Part shown: positions 1 through 64,000 of the stretch, in pieces
How positions within the stretch are numbered: position 1 is the stretch's first letter
How the letters are laid out: every line of letters begins with the position of its first letter
Notes under the pieces: model-generated
What the model saw: only the letters and a program-made list of their open reading frames with translations
What the model was told of the DNA's origin: nothing
The model's database searches: none
Origin: Scyliorhinus canicula
Lineage: Eukaryota
Direction of reading: 5' to 3'
DNA: 64,000 bases
Assembly: GCF_902713615.1 (NCBI RefSeq)
Contig: NW_024055469.1
Location: 62,001-126,000 of the forward strand
Made by a program: the position numbers and the translations under genes

Positions 1-680
1 CCTGAAAGTGACAACGCAGGTTGATAGAGTGGTCAAGAAAGCATACAGCATGCTTGCCTTCATCGGACGGGGTATTGAGTACAAGAGTTGGCAGGTCATG
101 TTACAGTTGTATAGGAATTTGGTTCGGCCACATTTGGAATACTGCGTGCAGTTCTGGTCGCCACATTACCAGAAGGATGTGGATGCCTTGGAGAGGGTGC
201 AGAGGAGGTTCACCAGGATGTTGCCTGGTATGGAGGGTGCTAGCTATGAAGAAAGGTTGAGTAGATTAGGATTGTTTTCGTTGGAAAGACGGAGGTTGAG
301 GGGGGACTTGATTGAGGTCTACAAAATTATGAGAGGTATGGACAGGGTGGATAGCAACAAGCTTTTCCCAAGAGTGGGGGTGTCAGTTACAAGGGGTCAC
401 AATTTCAAAGTGAGAGGGGGAAAGTTTAAGGGAGATGTGCGTGGAAGGTTTTTTACGCAGAGGGTGGTGGGTGCCTGGAACGCTTTACCAGTGGAGGTGG
501 TAGAGGCGGGCACGATAGCATCATTTAAGAAGCATCTAGACAGGTATATGAATGGGTGGGAACAGAGGGAAGTAGACCTTGGAAAATAGGAGACAAGTTT
601 AGATAAAGGATCTGGATTGGTGCAGGCTGGGAGGGCCGAAGGGCCTGTTCCTGTGCTGTAATTTTCTTTGTTCTTTGTTT
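1..680 (+). mobile_element. CR1-clade LINE 3' end (RT C-terminus plus tail)
   Basis: ORF 8..589 carries the CR1 motifs LVRPHLEYCVQFWSP, LERVQRRFTRM and FFTQRVVGAWNALP. It ends in gggccgaagggcctgttcctgtgctgta plus a (ttctttg)-like tail. Confidence 0.9.
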
Positions 681-692
681 CCAGTTCTTTTC

Positions 693-3600
693 TATCCTTC
701 TGGATGGAAAGTACGGGTTGTGCTTCCTGCAGGAAACCCATTCCGGGTGATGAAGCTCAGTGGACCCTGGAGTGGCAAGGAGGAGTCTTCATGAGTCACC
801 TGGCCCCACGTTCGGGCGGGGTGGCTATCTTGTTGGCTCCACATTTTCAGCCAGAGATCTTGGGGTCAAGGAGCCAGTGCCAGGCCGTCTGCGGCACCTG
901 AAGGTCCGTGACAGGGCAGTGCTGATCCACTTTATAAACGTGTACGCTCCGGCAGAAGGACCGCAGCAGGTGACTTTCTTTGGAAAAATGTCCACTCTTT
1001 TTGCCACCATCCCGGTGGGCGAGTGCATCGTCCTCAGAGGAGATTTTAATTGCACCATCCAGGACAAGGACCGTGGTGGAGTCCAGCGCAGCTCGGCGGC
1101 GGTGGTGAAGTTGAGGGACCTGGTTAGGTCCTTTGACTTGGTGGACATCTGGCGGACTCTCCATCCTGAATTGCGGGCGTACACTTATGTGCGGCCTCCG
1201 TTCAGAGCGTCCAGAATCGACCGTCTTTACATTTCCAAGACGTACTTGCCCAGCGTTCTGACGGCTTCCATGGAGCAGGTGCCGTGCTCGGATCACCACC
1301 TGGTGTGGGCGGGGTTCGCCCCGTCCCGCGCTCAGACACGGTCCGCGCACTGGCACTTTAACAACCTGCTGCTGGAGGACAAGCGGTTCCTGGACTCGTT
1401 CCGCCGTTTCTGGGCCGGCTGGAGAAGGAAGCGGGGTGGCTTCCCCTCCTTGAGGCTATGGTGGGATGTGGGAAGCCACATCCGTGCCTTCTGTCAGGGG
1501 TACACGAAGGGGTCCATGGCGAGGCGGAACTCCACGATCGCCAAATTGGCTGAGAAACTCCTCGATCTGGAGTCACGTCTTGCTCAGCCCGATGAGGACC
1601 CGGCCCTGGGGCTGGTGTACAGAGAGGAGGGACACGCTGCGGAACCTGCAACTTGCCGGGTCCCGCGGCGCATGAGTGAGGTCGCGGATCCGTCTCCTGA
1701 CAGATATGGACCGCGGCTCCCCCTTCTTCTACTCGCTGGAAAGAGGACAGGGGGCCTGTCGGCAGATTTCTACGCTGCTGGCCGACGACGCGTTCCTCGT
1801 CTCGGATCCGGAGGGGGTCAGGACCTTGATTAGGGATTTTTATTCCAACCTCTTCTCTCCGGATCCGTCCAGCGAGGACGCTTGCAGAGTTCTGTGGGAG
1901 GACCTGCCGCAGGTCAGCCCGGAGGGCGCCGGGAAGCTCGATGATCCCATCAACCTCCAGGAGCTGACCAGTGCCCTGGACAGTCTGTCACAGGGAAAAC
2001 CCCAGGGCTGGACGGGCTGACCGTGGAGTTCTTCAGGGCGTTCTGGGGAGCGACTATGCGGGGGTCCTGGGGGAATGTACTGCGACCGGGGAGATGCCCC
2101 TTTCGTGGCGCAGGGCCGTCATTGCCCTGCTGCCCAAGAAAGGGGATCTCCGCCAAATTAAGAACTGGCGACCGGTCTCCCTTCTCAGCATGGACCACAA
2201 AACCTTTGCCAAGGTGCTGTCTTTACGCCTTGGCCCCGTGCTGGACCACATGATCCACCCTGACCAATCCGACACAGTCCCAGACCGCACAATATTTGAT
2301 AACATCCACCTGGTCCGGGACATTATTCATTTCTTCCAGAGGACTGGTATGTCGAGCGCCTTCTTGTCTCTTGACCAGGAGAAGGCGTTCGACAGGGTGG
2401 GTTCGAGTATTTGCTCGGGACTCTGCGAGCTTTCAGGTTCGGGATGCATTTTGCCGCCCGGACCCGATTACTGTACGCTGCTTCGGAATGTCTGATTAAG
2501 GTTAACGGGTCTCTGACGGTGTCCCTTCGTTTTGGGAGAGGAGTGAGTCAGGGCTGCCCCCTGTCCGGCCAACTTTATTCTCTGCTTGGAGTCTTTCCTG
2601 TTCCTCCTGCAGAGGAGGTTAACGGGGCTGGTTCTGTGCGAGCCGGACGTGGAGGTGGTCCTCTCAGCTTACGCTGATGACGGGCTTCTCATGTTCACTG
2701 ACCATGGTGACCTGCGTAGGATGCAAGAGTGCCAGGCTGTCTACTCCGCCGCGTCTTCCGCACGGATCAACTGGGCTAAATGTTCTGGACTCCTGGTCGG
2801 TCCGTGGCAGATGGACCCCCTCCCGGAGGAGCTCAGGCCCTTCAACTGGAGTCGGACCAATATCCTGTACTTGGGAGTCCATCTTTGCCCGGCAGAGGAA
2901 GCCTGGCCGGCGAACTGGCAGGAGCTGGAGACCAAGGTCACCGCTTGCCTGGGACGCTGGACAGGACGGCTCCGAGTGCTGTCCTACAGGGGTCGAGTTC
3001 CCGTCATAAACCAGCTGATTGCCGCCATGCTGTGGTACCGGCTGGTCACTTTGACCCCTCCCCCTGATTTTGTCCCACGCATCCAGAGAACCCTGCTTCG
3101 GTTCTTCTGGGACAAACGATTGCACGGGGTCGCTGCGGAGGTCTTGAATCTCCCGATTGCGGAGGGCGGACAAGCGCTGGTGTGCCTTCGCAGCCAGATT
3201 GCGACTTTCCGCCTCAGACGCTGCAGCGATACCTGTACGTCGAGCCTCCTCCACGATGGTGTGCCCTGGTGACGTATTTCTTCTGCCAGGTGCACGGCCT
3301 GAACTATGACCTGCAGCTCCTGTTTGTTGACCAGCAGGGTCTTCGGAACTCTTTGTTGGCGCTGCCTGTCTTGTACCAGGACCTCCTCAATGTCTGGAAC
3401 ATGGTCGCCACGCGCCGCAGCTCTCCCCTGTCAGGAGTTCTGGCCCTCGCAAGGGAGCCGTTGCTCAGGAATCCGCACCTCCACCAATTTCCATTCCGGT
3501 GGCTGGTGGAGCGGAGGGCTGTGGATGCCGGGGTGACCAGGATTGGGGACGCGCTGGGCGGCGGAGGGCGGGCTGGCTGACACCCCACGAGCTAGCCGAG

Positions 3601-4590
3601 CACGGGGCAGTGTCTGTCTGGTACATGGCCAATGCCATCCAAGGCCTCAAAACGGCCGTGCTCGTCCCCGTGGGCATACTGGAGCTAGAGGCGGTGTGGT
3701 TGTGCGGTGGCATCCCGTCTGAGCGGACCCCTGCTCGGACAGAATTTCACATTGGTCCCCGGCCCCTACGCACCCGCCGGGCACCGGCACTGCTGCCTCA
3801 TGCAAATACCCTCCGTGGCATTTCGCACTGCACGGAGGGGTTGCCTGTACGGCCTGCTGTTGCACACCTTCCACCTCCTTCCTCTTGCCTGCCGTCTGGA
3901 GACGCCTTGGCGGGCTTCATTGCCGTCTGGCGGCGGAGGTCCCTGCTGGGGTCCCTCTATAGAGGCGTCATCCCCATAAAACTTGGGGACCTGGGGTGGA
4001 GGGTGCTGCACATGGCAGTGCCGTACAACTATCGGATTCACCACTTCACGGCTCTGCCAGAGACCTACTCCTTTTGCGGCCTGGTGGAGACCGTGGAGCA
4101 TGTTTATGTTGTCTGTCCCAGGCTGCACTCCCTCTTTGATTTCTTGACAACGTTGTTGTTGAGGTTTTATTTGCACTTCAGCCCCACGCTCCTGATCTAT
4201 GGACATCCGGTGCGGCGAGAGGCAGGGAAGGCGGAGGACGTCCTCGTGAACCTGCTCCTGCGCCTGGCCAAACTAGCCATTTATCGGTCCAGGCAGCGGG
4301 CAGCCGAGGGGGTCGTCCAGCCCAACTGTCTGCTCCTCTTCCGCGGCCTTGTTCGTGGCCGGCTGTCCCTGGAGAGGGAGCATGCGGTGTCCACGGGCAC
4401 ACTGGAAGATTTCCGTGCTCGGTGGGCACCGCAGGGGTTGGATTGCCTTATCTATCCGATTTTCACACTCTAATTTGACGGGTTTTAGATAAGTTTCTGT
4501 TCCCTTCCTTTTGGGTTGTGCTCCACTCGTTGTTTTAGCAGCACTCCCTTCTTTTGTTTTATCCATTATTTACTTTATGTTCTTTTGCTT
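693..4590 (+). mobile_element. Tx1-like non-LTR retrotransposon, 5'-truncated ORF2 (APE endonuclease, RT, C-terminal Cys/His domain), frameshifted
   Basis: Endonuclease motifs INVYAP, GDFN, SRIDRLY, SDH (760-1833). RT motifs NWRPVSLL, SLDQEKAFDRV, GVSQGCPLS, AYADD (1971-3272). C-terminal FCGLVETVEHVYVVC. Flanked by the 10-bp direct repeat agttcttttc (683-692, 4591-4600). Confidence 0.88.
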
Positions 4591-4734
4591 AGTTCTTTTC
4601 ACACCCAGCATCATGCTAAGGCAGATGCTGGCTTAATCCTGCATATGAACATAAATGTGCAGGTCTCAAAACTCACAAAAAAAAACGAACATCAACTAAA
4701 GTAGTGAAGCCCCAAAACAGCTTCAGTAAAACCT

Positions 4735-5280
4735 CCCGGCCGAGCCCAGCATCGGCACTGCGCATGCTTCAGCTCACAATGCCCAGGGAGTGGTTGACGG
4801 AAGCTCTTGTCCAATAGGAAGAGAGGGGCTGGACTGGAGGATCGAACGGAGTGGCTTGTCCTCCAACCAATCGGAGTGAGTGGGGGGCGGGGCTGGGCCC
4901 CGGTGTCGCCCACGTGATTGGAGCATGCGCAGTGCCGATGACAGTTGACGATTCAGGCAGTAGGATTGGAATACTCCGCTGGTCATATCTCGCCCGCTGA
5001 GGTATGAGGGAGGGATGGAGCCGGTGGATGGGTCGGGAGGTTTCATAAACACTCTGTGTGGGCCCCAATGTCCGAATACGAAGCTCGGATACGACAGTTG
5101 AACCGGCGAACGCTGCTCGGGCTTTTCCCCGAGACAGGCCCCGATGGCCGGGCGCATGCGTAGGGAGCGAGAGGCCTGGCTTTGCTCCGCCTCCCATTCA
5201 CTCTGATTGGCTGGAGGACCAGCCGCTGTCGGTCAGTCCTCCAGGCCCGCCCCCTGGGCTGGAGCAAACCTTTCAGAATC
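4735..5280. promoter_or_regulatory. CpG-rich promoter module of the ZNF cassette (NRF1-like, CCAAT, GC boxes in both orientations)
   Basis: actgcgcatgc (~4757), ccaat (~4811, ~4867), gggggcggggc (~4882), gcatgcgcagt (~4923). An inverted CCAAT/GC unit lies at ~5185-5260. Paralogous modules at ~16.8, 28.6, 40.4 and 47.7 kb. Confidence 0.7.
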
Positions 5281-5302
5281 ATCCCACAGACAGAAGTCTT
5301 CC

Positions 5303-5465
5303 AACACCAGGTTAAAGGTTTGTTTCAAATCAATGACACTGCTCCTTCCTCAGGTGAATAAAGAGGTATGTTCTATAAACATATATATAGACAAAGTCAA
5401 AGATGCAAGACAAGGCTTTGAATGTGAGCATTTGCAGGTAATTAAGTCTTTACAGATCCAGAGAC
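5303..5465 (-). mobile_element. Penelope-like element terminal fragment (degenerate)
   Basis: Matches part of the 8224-8444 element (caccaggttaaag...ctgctccttcctcaggtgaa). Confidence 0.6.
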
Positions 5466-5615
5466 GGGTATATCCTAGTTTGTGGACTATTAGAATAAAT
5501 GTACATTTCTATAAAACCTTGCACTGCCACTGGACCTTCTGAAGTCTTTTAGAGACAATGGAGTACTTTTGAAACATATTCACTGTTGTAATATAAGATG
5601 CTGTAAGTATGCATG

Positions 5616-5850
5616 TTGGATTGGATTTGTTTATTGTCACGTGTACTGAGGTACAGTGAAAAGTATTTTTCTGCAAGCAGCCAACAGATCATTAAGTACA
5701 TGGAAGAAAAGGGAATAAAAGAAAATACATAAGAGGACAACACAAGGTATACAATGTAACTACATAAACACCGGCATCGTATGAAGCATACATGGTGTTG
5801 TGTTAATGAGGTCAGTCCATAAGAGTGTCATTTAGGAGTCTGGTAACAGG
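5616..5850 (-). mobile_element. Rex1/Babar-like LINE 3' end
   Basis: Minus strand ends gtacacgtgacaataaacaaatccaatccaa. A similar copy lies at ~58422-58590. Confidence 0.55.
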
Positions 5851-6146
5851 CCCGGGTTACCGGCCGCCATCTTTACAGAGGACAAGGTGCTGCAGAATGC
5901 ATGTGCTGCGAGCCTGGACCGGATGCCAACTCTCCAGGATTGACTGACTGGAGTCTCCAGGATTTTATTTTATTCGGAGTCACTGGCTGGGCCAACATTT
6001 ATTGCGCATCCCTGATTTTCCTTGAACTGAGTGGCTTTCTAGACCATCTCGGAGGGCATTTAAAGAGTCAACCACATTGCTGTGGTTTGGAATCGTGTCG
6101 GCTAGACCAGGTAAGGATGGAAATTTTGTTTTCCATTCATTCATGG

Positions 6147-6917
6147 CAGTGTTCTTCAAACTTTTATTCCGGGGATCCATTTTTACCAACTGGCCAACCT
6201 TCGGGCCCCAACCCAACCGATATTCGCGCTGCACACCAGCCGGCCTTCGTGACGCACGCCGGCCGACCTGCACGACCTACCATTTTCTCTTACCTTGTTT
6301 GCTGCTGACAAAAATGGAGGAAATGGTTTTGGGTCCCTTCGGCCCTCGTACACGTTCCTCCAATGGAAGCTGTTGAATGAAGGTGAAGCCTTCCTATGTC
6401 GGAAAATATGGAGTCTCCATCTGTCCAAAGTTCTGCATGTTTTTTCTGTAAATTTTTACCAAATAAATCCCCCCTGAACCTGTTTTAAAAAAATGAAATG
6501 AATAAAAACCACTCCAGAACTTGTAAAAGAAAAAGTTGCAACGGTTTTTTAAAAAATAGACGCAGCACTGCGCATTCATGCCCGTTTATCGGCACGCATG
6601 CGTATTCTGCGAGCATGTAAAAACATCGGCCGTATTGCGCATGCACGCACGATGATCAGGCATGCATGTGCAATGCAGCCGATTTTTTTTTTACATGTTC
6701 GCAGAATGTGCATGCGCGCCGGTCATCGTGCGCGCATGTGCAGTGCACCAACTTTTTTTAACAGGTTTGCGGCCCCTTGCAGCTGGCATTATTCAAAGCC
6801 GGCTGCTGCACAGGAATTTGCGCGATCGGGAGCGTCGCGGTCAACGGCTACATGACCCTTCCGACATACCCCCGCGACCCCCCCCGTGGGTTGCACCCCC
6901 GACTTTGAAGAACACTG
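6147..6917. mobile_element. Non-autonomous hAT-type DNA transposon (MITE)
   Basis: 14-bp perfect TIRs cagtgttcttcaaa / tttgaagaacactg. 8-bp TSD attcatgg (6139-6146) / attcacgg (6918-6925). Confidence 0.88.
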
Positions 6918-7523
6918 ATTCACGGGATGTTGGTGTCGGTGGCTGGGCCAGCATTTATTGCCCTTCCTAATTGCCTTTAAACTGAGTGCATCTCAGACAG
7001 CACTTTAAGAGTCAACAAGCTGATTGTGGATCTTGAGTTACGTGTAGGCCAGACCAGGTAAGGATAGAAGATTTCCTTCACTGAAGGACATCAGTGAATC
7101 AGATGGGTTTTTACAGCAATTGACAATCGTTTCAGGGTGTTCAGTAGACTTTACTGAATTCAAATGTGACCTTCTTTCTTGGCAAGATTCATGTCTGGAA
7201 AATCATTAGGACAGTAAAGAAGATTTTAATGTAATTTTCTTTGACCATTTCTCTTCAGTGGATATAAAAATATTGAAAATGGGATAAAGGTCGTTTGGCT
7301 GACAGTCAATCACTGTCCTGTAAGGTAATGAGTCCTTTTGCTTCCCAATTGGCCGAGGAAGGCAGTGTGTCACAAGGATGGATGTGTTGACCGATTAAAG
7401 GCTGGAGGATGGGGGCAGGTCATGTGATCAAATCTCCAGGAATACATTTGATCAAAGTTGGTGAGGAGAGAATGTAGTGAATTTCTATCCTAAGCTGACA
7501 GTGAGGTTTCTGCAAATTTACAG

Positions 7524-7720
7524 GATAATGGAAGTGGAGGTTGAACAGACAGGAAACGCAAACCAAATGTCACATTGCGATCTGACAGAGTCACTCGATT
7601 CATCAGAACCTGAATATCAGCAGCATCTGGGTGTGGAAGGTAAAAGGTTTGTCTGTTCTGTCTGTGAGGGAAGATTTCAGGTCTCAGTGTGACTGGAAAA
7701 GCCCCGAGATTCACAAACCC
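7524..7720 (+). pseudogene. Orphan ZNF leader exon with one relic finger; finger array lost
   Basis: Acceptor tttacag|g, then DLTESLDSSEPEY...FVCSVCEGRFQVSV*LEK, homologous to the leaders at 12900, 27.5k, 39.2k, 47.1k and 51.6k. Followed by a CR1 fragment. Confidence 0.7.
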
Positions 7721-8223
7721 TGGTTAGACCAAACCTGGAGAACTGTGTTCAGTTCTGGGCAACAAACCTGAAGAAGGATAGAATGGCCTCGGAGGGAGTG
7801 AGCACAGATTTACCTGAGTGATATCTGAACCCCCGGGGTTATATTAGACATGATGGCACAGAGAATGGCATTTGGCCCATTGAATCCATGCTAGCTCTTT
7901 GGAGCAATCCAGTCGGTCCCATTCTCCTGCTCTATCCCTGTTTTCTTTTGAAATCAAATGATTCATTGTGTCTATTTTCAAACTCCCTGATAGGCAGCAA
8001 GTTCCAGGTAATTGCCGCTCGCTGTGTAAAAACATTTCTCATATCACCTCATTACTCCTGTACCTTTTACATACAAACTAGGATCAGGCCACTCGGCCCC
8101 TCGAGACTGCTCAGCATTCAAAAATATTGTGGCTGATCTCATTCTAACCTCAACTCCATATTCCTGCCTACCCCTGATAACCTTTCACCCCCTTGCTCAT
8201 CTGCTCTGCCTTAAAACTATTCA

Positions 8224-8444
8224 GTAAGAAGTCTTACAACACCAGGTTAAAGTCCAACAGGTTTGTTTCAAACACGAGCTTTCGGAGCACGGCTCCTTCT
8301 TCAGGTGAAATCCAGATGATTTCACCTGAAGAAGGAGCCGTGCTCCGAAAGCTCGTGTTTGAAACAAACCTGTTGGACTTTAACCTGGTGTTGTAAGACT
8401 TCTTACTGTGCTCACCCCAGTCCAACGCCGGCATCTCCACATCA
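8224..8444. mobile_element. Penelope-like terminal-repeat insertion forming a perfect inverted repeat
   Basis: 91-bp arms at 8222-8312 and 8318-8408 with a 5-nt loop. 13-bp TSD ttaaaactattca (8211-8223, 8445-8457). Inserted into a minus-strand CR1 tail (~8070-8660). Confidence 0.85.
8323..8357 (+). ncRNA. Minimal type-I hammerhead ribozyme motif (mirror copy on - strand at 8273-8307)
   Basis: CAC-CUGAAGA-A-GGAGC(cgu)GCUCC-GAAA-GC-UC-GUG: core boxes, 5-bp helix II, palindromic vestigial helix III, and CAC/GUG helix I. Confidence 0.75.
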
Positions 8445-8890
8445 TTAAAACTATTCAAGGACTCTGCATCCGCTGCCTTTTAAGGACGCGAGTTCCAAAG
8501 TCTTATAACCCTCAAGAGAATTAAAAAATCCTAATTTCCATCTTAAATGGGCGACTCCTTATTTTGCCACAGTGACCCCCGTGTCCCAGATTCTCCCACA
8601 AGAGGAAACATCCTCTCCACATCCACCCTGTCAAAACCCTTCAGGGTCTTATATTGTTCAATCCAGGTTTTACCCAAAACTTTAAATCTGTGTCCTGGCT
8701 GCTTGTACGATCAGTGAATGGAAACAGAGTTTCTTTGTCCACCCGATGGAAATCTGGCATAATCTTGTGTCCCTGAATCAGATCTCCCCTCAACCTCCTT
8801 TGCTGGAACTATTCTGGTAAATCCCCTCTGTACCTTCTCCAAGAACCTTCACATCCTTCCTGAAGAGTGGTGACCAGAGCTTTATAAAGA

Positions 8891-9242
8891 TTCATAGAAT
8901 AGAATTAGAACGATAGAATTCCAACAGTGCAGAAGGAGGCCATTCGGCCCATCGGGTCTACACCGATTCCCTGAAAGGGCACCCTGCCTAGGCCCACACC
9001 TCTACCCTGTCCCTGTAACCCCATAGCCCCACCTAACCTGCACATCCCTGGACATTAACGGGCAATTTATCATGGCCAATCCACCTAACGTTCTCTTCTT
9101 TGGATTGTTGGAGGAAACCTGAGCACCGGGTGGAAACCCACGTAGACACGGGGAGAAAGTGCAAACTCCACACAGTCACCAAGGCCAGAATTGAACCCGG
9201 GTCCCTAGCGCTGTGAGGCAGCAGTGCTAATCACCGTGCCAC
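8891..9242 (-). mobile_element. HE1-like V-SINE
   Basis: tRNA-like head, V-domain (gggtttcc...ctcc...ccaaag) and CR1-like tail on the - strand. Confidence 0.8.
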
Positions 9243-9646
9243 CAGAAGCATAGTTTCAGTATCAATATTACTCTTGATGAAGCTCAGATCGAATTTGCTT
9301 TGCCAAATACTCTGTTAATATGTTTTGTAGATATACAAAATCCACCTTCGCCTCTTTCTCTCTCCTCCCAAAGAGGCCAGTTGGGTTTTATAACAATCCA
9401 GCAGTTTTCATGGTCACTTTTTCCCAGAGCTGGCCCCACAAGTGACCAGATGCATTCAGCTCAATTTCATAACCTGCCTTTGTGTTTTTGTGGGGTCTCT
9501 CTCATTCCCTATTTTCTGTTTTTAAATCAGTTTCACAGGGTGTTCGAAGGCGAGGATTCAAAGTCCGGAAACTCAAACCAAACATCACATCAGGATCTGA
9601 CAGAGTCCTCAATTTATCATATCCTGAATATCAGCGGATTTTGAAC

Positions 9647-10849
9647 ATGGAAGGAAAAAGCATTGTTCACAGTGGGGTGAAACCGTACATGATTTGTTTG
9701 TGTGGACGAGGATTCGCTCTATCAGACCTCACAAGCCACAAATGCAGTCACACCGAGGAGAAACCGTGGAAATGTGCGGACTGTGGGAAAGGATTCACTT
9801 CCCCCTCCAAGCTGGAAACTCATCAACGCAGTCACACTGGGGAGAGACCCTTCACCTGCGCCAAGTGTGGGAAGGGATTCACTCAGTCATCCACTTTGTC
9901 CACACACCAGCGAGTTCACACTGGGGAGAGACCATTCACCTGCTCAGAGTGTGGGAAGGGATTTTCTTTTTCAACCCACCTGCTGAGTCACCAGCGAGTT
10001 CACACTGATGAGAGACCGTTTCATTGTCCAGACTGCGGGATGTGCTATAAAAGTTCTGGGGAACTGATTCGCCATCAACGTGTTCACACTGACGAGAGAC
10101 CGTTTAGGTGCTCTTACTGCGGGACTGGGTTCAGACAATCATCTGACCTCGCTGTACATCAGCGAAGTCACACTGGGGAGAGGCCATTCGCCTGCTCAGA
10201 GTGCGGGAAGAGATTCACTCGATCATCTGACCTGCAGAGGCACCAGCGAATTCACACTGGGGAGAGGCCATTCAGCTGCTCCAAGTGTGAGAAAAGATTC
10301 TTGCGATCATCTGACCTGGAGAAGCACCAACAAATTCACTCTGCGGAGAGAACATTCAGCTGCTCCAAGTGTGGGGAAGGATTCACCCAGTCATCCGACC
10401 TGCTAAGTCACCAGCGAATTCACACTGATGAGAGACCGTTTCAATGTCCAGACTGCGGGAAGAGCTATAAGAGTTCTGGGGAACTGATGCATCATCAACA
10501 TGTTCACACTGATGAGAGACGGTTTAGGTGCTCTCATTGTGGGACTGGTTTCAGGCGATCATCTCACCTCACTGTACATCAACGAATTCACACTGGGGAG
10601 AGGCCATTCACCTGCACCTGGTGTGGGAAGGGATTCACTCAGTCCTTCAACCTGCAGAAGCACCAGCGAATTCACACTGGGGAGAGGCCATTCACCTGCT
10701 CCCAGTGTGGGAAGCGATTCACTGAGTCATCTGCCCTGCAGAAGCACCAGCGAGTTCACACTGGGGAGAGACCGTTCACCTGCTCCAATTGTGGGAAGGG
10801 ATTCGGCACTTCATCCCACCTCCTGAGACACCAACAGTGCCACAAATAA
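9647..10849 (+). CDS. Tandem C2H2 zinc-finger protein (400 aa; 13 canonical fingers plus 1 degenerate), no KRAB; class A start MEGKS
   Basis: Uninterrupted ORF with TGERP-type linkers. Splice acceptor tttcacag|g at 9538/9539; first ATG after it at 9647. Confidence 0.9.
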
Positions 10850-11039
10850 CTGCAGTAATTGAATTTTGCTGTTACTCACATTCAGGACTGAACCATGTTC
10901 ATTTGGGTCTCTTTCTGCTCATTTACAGGGGCTAATATTCTGGCTAAAAGTCAAAAAAATTAAATTTGTGTTAAATGCGCACTGTTGAAACTTTTTAATA
11001 TCTCTGACACAAGTTAGCTCCTTTTGAAGTACTCTCGCT

Positions 11040-11580
11040 CTCCCCTGTCTCTTCCACCCTCACCCCCAACATGAAGTGTGAGGAGCTTGTGGAGCTTTTT
11101 TGTGACTGAGATTGAGTCAATCCGATCAGCTGCCTCTGCTGCTTCCCTCCCTTCCACGTGCCCACCGGACCAAACTGTCTCTAAATTTCATCCTTTCCCG
11201 AGCCCTGAACCCACATCTTTCTCTAGTTTCTCTCCCATCTCCTCTCATGCCCTCTCAGAGCCCATCTTGTCCATGAGACCCAGCTCCTGCTCCATCGACC
11301 CTATTCCCACTGAGCTACTGATCAGCCAACTACCCTGTGTCCACGGATATTGTCAACATTTCTCTCTCTTCAGGTACTGTCCCTCTGTCCTTCAAATCTG
11401 CCATCATCACCCCCTCCTCTATAAAACAAACTCTTGACCCTGCCATCCTTACAAATTACTGCCCCATCTTCAACCTCCCTCTCCTCTCCAAACTCTTTGA
11501 ACATGTTGTCACCTCCCAAATCCTTGCCCATCTTTCCCAGAACTCCTATGTTTGAATCCCTTCAATCAGGTTTCTGCCCT
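11040..11580 (+). mobile_element. L2-clade LINE RT fragment
   Basis: SCSIDPIPTELL, IVNISLSSGTVPLSFKSAIITP, LPLLSKLFEHVV, FESLQSGF. Confidence 0.8.
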
Positions 11581-11639
11581 GTCACAGTAATGAAATACAA
11601 GAGACAAACAGAATCTTACCTGGAGAGAAAGACAGACAA

Positions 11640-11965
11640 TTTGGGAACTTAGATCCAACACAGAAATGTTAATAAGACCAGAAGACAAGGGTAGCAGCAC
11701 AGTCATTATCGAGAGACAACAATACCTGCTGGAGACGGACAGACAACTAAACAACACAAATCACAACACCAAGCTCCTTCGATCAATCTACCCGAGACAG
11801 GAAGGAGAATTGGAGACAGACTGGAAGAACTCAAATATTCCAGACACATTAACCAAAAACAACAGCTGGAACCAAGGGAGTTGTACCGGCTCCCTAAAAT
11901 ACCCAAACACATGGACAGGACCAGGGAAATACCACCAGACAGACCCATTGGATCAGAGTGCCTGA
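11640..11965 (+). mobile_element. Penelope-like RT N-terminal fragment
   Basis: LIRPEDKGSSTVIIERQQYLLETDRQLNN resembles the PLE xKPADKG motif. Confidence 0.6.
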
Positions 11966-11977
11966 GAAATCCTGCAG

Positions 11978-12305
11978 ATTCATAGAATTTACAGTGCAGA
12001 TGGAGGCCATTCGGCCCATCGAGCCTGCACCAGCCCTCGGAAAGAGCACCCTACTTAAGCTCATGCCTCCACCCTATCCCCATAACCCAGTAACTCCACC
12101 TAACCTTTTTTGGACACTGAGGGGCAATTTAGCATAGCCAATCCACCAAACCTACGCAGCTTTGAGCGGTGGGAGAAAACTGGAGCACCTGGAGGGAACC
12201 CACGCACACATGCGGGGAATGTGCAAACTCCACATGGTTACCCTGGAATTGAACCCAGGTCGCTGGAGCTGTGAGGAAGCCGTGCTAACCACTGTGCCAC
12301 CATGC
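11978..12305 (-). mobile_element. HE1-like V-SINE
   Basis: Similar to the other HE1 copies in the window. Confidence 0.8.
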
Positions 12306-12899
12306 TACACCTGTGGCGGGAGAAACAGATGTGGAAACACATTGTGGATCCGCAAACCCTTCACCATCATTGTCAGCTCCCTGGTTTGCAGCTGCGGAGC
12401 TTCTCCCTCCCTCCCGGGAACAGGCCCAGGTTAATGGGCACCATCCTGCTTCACACACTGGAGGGTGGTTCACATCACAGGATGGGGGAGGGGGGATAAT
12501 AAATAAGAGCTGACACTTTGCACTCAAAGCAACGAGGACTATGATCTCTGACAAGGAAGGAAACCCTGGCAGGTGGACGGGGAGGATTCACAAACACCCG
12601 CTGGAGGCCCCAAACCCCCAATAAGACCCATTGATTTTATTGTCAGTTTGTAGACAGGAGCTGGAGAATTGAACCCAGGCAGAGGGGAGGGAGGGAGAAA
12701 ACTGGGAGTGGAGGAAAGAAATGGTGCAGATGGTGAGATGGGTTTGGATTTCAGCCCAGGGAGGAGGGAGAGTGGGTGGGACGGGGATTTACAGCTTCGG
12801 GGAATGGAGAGGAAAAAATGTTCCCGAGAAACTAGAATTGTCTGTTCAGAATTTATATGCTCCAGTGACAGTGATGATGTTTGTAAATTCCTTTTACAG

Positions 12900-14423
<1,524 letters not shown>

Positions 14424-14759
14424 CTGCAGGGGTTGGATTCTGCTGTTGTTTAGTTTTGATCATCTGACAATATTTTCTGCTGATGTTAACCCCATAACTG
14501 CTGAAACTTAATATGCTGAAAATTGCATGTATTTTTGGGGCTACAGTGTCTATTGTTAAAAGCACCATCTGTGATCTTTCCCCTTAATCCAGGAATTCTC
14601 AGCAGAAACATGTTTAGAATAAATTTCTGAACTTTTGCTTCAATTCTGGATCAATCTTTGGTGCATAATCTACAATTCAGTATCTGAAAGATCTGACTGC
14701 AGGGCTTAAAATATATTTTTTTCAATGACTCTTCTTGAGATTTTCTCGCGAGATGCTCA

Positions 14760-14935
14760 ATGAAATGAAAATCGCTTTTTCTCACAAGTAGGCTTCAAAT
14801 GAAGTTACTGTGAAAAGCCCCTAGTCGCTATAGTGGCGCCTGTTCAGGGAAGCTGGTACGGGAATTGAACCATGCTGCTTGGCCAGCCGTGGTCTGTTTT
14901 AAAAGCCAGCAATTTATCCCTGTGTGCTAACCTGA
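14760..14935 (-). mobile_element. tRNA-derived SINE family 2 (tail tgtgacaataagcgattttcattt)
   Basis: Same family at ~22740-22930 (+), 27985-28160 (+, variant), 31008-31190 (-), 42203-42388 (+) and 45449-45626 (-). Confidence 0.7.
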
Positions 14936-15715
14936 TTTTCAGGAGTTAAATTTAGGTTTCCAGGATCTTCTTTTCCACTCTGACACCTTTATTATGTGAT
15001 GTAGTCACGTAATCACATTACCGTCTGTATTTGTGTTGAGTATTTTTTGAGTTTACTTATTTTTGTGGATAAGATAGCACAAATACTAAAGACTGTGTAC
15101 ATATTAAATCTTTTAAATTGGAATCTGTAAATAAGATGTTTTTGTTAATTTATTTAAAAAGGAAAACCCCCTTACTCCATTTCCAAAATGAGAATTCGAA
15201 CTATTTGACTCAAGGTAACTGAACAGGTGCCGAGTGTTTATTGGATCAGACGGTGGAGCAGGAAAAACTCACCCGATTCTGATCTTCATTGTGTGGATTT
15301 ACATTCAAAACCCATCGATAACCTCACTACACCCACTGAGATCAGCTACTCTTCCTTTGGATGCTCTCATGATAGAACTTTTGTGGTCCTTTTGAGGATG
15401 AAATCATGCTTCACACCTGGTTCTGAAATACTATCACTCTGGGTGTAAGGTATTCCTGGGATAAAACATAGTTCTACATCTTGTCACCTAACACAAATTC
15501 ATATCGTCACCCGAGTCCCAGATTTAAATGTGATTGTCCAGTCCAGAAAACATATAGAAATTGACCCCGTTAAATCTGATTCAACAAGCTACAAGAGATA
15601 GTTTGTGTTGTTCACAATGATGACAGTATCAACCTTCTCCCTAACCTAGCCTAACCCTTCTGCTGAACAGGGAGACTCCTTGTTCAGATGGTGACATTTC
15701 CTGTCTGCCCAGTTA

Positions 15716-16037
15716 GAGAATCATAGAATTTACAGTGCAGAAGGGAGACCATTTGGTCCATTGCGTCTGTACTGGCCCTTGGAAAGAGCACTCTACTTAA
15801 GCCCACACTTCCACCCCATCCACCCTTTTTTTGGACACTAAGGGCAATTTATCATGGCCGATCCACCTAACCTGTACATCTTTGGACTATGGGAGGAAAC
15901 CAGAGCCCCCAGAGGAAACCCACGCAGACACGGGGAGAACGTGCAAACTCCGCACAGACAGTGACCCAAGTCGGGAATCAAACCTGGGATCCTGGAGTTG
16001 TGAAGTGACAGCGCTAACCACTTTGCTACCGTGCAGC
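15716..16037 (-). mobile_element. HE1-like V-SINE
   Basis: Head, V-domain and CR1 tail on the - strand. Confidence 0.8.
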
Positions 16038-16457
16038 CCATATTCCTTTAAGCCCTTGAATTGTTTGTGAATTGTGTCACGTGTAGACCTGACTGGGTAA
16101 GGATGGCAGTTTTCCTTCCCAAAAGGACATGAGAACCAGATGTGTTTTTACGACAATTGATCCATGATCACAATATTTTTATTGAAATCAAATTCAGCCG
16201 TGGTAGGATTCAAACTCCGGTACCATTATAATAAAAAAAGATAATTTGTGGCATTAACTCAGCGGGTCTGGCAGTATCTGTGGAGAGAGAAAAATAATGA
16301 ACGTTTTGAATCTCCTTCGGTACTTTGTGATTTTATTAGATTTCCAGCATCTGCAGTATTTTGCTTTTATTATCCCAAAATCATGTCCCTGGCTGTCTGG
16401 ATTGCTTGTTCACTGCCTCCCCGGAGAGGCTGCTCCCTAAGAGTCTGCTGCCCTTGT

Positions 16458-16578
16458 CTTTCACCTGAGGAAGGAGCAGTGCTGCAAAAGCTAGTGATTT
16501 GAAACAAACCTGTTGGATTTTAACCTGGTGTTGTAAGACTTCTTACTGTGCTCATCCCAGTCCAACTCCGTCACATCT
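16458..16578 (+). mobile_element. Penelope-like terminal fragment with a mutated hammerhead
   Basis: tcacctgaggaaggagcagtgctgcaaaagctagtga...; homologous to 8318-8444. Confidence 0.7.
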
Positions 16579-16749
16579 TGTCTTTACAGACGGTGGTGGC
16601 CTGGGTTTGGAAGCTCCTGTCTGGTGACTTGCCACATTTCAGTGACAAATGTTGAAACGTTTTCTCCAGACCGTCAGGGTGTCATCTTTAAAGCCACAAA
16701 CAGAAAGGTCCAGTTTGAGACAAATCGGCTTCAAAATAATGCAGAGTGT

Positions 16750-17380
16750 CAGCCAATGAGAGAGATCCGGGCTCAGCCCCGCCCCTCATTCACTCTGATT
16801 GGTTGGAGGGTCAGCCGCTCCCGCTCAGTCCTCCAGATTCTTCCCATTGGTCCGGAGCTGCCGTCAATCACTTACCGACATTGTGATCTGGCGCATGGGC
16901 AATGCAGTTGCTTGATTTTAGTGCGCAGGTGCAGTTTGGAGCAAGGGTGACGTCGGCGCTTGTTTGTCCCGGAGAAGCGGAGTCAGCGTCAGGCGGGGAT
17001 GGGAGAATTTGGAAACCCTTTGTGGATTGACCAATAAGAGTAGAGGCTGTACTGGAGGACCGACCGAGAGCGGCTGGTCCTCGAACCAATCGGAGTGAAT
17101 GAGGGGCGGGGCCGGGCTGTGATTGAAGCATGCGCAGTGTAGGTAATGGTGATGGACAGCGGCTCCCAGTTCAGATTGACTGGAGGGAGCGAAGAAGCCG
17201 CGCGGTGGGCGGAAACGCTACGTGAACATGTTGTGTGAACCGCAAATCCGGGAAAAGAGGTTACCGGACCCAATTTGTACCGAGCGGAGTTGCAGCTCCT
17301 CATGTTCGGTCTGGGCGAACGGCGGGGTGTAGCGCACCAGGGTGCATGCGGAGCAGCCATCTTTGTAGGGGGTGCTATCC
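16750..17380. promoter_or_regulatory. ZNF cassette promoter module (divergent CCAAT/GC units, NRF1-like, YY1-like)
   Basis: ccccgcccctcattcactctgattgg (~16778) and its inverse ccaatcggagtgaatgaggggcgggg (~17086); gcatgcgcagt (~17128); gccatcttt (~17356). Confidence 0.7.
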
Positions 17381-17500
17381 ACAATGCTACCATGCTGCCC
17401 CTTTTGGGATGTTTTTTAGAAGGAGAATGTTTTGGGAGGAGCCAAAAAGAAAATGCTGGAAACTCTCAGCAGGTCTGGCAGCATCTGTAGGGAGAGAAGA

Positions 17501-17820
17501 GGGCAGCACGGTAGCACAAGTGGATAGCACTGTGGCTTCGCAACACCAGGATCCCCGATTTGATTCCCGGCTTGAGTCACTGTCCGTTTGGAGTCTGCAC
17601 GTTCTCCCCGTATCTGTGTGGGTTTCCTCCGGGTGCTCCGGTTTCCTCCCACAGTCCAAAGACGCGCAGGTTAGGTGGATTGGCCATGATAAATTGCCCT
17701 TAGTGACCAAAAAGGTTCGGAGGGGTTATTGGGTTACGGGAATAGGGTAGAAGTGAGGGTTTAAGTGGGTCGGTGCAGACTCGATGGGCTGAGTGGCCTC
17801 CTCCTGAACTGTATGTTCTA
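17501..17820 (+). mobile_element. HE1-like V-SINE, full length
   Basis: gggcagcacggtagcac...ggtttcctccgggtgctccggtttcctcccacagtccaaag...tatgttcta. Confidence 0.85.
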
Positions 17821-18569
17821 AACAAGCTAACGTTTTGAGTGGTCATCTGTTTTAAGTAATGGGTTAAGAGACATTGCAATTAGCTGTCTCATTTATGTTA
17901 AGTGTTCAATGATTGTCTCATTGATGTTAAGTGTTCAGTGATTGACACTGATATGTAAAGGTGGACTCTGGAGCTTGTGATGATCTGTAGAGTTCTGTGC
18001 AGAGTGAGTTTGAACCATTAAAGGTGTGTTGGTGAAAAAGGAGCTGAACTCTTGTCTCTTCATACAACAACATCTAGTACATGCTAACAATCTGGACTCA
18101 AAACATCAGCTCTTTTCTCTCCCTACAGATGCTGCCAGATATGCTGAGATCTTCCACCATTTTCTTTTTGGTTTCAGATTCCAGCACCCACAGTAATTTG
18201 CTTTTATCCAATGGTTTGGGAAGAGTTTGTTACCCAAGACAACCATCAAACCTTTGAGTCCCAATGTCTTATTGTTGAGGCAGAGATAGAAAAGAAGAGA
18301 AAGACATTCTGCTTTTCAGTTCTCACTACCTCTTGGAACATCCTCCTCCATGTGTCTAAAGATCTACGACCATGCCCAGTCATATCAAGAACCACCTCAG
18401 AAACTCACAACCTTGAGTAAAGGCCATCCTGAAATTGAGGTATGGCTGAAGACAATGAGGGTAAAGTGCAGCAGGGAGTATGAGCTGTCATCCTGGCCCA
18501 GGGAGCAGGAGGGGAGAATGTAATGAATTTCTATCCTGGACTGACAAGGATGAATTTTGAAAACTCCTT

Positions 18570-18800
18570 TTACAGGTGGTTAGAAAGGGAGGATTTACAC
18601 AAAGCAAACTCAAACCAGCAATAGGTTTATTTTTTTCCTGAATTTCGATTTTGGACTGACAGATGGCTTTTGTTACTTTCATTTTCAGGGTATTAGAAAA
18701 TGATTTGCAGGCAGGAAACATAAAGAAAACCTGACATCAAACTCTGACAGCATCACTTGATTCATCAGGTCCTGGATATTATCGCACTTTCAGTGTAAGA
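18570..18800 (+). other. Two tandem copies of the ZNF leader-exon start (putative non-coding exons)
   Basis: ttttacag|gtggttagaaagggaggatttac and tttcag|ggtattagaaaatgatttgcag...gattcatcaggtcctggatatt followed by gtaaga. Confidence 0.5.
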
Positions 18801-20159
18801 ATTGAGTTCCAAGACATTACCACTCACTGTAAAATTTCTTCCTCATATCGCCCTGTAGATCTTGCTCCAAATCTTAAATCTGTGTCCTGAAATCCTTTTT
18901 ACAATCAGCTAGTAGGAGCAACGTTACTTTAGCTACTTTACTGAGACCAATCAGAAACTTGAACACCTCTATCATTCTCCTTTTCTCCAAGAAGATCAAC
19001 TGCAGTTTCTCCAACCTAACATTGCAACTAAAATCCCTCATTCCAGGAACTAATAGAACATAGAACATAGAACGATACAGCGCAGTACAGGCCCTTCGGC
19101 CCTCGATGTTGCACCGACATGGAAAAAATCTAAAGGCCATCTAACCTACACAATGCCCTTATCTGGTAAGTCTCCCCTGCACTCTCTCAAGGACCATCAC
19201 ATCCTCCATAATGTGTGGTGATCACTGGTTTGCACAGATCCAGATGTTCAGTCTTCCTGTCTGTGATGTCATCAGGCACCTCCAGTTGCGTGACGACATC
19301 ATCCCCGTTCTCCTCAACTGGGAGCTTTTTCCTCCGACTCTAGAGCTTCTGATATCTTTCCAGCTGCAGGCGACAGTGGGAGATTTTAATATGGAAAACA
19401 GTGAAACTGCTTCACAGCTAAGTATGTCTGAGCATTTATCAATACCTTTGAGCTTTTAGTGCTCTGCTCTGTTACCTGTGAGGGGTTCCATGTCTCTGGG
19501 GCTGGTGTGACCCTTGGAAAACAATGCAAAATGTCTGTGGGAAGAAGGACAACCACCTGTCGACATATAAAATCCCTTCTTTCTCTTTCTCTCGCTCTCC
19601 CCCTCCCCCACCCCACTCTGGAAAACCAAGATTCACGTTAAAATCTGGCAGTCACTCAGTTCATCGAGACCTGAATGTAAGTATTTATGTTTGATCTGCG
19701 GTTCAAGAATTAAACACCTGTGTAGCTGGAAATAGCGAAGAGCAAGATTTGCAAACAAGGATGTGAATATTCCATTAAAATGTTGCTTAGCTGAGTCCCA
19801 ATGTAGGTCAGTGAGCATAGGGGTGATGAGTGAGTGAGTGGGACTCCAGTTTGGCAGCTTCCCTTCCCTGAAGGACATCAGTGAACCAGTTGGGTCTTTA
19901 CGACAATCCAGCAGTTTTCATGGTCGCTTTTCCCAGTGTCGGCCCCACAAATGACCAGATTCATTCAGCTCAATTTCACAACCTGCCTTTGTGTTTTTGT
20001 CGTTCTCTCTCACTCCCTATTTTCTGTTTTCAATCAATTTCACAGGAGATTCAAAGGATTTGCATTTGGGAAACTCAAACCAACATCACATCAAGATCGC
20101 ACGGAGCCTCACAATTTACCATCGCCTGTATATCATCGGAACATCAACAAAGTTTAAAA

Positions 20160-21146
20160 ATGAAAGGAAAAAGTATCATTCACAGTGGGGAAAAACCGTA
20201 CACATGTTCTGTGTGTGGACGAGGATTCAGCCAATCATCTGACCTGTCAAAACACAAGTGCAGTCAGACTGGGGAGAAATCGTGGAAATGTGAGGACTGT
20301 GGGAAGGGATTCAGTTACCCATCTCGCCTGAAACTTCATCGGCGCCATCACACAGGAGAGAGGCCGTTCACCTGCACTGTGTGTGCAAAGGGATTTGCTG
20401 ATTCATCCAACTTACGGCAACACCAGCGGGTTCACAATGGGGAGAGACCGTTCACCTGCTCCAAGTGGGGGAAGGGATTCACCACTTCATCCCACCTGCT
20501 GACACACCAACGGGTTCACACTGGGAAGAAACTGTTCACCTGCTCTCAGTGTGGGAAGGGATTCACACAGTCATCCACCCTGAAGACACACCAGCGACTT
20601 CACACTGGGGAGAGACCATTCACCTGCACTGTGTGTAAAAAGGGATTTGCTGATTCATCCAACTTACGGCAACACCAGCGGGTTCACAATGGGGAGAGAC
20701 CGTCCACCTGCACTGGGTCTAAATAGGGATTTGCTGATTCATTCACACTCCGGAAACAACAGCGGAGTCACACCAGGGCGAGACCATTTACCTGCTCCGA
20801 GTGTGGGAAGGAATTCACTCAGTCATTAAACCTACAGAAACACCAGCGGATTCACACTGAGGAGAGACCATTCACCTGCTCTGTGTGTAAAATGGGATTT
20901 GCTAATTCATAAACTCAGAAACACTAGCGTGTTCAATCGGGGGGAGAAACGTGGAAATGTCGGGACTGTGGGCAAAGGTACAGTTGGAAATTCATCAGCG
21001 CATTCAGACTGGGGAGTGACCATTTTTATGTTCTGTTTGTGGGAAGGGATTGACTAGTTACCCACCCGGCTGACACACTGGTGAGTTCACTCTGGGGATT
21101 CCGTCAATAATCGAACCTGCGGAAACACCAGCCAGTTCACAAATAA
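20160..21146 (+). pseudogene. C2H2 ZNF locus (class A), truncated by a stop at 20724-20726; decayed fingers continue to ~21146
   Basis: Acceptor at 20045/20046; [19 protein letters not shown]...; 4 intact fingers, then stops and frameshifts. Confidence 0.8.
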
Positions 21147-21422
21147 CAATGATTGGATTTTGTTGGGAATGACATTCATGTCTAAACCATATTCATTGGA
21201 GTCTGTTTTGCTGATGTTGATAAATTTCAGCTAAGTTATATATTCTGGATAAAAATCAAACATCTGTTTTGTGTTAAATGTAGTCTGTTGAGTTTTTTTA
21301 TATCTTTGACACGCGAGTTTCTTTGAAGGCCTCCCTCAAGCTGTCTGCCGTCTCCACCTCTCAGCACTGATTAAAGATACTTGTTAAAATCTCCCTCTCC
21401 ATTCAAGATTGTATCTATTTAA

Positions 21423-21647
21423 GGGCAGCACGGTGGCACAGCGGTTAGCACTCTGCCTCAGAGCGCCAAGGTCCCAGGTTCGATCCTGGCTCTGGGTCTC
21501 TGTCCGTGTGGAGTCTGTACACTCTGTCTTTGCATTGGTTTCACCCTCACACCCCAAAGATGTGCAGGGTCGGTGGATTTGCCACGTTGAATTGCTTCTT
21601 ATTTGGAAAAAAATTAATTGGGTACACTAAATTTACATATATATAAA
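21423..21647 (+). mobile_element. Short V-SINE variant with A-rich tail
   Basis: HE1-like head ending aattggaaaaaaattaattgggtacactaaattt; degenerate TSD. Confidence 0.7.
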
Positions 21648-21744
21648 AAGATTTTGTCCATTTACCCTAATAACAGCCGACGTGACTCAATGTCATTTTC
21701 TTCTTTCTGAAACTTCGGAAGCACCGAGGGATGTTTTATTACAT

Positions 21745-22670
21745 TAAGACCATAAAAGAAGGAGCAGAATAAGGCCATTCAGCCTATCCAGTCTCCTCTG
21801 CTATTCAATCATGGCTGATCTTTTTCTCATCCCCAGTCTCCTGCCTTTTCCCTATAACCCCTGATCCCCTTATTAATCAGGAACCTATCTATCTCTGTCT
21901 TAAAGTCACTCAGTGACTTGGCCTCCACAGCCTTCTGCGGCAAAGAGTTCCACAGATTCACCCCCCTCTGGCTGAAGAAATTCCTCCTCATCTCTTTTAA
22001 AGGATCGTCCCTTCAGACTGAGGCAGTCATCTCTGGATCTAGTTTCTCCTACTAGTGGAAACAACCTCTCCACGTACACTCTTTCTCGGCTGATCAGTAT
22101 TCTGTAAGACTCATCCTTATAAACTCCATCGAGTACAGACCCCAAATCCTCAACTGCTCCTTATGTGACAAGTTCTTCATTCCAGGGATCATTCCTGTGA
22201 ACCTCCTCTGGACCCATTCGAAGGCCAGCACTTCCTTCTTTAGATATGGGGCCAGAACTGCTCACAATATTATAAATGGGGTCTGACCAGAGCCATATAC
22301 AGCCTCAACATTACATCCCTGCTCTTGTATTCGAGCTCTCTCGACATGCGTGCTAACATTGCATTTGCCTTCCTCACTGCCAAGTGAACCTGCATGTTAA
22401 CCTAGAGAATCCTGAACTAGACCTTCAAACTCCCTTTGTGCTTCTGATTTCGAAGCCTTTGTAGAAAATAGTTTATGCCCCTATTCTTCCTTCCAAAGTG
22501 CACAATCTCACACTTTTACACTTCTGCAGCCTCCCTGCTTCCTCAACACTACCTAGCCCTCTGATTGGCTAATGAGGAGAATGGGGATGAGAAACATATT
22601 AGCCACGATTCAATGGCAGAGCAGACCCGATGGGTTAAATGGCCTAATTCTGCTCCTATATCTTATGGTC
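21745..22670 (-). mobile_element. CR1 LINE 3' fragments
   Basis: Minus strand encodes VERLFPLVGETRSR..LKGRSFK. A short + strand CR1 tail lies at ~22570-22670. Confidence 0.8.
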
Positions 22671-23673
22671 TGGATGATGTATCGCCACCAATGTTATCTT
22701 CCGAAAATGCATCTTTGCTTATTTTCAGCTTTTGAATCCAGGAGTTGGTTTAGCACAGGGCTAAAGAGCTGGCTTTTAAAGCCGACCAAGGCAGGCCAGC
22801 ATCACGGTTCAATTCCCATACAAGCCTCTCCGAACAGGCGCCGGAATGTGGCGACCAAGGGCTTTTCACAATATCTTCATTTGAAGCCTACATGTGACAA
22901 TAAGCGATTTTCATTTCATTTTTATTTCATTTCAGGCTCCTCAACCTGCCTGTACTGCACCACTGAACCCACAATCTGCGACTGAGCTCTGAGGGCTTTC
23001 TTTGTCCTTTTATACGATTCTACTCAGTTTCAGTCTTAGATTCCTTGGCAGCTGAGAGTCAGTTTCTTTTCTCCGTTTCCCTTTTCAATGAGTGTCTGTC
23101 TCTAAAAATACAAGATTCCAAAACACACCTCTTGGCTTGAACCATCACATCAGCACTTGGAGTGAATGACTGGGCTGAGGTCTATCTTGGATAAAAACAC
23201 AAGGATCACTTGTCATCACAGAATCCTAAAAGTTTCCAGCACAGAGGAGGCCATTCAGCCCACCATGTTTGTACTGGCTGAGAATGAGCTATTCCCTATA
23301 ATATGGTGACCAGAACTATACTTCATACTCTAGCTGTGCTAAACTGGTGTTTATTAGGTCCAGAATAACCACCCTCCCGCCTCTCATTGACTTCAGTGTG
23401 ATGGAAATCGACAGTTGGAACCTGCCAACATTTGACAGATATTTACAAATTATTTGCGGGTTTCTTACAATCGGGACTTTTCTCTGTTCAATTCCCTCTA
23501 TGTGTTCGATAACAGACTGACTTTCCCCTGTGAATATCCAGCTGGAGAATTGGGCCCTGATGAACACATCCTTGTTCATCTTGTTGACTCTAAATATTGA
23601 ATCCTGTGGTTTCAGATACCAGATAATATAGAGCTTGGGGCGAAAGGGATCAAAGGATATGAGGGAAAAGCAG

Positions 23674-24172
23674 AGGCGAAAGAGGCCGGTGTTCTGGCCT
23701 TTGCGTCCCTAGTAGCCCGGCGGAGGATCTTGCTCCAATGGAAGGATGCGAGGCCCCCAAGCGTGGAGGCCTGGATCAATGATATGACGGGGTTCATTAA
23801 ATTGGAGAAGGTGAAATTTGCCCTGAGGGGATCAGTACAAGGGTTCTTTAGGCGGTGGCAGCCTTTCCTAGACTTCCCGGCGGAACGGTAGGGAAATAGG
23901 CCGGCAGCAGCAGCAGCAACCCGGGGGCGGGGGGGGGGGGTTTGGATCAGTGGGAGGGAGAACTGTGTACATGGGTTTTGGGGATGTGGCGGGTGTTATT
24001 TCTTTCCCTTTTGTTGTTTGGGTGTTCTTTTGTGTTTTTTTTTCTTTTGTTTGTAGTTGTTTTTGAAGTTAGGTGGGTGTTGTTCTTGGGGTGTTACCAC
24101 GGTTGTTTTGTTAATAGAGTTGAGATGTTTATATTTTGTAAAAATTTCAATAAAAATTATTTTTTTTAAAAA
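23674..24172 (+). mobile_element. 5'-truncated L1 (ORF2 C-terminus plus 3'UTR)
   Basis: Encodes VLAFASLVARRRILLQWK, as does the L1 at 59.7-60.1 kb. AATAAA and T/A tail; 13-bp TSD gagggaaaagcag (23661-23673, 24173-24185). Confidence 0.85.
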
Positions 24173-24449
24173 GAGGGAAAAGCAGGAATCGGTTACTGAA
24201 TTGGGAGATCAGCCATGATCATCATGAATGAGGCGCAGGCTCGAAGGGCGAAATGCCCACTTCTTCAATTTTCTATATTTCTATAATCAAGCTCCCAACA
24301 ACAGATTGTCTTTTGCTGACTTCATTAACAGCTCTGCAATAATACAGACAGAGTACAGTAATCCCATCCGGAGAACAGGGATAATGTTGGGGTCAACTCC
24401 TCATTGTTCGAGTATGTACAAGCTGACATTAATTACATTGGTTTCTGTG

Positions 24450-24920
24450 GATCCTATTGTGACTGAGGGTCTGACGTGGGACGACATGGACGTCCACATA
24501 ACTGGCAGTTTATGTTGTTGTTGGTGCTCAGGGGAAACCTTTGTAGCTGTTCCACCTCTGGTCTTTCTCTGGGAATGTCAGATGTTATGAGTTTGTTGTT
24601 GATGGTCCTTGAAACAAACTGAACCAATTTCAGTCTTGCTTCCACATGGACCGGTCGATTGCAGTCTTTTCCCAGAGAGGTGGTCTGCAGTGCAGACGTT
24701 TGTAAGGATCCTATTTTGGATATCCTTGTATCATTTGTACTGACCATTGTGATGTTGTTTGTCCTGAGACAATCCCCATTGAAGGTCTGCTTGGGGATTT
24801 TATAGTCATCCATGTGAGAGATATGGCCTGGCTGCTAAATTGAATGGTCTGGAGGATGGTCTCCATACTGTTGAGCCCAGCACGATGGGGAACCTGGTTG
24901 TTTTGAGATTTTTCTCCTGC
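24450..24920 (-). mobile_element. RTE-clade LINE fragment (degenerate)
   Basis: Minus strand ...GLNSMETILQ...GHI.HMDDYKIPKQ, typical of the RTE RT C-terminus. Confidence 0.55.
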
Positions 24921-25344
24921 TATTGAATTTTTATGATGGTCCTCAGGAGTCTTTGCTGGAAGAGTTCCAGAGATGTAGCTCCCGCATCCCCAGGATTCCG
25001 CTCCACACAGCAGGGTGGGAAGGGCAGTGGCCTGGGAGATTTTGATTATAGTCCTCAGTTTAACGTCATGCTGCTTCCCGACTCAAACAGAAATAACGCA
25101 ATGGATTCAGAGCTCGATTCCACAGGATATACAGCACAGCAACAGACCATTCAGCCCATCCAGTCCCTGCTGGAGTTTCTGCTCCACTCCCATCTTTCCA
25201 CATCTAAATCTCCCATTGTAATCCTCTATTCCCTTCTCCCTCTTGTGTTTGTCTTGTTTCCCCTTCAACACATCTGTACTATTCACTTAACCCACTCCCT
25301 GTGACAGTGAGCTGATTCTCACCATTAGTAGAATAAATCCTGAG

Positions 25345-25910
25345 AGATAGGATTAACTGTCACATAGAAAGGCATCGACTGGTCAGGGATAGGCAGCATG
25401 GATTTGTTAAAGAAAGTTCTTGCCTCACAAATTTGATCAAATTCTTTGAGGAAGTGACAATAAATGTTGCTAAAGATCGTGTAGAAGATGTTGTGCACAT
25501 AGATTTTAGCAAGGCTTTTGACAAAGTCCCACGTGGCAAAAGGTGAAAGCCCATGGGACACAGGGCAATGTGGCAAACTGGATAAAATGTTGGCTCAGTA
25601 ACCGGGGACAAAGGATAATGTTCATTGGCTGCCCTTGCAATTGGAAAAGTTGTTTCAAGTGGTGTGCCACAGGGCTCGGTGTTGGGACCATTACTATGTG
25701 GGCTATATAGTAACAATTTGGACGTGAACGTAGGGAACAATGATTAGGAAATTTGCAGACGACACAAAGATTGGCCAAATTCTGGACATTGTGGAGGATA
25801 GCTATCATCTCCAAAACAATAGAGATGGATTGGTACAGTGGGCAATACAGGGGCAATAGGTAATTTAACACAGAAACGTGTGAGGTCATGCATTTAGGGA
25901 GATCAACCAG
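25345..25910 (+). mobile_element. CR1 RT fragment
   Basis: QHGFVKESSCLTNLIKFFEEVT, DFSKAFDKVP, SGVPQGSVLGPLL, KFADDTKIG. Confidence 0.85.
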
Positions 25911-26197
25911 TTCAGACACACTGGAAGCGATAGGGAGCTGGGACATGGCTTTGAGAGTAACTGAAGGTGTAAGAACTGAAATAGTCGAGTTAGAAAGGAG
26001 GAAAGGCCACAAAAATGCAACATTCAGTAACAGGACATCAATTAATCGCCTCTTACCCCAGTGAAATGAAGGTTTCGATAGTGTGTCTGAAATAATATTA
26101 GTTCACTTGACATATGTTCAGAGGATTAAACTCCAGCCCAGTTACAGAGATCAAAACATCAGCAAAAACAAACTCCAACAGTCAGAATGACCATGGT

Positions 26198-27109
26198 TCA
26201 GTCCTGGATGTGATTAACAGCAGCAACAACAGCAGAATCCAAACCTTGCAGACATTTATCAACCTGTTGCTGTGTCAGATGAGTTGTCCACGTAAATCCC
26301 TTCTCACGCTCAGAGAAGGCGAACGGTCGCTCCCCGGTGTGAGTGTGCTGGTGTGTCAGCAGGTGGGATGAGCGAGTGAATCCCTTCCCACAGTCCGAGC
26401 AGGTGAACGGTCTCTCCCCAGTGTGAACCCGCTGGTGTCTCAGCAAAACACTTGTGGTTTTAAAACTCTTCTCACATTCAGAACATTTGAAAGGTTTCTT
26501 ATCCGAGTGAACAAGTTGGTGTGATCTGAGGCTGGTTAAATAAATGAATCCCTTTCCACATAAGGAGCAGGTGAATAACCTCTCCCCAGTGTGAACTCGC
26601 TGGTGTTTCTGAAGGCCAGATAACTGAGTAAATCCCTTCCCACACACTGTACATCTGAACGGCCTCTCCTCATTGTGAACTCGCTGGTGTATCAGCAGAT
26701 CACTTGTGGTTTTATAACTCTTCTCACATTCAGTACATTTGAAAGGTCTGTTATCACTGTGAACCAGTCTGTGAGTAGCGAGGTGGGATGATCGTGTGAA
26801 TCCTTTCCCACACACGGAGCAGGTGAATGGTCTCTCCCCAGTGTGAGTGCGCTCGTGTTCAATGAGATTCTGTGATCGTTTGAATAGCTTCCCACAGTGA
26901 GAGCAGCTGAACTGTCTCTCAGTGCGAACAACCTGGTGCTTGACCAGGTCCTCTGAGCTTTTAGAGTTGTTATCACAGTCTGACTGGTTAAACAGCCCCT
27001 CATCAATGTGAACTTGCTGGTGGGTCCGCAGGTGGGATGACTGAATGAATCCCTTCCCACACACTGAGCAGGTGAACGGCCTCTCTCCAGTGTGACTGCG
27101 TCGATGCAT
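26198..27109 (-). CDS. Tandem C2H2 zinc-finger protein (class B; ~8 canonical fingers from this ATG) ending in [17 protein letters not shown]
   Basis: 303-aa ORF. The paralogous start is mutated to ACG (27170-27172) and the frame is open up to TGA 27203-27205. Some fingers are degenerate, so it may be a pseudogene. Confidence 0.65.
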   Translation of the reverse strand: MHRRSHTGERPFTCSVCGKGFIQSSHLRTHQQVHIDEGLFNQSDCDNNSKSSEDLVKHQVVRTERQFSCSHCGKLFKRSQNLIEHERTHTGERPFTCSVCGKGFTRSSHLATHRLVHSDNRPFKCTECEKSYKTTSDLLIHQRVHNEERPFRCTVCGKGFTQLSGLQKHQRVHTGERLFTCSLCGKGFIYLTSLRSHQLVHSDKKPFKCSECEKSFKTTSVLLRHQRVHTGERPFTCSDCGKGFTRSSHLLTHQHTHTGERPFAFSEREKGFTWTTHLTQQQVDKCLQGLDSAVVAAVNHIQD

Positions 27110-27649
27110 TTCCAGCAGGGATGGGTAATTGAATCCCTTCCCACAGTCCCCACATTTCCACGGTTTCTCCGTGGTGTCGGTGTGTCTGTCCAGTTTGGAT
27201 GGTCAGTGGAAGCCTCGTCCACACACAGAACACGACAGTGAATGGGGTGATGTTTTTTTCAGGCTGTGTAACTGGTTAAAGCTCTTTCCACAGTCAGTTC
27301 ACTGGATCACTCTCACTCGGTTGTGTGTGTGTCTCGGTGCTTTTCCAGTCACACTGATGTTTGAAATCTTTTCCCACAGACAGAACAGACAAACATTTCT
27401 CCTTCCACATTCAAAGACCGATGGTATTCAGGTGCTCATGAATTGAGTGACTCTGTCAGATCTCGATATGATGTTTGATTTGAGTTTCCCATCTGCAAAT
27501 CATCGTCCTCTTGTACCTTGTAAAAGACATCGACAGTGTCAGGATTACCATTAGTGCAGGATAGAAATTTAGAACCCACAATTCCAGTTTCTATGATTTT
27601 TTTCCTCTCTTGTTTCCCCAAACTTGTGGTCCAATCAAACGTCCTTCTC

Positions 27650-27960
27650 AACTAAACCAGAATGTTGTTTCCAGTGTCTATGAGAGATTCTGTACCCTGA
27701 GGTGTCCACCGGTGTGGAAGGTCTCACGGGTTCCGGTAGACACCGTACGCCCCCTCTCCAGGACCACCCGGGGAATGACAAGACCACAGAAGAGGGACTG
27801 ACAGCCAGAGTTAACCCCCCCCCCCGCCGCTCTGTAAATTGCTGCTTTAATCAGGCCCAAGAGCAGGTCCAGGAGCCGATCCTCTGACTTATTTAGTCCC
27901 CTCCACACTGGGCAGGCAGTGATTAGGAGTGTGGGGTTGAAGTGTAAACCAAATGGAGAA
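27650..27960 (-). mobile_element. Tx1-like 3' fragment
   Basis: EDRLLDLLLGLIKAAIYR...LERGRTVSTGTRETF, homologous to 4230-4450. Confidence 0.7.
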
Positions 27961-28494
27961 GCAGTTCCTTCAGATAACTATCCAGGGGCTATCTAGCTGG
28001 TTTAACTCAGTGAGCTAGATAGCTGGTTTGTGATGCAGAATAAGGCCAATAGCGTGGGTTCAATTCCCGTACCAGCTTACACAAACAGATGCTGGAATGT
28101 GGCGACTAGGAGCTTTTCACAGAAACTTCATACTTGTGACAATAAAAGGTTATTATTATTAGGGGCTATAACCTATGATTGAAAATAAATATGAGGCCCA
28201 AATTGGGAAGCATTGCTGTCTCACGGTGCCAAAGACCCGGGCCCGGGTCACTGTCCGTGCGGCGTTTACACATACTCCCCGTGTCTGTGTATGTCTCCCC
28301 CACAGCCCAAAAGAAAGGGGAGCTGAATTGGCCACGGTATATTGCCCCATAATTGGAATAAAAGAACTGGATGCTTTAAATTCATTTTAAAAAATTAAAA
28401 TTATATGACCCAAATACCCCTCGAGGCCGCGAACATCATGCCCAACCCGAAAGTGGGGAATATGTTTTAAAACGTGCTGTCCTGGATGGTGTCT

Positions 28495-28543
28495 GACCCG
28501 GATACTAGGACCCGGATACTAGAACCCGGACACTAGGACCCGG
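28495..28543. repeat. 14-bp minisatellite (gacccggatactag) x3.5
   Basis: Read directly from the sequence. Confidence 0.85.
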
Positions 28544-28559
28544 TGTGAACAGAAACCTG

Positions 28560-28935
28560 AAGCTCCGCCTACTCTCTAAAACGTCTAAAGGCCACAGCGC
28601 ATGCGCTCCGCGCTGAACCAGAATGGCGACTGTTATCCATAAGCTGTGTCTGGGGAAAAAAAACCCAGAAACGGAAACGCGGGACTTGCAGAGTCACATT
28701 CGGGGTTTGAGGCCCTCACCAGGTGTTTAGAAACCCTCCCTATCCAGATCCGTCCCCATCGATCCCTCAGAGTTTCCTCATCCTTCCCGCTGCAGAGACG
28801 ACAAAAGAGCAACTCTGCCCATCGCCATTACTTACACTGCGCATGCTCCCATACTGGGCGATACTGCGCCTGCTCAGTACATTACTCTTGTGTGAATAGG
28901 GGACATTCACTACCGCGGGGAATGCTGGGTGAAAC
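28560..28935. promoter_or_regulatory. Putative bidirectional promoter between divergent ZNF loci
   Basis: gcgcatgcgc (~28597), actgcgcatgc (~28836), ZNF143-like cccagcattccccgcg on the - strand (~28914-28929); CpG-rich. Confidence 0.6.
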
Positions 28936-28949
28936 AATTGCCATCGAAA

Positions 28950-29340
28950 ATACTAAAACCAAAGTGAAAGTGCTGGAAAATGTTAGCAGGTCTGGCAGCA
29001 TGTGGAGAGGAAAGAGCTAACGTTTTCATTTTTTCATTTCACGTTTGGAGTCCAGATGACCCTTTGTCAAAGCTGTAAATACTAATCGAAAATACTAATT
29101 AGTTGTGATCTTTTTTCCTGTGATATGGATATTGGGGGAAAATGGGAAATTTATAAAATTAGGAATCAAGTAATACATAAATCCATGTGTACAGACCCTC
29201 CATTATCCATCAGAAAGATGGAGTGATGATGTGGAGATGTGGGACAGGGGTGAGCACCAGTAAGAAGTCTGACAACACCAGGTTAAAGTCCAACAGGTTT
29301 CAAACACTAGCTTTTGGAGCACTGCTCCTTCCTCAGGTGA
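28950..29340 (-). mobile_element. Penelope-like terminal fragments of two families
   Basis: 28950-29075: ttgacaaagggtcatctggactccaaacgt...tgctgccagacctgct family, also seen at ~18090-18210 and ~43205-43317. 29232-29340 matches the 8224-8444 family. Confidence 0.55.
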
Positions 29341-29547
29341 TTATACAGGGGCTATATAACTGGTTCAGCTCAGTGTGCTAGATAGCTAGTTTGTGATGCA
29401 CAATAAGGCGAACAGCATGGGTTCAATTCCCGTAAGATGGAGTGGTCATTGGTGGAGAATTTCAAATGCCCCAAAGTTTTCCAAAGCAGCAGCAATGACA
29501 GAGTCCAATGCAAACACAGAAGGTGGGGTGACTTGAGTGAAGCATTT

Positions 29548-29870
29548 TGGTGGTGCAATGGTTAGCACTATTGCCTCACCGTGCCAGAGACTAGAATTCA
29601 ATGCTGGCATTGGGTGACTGTGTGGAATTTGCACTTTCTGCCCATGTCTGCGTGCCTTTCCTCTGGGTGCTGAGGTTTGCTCCCACAGTCCAAAGATGTG
29701 CAGGTTAGGTGGACTGGCTGTTCAAAACTGCCCCTTTGTGTCCAGGGATGTTCAAGTTATTTGGGGTTACGGGGATAGGGCAGGGAAGTGAGCCTAGGTA
29801 GTGTGCTCTTGTAGAGGGCAGGTGCAGACTTGATGGGTCGAGTTCCTTCTGCACTGTAGGAATTCTTGGT
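29548..29870 (+). mobile_element. HE1-like V-SINE (older)
   Basis: Diverged head, V-domain and CR1 tail. Confidence 0.7.
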
Positions 29871-30056
29871 TCTATTGCACCTAGTAACTGTCAGGATTGT
29901 ATTTGCGTGGATATTCCAGGTCAGTTTTAAAAATTCATCCATGGGAGGTGGGTGTGGCTGGTTTCATCAGCATTTATTGCCAATCCCTGGTTGCCCTTGA
30001 GAAGTTGCTGGTGAGTTGCCTTCTTGAACTGCTGCAGTCAATGTGGTGCTGGAGAG

Positions 30057-30290
30057 GGCAGCACGGTGGCACAGTGGGTTAGCCCTGTTGCCTCACGACG
30101 ATGAGTTCCCAGGTTCGATCCCGGCTCTGGGTCACTGACTGTGTGGAGTTTGCACATTCTCCCCGTGTTTGCGTGGGTTTTGCCTCCACAACCCAAAGAT
30201 GTGCAGGCTAGGTGGATTGGCCACGCTCAATTGCCCCTTAATTGGAAAAACTGAATTGGGACTCTAAATTTATTTTAAAATTTTTTTTAA
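30057..30290 (+). mobile_element. Short V-SINE variant
   Basis: Flanked by the direct repeat aatgtggtg. Confidence 0.75.
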
Positions 30291-30720
30291 ATGTGGTGTA
30301 GGAGCACTCACAGTACTGTTAGGGAGAATTCCAGGAATTTCCTGGAGGAATGGCAATATATCTCCTTGTCAGGGTGGTGAGTGGCTTGGAGGGAAATTTC
30401 CAGGTGGTGTTTTTACCCAAGTGTCTGCTGCCCTTATCCTCGGTGGCAGCGGTTGTGGATTTTATTTTATTGCAGGTTTAATATAGATTTTAAATATAAA
30501 ATCTTTGGAAGGACGTTAGTGAACATTTGGAACAATTCCAGCAACTTTCTTACCACTTCACCTTAGTTCCAACCCCACAATTTACCAGATGTGTTCAGCT
30601 GAATTCACAACTTGCCTTTGTGTTTTTGTGGCTTGTCTCTCATGTTTCCCTCTTTCTGTTTTCAATTCATTTTTCAGGGTATTAGAAGATGAGAAATTTC
30701 AGACAATCATAAGTCAAAGA

Positions 30721-30947
30721 AGGGCAGCACGGTGGCCTAGTGGTTAGCACAACCGCCTCACGGCGCTGAGGTCCCAGGTTCGATCCCGGCTCTGGGTCAC
30801 TGTCCGTGTGGAGTTTGCACATTCTCCCCGTGTCTGCGTGGGTTTCGCCCCCACAACCCAAAAATGTGCAGAGTAGGTGGATTGGCCACTCTAAATTGCC
30901 CCTTAATAGAAAAAATAATTGGGTAATCTAAATTTATAAAAAAAAAA
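30721..30947 (+). mobile_element. Young poly(A)-tailed V-SINE inserted in a ZNF leader exon
   Basis: 16-bp TSD aatcataagtcaaaga (30705-30720, 30948-30963). Confidence 0.9.
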
Positions 30948-31203
30948 AATCATAAGTCAAAGACCACATCAAGATCTGACCCAGTCACTCGATTCTTCAG
31001 GATGAAAAAAATGAAATGAAAATCGCTTACTGTCACAAGTAGGCTTCAAATGAAGTTACTGTGAAAAGCCCCTAGTCGCCACATTCCGGCGCCTGTTCGG
31101 GGAGGCTTGTACGGGAATAACCGTGCTGCTGGCCTGCCTTGGTCTGCTTCAAAAGCCAGCTATTTAGCCCAGTGTGCTAAACAAGCCCCTAAACAACACT
31201 AAA

Positions 31204-31293
31204 GGGCACCTCCGGGATTTGAACCCGGGACCTCTCGCAAGCTTCAACACTGAAAAGCCCGAAGCAGAAATCATATCCCTAAACCAATGAGCC
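31204..31293 (-). tRNA. tRNA-Pro(CGG)-derived pseudogene with an 18-nt insertion at the canonical 37/38 intron site
   Basis: Minus strand ggctcattggtttagggatatgatttctgctt-CGG-g[cttttcagtgttgaagct]tgcgagaggtcccgggttcaaatcccggaggtgccc aligns to vertebrate tRNA-Pro. The stems contain mismatches. Confidence 0.8.
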
Positions 31294-31321
31294 ACTTTCT
31301 GAATATCATCAGCTTTTGAAC

Positions 31322-32899
31322 ATGGAAGGAAAAAGCACTGTTCACAGTGGGGTAAAACTGCATCTGTGTTGTGTGTGTGGACAACGTTTCAACCGTTCAT
31401 CTTGCCTGATGAGACACAAGCGCAGTCACCATGGGGAAAGACCGTATAAATGTGGAGACTGGGAGAGGATTCAATTATCTAGTTTAACATAGACATAGAA
31501 CATAGAACAGTACAGCACAGAACAGGCCCTTCGGCCCTCAATGTTGTGCCGAGCCATGATCACCCTACTCAAACCCACGTATCCACCCTATACCCGTAAC
31601 CCAACAACCCCCCCCTTAACCTTACTTTTATTAGGACACTACGGGCAATTTAGCATGGCCAATCCACCTAACCCGCACATCTTTGGACTGTGGGAGGAAA
31701 CCGGAGCACCCGGAGGAAACCCACGCACACAGGGGGAGGACGTGCAGACTCCACACAGACAGTTACCCAGCCGGGAATCGAACCTGGGACCCTGGAGCTG
31801 TGAAGCATTTATGCTAACCACCATGCTACCCTGCTGCCCCCCATGCTACCCTGCTGGCCTGGAAAGTCACCGACACACTCACGCTGGAGAGAGACCTTTC
31901 ACCTGCTCAGTGTGTGGGAAGGGATTCACTCAGTTGGCTGGCCTGTTGATACACCAGCGCATTCACAGCAGGGAGAGGCAGTTCACCTGCTCCTAATGTG
32001 GAAAGGGATTTACTCAGTCATCGGCCCTACTGATACATCGGCACATTCACACAGGGGAGAGGCCGGTCACCTGCTCTGTGTGTGGGAAGGGAAGCACTGA
32101 TTTCTCTGCTCTGCAGAAACACCAGCGAGTTCACACCAACAAGAGAGAGTTTAATTGATTAAACTGATTGTGGAAAGAGTTTTAAAAGACCACGCACACT
32201 GAGGGAGCACCAGTACATTCACACCGGTTCCACACCGTTCAGCTGCTCTCACTGCCGGAAGGGGTTCAGGCCATCTTTCCACCTTGTGGCACATGAGCAC
32301 ATTCACACTGGAGACAGGCCATTCACCTGCTCTGAATGTGGGAAGGGATTTAATCGATCATCCAACCTGCAGAAACACCAACGTGCTCATAGTGATGAGA
32401 GACCGTTTAAATGCCCAGACTGCAGGAAGTGTTATAAAAGTTCTGAGGATCTGCGGCGTCATCAACGTGTTCACTGACGAGAGAACGTTCACGTGTTCTC
32501 ACTGCGGGACTGGGTTCAGGAGAAAAGGTGACCTAACTGTACACCAGCGAATCCATACTGGGGAGAGACTGTTCACCTGCCATGTGTGTGGGAAGGGATT
32601 CACTTGTTTTGTCCCATCTCACTGCACACCAACATGTTCACATGACTGAGAGACGATTTAAATGTTCTGACTGTGAGAAGAGCTTTAAAAGCAGAAAACT
32701 TCTGCTCACACACCAGCATAATCACTCGGGAGAGAGACTATTCACCTGCACTGAGTGTGGGAAAGGATTCACCCAGTCATCCACTTTGCTGAGGCACCAG
32801 CAGGTTCACAGCAAAGAAAAGCCATTCACTTGTTCCACCTGCCAGAAGGGATTTACCCAGTCATACAACCTGCTGAGACACCAGCGAGTTCGCCAGTGA
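31322..32899 (+). pseudogene. C2H2 ZNF pseudogene (class A), split by an HE1 SINE, with multiple stops and frameshifts
   Basis: MEGKSTVHSG start at 31322; finger fragments in ORFs 31541, 32286, 32284 and 32582; acceptor at 30677/30678. Confidence 0.85.
31488..31840 (-). mobile_element. Young HE1-like V-SINE
   Basis: Near-identical to the copies at 39843-40180, 41623-41960 and 43490-43841. Confidence 0.9.
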
Positions 32900-33436
32900 T
32901 TACAGGGGTGTGATTCTGCTGTTATTGCTGCTGTTAATCACATCCAGGACTGTTTATTCTGATAGTTAGGAATTTATTTCTGATGTAAAGCAGCCTTATT
33001 GGACTTGATGTGTGCCCCACAGCATGTCTCATTCATGCGTGAATAGAACATCATCTCTGCAAACCTTGTTTTAAATTTGCATTGAACTGAATATGAACAA
33101 TAAACAGATCTCAATCCAATCCTGCAGCAGTATATTGACAGGGGAAAGCCTGTTCTGAAACTCGAGGATAAGGCTGTGTAAGCTCTGAATGTAATCATCA
33201 GGTTCGAGCTATTTGATAGACGCCTAACTTGTCAGATATTGAAGGAATTACTCTGAAAGTAAACTCACCAATTTCTAACCTCAGACTCTGGTCCTGCTGT
33301 AATGAACACTCAGCATCCATTAGTGCTGATTTACAGTGAATTACTGGATGTTACTTGTTTTGTGAAATATCTCTCCCCATTAGTGCTGAACTGCTGGATA
33401 ACTCGGATTGCACTTGGACATGATTTGGATTTAGTT

Positions 33437-33610
33437 CAAAGATGTGCAGGTTAGCTGGATTGGCTATGCTAAATTATCCCTTAGTGTCCAAAGGTGTGCA
33501 GGTTAGCTGGATTGGCTGTGCTAAATTATCCCTTAGTGTCCAAAGATGTGCAGGTTAGCTGGATTGGCTATGCTAAATTATCCCTTAGTGTCCAAGGATG
33601 TGAAGGTTGG
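33437..33610 (+). repeat. 52-bp tandem repeat (x3.3) derived from an HE1 SINE internal segment
   Basis: Units start at 33437, 33489, 33541 and 33593. Confidence 0.85.
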
Positions 33611-33929
33611 GTGGGATTACAGGAATAAGGCAGGGTAGTGGGACCAGGTCAGATGCTCTTTTGGAGGGTCGGTACAGACTGATGGGCTGAATGGCCTCCT
33701 TCTGATTCTGTGTCAATGAAGGGTCTGTGTGCCGAGATAAATTGGTAATTTGTAGCCGATAAACAATGTTTATGTCCTGACTTGTCACCTGGCGCCTTTG
33801 TGATTTGTGAGGAAAGATTTAATTCACTCACTCAGCAGCTTGAGGGGAACCAGACTGAGGTTTAATGAACATAATGAGCAGGAATAGGCCATTCGGTCCT
33901 TCGAGCCTGTCCTGCTATTCTTGTTTTAT

Positions 33930-34275
33930 TTGTCCAGGGGATGTGTCTATCACTGGCTGAGCCAGAATTTATTGCCCATTCCTAAATTGTCCTTGAACTG
34001 ATTTGCCATTTCAGAGGTAATTTCTGTGGGTCTGGAGTCACATGTAGGCCAGACCAGATAAGGGTGGCATATTTACTTCCCTGAAGGGCATTAGATAGGT
34101 TAGAACAACAATTGATAATTGTTTTCATGGTCATCATAAGATATTTAATTTAAGATTTTTATTGAATTCAAATTTGACCGTCTGCCATGGTGGGATTCAA
34201 ACCCAGATCCCAGGAGGAGTCCCCTGGGTCTCTGGATTACTGACCCTGTGACAATACCACTACATCACCGCCTCC
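33930..34275 (-). mobile_element. tRNA-derived SINE family 3
   Basis: Core ggtctggcctacatgtgactccagacccacag and tail gggcaataaa. Other copies at ~5975-6125, 6918-7190, 39576-40265 (+, split by HE1) and 58013-58375 (+). Confidence 0.7.
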
Positions 34276-34873
34276 TCGATCATCACTGATTGTCTACTCC
34301 AACTCCACCTCCCTGTACTCTCCCCGTAGCTCTCAATTCCCTTTATACACAAAAATATATCAATTTGCCTTAACTACACTCACTGACTGAGCATCTATTG
34401 CTCTCTCGGAGAGAGAATTCCAGAAATTCACAACCTTGGTGAAGAAATTGCTCATCACAATCTGAAATGGGCAACCCTTTATTCTGAGACTGAGAGTCAG
34501 TGTCCCAGATTCCCCAGTCAGGAAAATAAAACATCTTCACAGCGTCTAACCTCTCCAGACCTTTATGAATCATATGTTCTAATGGGATCACCTCTCATTT
34601 TTCTAACCACCACAAAATTTAGGCCTAGTCTGATTTTATCAGCACCCAGTCACGAAGTCACGAATAATAAGGATAGATTCTAGCATTTCGCCTACACTTG
34701 ATGTTTGGCTAACTGGACGGTAGGTTCCCATTTTATCTCTCTCTACTTTCTGGAATAGTGAGTGTAGGATTCGTAGGTTTTCTACTTTTCAGTCCTTGGA
34801 AAGTAAGGAAGTATGGTGTCTGGACCAGAGGATATAGTCACCATTTAGTCCCATTAATTTCTCCATTCTCTAT

Positions 34874-35423
34874 TGTTATGGGCCAAGGTTTAGAGACACA
34901 AAAGTGTATCATGGCGTTCACCTGACCCACAACTTTTAATAGATTGTGGTATGGGGAGCACATGGCCCACTATACAGGTACAGCAGAAATGGAAAAGTAT
35001 TTTTTTAAAGCAAAACAATGTTTATTCTATGAACTCAAGTTAACCTTTTTGAAACATACAGTGAACATCTTAGCAACCATTAATTCAAATACAACACTAA
35101 GTAATGCTTGCCCTATCCTTTTAACATCCAGAAGACTTACAAAAGAAACACCTGTTAAAAGATCAGGTTAAAGTCACTACTGACAAAAAAATTATAATTC
35201 TGAATTCACCAAATGATCAAGAGGTAGTCTTTTGATGGCAGAAAGAACAGCGGTACGCCTACTTGGTCTGGCTTTAGCTCCAACACTGAAAATGAAACTA
35301 AAACACACCCTGCAGCCTGCTCAAAAATGAAAGTAAAAAGCTGACAGACAGCCCAGCTCCACCCACTCTCTGACATCACTGGAGTAGTTATCACTCATTT
35401 CTTAAAGGTACTCTCACATGACA
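34874..35423 (-). mobile_element. Solo LTR (Gypsy-like)
   Basis: Termini tgttatg...catgaca; 4-bp TSD ctat (34870-34873, 35424-35427); AATAAA on the - strand. Confidence 0.8.
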
Positions 35424-35709
35424 CTATTTCTATAGGTTCCTCATTCGGACTGGATAAGGGAATCTGTAACCTGCATCTGCAAAGCTGTCTGCAGTTCAGT
35501 CAGGATTCATGCAGCTTCCACTCTTCATCAATCAAGCACGTTTTACATGGGAATTAAATGGTCTTTTTCATTTTTTAAACTTTTATTCACATAATTGTCA
35601 GAAAGCACAATTCAATCAACAACTTTTCTGTAAAATTCTATAAAATGATGTTGAAATGTGTGTCTGACTGTTTTTTCATTATTACTGGCATTTTATTAAC
35701 ATATTTGTA

Positions 35710-35970
35710 TTAGAACATAGAACATAGAACAGTACAGCACAGAACAGGCCCTTCGGCCCTCGATGTTGTGCCGAGCAATGATCACCCTACTTAAACCCAC
35801 GTAACCCGTATACCCGTAACCCAACAATCCCCCCCTTAACCTTACACTACGGGCAATTTAGCATGGCCAATCCACCTAACCCGCACATCTTTGGACTGTG
35901 GGAGGAAACCGGAGCACCCGGAGGAAACCCACGCACACACGGGGAGGACGTGCAGACTCCACACAGACAG
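35710..35970 (-). mobile_element. 5'-truncated HE1-like V-SINE
   Basis: Tail (agaacat)n plus V-domain; head missing. Confidence 0.85.
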
Positions 35971-36489
35971 TTGTTGACCAATTTTTTAAAAGTTGACTCT
36001 TCCTTGTATTAAGGTTGCCGTCCGCCCCCTGCACTGAACCCTTAGTTTCTCCTTGTAATTAGAACGTTTCTGTTTCCTACGATGATGACAGATAAAAAGT
36101 ATTTGTTTTGTGTCTGTTATTTCCTTGTTTCAATTATAATTTCCCCTTTATCTGTCTCTGAAGGGGGCATGATTACTTTCACTTATCTCTTCCTATCTAC
36201 ACGCCTACAGAAATATCTGCTTTGTAAACTCCACGAGTCCAGACTCAAATTCTCCATTTATATTTAATTCAGGCTGTTGTTTCTCAAGTCGATGATCCCG
36301 ACCACTGTGATCCCACTCCTTTTTTAAAATTGTTTTCTTTTTATTACTTTATCAGAGTTACAATGCCAGATCTCAGAGTGTGGACAGGGGCAAACCCCTA
36401 ATCCAGCTCCTTGCCTGCTCCAAAAACCAATTCAAATTGAATCCAATTCATGGTCCCCACGAGAGAGACATCCCAGATCCAGGCACTAG

Positions 36490-36856
36490 AAGAATGAGGG
36501 GGGATCTTATTGTAACTTACGTGATACTGTAAGGTCTGGATAGAGTGGATGTGGAGAGGATGTTTCCACTTGTAGGAAAAACTAGAAGCAGAGGACACCA
36601 TCACAGGCTAAAGGGACGATCCTTTAAAACAGATGAGGAGGAATTTCTTCAGCCAGAGGATAGCGAATCTGTAGAACTCATTGCTGTGGAGGCTGATTCA
36701 CTGAGTGTCTTTAAGACAGAGATACATAGGTTCTTGATTAATAAGGGGATCAGGGATTATGGGGAGAAGGCAGGAGAATGGGGATGAGAAAAATATCATC
36801 CATGATTGAATGGCGGAGCAGATTCGATGGGCCGAGTGGCTCCTATGTCTTATGGG
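36490..36856 (+). mobile_element. CR1 3' fragment
   Basis: DVERMFPLVGKTRSRGH..RLKGRSFKT. Confidence 0.8.
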
Positions 36857-36882
36857 CTTATTACACCCGACTTCACGCTCAC

Positions 36883-36907
36883 CTTAGCCAAAAGGCTGAG
36901 AAGCGAT
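36883..36907 (-). ncRNA. U2 snRNA 5'-terminal fragment (nt 1-25)
   Basis: Minus strand atcgcttctcagccttttggctaag; 24/25 identical to the U2 5' end ATCGCTTCTCGGCCTTTTGGCTAAG. Confidence 0.8.
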
Positions 36908-38046
36908 GTGATTTCACTCCTAACACCACTTGAAAGATACAGAGTGAGGAATCATAACTTATCCGAAAAGAGGATTGAGCTCAGGAGTGATTTTAAAACA
37001 GTTTATTGGGAAGCAACAAACTTGAGTTAAATGGACAGAAATAGTGAACACTTATTTAGGTGAGGACGGTTTCTGGCTCCTGGAGAACAAACAGAAGGAT
37101 GGTGCCGAGTGAGTGTTGGTGTCCATGGCTGGTGGCTGCCGTCTCCTCTGAATGGTTCACTGGTGTCGGTGTCCATGGCTGGTGGCTGCAGCGTCCTCTG
37201 AACGGTTCACTGGTGTGAGTCAGATTTTGGTGTTTGGGTGAAGCCAATCACTTTGAAATCTTGTTCTTGAGAGCCTGGGTTAATTGCTACACACACAGTT
37301 GGGTTACGATTGGCTCATAATATCCAATTGTATCAGGGTTAAAAATGTCTTCTTTCTGGGGCTATGCTCAAGACATTGTCCTTGGCTGAGATAACAGGTC
37401 TGTCCTGTGTTTGTCAGTCAGCAAGTTGACATAGAAGCTTTCTTCAGAATGCAGAGGGAGAGCTATTTCTAGAATATTCCATAGATTTCTGATGATTTTA
37501 CATAGTCAATTTCTTACAATCTATTACTTGGATTGAACGTGTCTCCATTCCCGGTCTGAGGGGATTTCTGGACAAGATGGGAGATGGGAAGGATAACATT
37601 CTGGACTCTCAATTCTCCACCAATTCCCATTCCCTTTCTGGGCAATAACAGAGGCTTCACTGTGTGTAATGTACAAATCAGTGAGAATTGGCAGCAAGGG
37701 CTGATCAGCACTTTCTAATTGGAAATGTTAATCAGTGGAACAAATCAGACACTGAATTGCAGATTTTGTACCAAAGGTCATTTTGTGATTGAAGGAAAAG
37801 TCCAGAACCTTGTTGTGAACTAATTTCCAATGAGAGTTTCTGAATTATGGGGAAAGATCACAGATAGCGTTTCCAGAATTCTGCAGCCCCGAGAACACAA
37901 TCAGCTATAGATCCAGAATAATTAATTCCAGCTCAGTTAAACAGTGGATGAACATTAGCAGAAACAAACCCCATCTGTCAGAACAAATGTTATTCGGGCC
38001 TGGTTGTCAGTAACAGCGGCAATAACAGCAGAATCCAATCCCTGAG

Positions 38047-38880
38047 TCACTTGTGACGTCGCTGGTGTTTCAGCAATTGGGATGAATCAATGAACCCCTT
38101 CCCACACTCGGGGCAGGTGAACGGCCTCTCCCCAGTGTGAACCCGTTCATGTCTCAGCAGTTGGGATGAATCAGTGAATCCCTTCCCACACTCGGAGCAG
38201 GTGAATGGCCTTTCCCCAGTGTGAACTTGTTCATGTCTCAGCAACTGGCATGAATCAGTGAATCCCTTCCCACACTCGGAGCAGGTGAACGGCCTCTCCC
38301 CACTGTGAACCCGCTGGTGTAATGCTAGGTTAGATGACTGAGTGAATCCCCTCCCACACAAAGAGCAGGTGAATGGTCGCTCCCCTCTGTGAATTCGCTG
38401 GTGTACGATGAAGCTGCTAGAATGCCTGAAGCTCTTTCCACAGTCAGTGCAGCTGAATGGTTTCTCCCCAGTGTGAACTCGCTGGTGTTTCTGCAGGGTG
38501 GATGAAAGCCTAAAGCTCATTCCACAGTCAGTGCAGCTGAATGGTTTCTCCCCAGTGTGAATTCGCTCGTGTGACACTAGGTTGGATGAGTTAATGAATC
38601 CCTTCCCACACACAGAGCAGGTGAATGGCCTCTCCCCTGTGTGAACCCGCTTGTGTAATGCTAAGTGTGTTGACCGAGCAAATCCCTTCCCACACACAGA
38701 GCAGGTGAATGGCCTCTCCCCAGTATGAACCCGCTGGTGTATTGCTAAGTTTGATGACCGAGTGAATCCCTTCCCACACACGGAGCAGGTGAACGGTCTG
38801 TCCCCACTGTGAGTGCGTCAATGAGTTACCAGCTGGGAGGGGAAAGTGAATACCTCCCCACATTTCCACAGTTTCTCCAT
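38047..38880 (-). pseudogene. C2H2 ZNF locus (class B): finger 1 disabled, 9 intact fingers downstream
   Basis: ATG at 38880 (MEKLWKC), in-frame deletion, TGA 38818-38820, then open to 38047. Leader acceptor at 39193/39194. Confidence 0.8.
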
Positions 38881-39842
38881 GGTGCCAGTGTCCTTGTGTC
38901 TCTCCACACAGAACAAGTGTACAGTTTCTTCCCAGAGCAATTAAGTTATATTTTTTCAAGCTGTGTAAGTGCTACAGTCAGTTTTCAGGGACACACATTC
39001 GGGTGTTAGTGTTTCTCGGTGTTCTTCCAGTCACACTGATATTTTAAATCTTTTTCCAAATGAGAACCTTCCTCTTTCCACATTCAGAAGCTGATGATAT
39101 TCAGGTCCTGAAGAATAGAGTTATTCTGTTGAATGTTGATCTGATGTTTTGTTTGAGATTTCCGATGGCAAATTCTCCTCACCTTCTAATATCCTGTAAA
39201 AGATGTTACAAAAGTCATCACTGTCAGTCCAGGATAGAAATTCTAAACAGACAATTTTAATTTCTCAGGCATATTTTTTCCTCTCTTGTTCCACCAAAGC
39301 AGTAAATCCCCGCCCCACACACTCTCCCTCCTCCTTGGGATGAAATCGAAACCCATCTCACCATCGTCTTCGTTTCTTTCCTCAACTCCAAGTTTTCTCC
39401 CTCTCTCTCCTCTGCCTGAGTTCAGTTCTCCAAAACACCCTGAAAAAGGAATTTCTGTCAGTCCCAGATAGACATTCAGAAGAGACCAAAATTCTTCTTG
39501 GTTTCAGTTTGCTGCGTGCACATCTTTTCCCCTTCTCACCCTGTATAGGAGTTTCCAGAATCCATGTTAGTCAATGGCAGTGGTGGCGTTGTCACTGGAC
39601 TAATTAACCAGAGACCCAGTTCCAGAACAATGCTCTGTGGGGTTCCCAGGTTCAAATCCTGCCACTTCAGATGGTGAAATTTGAATTCAATAAAAATCTG
39701 GAATTAAAAGACTAATGGTGACCATGAAACCACTGATAATTGTTCTAAAAAAAAATCTGGTACACGAATGCCATTTAAGGAAGGAAATCTTCCATCTTTG
39801 TCTGGCCTATATGTGACTCCAGACCCACAGCAATATGGTTGA

Positions 39843-40180
39843 CATAGAACATAGAACAGTACAGCACAGAACAGGCCCTTCGGCCCTCTATGTTGTGCCG
39901 AGCAATGATCACCCTACTCAAACCCACGTATCCACCCTATACCCATAACCCAACAACCCCCCCCCCTTAACCTTACTTTTTAGGACACTACGGGCAATTT
40001 AGCATGGCCAGTCCACCTAACCCGCACATCTTTGGACTGTGGGAGGAAACCGGAGCACCCGGAGGAAACCCACGCACACACGGGGAGGACGTGCAGACTC
40101 CGCACAGACAGTGACCCAGCCGGGAATCGAACCTGGGACCCTGGAGCTGTGAAGCATTCATGCTAACCACCATGCTACCC
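39843..40180 (-). mobile_element. Young HE1-like V-SINE nested in a family-3 SINE
   Basis: Interrupts the + strand SINE at 39576-40265. Confidence 0.88.
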
Positions 40181-40324
40181 CTTTAAATGCCCCCCCCCAA
40201 AGGCAATTAGGGACGGGCAATAAATGCTGGCACAGACTGCGACGTCCACATGCCATCAACAAATTTAAAATATGTCCAGGAATCAATTCACAAATTTCTC
40301 TCTTTCTGATTTCTGAGCCTTAAT

Positions 40325-40860
40325 GGTGACGCATGCGCCCTCATGTACATCGTTCAATAGAAAGATGGCGAATGCGCATGCGCCTTTCTGATGGCCCCCA
40401 GACAATGGCAGCCGTTACCTGGGATACTCAGCAGGAAAGGTCGCTCAGCCGCAAGCACGGGTCTACTAACTGTTTATTCTGGCTTTCAATCTTCCACGAA
40501 GCGGTTATGAATTCTCTCAGATTATTCTGCAGACTTCATTCCTCCCACTTACTCAGCGGCGGCATTATCCAAAGCGCTGGCGATCATCTCCCATCCACTC
40601 TGTCCAGTTCCAGCATCAGCACTGCGCATGCTCGTCACAGCTGCGCGCTGCATGGAAGTCCCCACGAAGAGGTGCAGGGGGCGGGGCAACTATGGGGCGG
40701 GGCCGCTGTCTGCGGGGGGCGGGGCTCCTGGCTCCGAGTGGCGACGCCACTGTCTCAGAGGGGCGGGGCTCCTATCTCCGAGTACCGGGCCTGCGCTCTG
40801 CAAGCCGCAGACGTCACCGCGGAACAGGGTGATTCCTATTGGCTGATTCAGGAAGGTTAC
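40325..40860. promoter_or_regulatory. CpG-rich promoter upstream of the minus-strand ZNF
   Basis: tgcgcatgcgc (~40373), aagatggcg (YY1-like, ~40362), four ggggcgggg GC boxes (40677-40770), attgg (~40838). Confidence 0.7.
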
Positions 40861-41224
40861 ATTCTGACGCCACAATATGGAAATTGTATCGGAGGAAATC
40901 CATTCTTGCCCCTTTTCCAAGTCACAGCAGCAGCTTAAAGTAAAACAGGTTTATTTCAAATCAGAAGCTTTTGAAGGAGCAGCGCTCTGAAAGCTTGTGA
41001 GTTAAAATAAACCTGTTGGACTGTTGTGAGACTTTTGACTTTGCCCACCCCAGTCCAGCAGAGGGATCTCCATATCATTTCTTTTCTCGTTCTGGGATAA
41101 ATTTGTGACTTACAGGAACGGAAGGGAAAGGAAGTGAATCCAGGGAGGGTGCAGACTCTGGAAAGGTTGGACAAGGGCTCTCCCTCTCTCTTAAAGACAA
41201 TGCCATTCAAGATTCTCTTCAGGT

Positions 41225-42172
41225 TAACGTGCAGGTTCAACGGGCAGTTAGGAAGGCAAATGCAATGTTAGCATTCATGTCGAGAGGGCCAGAATACAAG
41301 AGCAAGGATGTACTTCTGAGGCTGTACAAGGCTCTGGTCAGACAACATTTGGAATTTTGGACCCCGTATCGAAGGAACAATGTGCTGGCCTTGGGAAAGG
41401 GTCCACAGGAGGTTCACAAGAATGATCCCTGGAATGAAGAACTTGAGGACACTGGGTCTGTACTGGTTGGGAGTTCAGAAGGTTCAGGGGGGATCTTATT
41501 GAAACTTACAGGATATTGTGAGGCCTGGATAGAGTGGATGTGGAGAGGATGTTTCCACTTGTTGGAAAACTGGAACCAGAGGACACAATCTCAGACTAAA
41601 GGGACAATTCTTTAAAACAGAGATAGAACATAGAACATAGAACAGTACAGCACAGAACAGGCTCTTCGGCCCTCGATGTTGTGCCGAACAATGATCACCC
41701 CACTTAAACCCACGTAACCCGTATACCCATAACCCAACAATCCCCCCATTAACCTTACACTACGGGCAATTTAGCATGGCCAATCCACCTAACCCGCACA
41801 TCTTTGGACTGTGGGAGGAAACCGGAGCACCCGGAGGAAACCCACGCACACACGGGGAGGACGTGCAGACTCCACACAGACAGTGACCCAGCCGGGAATC
41901 GAACCTGGGACCCTGGAGCTGTGAAGCATTGATGCTAACCACCATGCTACCGTGAGGCCCCTCACGGTTGAATTTGAATGAGGTTGAATTTCTTCAGCCC
42001 GAGGGTGGTGAATCTGTGGCACTCTTTGCCGCAGAAGGCTGTGGAGGCCAAATCACTGAGTGTCTTTAAGACAGAGATAGATAGGATTCTTGATTAATAA
42101 GGGGATCAGTGGTTATGGGCAGAAGGGAGAAGATGGGGCGAGTGGCCTAATTCTGCTCCTATATCTTATGGT
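41225..42172 (+). mobile_element. CR1 3' fragment with nested HE1 SINE (41623-41960, -)
   Basis: QVQRAVRKANAMLAF...LYKALVRQHLE. Confidence 0.85.
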
Positions 42173-43489
42173 GTTAGATCCTGAGTTTTTATTTTCTACA
42201 ATAGGGGCTGTTTAGCACAGGGCTAAATCACTGGCGTTGAAAGCAGACCAAGCAGGCCAGCAGCACGGTCCAATTTGCGTAACAGCCTCCCTGAACAGGT
42301 GCCGGAATATTGCGACTAGGGGCTTTTCACAGTAACTTCATTTGAAGCCTATTTGTGACAATAAGTGATTTTCATTTCATTTCATTTTGTCAAATGCCTT
42401 CTGGAAATCTAAGGACAGTGCATTCACCTGTTCCCTTTTAGCCACAGTACATGTGACTCCATCAAATAACTGATAAATTGGTTAAACATGATTTGCCTTT
42501 CACAAAACCATGTAGACTCTGCCTGATTACCTTCAATTTTTCTAACATGTTCCCTATGACAGATGTTTAGTTAACTGGCCTGTTGTTTCCAGCTATCTGC
42601 CCCCCCCCCCCTTTTACTTTTTTTATTTTCCAATTTAATGGATTCATCCCTATATCGAGCAAATTTTGAAAAATGAAACGGGTGCATCAACTCTCTCATT
42701 ACCTGCTTCTTTCAAGATCTTATGGTGAAGTCGACCCGAATCCGGGGTTTTGTCGGCCTGCAGACTCAAACATTGCTCATTAACACTTCCCTGGTGATTG
42801 TAATTTTTCTGAGTTCCTCTGTCCCTTGCATTTGCTGATTTACAGATATTTCTGAAATGTTACTTGATTCCTCTACAGTGAAGACTGATGCAAATACCTG
42901 TTCAATTCAGCCCCACCTCAACCCATTTGTTTTCATTTCATTTTAACTGTCTTTTACCATTTCTTTCTTTCCTGCACCTTTCTCCTCTTTGCTTCCCCCT
43001 TCCCCTCCCCCCACACCTACAGATCATCCTCTGATGTTAGTTTCCCTGCTGTTTGACCTTTCACATCTTTTGTCCTCTCTGGGGACTGCCATTAGCACTC
43101 TTTCTCATTGGTATCTGTGGCCATTAGCACCCGGTTTCCCTGGGTTTCTGTGGCTATGACTTCAATTCTCACTCCACAGTCTAAATATTTCCCACTCTGT
43201 CTGTTAGCTTTGACAAAGAGTCATCGGACTCCCTACAGATGCTGCCAGAATTGCTGCGATTTTCCAGCATTTTCCCTTTTGTTTCAGATTCCAGCATCCG
43301 CAGTAATTTGCTTTTACCTGTTCAATTCATTTGTCATAACCTTACCTTCCATTGTTAATTTCCCAGATTGCTTGCGAGAGCATCAACACTCACTTGAAGA
43401 AAGAAGGAAGAAAGAAGAATTGAATTATTTTGTTGAATTGTCAATTCAACTGTCAATTGTCAATTGTCAATTGAATTATTGAATTGAAG

Positions 43490-43841
43490 GGGGCAGCAGG
43501 GTAGCATGGTGGTTAGCATAAATGCTTCACAGCTCCAGGGTCCCAGGTTCGATTCCCGGCTGGGTCACTGTCTGTGTGGAGTCTGCACGTCCTCCCCCTG
43601 TGTGCGTGGGTTTCCTCCGGGTGCTCCGGTTTCCTCCCACAGTCCAAAGATGTGCGGGTTAGGTGGATTGGCCATGCTAAATTGCCCGTAGTGTCCTAAT
43701 AAAAAGTAAGGTTAAGGGGGGGTTGTTGGGTTACGGGTATAGGGTGGATACGTGGGTTTGAGTAGGGTGATCATGGCTCGGCACAACATTGAGGGCCGAA
43801 GGGCCTGTTCTGTGCTGTACTGTTCTATGTTCTATGTTCTA
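43490..43841 (+). mobile_element. Young full-length HE1-like V-SINE
   Basis: Complete head, V-domain and CR1 tail ending (tgttcta)n. Confidence 0.9.
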
Positions 43842-44180
43842 TTTACTATCACAAATATCTATTGAAACTCTATCTGTCTTTATATTTCTAGCCAGCTTTC
43901 TCTGGTACTCTAATTATTTCCTCCTTATTAATATTTTTGTGTTTATATTTGATGCTTTATATTCTGCCCAATGTTCTGACCTGCTATCTGCCTTTGCGCT
44001 GTTGCATGCTTTGTAAAAAAACATTGATATGTCTTTAACTTTTTTAGTTAAAGACAGATGCTGTGTCCTCCCCTTGGAATTTTCCATTCTCATGAGAATG
44101 TATCTATTCTGTTTATACTGAAATATCTCTTTCAATGTCTGCTACTAAATCTCTATTGACCTGACACACAAGCTCATTTT

Positions 44181-44403
44181 TTTTTTAATTTTAGAGTACC
44201 GAATTCATTTTTTCCAATTAAGGGGCAATATAGCATGGCCAATCCACCTAGCCTGCACATTTATGGGTTGTGGGGGTGAAACCCACGCAAACACGGGGAG
44301 AATGTGCAAACTCCACACAGACAGCGACCCAGAGCCGGGATCGAACCTGGGATCTCAGTGCCGTGAGGCTGCAGTGCTAACCCACTGTGCCACCGTGCTG
44401 CCC
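44181..44403 (-). mobile_element. Poly(A)-tailed V-SINE inside a CR1 endonuclease fragment
   Basis: 14-bp TSD cacaagctcatttt (44167-44180, 44404-44417). The host minus strand encodes PGNSDHNMTEF. Confidence 0.88.
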
Positions 44404-45772
44404 CACAAGCTCATTTTAAAGTTCATTTTAGCTAGCTCTGCTTTGATGCCCTCATAATTGCTCTTATTTAAGCTTAACTTACTCGTCTTGGGCTCAATCT
44501 TCTTCCCCACAAACTGCATGTCAAATTCAGTCATATTATGATCACTGTTACCTGGGGATGCCTTCACCATGAGGTTATCAATTAATCTTTGTTGCACAAT
44601 ACCCAGCCTGGTGTTACCTGACCTCTGGTTGGCTCCAAAATGTGCTGATTGTAGAAACTATCACAAGAACATTGTGAACTCCTCACCTATGCTACCTTCG
44701 ACCATCTGATTTTTCCAGTTTATAAGTGTACTAAAATCCCCCTTGATATCGCTGTACCTTTTCTGACAGACTCCCATTATCTCTTCCTTAACACTCTGTC
44801 CTACTGTGTCGTTACAATTAGGAGGCCTGCACACCACTCCCAGAAGTGAATTCTTGCCTTAACCATTTTTCATCTCAAACCAAACCACTCCTACATCCTG
44901 GTTTTCTGAGCTTAGATCATCCCTGTCTAATGTGCCAACAGTATCGATAATTAACAGAGCTGCTCTTCCAAAGTTTCCGAGTTTTCTGTCCTTCCTAAAT
45001 TTTACATACACTACAATATTCAGCTCACCACCACCTTTTGAAGGGAAATGGGTGATGGACAATAAATGTTGGACTGGCCAGCGACACCCACATGCCACGA
45101 ATGAATATAAAACAATTCAGGCCCCAATCTATTTCTCTGAATGGCCATCAGATCATACTTACTTATTTCTATAGGTGCTGCCAATTCATCAGTTTTGTTT
45201 CAAATGCTACTTGTGTTTTGCTGCAGAGCCTTTGGTTTTGTTCTTTTATTATTTTTGTAACGTTTATCTGATGTAATTTTAAATGTGTTCTCTCCGTCTC
45301 TTCCTGCCACAGTCTGTTTATCATTTCCCATATTCTTACCTTTCTCTCTGGTCTTACTCTTTACTTTACCATATCATACAGAACAAATCAGAAAAGACAC
45401 AACAATGGAACAATCGGTAACAGTTCATCAATCAGTCTCCTCCTATCTGAAAATGAAAATTGCTTATTGTCACAAGTAGGCTTCAAATTAAGTTACTGTG
45501 AAAAACCCCTAGTCGCCACATTCTGGCGCCTGTTCGGGGAGGCTGGTACAGGAATTGAACCGTGCTGCTGGCCTGCCTTGATCTGCTTTCAAAGCCAGCG
45601 ATGTAGCCCTGTGCTAAACCAGCCCCGATCTTAGAGAAATCAAGGACTGGAACACTGTTGTTAACACAAGGCTAATTTTATTAATCTATATCCAGAATAT
45701 TAAACTTCAGCTGAGTCACAGGAATGATTAACATCAACTGAAACAAACTCCAACTGTTAGAATGAACACGGC

Positions 45773-46769
45773 TCAGTCCTGGATGTGATTAACAGCAGCA
45801 ATAACAGAATCCAACCTCTTGTGAACTCGCTGGTGTTTCTGCAGGGTGAATGAATGAGTGAATCCTTTCCCACACACAGAGCAGATGAATAATATCTCCC
45901 TGGTGTGAATGCGCTGGTGTTTCTGCCGGAGGGAATGCTGAGTGAATCGCTTCCCACACACGGAGCAGCTGAACGGCCTCTCTCCAGTGTGACTGCGCTG
46001 GTGAATCAGCAGATCCATTTTGCCTTTAAAGCTCTTCTCACAGGCGGAACATTTAAAAGGTCTCATGTCAGAGTGAACACGTTGGTGTGAGGCGAGTTGG
46101 GCAGACTGAGTGAATCCCTTCCCACATTCAGAGCAGATGAACTGTCTCACCCCAGTGTGAATGCGCTGGTGTCTCAGCAGGGTGGATGACTGAGCGAATC
46201 CCTTCCCAAACAACAGAGCAGGTGAATGGTCTCTCCCCAGTGTGAACCCGCTGATGGTCCAAAAGTTTGCATAACTGAGCGAATGTCACCCCACACTCAG
46301 GACAGGTGAATGGTTTCTCTCCAGTGTGAATTCTCTGGTGTGTCAGAAGGTTGGATAACTGAGCGAATCCCTTCCCACATTCAGTGCACGTGAGTGGTTT
46401 CTCCCCGCTGTGCATTCGCTGGTGTGTCAAAAGGCTGGATAACTGAGCGAATCTCTTCCCACATTCAGAACAAGTGAACGGCCTCTCCCCAGTGTGAACA
46501 CGCTGGTGTGTCAGAGGATTAAATTTGTTTTTAAAGCTCTTCTCACAATCGGAACATTTAAAAGGTCTCATGTCAGAGTGAACAAGTTGGTGTGCAGTCA
46601 GATGTGTTAGTCGAGTGAATCCCTTTCCACACTCGGAACAGGTGAATGGTCTCTCCCCGGTGTGACTGCAGTGATGAGTTTCCAGCTCAGAAGGGTAACT
46701 GAATCCCTTCCCACATTCCCCACATTTCCACGGTTTCTCAATGGTGCCGGCACCCTTGTGTCTCTCCAT
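45773..46769 (-). pseudogene. C2H2 ZNF locus (class B, 11 fingers) with a frameshift in finger 7
   Basis: ORFs 46128-46769 and 45773-46213 join at tctgttgtttggg (~46210); ends [14 protein letters not shown]. Leader acceptor at 47096/47097. Confidence 0.8.
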
Positions 46770-47599
46770 TTTGGACGATCAGTTGAAGCTTCTTCCACAC
46801 ACAGAACATGTGTACAGCTTCTCCTCGCTGTGAATGGTGTGGTGTTTTCAAGGCTGTGTAACTGGTTGAAGCTCTTTCCACAGTCAGTTCACTGGAGCAC
46901 TCTCACTTGGGTGTGTGTGTGTCTTTGTGCTTTTCCAGTCACACTTAAGTTTGAAATCTTTTCCCACAGACAGAACAAACATTTCTCCTTCCACATTCAA
47001 AAGTTCATGACATTCAGATCCTCATCAAAGTGACTGTCAGATCTTGATTTGTTGCTTGATTTGAATTTCCAGTCTGTCGATCCATTCCTTGTAACCCTGT
47101 AAAATCAGTTTACAGGTCAGAAATTCAGAACAGATAATTCTAGTTTCTGGGGAATAATTGTTTCTCTCGTTTCCTAAAGCTGCAAATCCCAGTCCCACAC
47201 TTTCCCCTTCCCACACACTCACCACAATGGTTTCCAGGTCATTAATACTGAGTGCAGCTTTGAATTCCAGATTATCCCTTGAATTTAAATTCTACCATCT
47301 GCATTAACAAATCCATCTGTGTGAGTGCAGGATAGAAATCCCCCCCCCCCCATTCTCCCCTCCTGCTCCAGGATCAGTAAAGTGAGTTAAAGATAATTTC
47401 TCCTGAACAAATCCATTGCTGCATTTCCTTCCTGAAGCCACATTTGTCCACTGGGGCCTGGTACCGGGTGAAAGCGGCAGCTGCCGTTGTGTTGGGTGTT
47501 GAGGCGGTGCGGCTAGTTTGTTATTGGGGGTGTTGAGGCCCCCACTGGGTGTGTGAAGCCTCCCCTCCCACCCACTGCCCCTAACGCCTCCTCCGCTTA

Positions 47600-48090
47600 T
47601 CCGCCTCCTTCCCGCCTGAAGATGAGACAAACAAGCGTCTGTCCCTAGACCTGAGCCGCACTGCGCATGCCCCACATCACAATGCCTGGGGAGTGATTGA
47701 CAGCAGCTCCAGACCAATAGTAGGAGGGAGTGGGGCTGGAGGACCTAGAGGGGAGGTTGGTCCTCCAACCAATCGGAGTGAGTGAGGGTGGGTGGGACTT
47801 CGACTGAAGCATGCGCAGTGTGGGTAATGGCGACGGACAGAAGCTGTTATTTCGGATTCACAAAGGGTAAGAGGAATATTGTGGAACGCGGGAGCGGTGG
47901 ACCTGGCTGGTGGGTGGAGACGTTTTCTAAACATGTTGTGAAAGTCCATACCCGGAAAAATCACTTTCTAGTTCCCCCATTTCACGGAGCGGGGCCGCGA
48001 GGGTCCAGTGAACGGTTCGGTGTAACGACCGCCATCTTTACTCGGGACAATGAGCAACAGAGCGCATGTGCGGCCGCCATGTTTGTTGGG
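47600..48090. promoter_or_regulatory. Putative bidirectional promoter between divergent ZNF loci
   Basis: 47655-47830 is homologous to 4752-4940 (NRF1-like, two CCAAT, NRF1-like). YY1-like ccgccatctt (~48029) and ccgccatgtt (~48074). Confidence 0.7.
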
Positions 48091-48714
48091 GGCAACATTT
48101 TCAATGACTGGGAGAAGCTTGTTCCACATTGTTCAGAATGGAGACAGACTGGCCAGCAAACTGCATTAACCTTTGTCCTGGGTACTTGACCTCCCATTAC
48201 CCCGGTTTGCACAGACGCAGATATCTAATTGTTGATCAGAGTAGCAACAGAGAAGTAAAGAAACAAGCAAATTGTGCCCCATGGATCCCACTAACTCAAT
48301 GGATATCTGACCCCATGTGCGGCTCTGTTCAGTCACGCAGAGACCCATGTCAGGAGAACTTTAGCAGTCTTGCCTATGGCGCTGAGGATCTGTATCGATG
48401 CCGGCCCCAGGTCACTGTGGAGTTGCACATTCTTACCGTGTCTGTGTGGGTCTCGCCTCCACAACCCAAAGATGTTCAGGGTAGGTGGATTAGAACATAG
48501 AACGATACAGCGCAGTACAGGCCCTTCGGCCCACGATGTTGCACCAACATGGGAAGTCAAAAACTAAAGGCCATCTAACCTACACTATGCCATTATCATC
48601 CATGTGCTTATCCAATAAACTTTTATTGGATTGGTCACGCTAAATTTCCCAGGCTACATTGCCCCAGAATTGGAAAAAAAATTGGGCACTCTAAATTTAT
48701 TTTTTTCAAAAGAA

Positions 48715-49400
48715 AATCTTTTCCTACAGACAGAACAGACAAACATTTCTTCTTCCACATTCACAGGCCAATGATATTCAGGTCCTGATGAATGGAGTGA
48801 CTGTTAAATCTTGATGTGAAGTTTGATTTGAGTTTCCATCTGTAAATCCTCCCCTTGTAACATCCTGTAAAATAAATTTATAAAACTCATCACTAGGGGC
48901 AGGTACTGTGGCTCAGTCGTTAGCCGAGGACCCGGGTTCGATCCCGGCCCCGGGTCACTGTCTGTATGGAGTTTGCACATAATCCCCGTGTCTGTGTGGG
49001 ACTCAGCCCCAGAATCCAAAAAGATGCGCAGGGTCGGTGAATTGGCCTCGCTAAAATTACGCTTCAATTGGGAGAAAGAGAATTGGGTAATCTAAAAAAA
49101 AAAGGAAAAATTAAAAATAAGCAAAAGCCATAACTGCCAATCCAGGATAGAAATTCTGAACCGAGAATTCTAGTTTCTCCGGAACATTTTTCCCTGTCCC
49201 ACACACTCCCTCCTCCCTGGGCTGAAATCCAAACCCATCTCACCATCTCTTTCATCCACTCCCAGTCTGCCTGGGTTCAGTTCTCCAGCTCCTGCCTGCA
49301 GACTGACAATAAAACCAATGGGTCTTATTGGGGGCTTGGGGCCTCCAGCGGGTGTTTGTGAATCCTCCCCGCCCACCTGCCAGGGTTTCCTTCTTTACCA
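48715..49400 (-). pseudogene. Orphan ZNF intron/leader cassette (no finger array), split by a V-SINE
   Basis: 49140-49395 is the reverse complement of 12550-12860; leader exon at 48715-48864. Confidence 0.7.
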
Positions 49401-51175
49401 GAGATCAGAGTCCTCATTGATGATTTTAGCCCAAACTAGAACCACATTAATTGGAAAACAAATATTTTCATGTAGGTTAGGAGCTCCACAAAGTGTTTCC
49501 AACCCCTCCGACCCATCTCCTGAACAGGTTGACACATTTATTTGTCTGACTAAAAGAATGATCTTTGATCGCACCGTGGTTAGCACTGCTGCCTCATGGT
49601 ACCAAGGACCCGTGTTCGATCCCATTTCTGGGTTACTGTCTGTGTGGAGTTTGCACATTCTCCCCATGTCTGTGTGCGTCTCACATCCACAACCCAAAGA
49701 TGTGCAGGGTAGGTGGTTTGGCCACGCTAAATTGCACCTTAATGGAAAAAAATAATTGGTCACTCGAAATTTATTTAAAAAAAGGATTGTCTCTTTCCTA
49801 ATGTTCACAATTAAAGGGATGGGTTCCCCAGCAGATGGCTGACATTTCAGGGGAAAGTAAATTGATAATGGACAGAGATATGTCTCGTGTTGTTATATGG
49901 TACAGATTAGATATATTATTTATCGTTCTGTAATAAAGTAAACATATTATTATTTCTCTTCTTGTAATATAAGAATATAGCTACGTTGTCGATTTCCAGT
50001 CATCTCTTCCCTCAGAGGGTTGTTAGTCTTTGGATTTCTCTTCCACAGGGACCAGTTGTATCTGGGGGCCATTGAATATATTGAAGCACAAGTTGGACAG
50101 ATATTTTATTGACATTGGAGTTCAGGGTTATGGGGAACAGGTAGGAAAATAGTGAAAGCTGAGATTATGGATTTCTTCACTCGAGGATGTGGTGAAGCTT
50201 TTGAATTCTCTATCCCAGAAGAATGTGGAGCCTCAGTCATCAGGTATGTTCAAGACAAATATTGACAGGTTTCTAGATATTGAAGATATCGAGGGATATG
50301 GGGATCGTGTGGGAAAATGGTGCTGAGGTAGATCGGCCAAGGATCTCATTGAATGGTTGAACAGACTCGGTGGGCCGAATGGCCTACTCTTGCTCCTATT
50401 CTAATCTCTGTGTCCTGGTCAGGAAGCAGTGAGCTGAGCTTGGATCTGTCAATCAACATGAATCCGCACCTTCAGGAGAATTGGGAGGGTGAATATTAGA
50501 TACAGCAGAGTGAGAATGGAGGGAGATTGTGGAGATTTACAGTTTTTAGAGAACGAGAGAAAATTATGTTCCATAAGAACTAGAATTGTCCTGAATTTTA
50601 ATAACAATGATCTTGATTGGGTTAGGTGGATTGGCCATGCTAAATTGCCCGTAGTGTCCTAATAAAAAAAGTAAGGTTAAGGGGGGGGTTGTTGGGTTAC
50701 GGGTATAGGGTGGATACGTGGGTTTGAGTAGGGTGATCATGGCTCGGCACAACATTGAGGGCCGAAGGGCCTGTTCTGTGCTGTACTGTTCTATGTTCTA
50801 TGATTGTCACAGGTAGGCATACATTGCAATGACGTTCCTGTGAATTTCTATCCTGTACTAACTGATGACTTTTGTGAATTTAAATGAATCAGCACCTTCA
50901 GGAGAATTGGGAGAGTGAACAGTAGATACAGCAGAGTGAGAATGGAGGGAGATTGTGTGGGATGGAGATTTACAGACTTTGGAGAACAAGATGATAGGAA
51001 TGGACTTTCCAATTAAACACTAATTTGATGTCAATTATCCAAATGAAGTCACTGAGACATAAAGGGGTTACAGGAGACACTATTTGTTCATGGAGATTTG
51101 TGTGTGAAGTTGGATCAAAGAAACAAAGGTGTTTGTGGAGAAACAGAGCTCTTGCCTCCTTTATTCTGCAGCAAC

Positions 51176-51501
51176 GGGCAGCACGGTAATTCAAGTGGGT
51201 AGCACTGTGGCTTCACAGCGCTAGGGTCCCAGGTTCGATTCCCCGCTGGGTCACTGTCTGTTCGGAGTCTGCACATTCTCCCCGTGTCTGTGTGAGTTTC
51301 CTCCGGGTGCTCCGGTTTCCTCCCACAGTCCAAAGACGTGCAGGTGAAGTGGATTGGCCATGATAAATTGCCCTGAATGACCAAAAAGGTTAGGAGGGGT
51401 TCTTCAGATGTGGGGATAAGATGGAAGTGAGGGCTTAAATGGGTTGGTGCAGACTCGATGGGCCGAATGGCCTCCTTCTTCACTGTATGTTCTATGTTCT
51501 A
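51176..51501 (+). mobile_element. HE1-like V-SINE
   Basis: Same subfamily as 17501-17820. Confidence 0.85.
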
Positions 51502-51960
51502 ACTCAGAAGCTCGAACACAAGAGAGGAAATAATGTTCCATAGAAACTAGAATTGTCTTCTCCGAATTTCTATCCTGTGCCAACAATGATAACTTTTATA
51601 AATTGTTTTTAAAGGATATTGGAAGAGGAGGAATCGCAGACAGACGTCTCAAACATCACGTCAAACTCAAACGATTCCTTTTGATCTGAATATCATCGGC
51701 GAGTAGGAGAAATGTTTGTCCGATCTGTCGGCTTCAAAAGGTTTTAAACGTGAGTGTGACGGGAAAAGCACCGAGACCCACACAACGCACACCCGAGTGA
51801 GAGTGTTCCAGCGAACTGACTGTGGAAAGAGCTTCAACTATGACACAGTCTGAGAAAACGTCACACCATTCACAGTGAGGAGCGACAGTGCACATGTTCT
51901 GTGTGTGGACAAGGCTTCCGCTGATTGTCCAATCTGGAGAGACACGGCGAGACCCAAAAC

Positions 51961-53331
51961 ATGGAGAAACCGTGGAAATGTGGGGACTGTGGGAAGGAAT
52001 ACAGATTCCCATCTGAGCTGGAGACTCATCGACGCAGTCACACTGGGGAGAGGCCATTCACCTGCTCTCAGTGTGGGCAGGGGTTCACTCGGTTATCGCA
52101 CCTGCAGGCACACCAGCGAGTTCACACTGGGGAGAAACCATTCACCTGCTCTCAGTGTGGAAAAGGATTAATTGATTTATCCAGCCTGCAGTCACACCAG
52201 CGAGTTCACACTGGGGAGAAGCCGTTCACCTGCTCTCAGTGTGGGCAGAGATTCCGTGCTTTATCCAACCTGCGGAGACATCAGCGACTTCACACTGGGG
52301 AGAGGCCATTCACCTGCTCTCAGTGTGGGAAGGGATTCCATACTTTATCCAACCTGCAGTCACACCAGCGAGTTCACACTAGGGAGAGACCATTCACCTG
52401 TTCTCAGTGTGGGAAGGGATTTATTGATTCATCCACCCTGCGGAAACACCGGCGAGTTCACACTGGGGAGAGGCCATTCACCTGCTCTCAGTGTGGGAAG
52501 GGATTCATTGATTCATCTACCCTGAGGAGACATCAGCGAGTTCACACTACGGAGAGGCCGTTCACCTGCTCTCAGTGTGGGAAGGGATTCATTGATTCAT
52601 TCACCCTGCAGAGACATCAGCAAATTCACACTGGGGAGAGGCCATTCACCTGCTCTCAGTGTGGGAAGGGATTCAGTGATTTATCCACCATGCAGACACA
52701 TCAGCGAATTCACACTGGGGAGAGGCCGTTCACCTGCTCTCAGTGTGGGAAAGGTTTTACTCAGTTATCCATCCTGCAGACACACCAGCGAGTTCACACT
52801 GGGGAGAGGCCATTCAGCTGCTCTCAGTGTGGGAAGGGATTCCGGGATTTACCCAACCTGCGGATCCATCAGCGAGTTCACACTGGTGAGCGCCCGTTCA
52901 TCTGCTCTAACTGTGGGAAGGGATTCACTCAGTCATCCAGTCTGCAGACACACCAGAGAGTTCACACTGGGGAGAAGCCATTCACCTGCTCTCACTGTGG
53001 GCAGAGATTCCGAGCTTCATCCAACCTAAGGAACCATCTGCGAGTTCACACTGGAGAGAAGCTGTTCACCTGCTGTCAGTGTGGGAACGCATTCAGTGAT
53101 TTATCCAGTCTGCAGACACACCAACGAATTCACACTGGGGAGAAGCCATTCACCTGCTCTCAGTGTGGGAAGGGATTTATTGATTCATCCATCCTGCAGA
53201 GACATCAGCGAGTTCACACTGGGGAGAAGCCATTCACCTGCTCCCTCTGTGGGAATGGATTCACACAATTATCCAGTCTGCAGACACACCAGCAAGTTCA
53301 CACTGGGGAGAGACCATTCACCTGCTCTTAG
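51961..53331 (+). CDS. Tandem C2H2 zinc-finger protein (456 aa, 16 fingers, class B), no KRAB
   Basis: ATG 51961 MEKPWKC; highly homogeneous 84-bp units ([10 protein letters not shown]); TAG at 53329-53331. Confidence 0.88.
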
Positions 53332-53345
53332 TGTGGGAAGGGATT

Positions 53346-54216
53346 ACATAGAAACATAGAAATATAGGAGCAGGAACAGATCATTTGGCTCTGCGCCTGC
53401 TCTGCCATTCATTATGATAATGGCTTATCATTCATAGCCTAATTCTGCTTTCCCTTCCATATCTTTAATTAATTAATAAACTTGTTTGTCACAAGTACAC
53501 TTACATTGAAATGAAGTTACTGTGAAAAGCCCCCAGTCGCCACATTCCGGCGCCTGTTCAGGTACACAGAGGGAGAATCTCTGTCCTAAATGGTCTACCC
53601 CGTATCCTCAGACTGCGACCTCTGGTTCTGTACCCTCCCACCATCGGGAAAATCTTTCCTGCATCTACCCTGTTAAGTCCTGTTAGGATAATATAGGTTT
53701 CTATGAGATCCCCCATTCTTCTGAACTCCAGTGGATACAATCCTAACTGATTCAATCTCTCATACGTCAGTCCCACCATCCCAGGAATCAGTCTCGTAAA
53801 CCTTCGCTGCACTTCCACCTGAGCAAGAACATCCTTCCTCTGATAAGGAGCCCAATACTGCTCACAATATTCCAGGTATGGCCTCACCAAGGCCCTGTGT
53901 AATAACAGCAAGATATTCCTGCTCCTGTACTTGAATCCGCTCGCAATGAAGGCTAGCACAGCATTTGCCTTCTTTACCGCCTGCTGTAGCTGCATGCTTA
54001 CCTTCAGTGACTGGTGTACAAGGATACCCAGGTCTCGTTGCACATTCCCCTCTCCTAATTTATGGCCGTTCAGATAATAGCCCGCCGTCTCGTTTTTGTT
54101 GTCAAAGTGGACAACCTCGCATTTCTACAAATTATACTGCATCTGCCATTCATTTGCCCACTCACTCAACTTGTCCAAATCACAATGAAGGATCTCTGCA
54201 TCCTCCTCACAGACCC

Positions 54217-54247
<31 letters not shown>

Positions 54248-55605
54248 GCAAAGTGGTGTCATCTGCAAATTTGGAGATATTGGATTTTCCTCCCTCACCA
54301 AATCATTAATATATAGGGTGTTGCAGTGGTTATCACTGTTGCCTCACTGTGCTGTGGACCAGTGTTTAATCCTGCCCCGGGTCACTGTCCGTGTGGATAC
54401 AAGTGTCTCCGTGGTCTCACCCCCATAACCCAAAGAAGTGCAGGGTAGGTGAATTGGCCACGCTCAATTGCCCCTCAATTGGTAAAAAGGAATTGGGTAC
54501 TTTAAATTTTTCTTAAAATCATAAATATATCTTGTGAATATCTCAGGTCCTAGCACCGATCCCTGTGGTATCCCACTAGTCACTGCCTTCCAGTTTGAAA
54601 AAGACCATTAATTCCTACTCTGTTTCCTGTCTGCCAACCAGTTTTCTATCCATATCAATTCACTACCCCTAATTCCAAGTGCTTTAATTTTACACATTAA
54701 TCTCTTATGCGGGACTTTGGTCAAAAGCCATCTGAAAGTCCAAATATCACATCCACTGGCTGCCCCTCGTTAACTCTACCAGTTACACCCTTGAAGAATT
54801 CCAGTAGATTTGTCAAGCATGATTGTCCCTTCATAAATCCATGCTGACTGTCCGATCCTGCCACTCGTTTCTCAGTGCTTTGCTATAAAATCTATGAGAA
54901 TGGAGTCTAGAATTTTCCCCACTGCCGATGTCTGATTTGCTGGTCTATAATTCCCTGTTTTCTCTCTCTATCTCTTTTTAAATGGTGGAATTACATAAGC
55001 CAATCTGCAGGAACTGTTCCAGAGTCTATAGAATCCTGGAAGATGACCACCGTTGCATCCACTATTTCTACACGACTTCCCTAAGTACTTCGGTTGCAGA
55101 TTATCAGACCCTGGGGATTTACCACCCTTCAATCCCATCAATTTCACCAACACCATTTCTCTCCTAATATTGAGCTCCTTCAGTTCCTCCCTCTCACTAA
55201 ATCCGGCGCTTCCCAACATTTCTGGTATCTGCTTTGTGAAGAAAGCAGCAAATTATGTATTTATTTTCTCACCCATTTCTTTGTCGCCTCTGATACAATC
55301 AGCCTGATTTCCTGTTTTATGCCATTCCCAACATCACCACTGCAGTTTGGGGGTCTATATACGATGCCCACTAAGTTTTTTGCCCCTTGGTGTTTCTCAG
55401 CTCCACCCATACAGATTCCACATTGTTGGAGCTAATATCCTTCCTATTACATTAATTTACTCTTTAACCAGCACTGCCACTCCACTGCCTTTTCCTTTTT
55501 GTCTGTCCTTCCTAAATACTGAATAGATTCAATTCCCATCCCTGGTCATCCTGCAGCCATGTCTCCATAATCCTGATGATCTCACTCCCGTTTACATCTA
55601 TTTTC
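53346..55605 (-). mobile_element. CR1 LINE (RT, internally deleted) inserted into the ZNF 3' end, with nested SINEs
   Basis: ORF 53558-54043 QRDLGILVHQSLK...ALVRPYLEYC; KSPGSDN at ~55.1 kb; tail (tatgtttc)n at ~53346. Confidence 0.88.
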
Positions 55606-55607
55606 AC

Positions 55608-55800
55608 AATTCACTCGGTATGCCATCTGCAGTCACACCAGGGAGTTCATACTGGGAAGAGGCCGTTCGCCTGCTCTCAATGTGCGATGAGATTTAGTAA
55701 TTTATTGAACTTTCTGAGACAACAACATGTTCACAACAGATTACAGGGATTGGATTCTGCTGTTATTGTTTCTGTTCTCAATTACATCCAGGACTGCATT
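55608..55800 (+). pseudogene. Displaced terminal fingers and conserved post-stop element of the 51961 ZNF
   Basis: HLQSHQGVHTGKRPFACSQC...VHNRLQGLDSAVIVSVLNYIQD. Confidence 0.8.
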
Positions 55801-58800
55801 TTGTTCATTCTGTTGGTCAATGGGGATGGTCAGAGGGTTTCTTTCTGCTGGACTGGCTGGTCTCACGGCTTCGCCTCTAGTGGGCTGATTCTCTCTGAGC
55901 CTTCTTGCGAATATCTGGTTTCACATTTCACAAGGAGTGAAAGGGGTTTGGCGGTTAAAAGATGTTTCATTGCTATTTCTGTTTGGAAACCCCAAAAATC
56001 ATGCTTCATTGCCATGAAGATGGGCTATGGTGGTTACATAATTCTTTTGTTTAATTTATCTTCATGCTTCTCACAGAAGAAAACAATCAGGGTATGAGGG
56101 GCAAGTTGTCTGAGGTGCACTGGGAAACTTCATTAAATTGTGTGGTGGGAGACAGGCAATCAGTAATATTGAAGGAATTATTACAGATTTACACTGGGAT
56201 TGGTTAGCTCAGTTGGCTGGATGGCTGGTTTGTGCTGAGTGACACCAACAGCACAGGTTAAATTCCCATACCGGCTGAGGTTAGCCATGGACTTTGTCAA
56301 TATTTACGCTCCACATGATTCTCCACCCACCCCTCTACATCTCCCCATCAGCATATCCTCTATTCCTTTCTCCCTCTGTGTATGTCTCTAGCTTTACGTT
56401 CAATGGATTCATGCTGTTCACCTCAACCACTCGCTGTGGTAACGGGTTCCACATTCTCACCACTCACTGGGGAAAGAGGTTTCCACTGAAATTCCTATTG
56501 GATTATTGAATCCCTTCATAATCTCAAAGACTTCCACCAGATCACCCATCAGCCTTTGCTTTTCCAGAAAAAAGCAGCTCCAGCCTTTCCTGAGTGTTAA
56601 ATGCTCTCAGTTCTGTATATTATGAATCTTTGTTGCACCTTATCCAGTGCCTCTATTTCCTTTATCGAAATGGAGATCACCAATGTTGACAGAGCTCCCA
56701 GTGTAGTCTAACCATCGTTCTAAACAAGCTGAACATTTCCTCTGTGCTTTTCAATTCTATCCCTCTGCAATGGAACCCTATGTATGGGCTCCCCACTTTC
56801 GGAAAGATGTGATGTTCTTGGGGTGTAGAGGACATTAATGAGAATGGCACCAGAGATGAGGGACTCCAGTTAGTTGGAGTGACTGGAGCTGCTGAATTTC
56901 TCCCGAGATCACAGCATCTGGAGGGTGGGGAATGAGGCCATTCAGCCCTTTGAGACCGTGTTGGCTCTCTGTGGAGGAAGCCAGTCTGCCCATTGCCCCG
57001 TTCTATCCCCAAATCCCTGTGGGTTTATTTCTCTGAGTGCCTGTCCAATTTCCTATTGAAATCCTTCTGTCATCTCTGCATCTCCTACCCTCATAGGCAG
57101 TAGGTTCCAGGTCGTTACCACTCGCTTTACATGTACACAAGGCTTCTCGAGCACTGAGAAGTCTATTTGGCCCATTTTTCCCATGCCAGCTCTTTGTACA
57201 GCAACCCATTTAATCCCAGAGTTGGACTATTTTGTTTTCTTTTTCAGAATGTACCAAATTCCCTTTTGGAAGTTACAGTCCAATGAGATTCCAGCACCTC
57301 ATTGCAAATGGACAGTGCATTACAAATCACAACGATTCGCTGTGTTTTACAGCAAATAATTGTGCGTATGGTGTGTCTGGAGTTTCACAGTATTCAAAAT
57401 GGTGTCAATGCTGTGGTTATTACACTAAATAAGACCCAATCTTTATCAATGATTTTGGTGAGGACACCGAGTGTAATATATCCTTGTTTGTGGACAATTA
57501 GAACAAATGTACATTTTTATAAAACCTCTCACTACCACTGGACCACCTGAAGTGTTTTAAAGCCAATGGAGTACTTTTGAAATGTATTCACTGTTGTAAT
57601 GTAGGAAGCTGTAAGTACGCATATGTAATCACATTTAGGTTTTAAATTGTTATTTTCATAGTGCATTCACTGTCATTAGTAATAAGGTCAAGGAAGCCCT
57701 TTTATGTCTCTAATATGTGGCTTCCTGCAGCCATTTCACCTGTACCGTTTCTGTATGAACTACGTATTGATTTCATAGCAATAAACAAGAATTAAATTCA
57801 TGATTATTCAGTAGTTAACATTGATTATCATTAGTGAATTGGTGTATTAGGTAATTATATTGCAAAGACTAGATCTTTAATTTTAAAAATAACACAATCA
57901 ACCAAAATGTTTCCAGAAACTGCAGAGCTATCAGAATTTGTTTGAAAAATAAATTACTTTTATAATTTTGAGAAGTTACAAGACACCATATTCTGCCAAG
58001 AATATGTGGGCTGGGCAGTGGAGTAATGGTATTGTTACTGGGCTAGTAATCCAGAGACCCAGGTTAATGCTCTGGGGATCTGGGATTGAATCTGCCTCTG
58101 ACAGATATTGAATTTGAATAAAATCTCAAATTAAAAGTCGATTTATGACATTGTTGATTGTTGTAAAAACCCATTTGGTTCATTAATGTCCTTTTGGAAT
58201 CTGCTCTCCTTACGTGGCCTGGTCTACATGTGACTCCAGATCTACAGCAATGTTGTGGTTGGTTTGTAAGCCTCCTCTGAAATAGCCTCACAAGACACGC
58301 AGTTCAAGGGCAATTGGAATGTGCAGTAAATGCTGGTCCAGCCAGTGACCCCCACCTCCCATTAATGAATAATTCTTAAGAAGGCTCATTGTTCAATCTG
58401 AAGATTAGTAAGAAACTGTCTCTTTGATTGGATTTGATTTATTGTCACGTTTCCCGAGGTACAGTGAAAAGTATTGTTCTGCCTACAGTCCAGACAGATC
58501 GTTCCATACATGAAACAATCTAGGACATCCGATAAATACACAATGTAAATACATAGACACAGACACAGTGTGAAGCGTAAGTGACCTAGTGTATCTTGTA
58601 TCAAATGTATCAATTAAAAATTGTATTAATTAGCTACCAATCTAACGTGATTAAATAAGTAGTGATCCTTAATTGAGTTACAATTAATTAAACAATAATG
58701 AATCAGTAGTTATAGTAAAAGTCTGAGTTTTATTTGTTGTAAAAATATAAAAGCTTAATCGCTGTGTATATAAAGAATGTGCGATGAGGATAAATGTACC

Positions 58801-59359
58801 GGCAAGGGAGACCTTCCAATTCTGATTAGCCTCAACATTTGAAACTGTTTGAATAAGGGGTTGTACAGAATCAGATAAAGGGATAGTATGAAACTGTTCA
58901 ATTGTATTCCTGTCAAAGGTAATGAGAGAAGGTGGTGTCAGTAATTAAACATCCAATTAAATTAAACTGGTGCCCAATTAACCAATAGTCATGTTACCAC
59001 AGGCCCAACTCTGACATGAGGTAATGGTCACTTTGGGGGTAAAAGTCGAGGTTCCGAAGGTCTTCCTTGCTGGTCAAGTACTGAAGACTCTCGAGGCCGA
59101 GTTCCAAGGAAATTAGTGTCAAAGAAGGAGCCAGGGAGGGTTACGCTTCCACAGACTGATCACCTGCATGAAGTTGTAAATGTAAATGTCTTCAAGTCAG
59201 TCAGTAAAGCTTTTCTTTAAAAAAACTCCTTTTTAAATTTACTGTCCAGAATTCTGCCTTTGATTTAATTGGTTAATAAAGTCTTGTCCGAACTAAAGCA
59301 AATTTATTAATTGGGGATGTCTGAAATCAATTAAGGATCAAAAAGCATCAATCTTCAAC

Positions 59360-59512
59360 TTAAAACATGCACTTCTGTAGCGCCTTTCATAACCCCAGCA
59401 TGTCCCAAAGTGTCGTCACTGTTCTAGGAAATGCAGCAGCCAATTTCCACAAAGCAACATGGCACAAACAGCAATGTGGCAATGTGCAGATCATCTGATT
59501 TTGGTGATGTTG
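59360..59512 (-). mobile_element. Ancient Deu-domain/AmnSINE-like fragment
   Basis: tagcgcctttca...tcccaaag...gcagccaattt...cacaaacagcaatg. Related fragments at ~5490-5612 and ~57500-57620. Confidence 0.45.
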
Positions 59513-59514
59513 AT

Positions 59515-62500
59515 TTAAAAAAAAATACATTTTGTTAAGGTTTTGTAATTTTATAAGTGAGAACAGTAAACAATGCAAATCCACATAAAACATCGTGCAT
59601 AAATTATCTCCATCCCTAACAAGTCCCTCCTACCCTCAACAGAAAATAGCCTAACTATCCCCCTTTAAGTTTTGTGCCTCTGCTGACAGTTAATTTTCTC
59701 TAAAGAAGTCGACAAATGGCTGCCACCTCCTGATGAACCCGAGCGTTGACCCTCTGAGGGCAAACTTGATTTTTCAAGTCTGAGAAACCCAGCCATGCCG
59801 CTAACCCAGATCTCTGATTCCAGGGGCTTCGAGTCCCTCCACGCTAGCAATATCCATCTCCGGGCTACCAGGGAGGCAAAGGCCAAGACATCAGCCTCTC
59901 TCGCCCCCTGGACTGCCGACACTCCAAAATCCTGCACCTCTGGGCTCAGCACCACCCGTGTTTTTAGGGCCGTGGACATGACATCTGCAAAACCCTGCCA
60001 GGATCCCCCAAGCTTCAGGCAGGCCCAGAACATATGGACATGACTTGCTGACCGCCCCCCCCACACCTGTCCTCTACCCCAAGAAACCTGCTCATCCAGG
60101 CCACCGGCATGTGTGCCCGGTGAACGGGGCAGCACGGTGGCACAGTGGTTAGAATCGCTGCCTCATGGCGCCAAAGTCCCAGGTTCAATCCCGGCTCTGG
60201 GTCACTGTGTGGAGTTTGCACATTATGCCTGTGTTTGCATGGGTTTCGCCCCCACAACCCCAAGATGTGTAGACTAGGCGGGTTGGCCACGCTAACATGC
60301 CCTTTAATTGGAAAAAATAAATTGGGTACTCTACATTTTTTAAAAAATGTCTGCGCTGTGAACGACCATAAATTGTATCAGGCTGAGCCTGGCACATGAT
60401 GAGGACGTATTGACTCTGCTCAAGGCATCCGCCCACAGACCTGCCTCTATCCTCCCCAGAGCTCCTCTTCCCATTTGCCCTTTAGCTCCTCTATCTGAGT
60501 TTCCCTCGACTCCATGAGTTCTTTGTAGATATCCAATACCTTTCCCTCTCCCACCTCTCATAACGTTTAAGAGCCTTCTGACATTGGTAAGTTGCCTGCC
60601 CTTCACAAACCCCGTCTGGTCTTCCCTTATCACCTCAGGGACACAGCCCTCTAGCCTTGAGGCCAATATTCTGGCCAACAGTTTGGCATCCACGTTCAAT
60701 ACGGAGATTGGCCTATATGACCCGCATAGCTCAGGGTCCATCACCCGCTTCAGGATCGAGGCCTGTGACATTGTTGGGGGAAGGAACCCCGCTCCTTTGC
60801 CTCATTAAATACCCTCACCAGCAGCGGGCCCAGCATCTCCGAGAACTTCTTATAAAATTCCACTGGGTAGCCGTTCAGTCCCGGGGCCTTACCCGACTGC
60901 ATGGCCTCCAGCCTTTCTGCTATTTCTTCAATTCCAATCAGGGCTCCCAATCCCTCCACCAGTCCTTCATCCACCTTCGGAACTTCAACTCACCCAGAAA
61001 CTGCCTCACCTCTCTACCTCAGCTGGGGGTTCTGACTCATATAGCCTGCAGTAAAACTCCTTAAACACCCCGCTCACCCCTGCTGGGTCCAAGACCGGGT
61101 TCCCACCTCTGTCCTTCACTCTTCTTATCTCCCTGGCCACCTCCCTTTTCCTCAGCTCATGCGCTAGCATCGTACTGGCCTTCTCACCACTCATATACCG
61201 CTCCCCCCTCACCTTCCTCAGTTGCTCCACCGCCTTCCCTGTAGATAACAGCTCAAACTCCTTTTGTAGCCTCTGCCGCTCCTTCAATAACCCCGCCTCC
61301 GGGGCCTCTGAATATGTCCTGTCCACCTGGAGTATTTCTCCAACAGCCTATCCCTCTGCTCGCTCCACCTTTTCCCTATGGGCCCATATCAACATTAACT
61401 CCCCCCCAACCACTGCCATCAGCACTTCCCAAACTGTTGCTGCTGAGACTTCCCCCGTGTTATTTATTTCCAAATAGTTCTGGATAGACTCCCTCACCCA
61501 CCCGCACACCCCCTCATCCGCTAACAGTCCCACACCCAACCTCCATTGCGGGCGCTACCCTCTCCCTTACTCACCCGTAAATCCACCCAATGTGGGGCAT
61601 GGTCCGACACAACAATTGCCGAATATTCAATATCAACCGTCTCGCCAGTAAAGCCCTGCTCAGAATAAAACAGTCGGTCCGGGAGTACGCTTTGTGCACA
61701 TTGGAGAAAAATGAAAACTCCTTCACTCTTGGCCGTCCGAACCTCCATGGGTCTACCACCCCCCACCCCATCTACTCCATGAACCCCTTCAAGTTCCTTC
61801 GCTACTGTTGGTACCCTCCCTGTCCTTGACCTCGACCGGTCCAACCTTGGGTCAATAACCGTACTGAAGCCCCCCCCCCCCCCCCCCCCCCCATGATCAG
61901 CTTATGCAAATCTAGGTCTGGGATCTTACCCAACACCCTCATGAATTCCACACTGTCCCGGTTTGGTGCATATATATTCACAAGTACCACCAGCATCCCC
62001 TCAAGCTTTCCACTCACCATGATGAACTTTCCCCAACGTCCACCACTATTCTCCCTGCCTCAAATGCCACCCGTTTGTTGATCAGGATCGCGACCCCGCT
62101 AGTCTTAAGAGTCCAGCACTGAAATGAAATACTTGGCTGACCCATCCCTTCCTCAATCTGGTCTGATCTATTGCTCTCAGGTGTGTCTCCTGTAACATTG
62201 CCACGTTCGCCTTCAATCCCTTCAAATGTGTGAACATGTGAGCCCTCTTAACCAGCCCATTCAGCCCTCTAATGTGCCAACTACTGATCACCCTTCTTAG
62301 GCCTGCCTCCAGCTCGCGTCCCTCACCTCCATTGGCCCGCCTTCGGGCATCCACTGTCCTCGACCTCCCCTTTTGTCTCTCAGCAACAGTTTCTCCTCTG
62401 TCAGCAGAGCAGCTCCCGCTTCCCCCTCCGCCCCACTATTAGCAGCACAAGAATCCCAACCCCCCTTAACAAACTTACCACCTGCTCACTACCCCCTCCC

Positions 62501-63763
62501 CCACTGCACTTCCGTGACGTGATTTAGCCCACCGAGCCTGGCAACCCACCCATGGCGCCAGACATCCTATCCCCCCCCCCCCCCGCTCGAACAAACATAT
62601 TCAAAACATCACAGTCCCCAATCAACATACAGTAGAAAAAAATCCCTCCACCATCTACCTACTGAAATAAAGTTAACTTACAAATCTAAGCAACGGCCTA
62701 AAAAACTGTTACACAGAGAGCACTGCATATACAGATCAAAACTAAGGAAACTTTAACAGAATCGATACCGCAATACCCTCCCCCAAGGTTCAATGCCCTC
62801 AAACCCCTGCCAGCCTTTTGTCTTTGATAAAGTCCATCGCTTCGTCCGGCGATTCAAGGTAAAGTTCTTGGCCCTCATACGTGACCCACAGATGCATTGG
62901 GTATAACAACCCAAACTTCACCCCCTTCTTGAAGAGGGCCGATTTTACCCTATTGAATCCAGCTCGTCTTTTGGCCAGTTTCACGCCCAGGTCCTGGTAG
63001 ATGCGCAGCTCACAGTTCTCCCACTTGCAGCTCAGTGTCTGCTTTGCCCACCGCAAAATCCGCTCCTTATCCAGGAAGCGATGCATTCGCACCCGGATCA
63101 CCCTCGGAGGTACATATCGCTCGCGACTACCTCGCAAACGCTCTATCTACTTCCAAGGGTCGACAAAACGCCCCATCTCCCATCAGCTTTTCGAGCATAT
63201 TTCTCACACATGCCCTTGCGTCCGACCCTTCACTGCCCTCCAGGAGGCCGACAATCCTCAGGTTCTGTCTCTGGGACCTGTTCTCCAGGTCCTCCTGCAA
63301 CTTTTTCTGGTGGTCCCTCATCAGCCCCACCTCCACCTCCAAAGCGGTTAAATGGTCCTCGTGCTCAGCCACCTTCTGGATCGCCGGTCCATGGGCTTCC
63401 AGCCCCTGTCCACCCAATCAATCCTTGCCTTAGTTAGGTTGCCTTCATTTGCTTGGTGACGCTCTCCTGAATGAACTCCACCCGCAGTAACATTGACCAC
63501 TGTGCCACCAAACCGGGATCCTGCGCCTCTGCCCTGCTTTCCCGTGCTGCAGGTTCTACAGTCACCTTCTCTGCTCAACTAATTCTTCTTTTACGACCAT
63601 TTCTGGTCCACGGCTCCACGTACTGGTGGGGGATATCTCCTCACTGTCTCACTCTCCACCGATGTTTCTAATAGAATTCCGAAACAAATCGGGCGAAAAG
63701 GTCCGTCACGAGCGGGAGCTCCCAAATGCGCGACCTCCTACTCCATGGCCGGCACCAGAAGTC
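59515..63763 (-). mobile_element. Near full-length decayed L1 (5'UTR, ORF1, ORF2 with an internal deletion); V-SINE nested at 60126-60347
   Basis: ORF1: DLENRSQRQNLRIVGLLEG, LRIYQDL, KFGLLYP. ORF2: AMLQETHL, LVNIYAPN, SDHAP, GKAPGLNGYPVEFY, SYRPISVLNVDAKLL, DQTGFVKGR. Confidence 0.9.
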
Positions 63764-64000
63764 AAAAGGATGAAATTTAGAGACAGTTTGGTCCGGTGGG
63801 ATCGTGGAAGGGAGGGAAGCAGCAGAGGCAGCTGATCGGATTGACTCAATCTCAGTCACAAAGAATCTCCACAGGCTCCTCACACTTCTTGTTGGAGGTG
63901 AAGATGGAAGAGACAGGGGAGAGCGAGAGTACTTCAAAAGGAACAAACTTGTGTCAGAGATATTAAAAAATTTCAACACTGCGTATTTAACATAATTCTA
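63764..64000 (-). repeat. Paralog of the ZNF 3' flank plus L2 junction at ~10960-11193
   Basis: Reverse complement matches gtgttaaatgcgcactgttgaaactttttaatatctctgacacaag...caaactgtctctaaatttcatccttt. Confidence 0.85.

Follow-up and report, generated by a model that had tools for sequence, protein, structure and literature searches.

Several zinc finger genes of the catshark Scyliorhinus canicula are preceded by a leader that carries remnants of three fingers, each broken by a TGA codon at the same place in different copies. Are these stops recoded during translation, kept by selection as part of a regulatory leader, or inherited from a decayed ancestor? We addressed this question in a 64,000-nt stretch of DNA (assembly GCF_902713615.1, contig NW_024055469.1, positions 62,001-126,000, forward strand), hereafter the window, in which all coordinates below are given. 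The window contains a transposon-rich cluster of fingers-only C2H2 genes, and a six-frame pattern scan over its whole length identified eight C2H2 arrays of 5 to 16 fingers each. Three of the loci (9.6k, 20.1k and 31.3k) form class A. The broken leader defines class B and was found, using nhmmer and MAFFT, at five loci and in one orphan fragment. The five leaders are:

12901-13499, plus strand, 13.5k locus
27516-27173, minus strand, 27.2k locus
39192-38881, minus strand, 38.8k locus (39.0k copy)
47095-46743, minus strand, 46.7k locus
51616-51960, plus strand, 52.0k locus (51.8k copy)

No KRAB or SCAN domain was found in these shark fingers-only genes. Protein searches with the loci of the window retrieved mostly generic many-finger proteins and no catshark protein for these loci, and a cluster look-up of five window ORFs found none of them in the collection searched; exact gene-product look-ups with ORFs of the window returned the genome assembly itself or no match. 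An ORF run at 8-4473 (plus strand) resembles the endonuclease and reverse transcriptase of a LINE-type retrotransposon, and a second reverse transcriptase-like ORF lies at 53558-54043 (minus strand), directly behind the 52k array.

The anatomy of the leader is best described for the 27.2k copy, which consists of the following parts, together with the block upstream of it and the array behind it:

27640-27517, minus strand, block P, about 125 nt, common to all five class B loci (nhmmer, MAFFT)
27516-27394, minus strand, segment U, the non-finger part of the leader, common to classes A and B
27393-27309, minus strand, relic finger 1, with TGA1 at 27351-27349 (helix position +3)
27308-27236, minus strand, relic finger 2 (stop-TDCGKSFNQLHSLKK..), with TGA2 at 27301-27299 replacing the first Cys
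27235-27173, minus strand, relic finger 3, with TGA3 (helix position -1) at 27205-27203 in the frame of the array
27170-27172, minus strand, start position in the former TGEKP linker, ACG in this copy
26198-27169, minus strand, open frame encoding the constant first finger and eight further C2H2 fingers

Block P, at which homology to the other copies begins abruptly, lies upstream of an acceptor-like (T)nACAG/G motif present in nine of 11 copies and preceded in class A by a long pyrimidine tract. Some annotated shark proteins have a translated N-terminus (..DLTESL..EYHRxLNVEGE) that matches segment U, which contains a stop in the 27.2k copy. The pattern C-x2-C-x12-H-x3-H is still recognisable in relic finger 1, with a stop inside, at 27325-27387 and 46915-46977 in the pattern scan. 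Relic finger 2 aligns to CGKSF..H and relic finger 3 likewise to finger sequence, its second His being lost in both classes. The leader thus has the spacing of a Krüppel-type C2H2 relic and ends in a TGEKP-like linker reading T[M/T/I]EKPW, followed by the constant first finger WKCxDCGKGFxYPSxLExHRRSH. The proposal of the initial annotation that the leader consists of former coding fingers is upheld. Relic finger 1 (27309-27393, minus strand) and relic finger 3 (27173-27235, minus strand) also resemble each other, a likeness that suggests an old internal duplication. At the other end, the 27.2k gene runs beyond the usual end of the array (26198-26340, minus strand) into the 3' segment shared by the family, and its peptide-like tail recurs in a remnant ORF at 55576-56097 (plus strand).

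Parts of the leader also occur with no array behind them:

7477-7718, plus strand, orphan copy with segment U and relic finger 1, TGA1 at 7690
48872-48714, minus strand, orphan fragment with segment U, with or without relic finger 1
18637-18797, plus strand, orphan fragment with segment U, with or without relic finger 1
19624-19732, plus strand, orphan fragment in which the TGA1 site is altered (GTGTAGC)

Three orphan fragments sit 0.4-1.9 kb upstream of another zinc finger gene on the same strand. The orphans are probably what is left of dead class B genes.

All 16 codon positions named in the initial annotation were confirmed, a minus-strand coordinate there being the lowest base of the codon. 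With every codon checked, the stops are distributed as follows:

TGA1, at 7690, 13055 and 51757 (plus strand) and at 27351-27349, 39033-39031 and 46941-46939 (minus strand)
TGA2, at 13359 (plus strand) and at 27301-27299 and 46891-46889 (minus strand), with CGA at 51812
TGA3, at 13461 and 51922 (plus strand) and at 27205-27203 and 46781-46779 (minus strand)

TGA1 is thus retained in all five aligned copies and in the orphan at 7690, TGA2 in three of five (the 51.8k copy having CGA and the 39.0k copy AAA at this site), and TGA3 in four of four, having been deleted in the 39.0k copy, which lacks the first half of relic finger 3. TGA3 lies 33 or 39 nt upstream of the start position and is therefore in frame with the main ORF in every copy that has it, as annotated. 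At the same site class A has sense codons, namely the CAA at 20232 and the CGT at 31394 already reported, and CTA at the third locus. The suggested origin of TGA3 from a CGN codon fits these class A codons (CGT, CAA or CTA), and that of TGA2 from TGY fits its place at the first Cys. Matching TGA positions across the leaders also bear out the view that the stops are shared and positionally homologous. The homology of the leaders is real and beyond chance, but the TGAs are retained no better than other triplets. When random triplets of the same relic fingers were considered, 21% in finger 1, 88% in finger 2 and 33% in finger 3 were retained at least as well as the respective TGA (joint P = 0.19). 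Extra conservation of the stops is accordingly refuted for this sample of five to six copies; retention at background frequency had been named beforehand as the outcome that would speak against it. The TGAs are shared by descent and were probably homogenised by conversion.

The relic fingers do not behave as coding sequence. Identity by codon phase is flat in relic finger 1 (0.77/0.77/0.78) and relic finger 2 (0.81/0.78/0.77); the corresponding values for the first real finger are 0.93/0.77/0.76. The relic fingers contain 13 gap runs, ten of which are not multiples of three, in addition to a 249-nt repeat insertion in one copy; two adjacent real fingers have a single 9-nt gap. The distance from TGA1 to TGA2 is 50, 50, 55 or 304 nt and never the 48 nt that would keep the frame, so that in no copy, that at 27.2k included, do relic fingers 1 and 2 share a frame. 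TGA2 and TGA3 are 96 or 102 nt apart in two copies, which keeps the frame, and 110 nt apart in two others, which does not. Frame breaks between relic fingers had been noted initially in the copies at 46.8k and 51.8k; they are present there but not limited to them. Stops, frameshifts and flat periodicity are together what loss of coding constraint in a C2H2 relic looks like. In the 38.8k leader the relic fingers have in addition suffered 9-, 13- and 31-nt deletions. The 249-nt insertion of repeated DNA, at 13103-13351 in the 13.5k leader, splits relic fingers 1 and 2. Its GT..AG ends raised the possibility of an ancestral intron, a reading that was dropped because its first 65 nt belong to a repeat of which the window has at least seven other copies, and its last 150 nt match 14935-15082, within the 3' flank of the 13.5k gene, at 89%.

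These observations bear directly on whether the TGAs are recoded, either as selenocysteine at stop-x-x-C or by readthrough, which would yield an N-terminally extended protein with three more fingers. Several features invite this reading: the stop is always TGA, TGA2 occupies a Cys position where U-x-x-C would resemble a redox motif, and TGA3 is in frame with the array. However, the frames of fingers 1 and 2 disagree in all copies and those of fingers 2 and 3 in two, TGA2 is replaced by CGA or AAA in two copies, codon periodicity is absent, most indels are frame-breaking, and no ATG opens a frame through the fingers. Rfam produced no match in the whole window at gathering score, the level at which the 3'UTRs of class B loci other than 27.2k were scanned for SECIS, and none at E ≤ 10 within 25000-27800; we therefore found neither a SECIS nor any other Rfam element. 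Conserved RNA structure was likewise dropped, since RNAalifold, applied to four leaders, gave a weak consensus of -19 kcal/mol over 374 columns with a penalising covariation term (+2.88). A selenoprotein gene is expected to have a SECIS in its 3'UTR and a single uninterrupted, conserved frame that includes the UGA, with Sec or Cys at that site in homologs, and programmed readthrough to leave coding-type conservation in the same frame on both sides of the stop; the catshark leader displays none of these. We therefore reject recoding, to which we assign next to no probability, because the relic fingers lack coding behaviour and neither a SECIS nor a conserved RNA fold was found. The doubts about selenocysteine expressed in the initial annotation (no SECIS, fingers out of frame), to which the CGA and AAA at the TGA2 site can be added, were well founded. 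In-frame TGAs, one of them at a Cys position, are what the leader has in common with selenoprotein genes and programmed readthrough; it differs from them in having no SECIS, no continuous frame, no coding constraint and no conserved TGA at the Cys site. It is not a member of either system, nor does it work like them. Thus, a tempting false lead is closed: repeated TGAs, even with one at a Cys position, are here not sites of selenocysteine insertion or readthrough.

If the relic fingers do not code, they might still have been selected at the nucleotide level. Conservation was expressed as mean pairwise identity among the five class B copies, with bootstrap intervals where given:

upstream of block P, 0.39 (no homology), interval not computed
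block P, 0.69 (0.632-0.736)
segment U, 0.685 (0.629-0.734)
relic fingers 1-3, 0.79 (0.755-0.822)
third positions of the first real finger alone, 0.76, interval not computed
third positions of the first two real fingers pooled, 0.70 (0.63-0.78)

The relic fingers diverge about as much as the synonymous sites of one clearly orthologous finger, and are somewhat better kept than P and U (0.79 versus about 0.69) and than the pooled third positions (0.70). Because of this excess, the block of relic fingers 1 and 2 may be under mild constraint, with which the data agree weakly. Similarity between the copies is mosaic. Identity between the 27.2k and 46.7k copies is 0.93 for relic finger 1 and 0.90 for relic finger 2, yet 0.62 for block P; between the 13.5k and 38.8k copies it is 0.81 for block P, yet 0.70 and 0.62 for the two relic fingers. 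Such alignments suggest recombination or gene conversion between paralogs: different segments favour different relationships, which is the pattern of conversion or recombination and not that of a uniformly constrained element.

According to the strongest form of the selective explanation, the fossil-finger leader is a regulatory 5'UTR in which the stops, uORFs or a nucleotide element in fingers 1 and 2 tune translation, and for that reason has been kept throughout the family. In line with this idea, identity in relic fingers 1-3 reaches 0.79-0.82 compared with about 0.69 for P, U and pooled third positions. Moreover, 12 positions around TGA1, AGTGTGAC.GGAA, are invariant in all five aligned copies and matched by the orphan at 7690, and one upstream ATG (TGAatgT) is common to four of five copies. 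Yet retention of the TGAs is at background level, and the high identity is specific to particular pairs (0.62 to 0.93 within the same segment) rather than uniform. The leader has also tolerated frame-breaking indels, the 31-nt deletion and the 249-nt insertion, and covariation is lacking. The uORFs do not speak for regulation either. The five leaders contain 5, 8, 8, 2 and 3 upstream ATGs, in total 26 versus 33.7 expected from base composition, a weak depletion. The TGAatgT start, in weak context and opening uORFs of 25-60 codons, is the sole one common to four copies; another, in relic finger 1, is present in three of five (uORFs of 11-32 codons), and the remaining ones are copy-specific, with lengths ranging from 1 to 60 codons overall. 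Position and length, which would be conserved among homologs of a regulatory uORF, are not conserved here. Since uORF starts and lengths vary between copies, and frame-breaking indels and the insertion are tolerated, the leader is not the conserved uORF-bearing one that was initially envisaged. A regulatory role is unsupported, and we regard a selected regulatory 5'UTR as rather improbable. About as improbable, in our estimate, is the specific proposal that the ~230-nt block of relic fingers, especially fingers 1 and 2, serves as a control element that acts at the nucleotide level throughout a zinc finger family of sharks and rays devoid of effector domains. If true, such an element would be slightly better preserved than synonymous sites and, together with upstream ATGs and in-frame stops, would limit translation from a start codon born in a finger linker.

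Whether the relic fingers reach the mature mRNA is a related matter. They might be intronic or lie upstream of the real transcription start, the array exon beginning near MEKPW or a splice skipping them. A protein of Heterodontus francisci (P0033) joins ..EYHRPLNVEGE straight to array-side sequence without relic fingers in between, and the DNA offers a donor-like GTGTGA at TGA1 and an acceptor-like CCAG before TGA2. However, only 50 nt separate this donor from this acceptor, the best acceptor-like motif is located 5' of segment U, and the catshark has no AG at a P0033-type junction (CCAAC, CCAAA or CCAAT). The layout of P0033 could equally result from loss of DNA between relic fingers 1 and 3, whose likeness would offer the substrate for such a deletion. 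In a word search, 14 small assemblies from five studies (33-190 million letters, presumed to be RNA) contained 43-59% of the sampled words of 27160-27640; four runs of unclassified kind contained 53-55% of the leader words, so that the probable RNA assemblies hold the leader about as fully as the unclassified runs. Taken together, we consider absence of the relic fingers from the mature mRNA unlikely.

Translation of the class B genes appears to begin in the linker that once followed relic finger 3. The start ATG has replaced the Gly codon of the TGEKP linker; two copies have it within GGCACCATGG and one within AACATGG, which are both strong Kozak contexts. MEKPW had been annotated as the shared reading of class B, which holds for three of the five loci (ATG at 13500, at 38880-38878 and at 51961 in the 13.5k, 38.8k and 52.0k copies, respectively); the 27.2k copy has ACG and the 46.7k copy ATT (46742-46740). 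In the 46.7k copy, a new in-frame ATG is found 27 nt upstream (46769-46767, minus strand), just behind TGA3 and in the good context AAAatgG; judging from its position and context, it seems to substitute for the lost start. MEKPWKC also opens annotated proteins of Pristiophorus japonicus (P0001) and Mustelus asterias (P0005). The linker-born start is thus an old feature, widespread among sharks. Shark gene models of this family are inconsistent, in that they begin at MEKPWKC, read through the leader, or skip it, which makes the leader a practical matter for shark genome annotation.

Only the 52.0k locus, where the ATG is followed by an undamaged 16-finger array, is fully intact among the five class B genes. 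The 27.2k copy has lost its ATG, the earliest in-frame one being at 27109, within finger 1. The 13.5k copy has an in-frame TAG behind the first real finger, the 38.8k copy has its first real finger destroyed, and the array of the 46.7k copy is frameshifted after six fingers. In all, three to four of five class B loci and one of three class A loci are damaged. Such damage among the class B genes is ordinary birth-and-death evolution.

Class A shares segment U with class B. The stretch comprising relic finger 1 and most of relic finger 2 is missing from class A; its size is 127-155 nt depending on the class B copy, and 146-155 nt in three of four. The idea that class A is short of class B by exactly two finger units was dropped, because the difference is not 168 nt. 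In class A the counterpart of relic finger 3 is read in frame behind an ATG (..LNMEGKS..) as a degenerate finger whose second His is lost or whose Cys spacing is broken.

We consider it likely that the class B leader is the decayed N-terminus of an old fingers-only C2H2 gene and that its TGAs were inherited rather than selected or recoded. In the founder of class B, the original start would have been lost (..LN[M/V]EG.., ATG in class A and GTG in class B), and the first three fingers would have gained stops and frameshifts. Translation would then have shifted to the ATG that replaced the Gly codon of the linker before the constant first finger, in its strong Kozak context. A unit of roughly 1.5 kb, consisting of P, U, the three relic fingers, the array and ~200 nt of 3'UTR, would subsequently have multiplied. 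If the leader had decayed in the founder before this multiplication, matching TGAs would be inherited; they would probably also have spread by gene conversion between paralogs. The relic fingers would be transcribed as the 5' part of a large terminal exon behind the (T)nACAG/G acceptor, acting only as a long, uATG-containing 5'UTR. Of the interpretation put forward in the initial annotation, the former coding fingers, the shared stops and the doubts about selenocysteine are thus kept, and the conserved uORF-bearing leader is not.

Degenerate motifs commonly occupy the spacer that precedes a zinc finger array, and tandem fingers that lose their Cys or His ligands are well recognised in C2H2-ZNF genes. 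Such motifs in Krüppel-type zinc finger genes are the closest known phenomenon, an example being ZNF443 with 4 degenerate motifs among 19 (PMC2667407). The third finger of class A, a degenerate finger still in frame, corresponds to such motifs. The class B leader goes one step further, its fingers having stops and frameshifts and lying outside the ORF, with the start moved into a finger linker. A narrow literature search found no paper describing a stop-bearing relic-finger leader with a linker start for a whole family. For mammals, ZNF clusters and effector domains are described as having been duplicated and lost in a lineage-specific manner (PMC2443715). The catshark locus is similar to such birth-and-death or concerted clusters in its tandem arrangement, many dead copies, arrays of 5-16 fingers and mosaic paralogs, but differs in that KRAB or SCAN was not found in these shark fingers-only genes and in that the shared unit is about 1.5-2 kb long with abrupt ends. 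It illustrates that a large transcription-factor family can lose its N-terminus and yet work, coding fingers turning into leader and a new start arising inside a finger linker.

Besides the somewhat better conservation of the relic fingers, two observations count against inheritance from a decayed founder. One is that a single class B gene of five in the window is fully intact. The other is that homology stops abruptly ~125 nt upstream of the acceptor-like motif and ~100-250 nt past the stop, a pattern left unexplained if a larger duplication had simply decayed neutrally. A processed retrocopy would be expected to show a poly(A) tract where homology stops, a target-site duplication and no remains of introns; class B homology ends near an AATAAA-like site, where no A tract was seen, and the acceptor-like motif with its pyrimidine tract is retained. 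Between the 13.5k and 38.8k loci, homology extends ~130 nt further upstream than among the remaining class B copies (12662-12790 and 39303-39432, G-rich) and ~270 nt further on the 3' side. Judging from these extended alignments, the two loci may stem from a later duplication with a larger unit.
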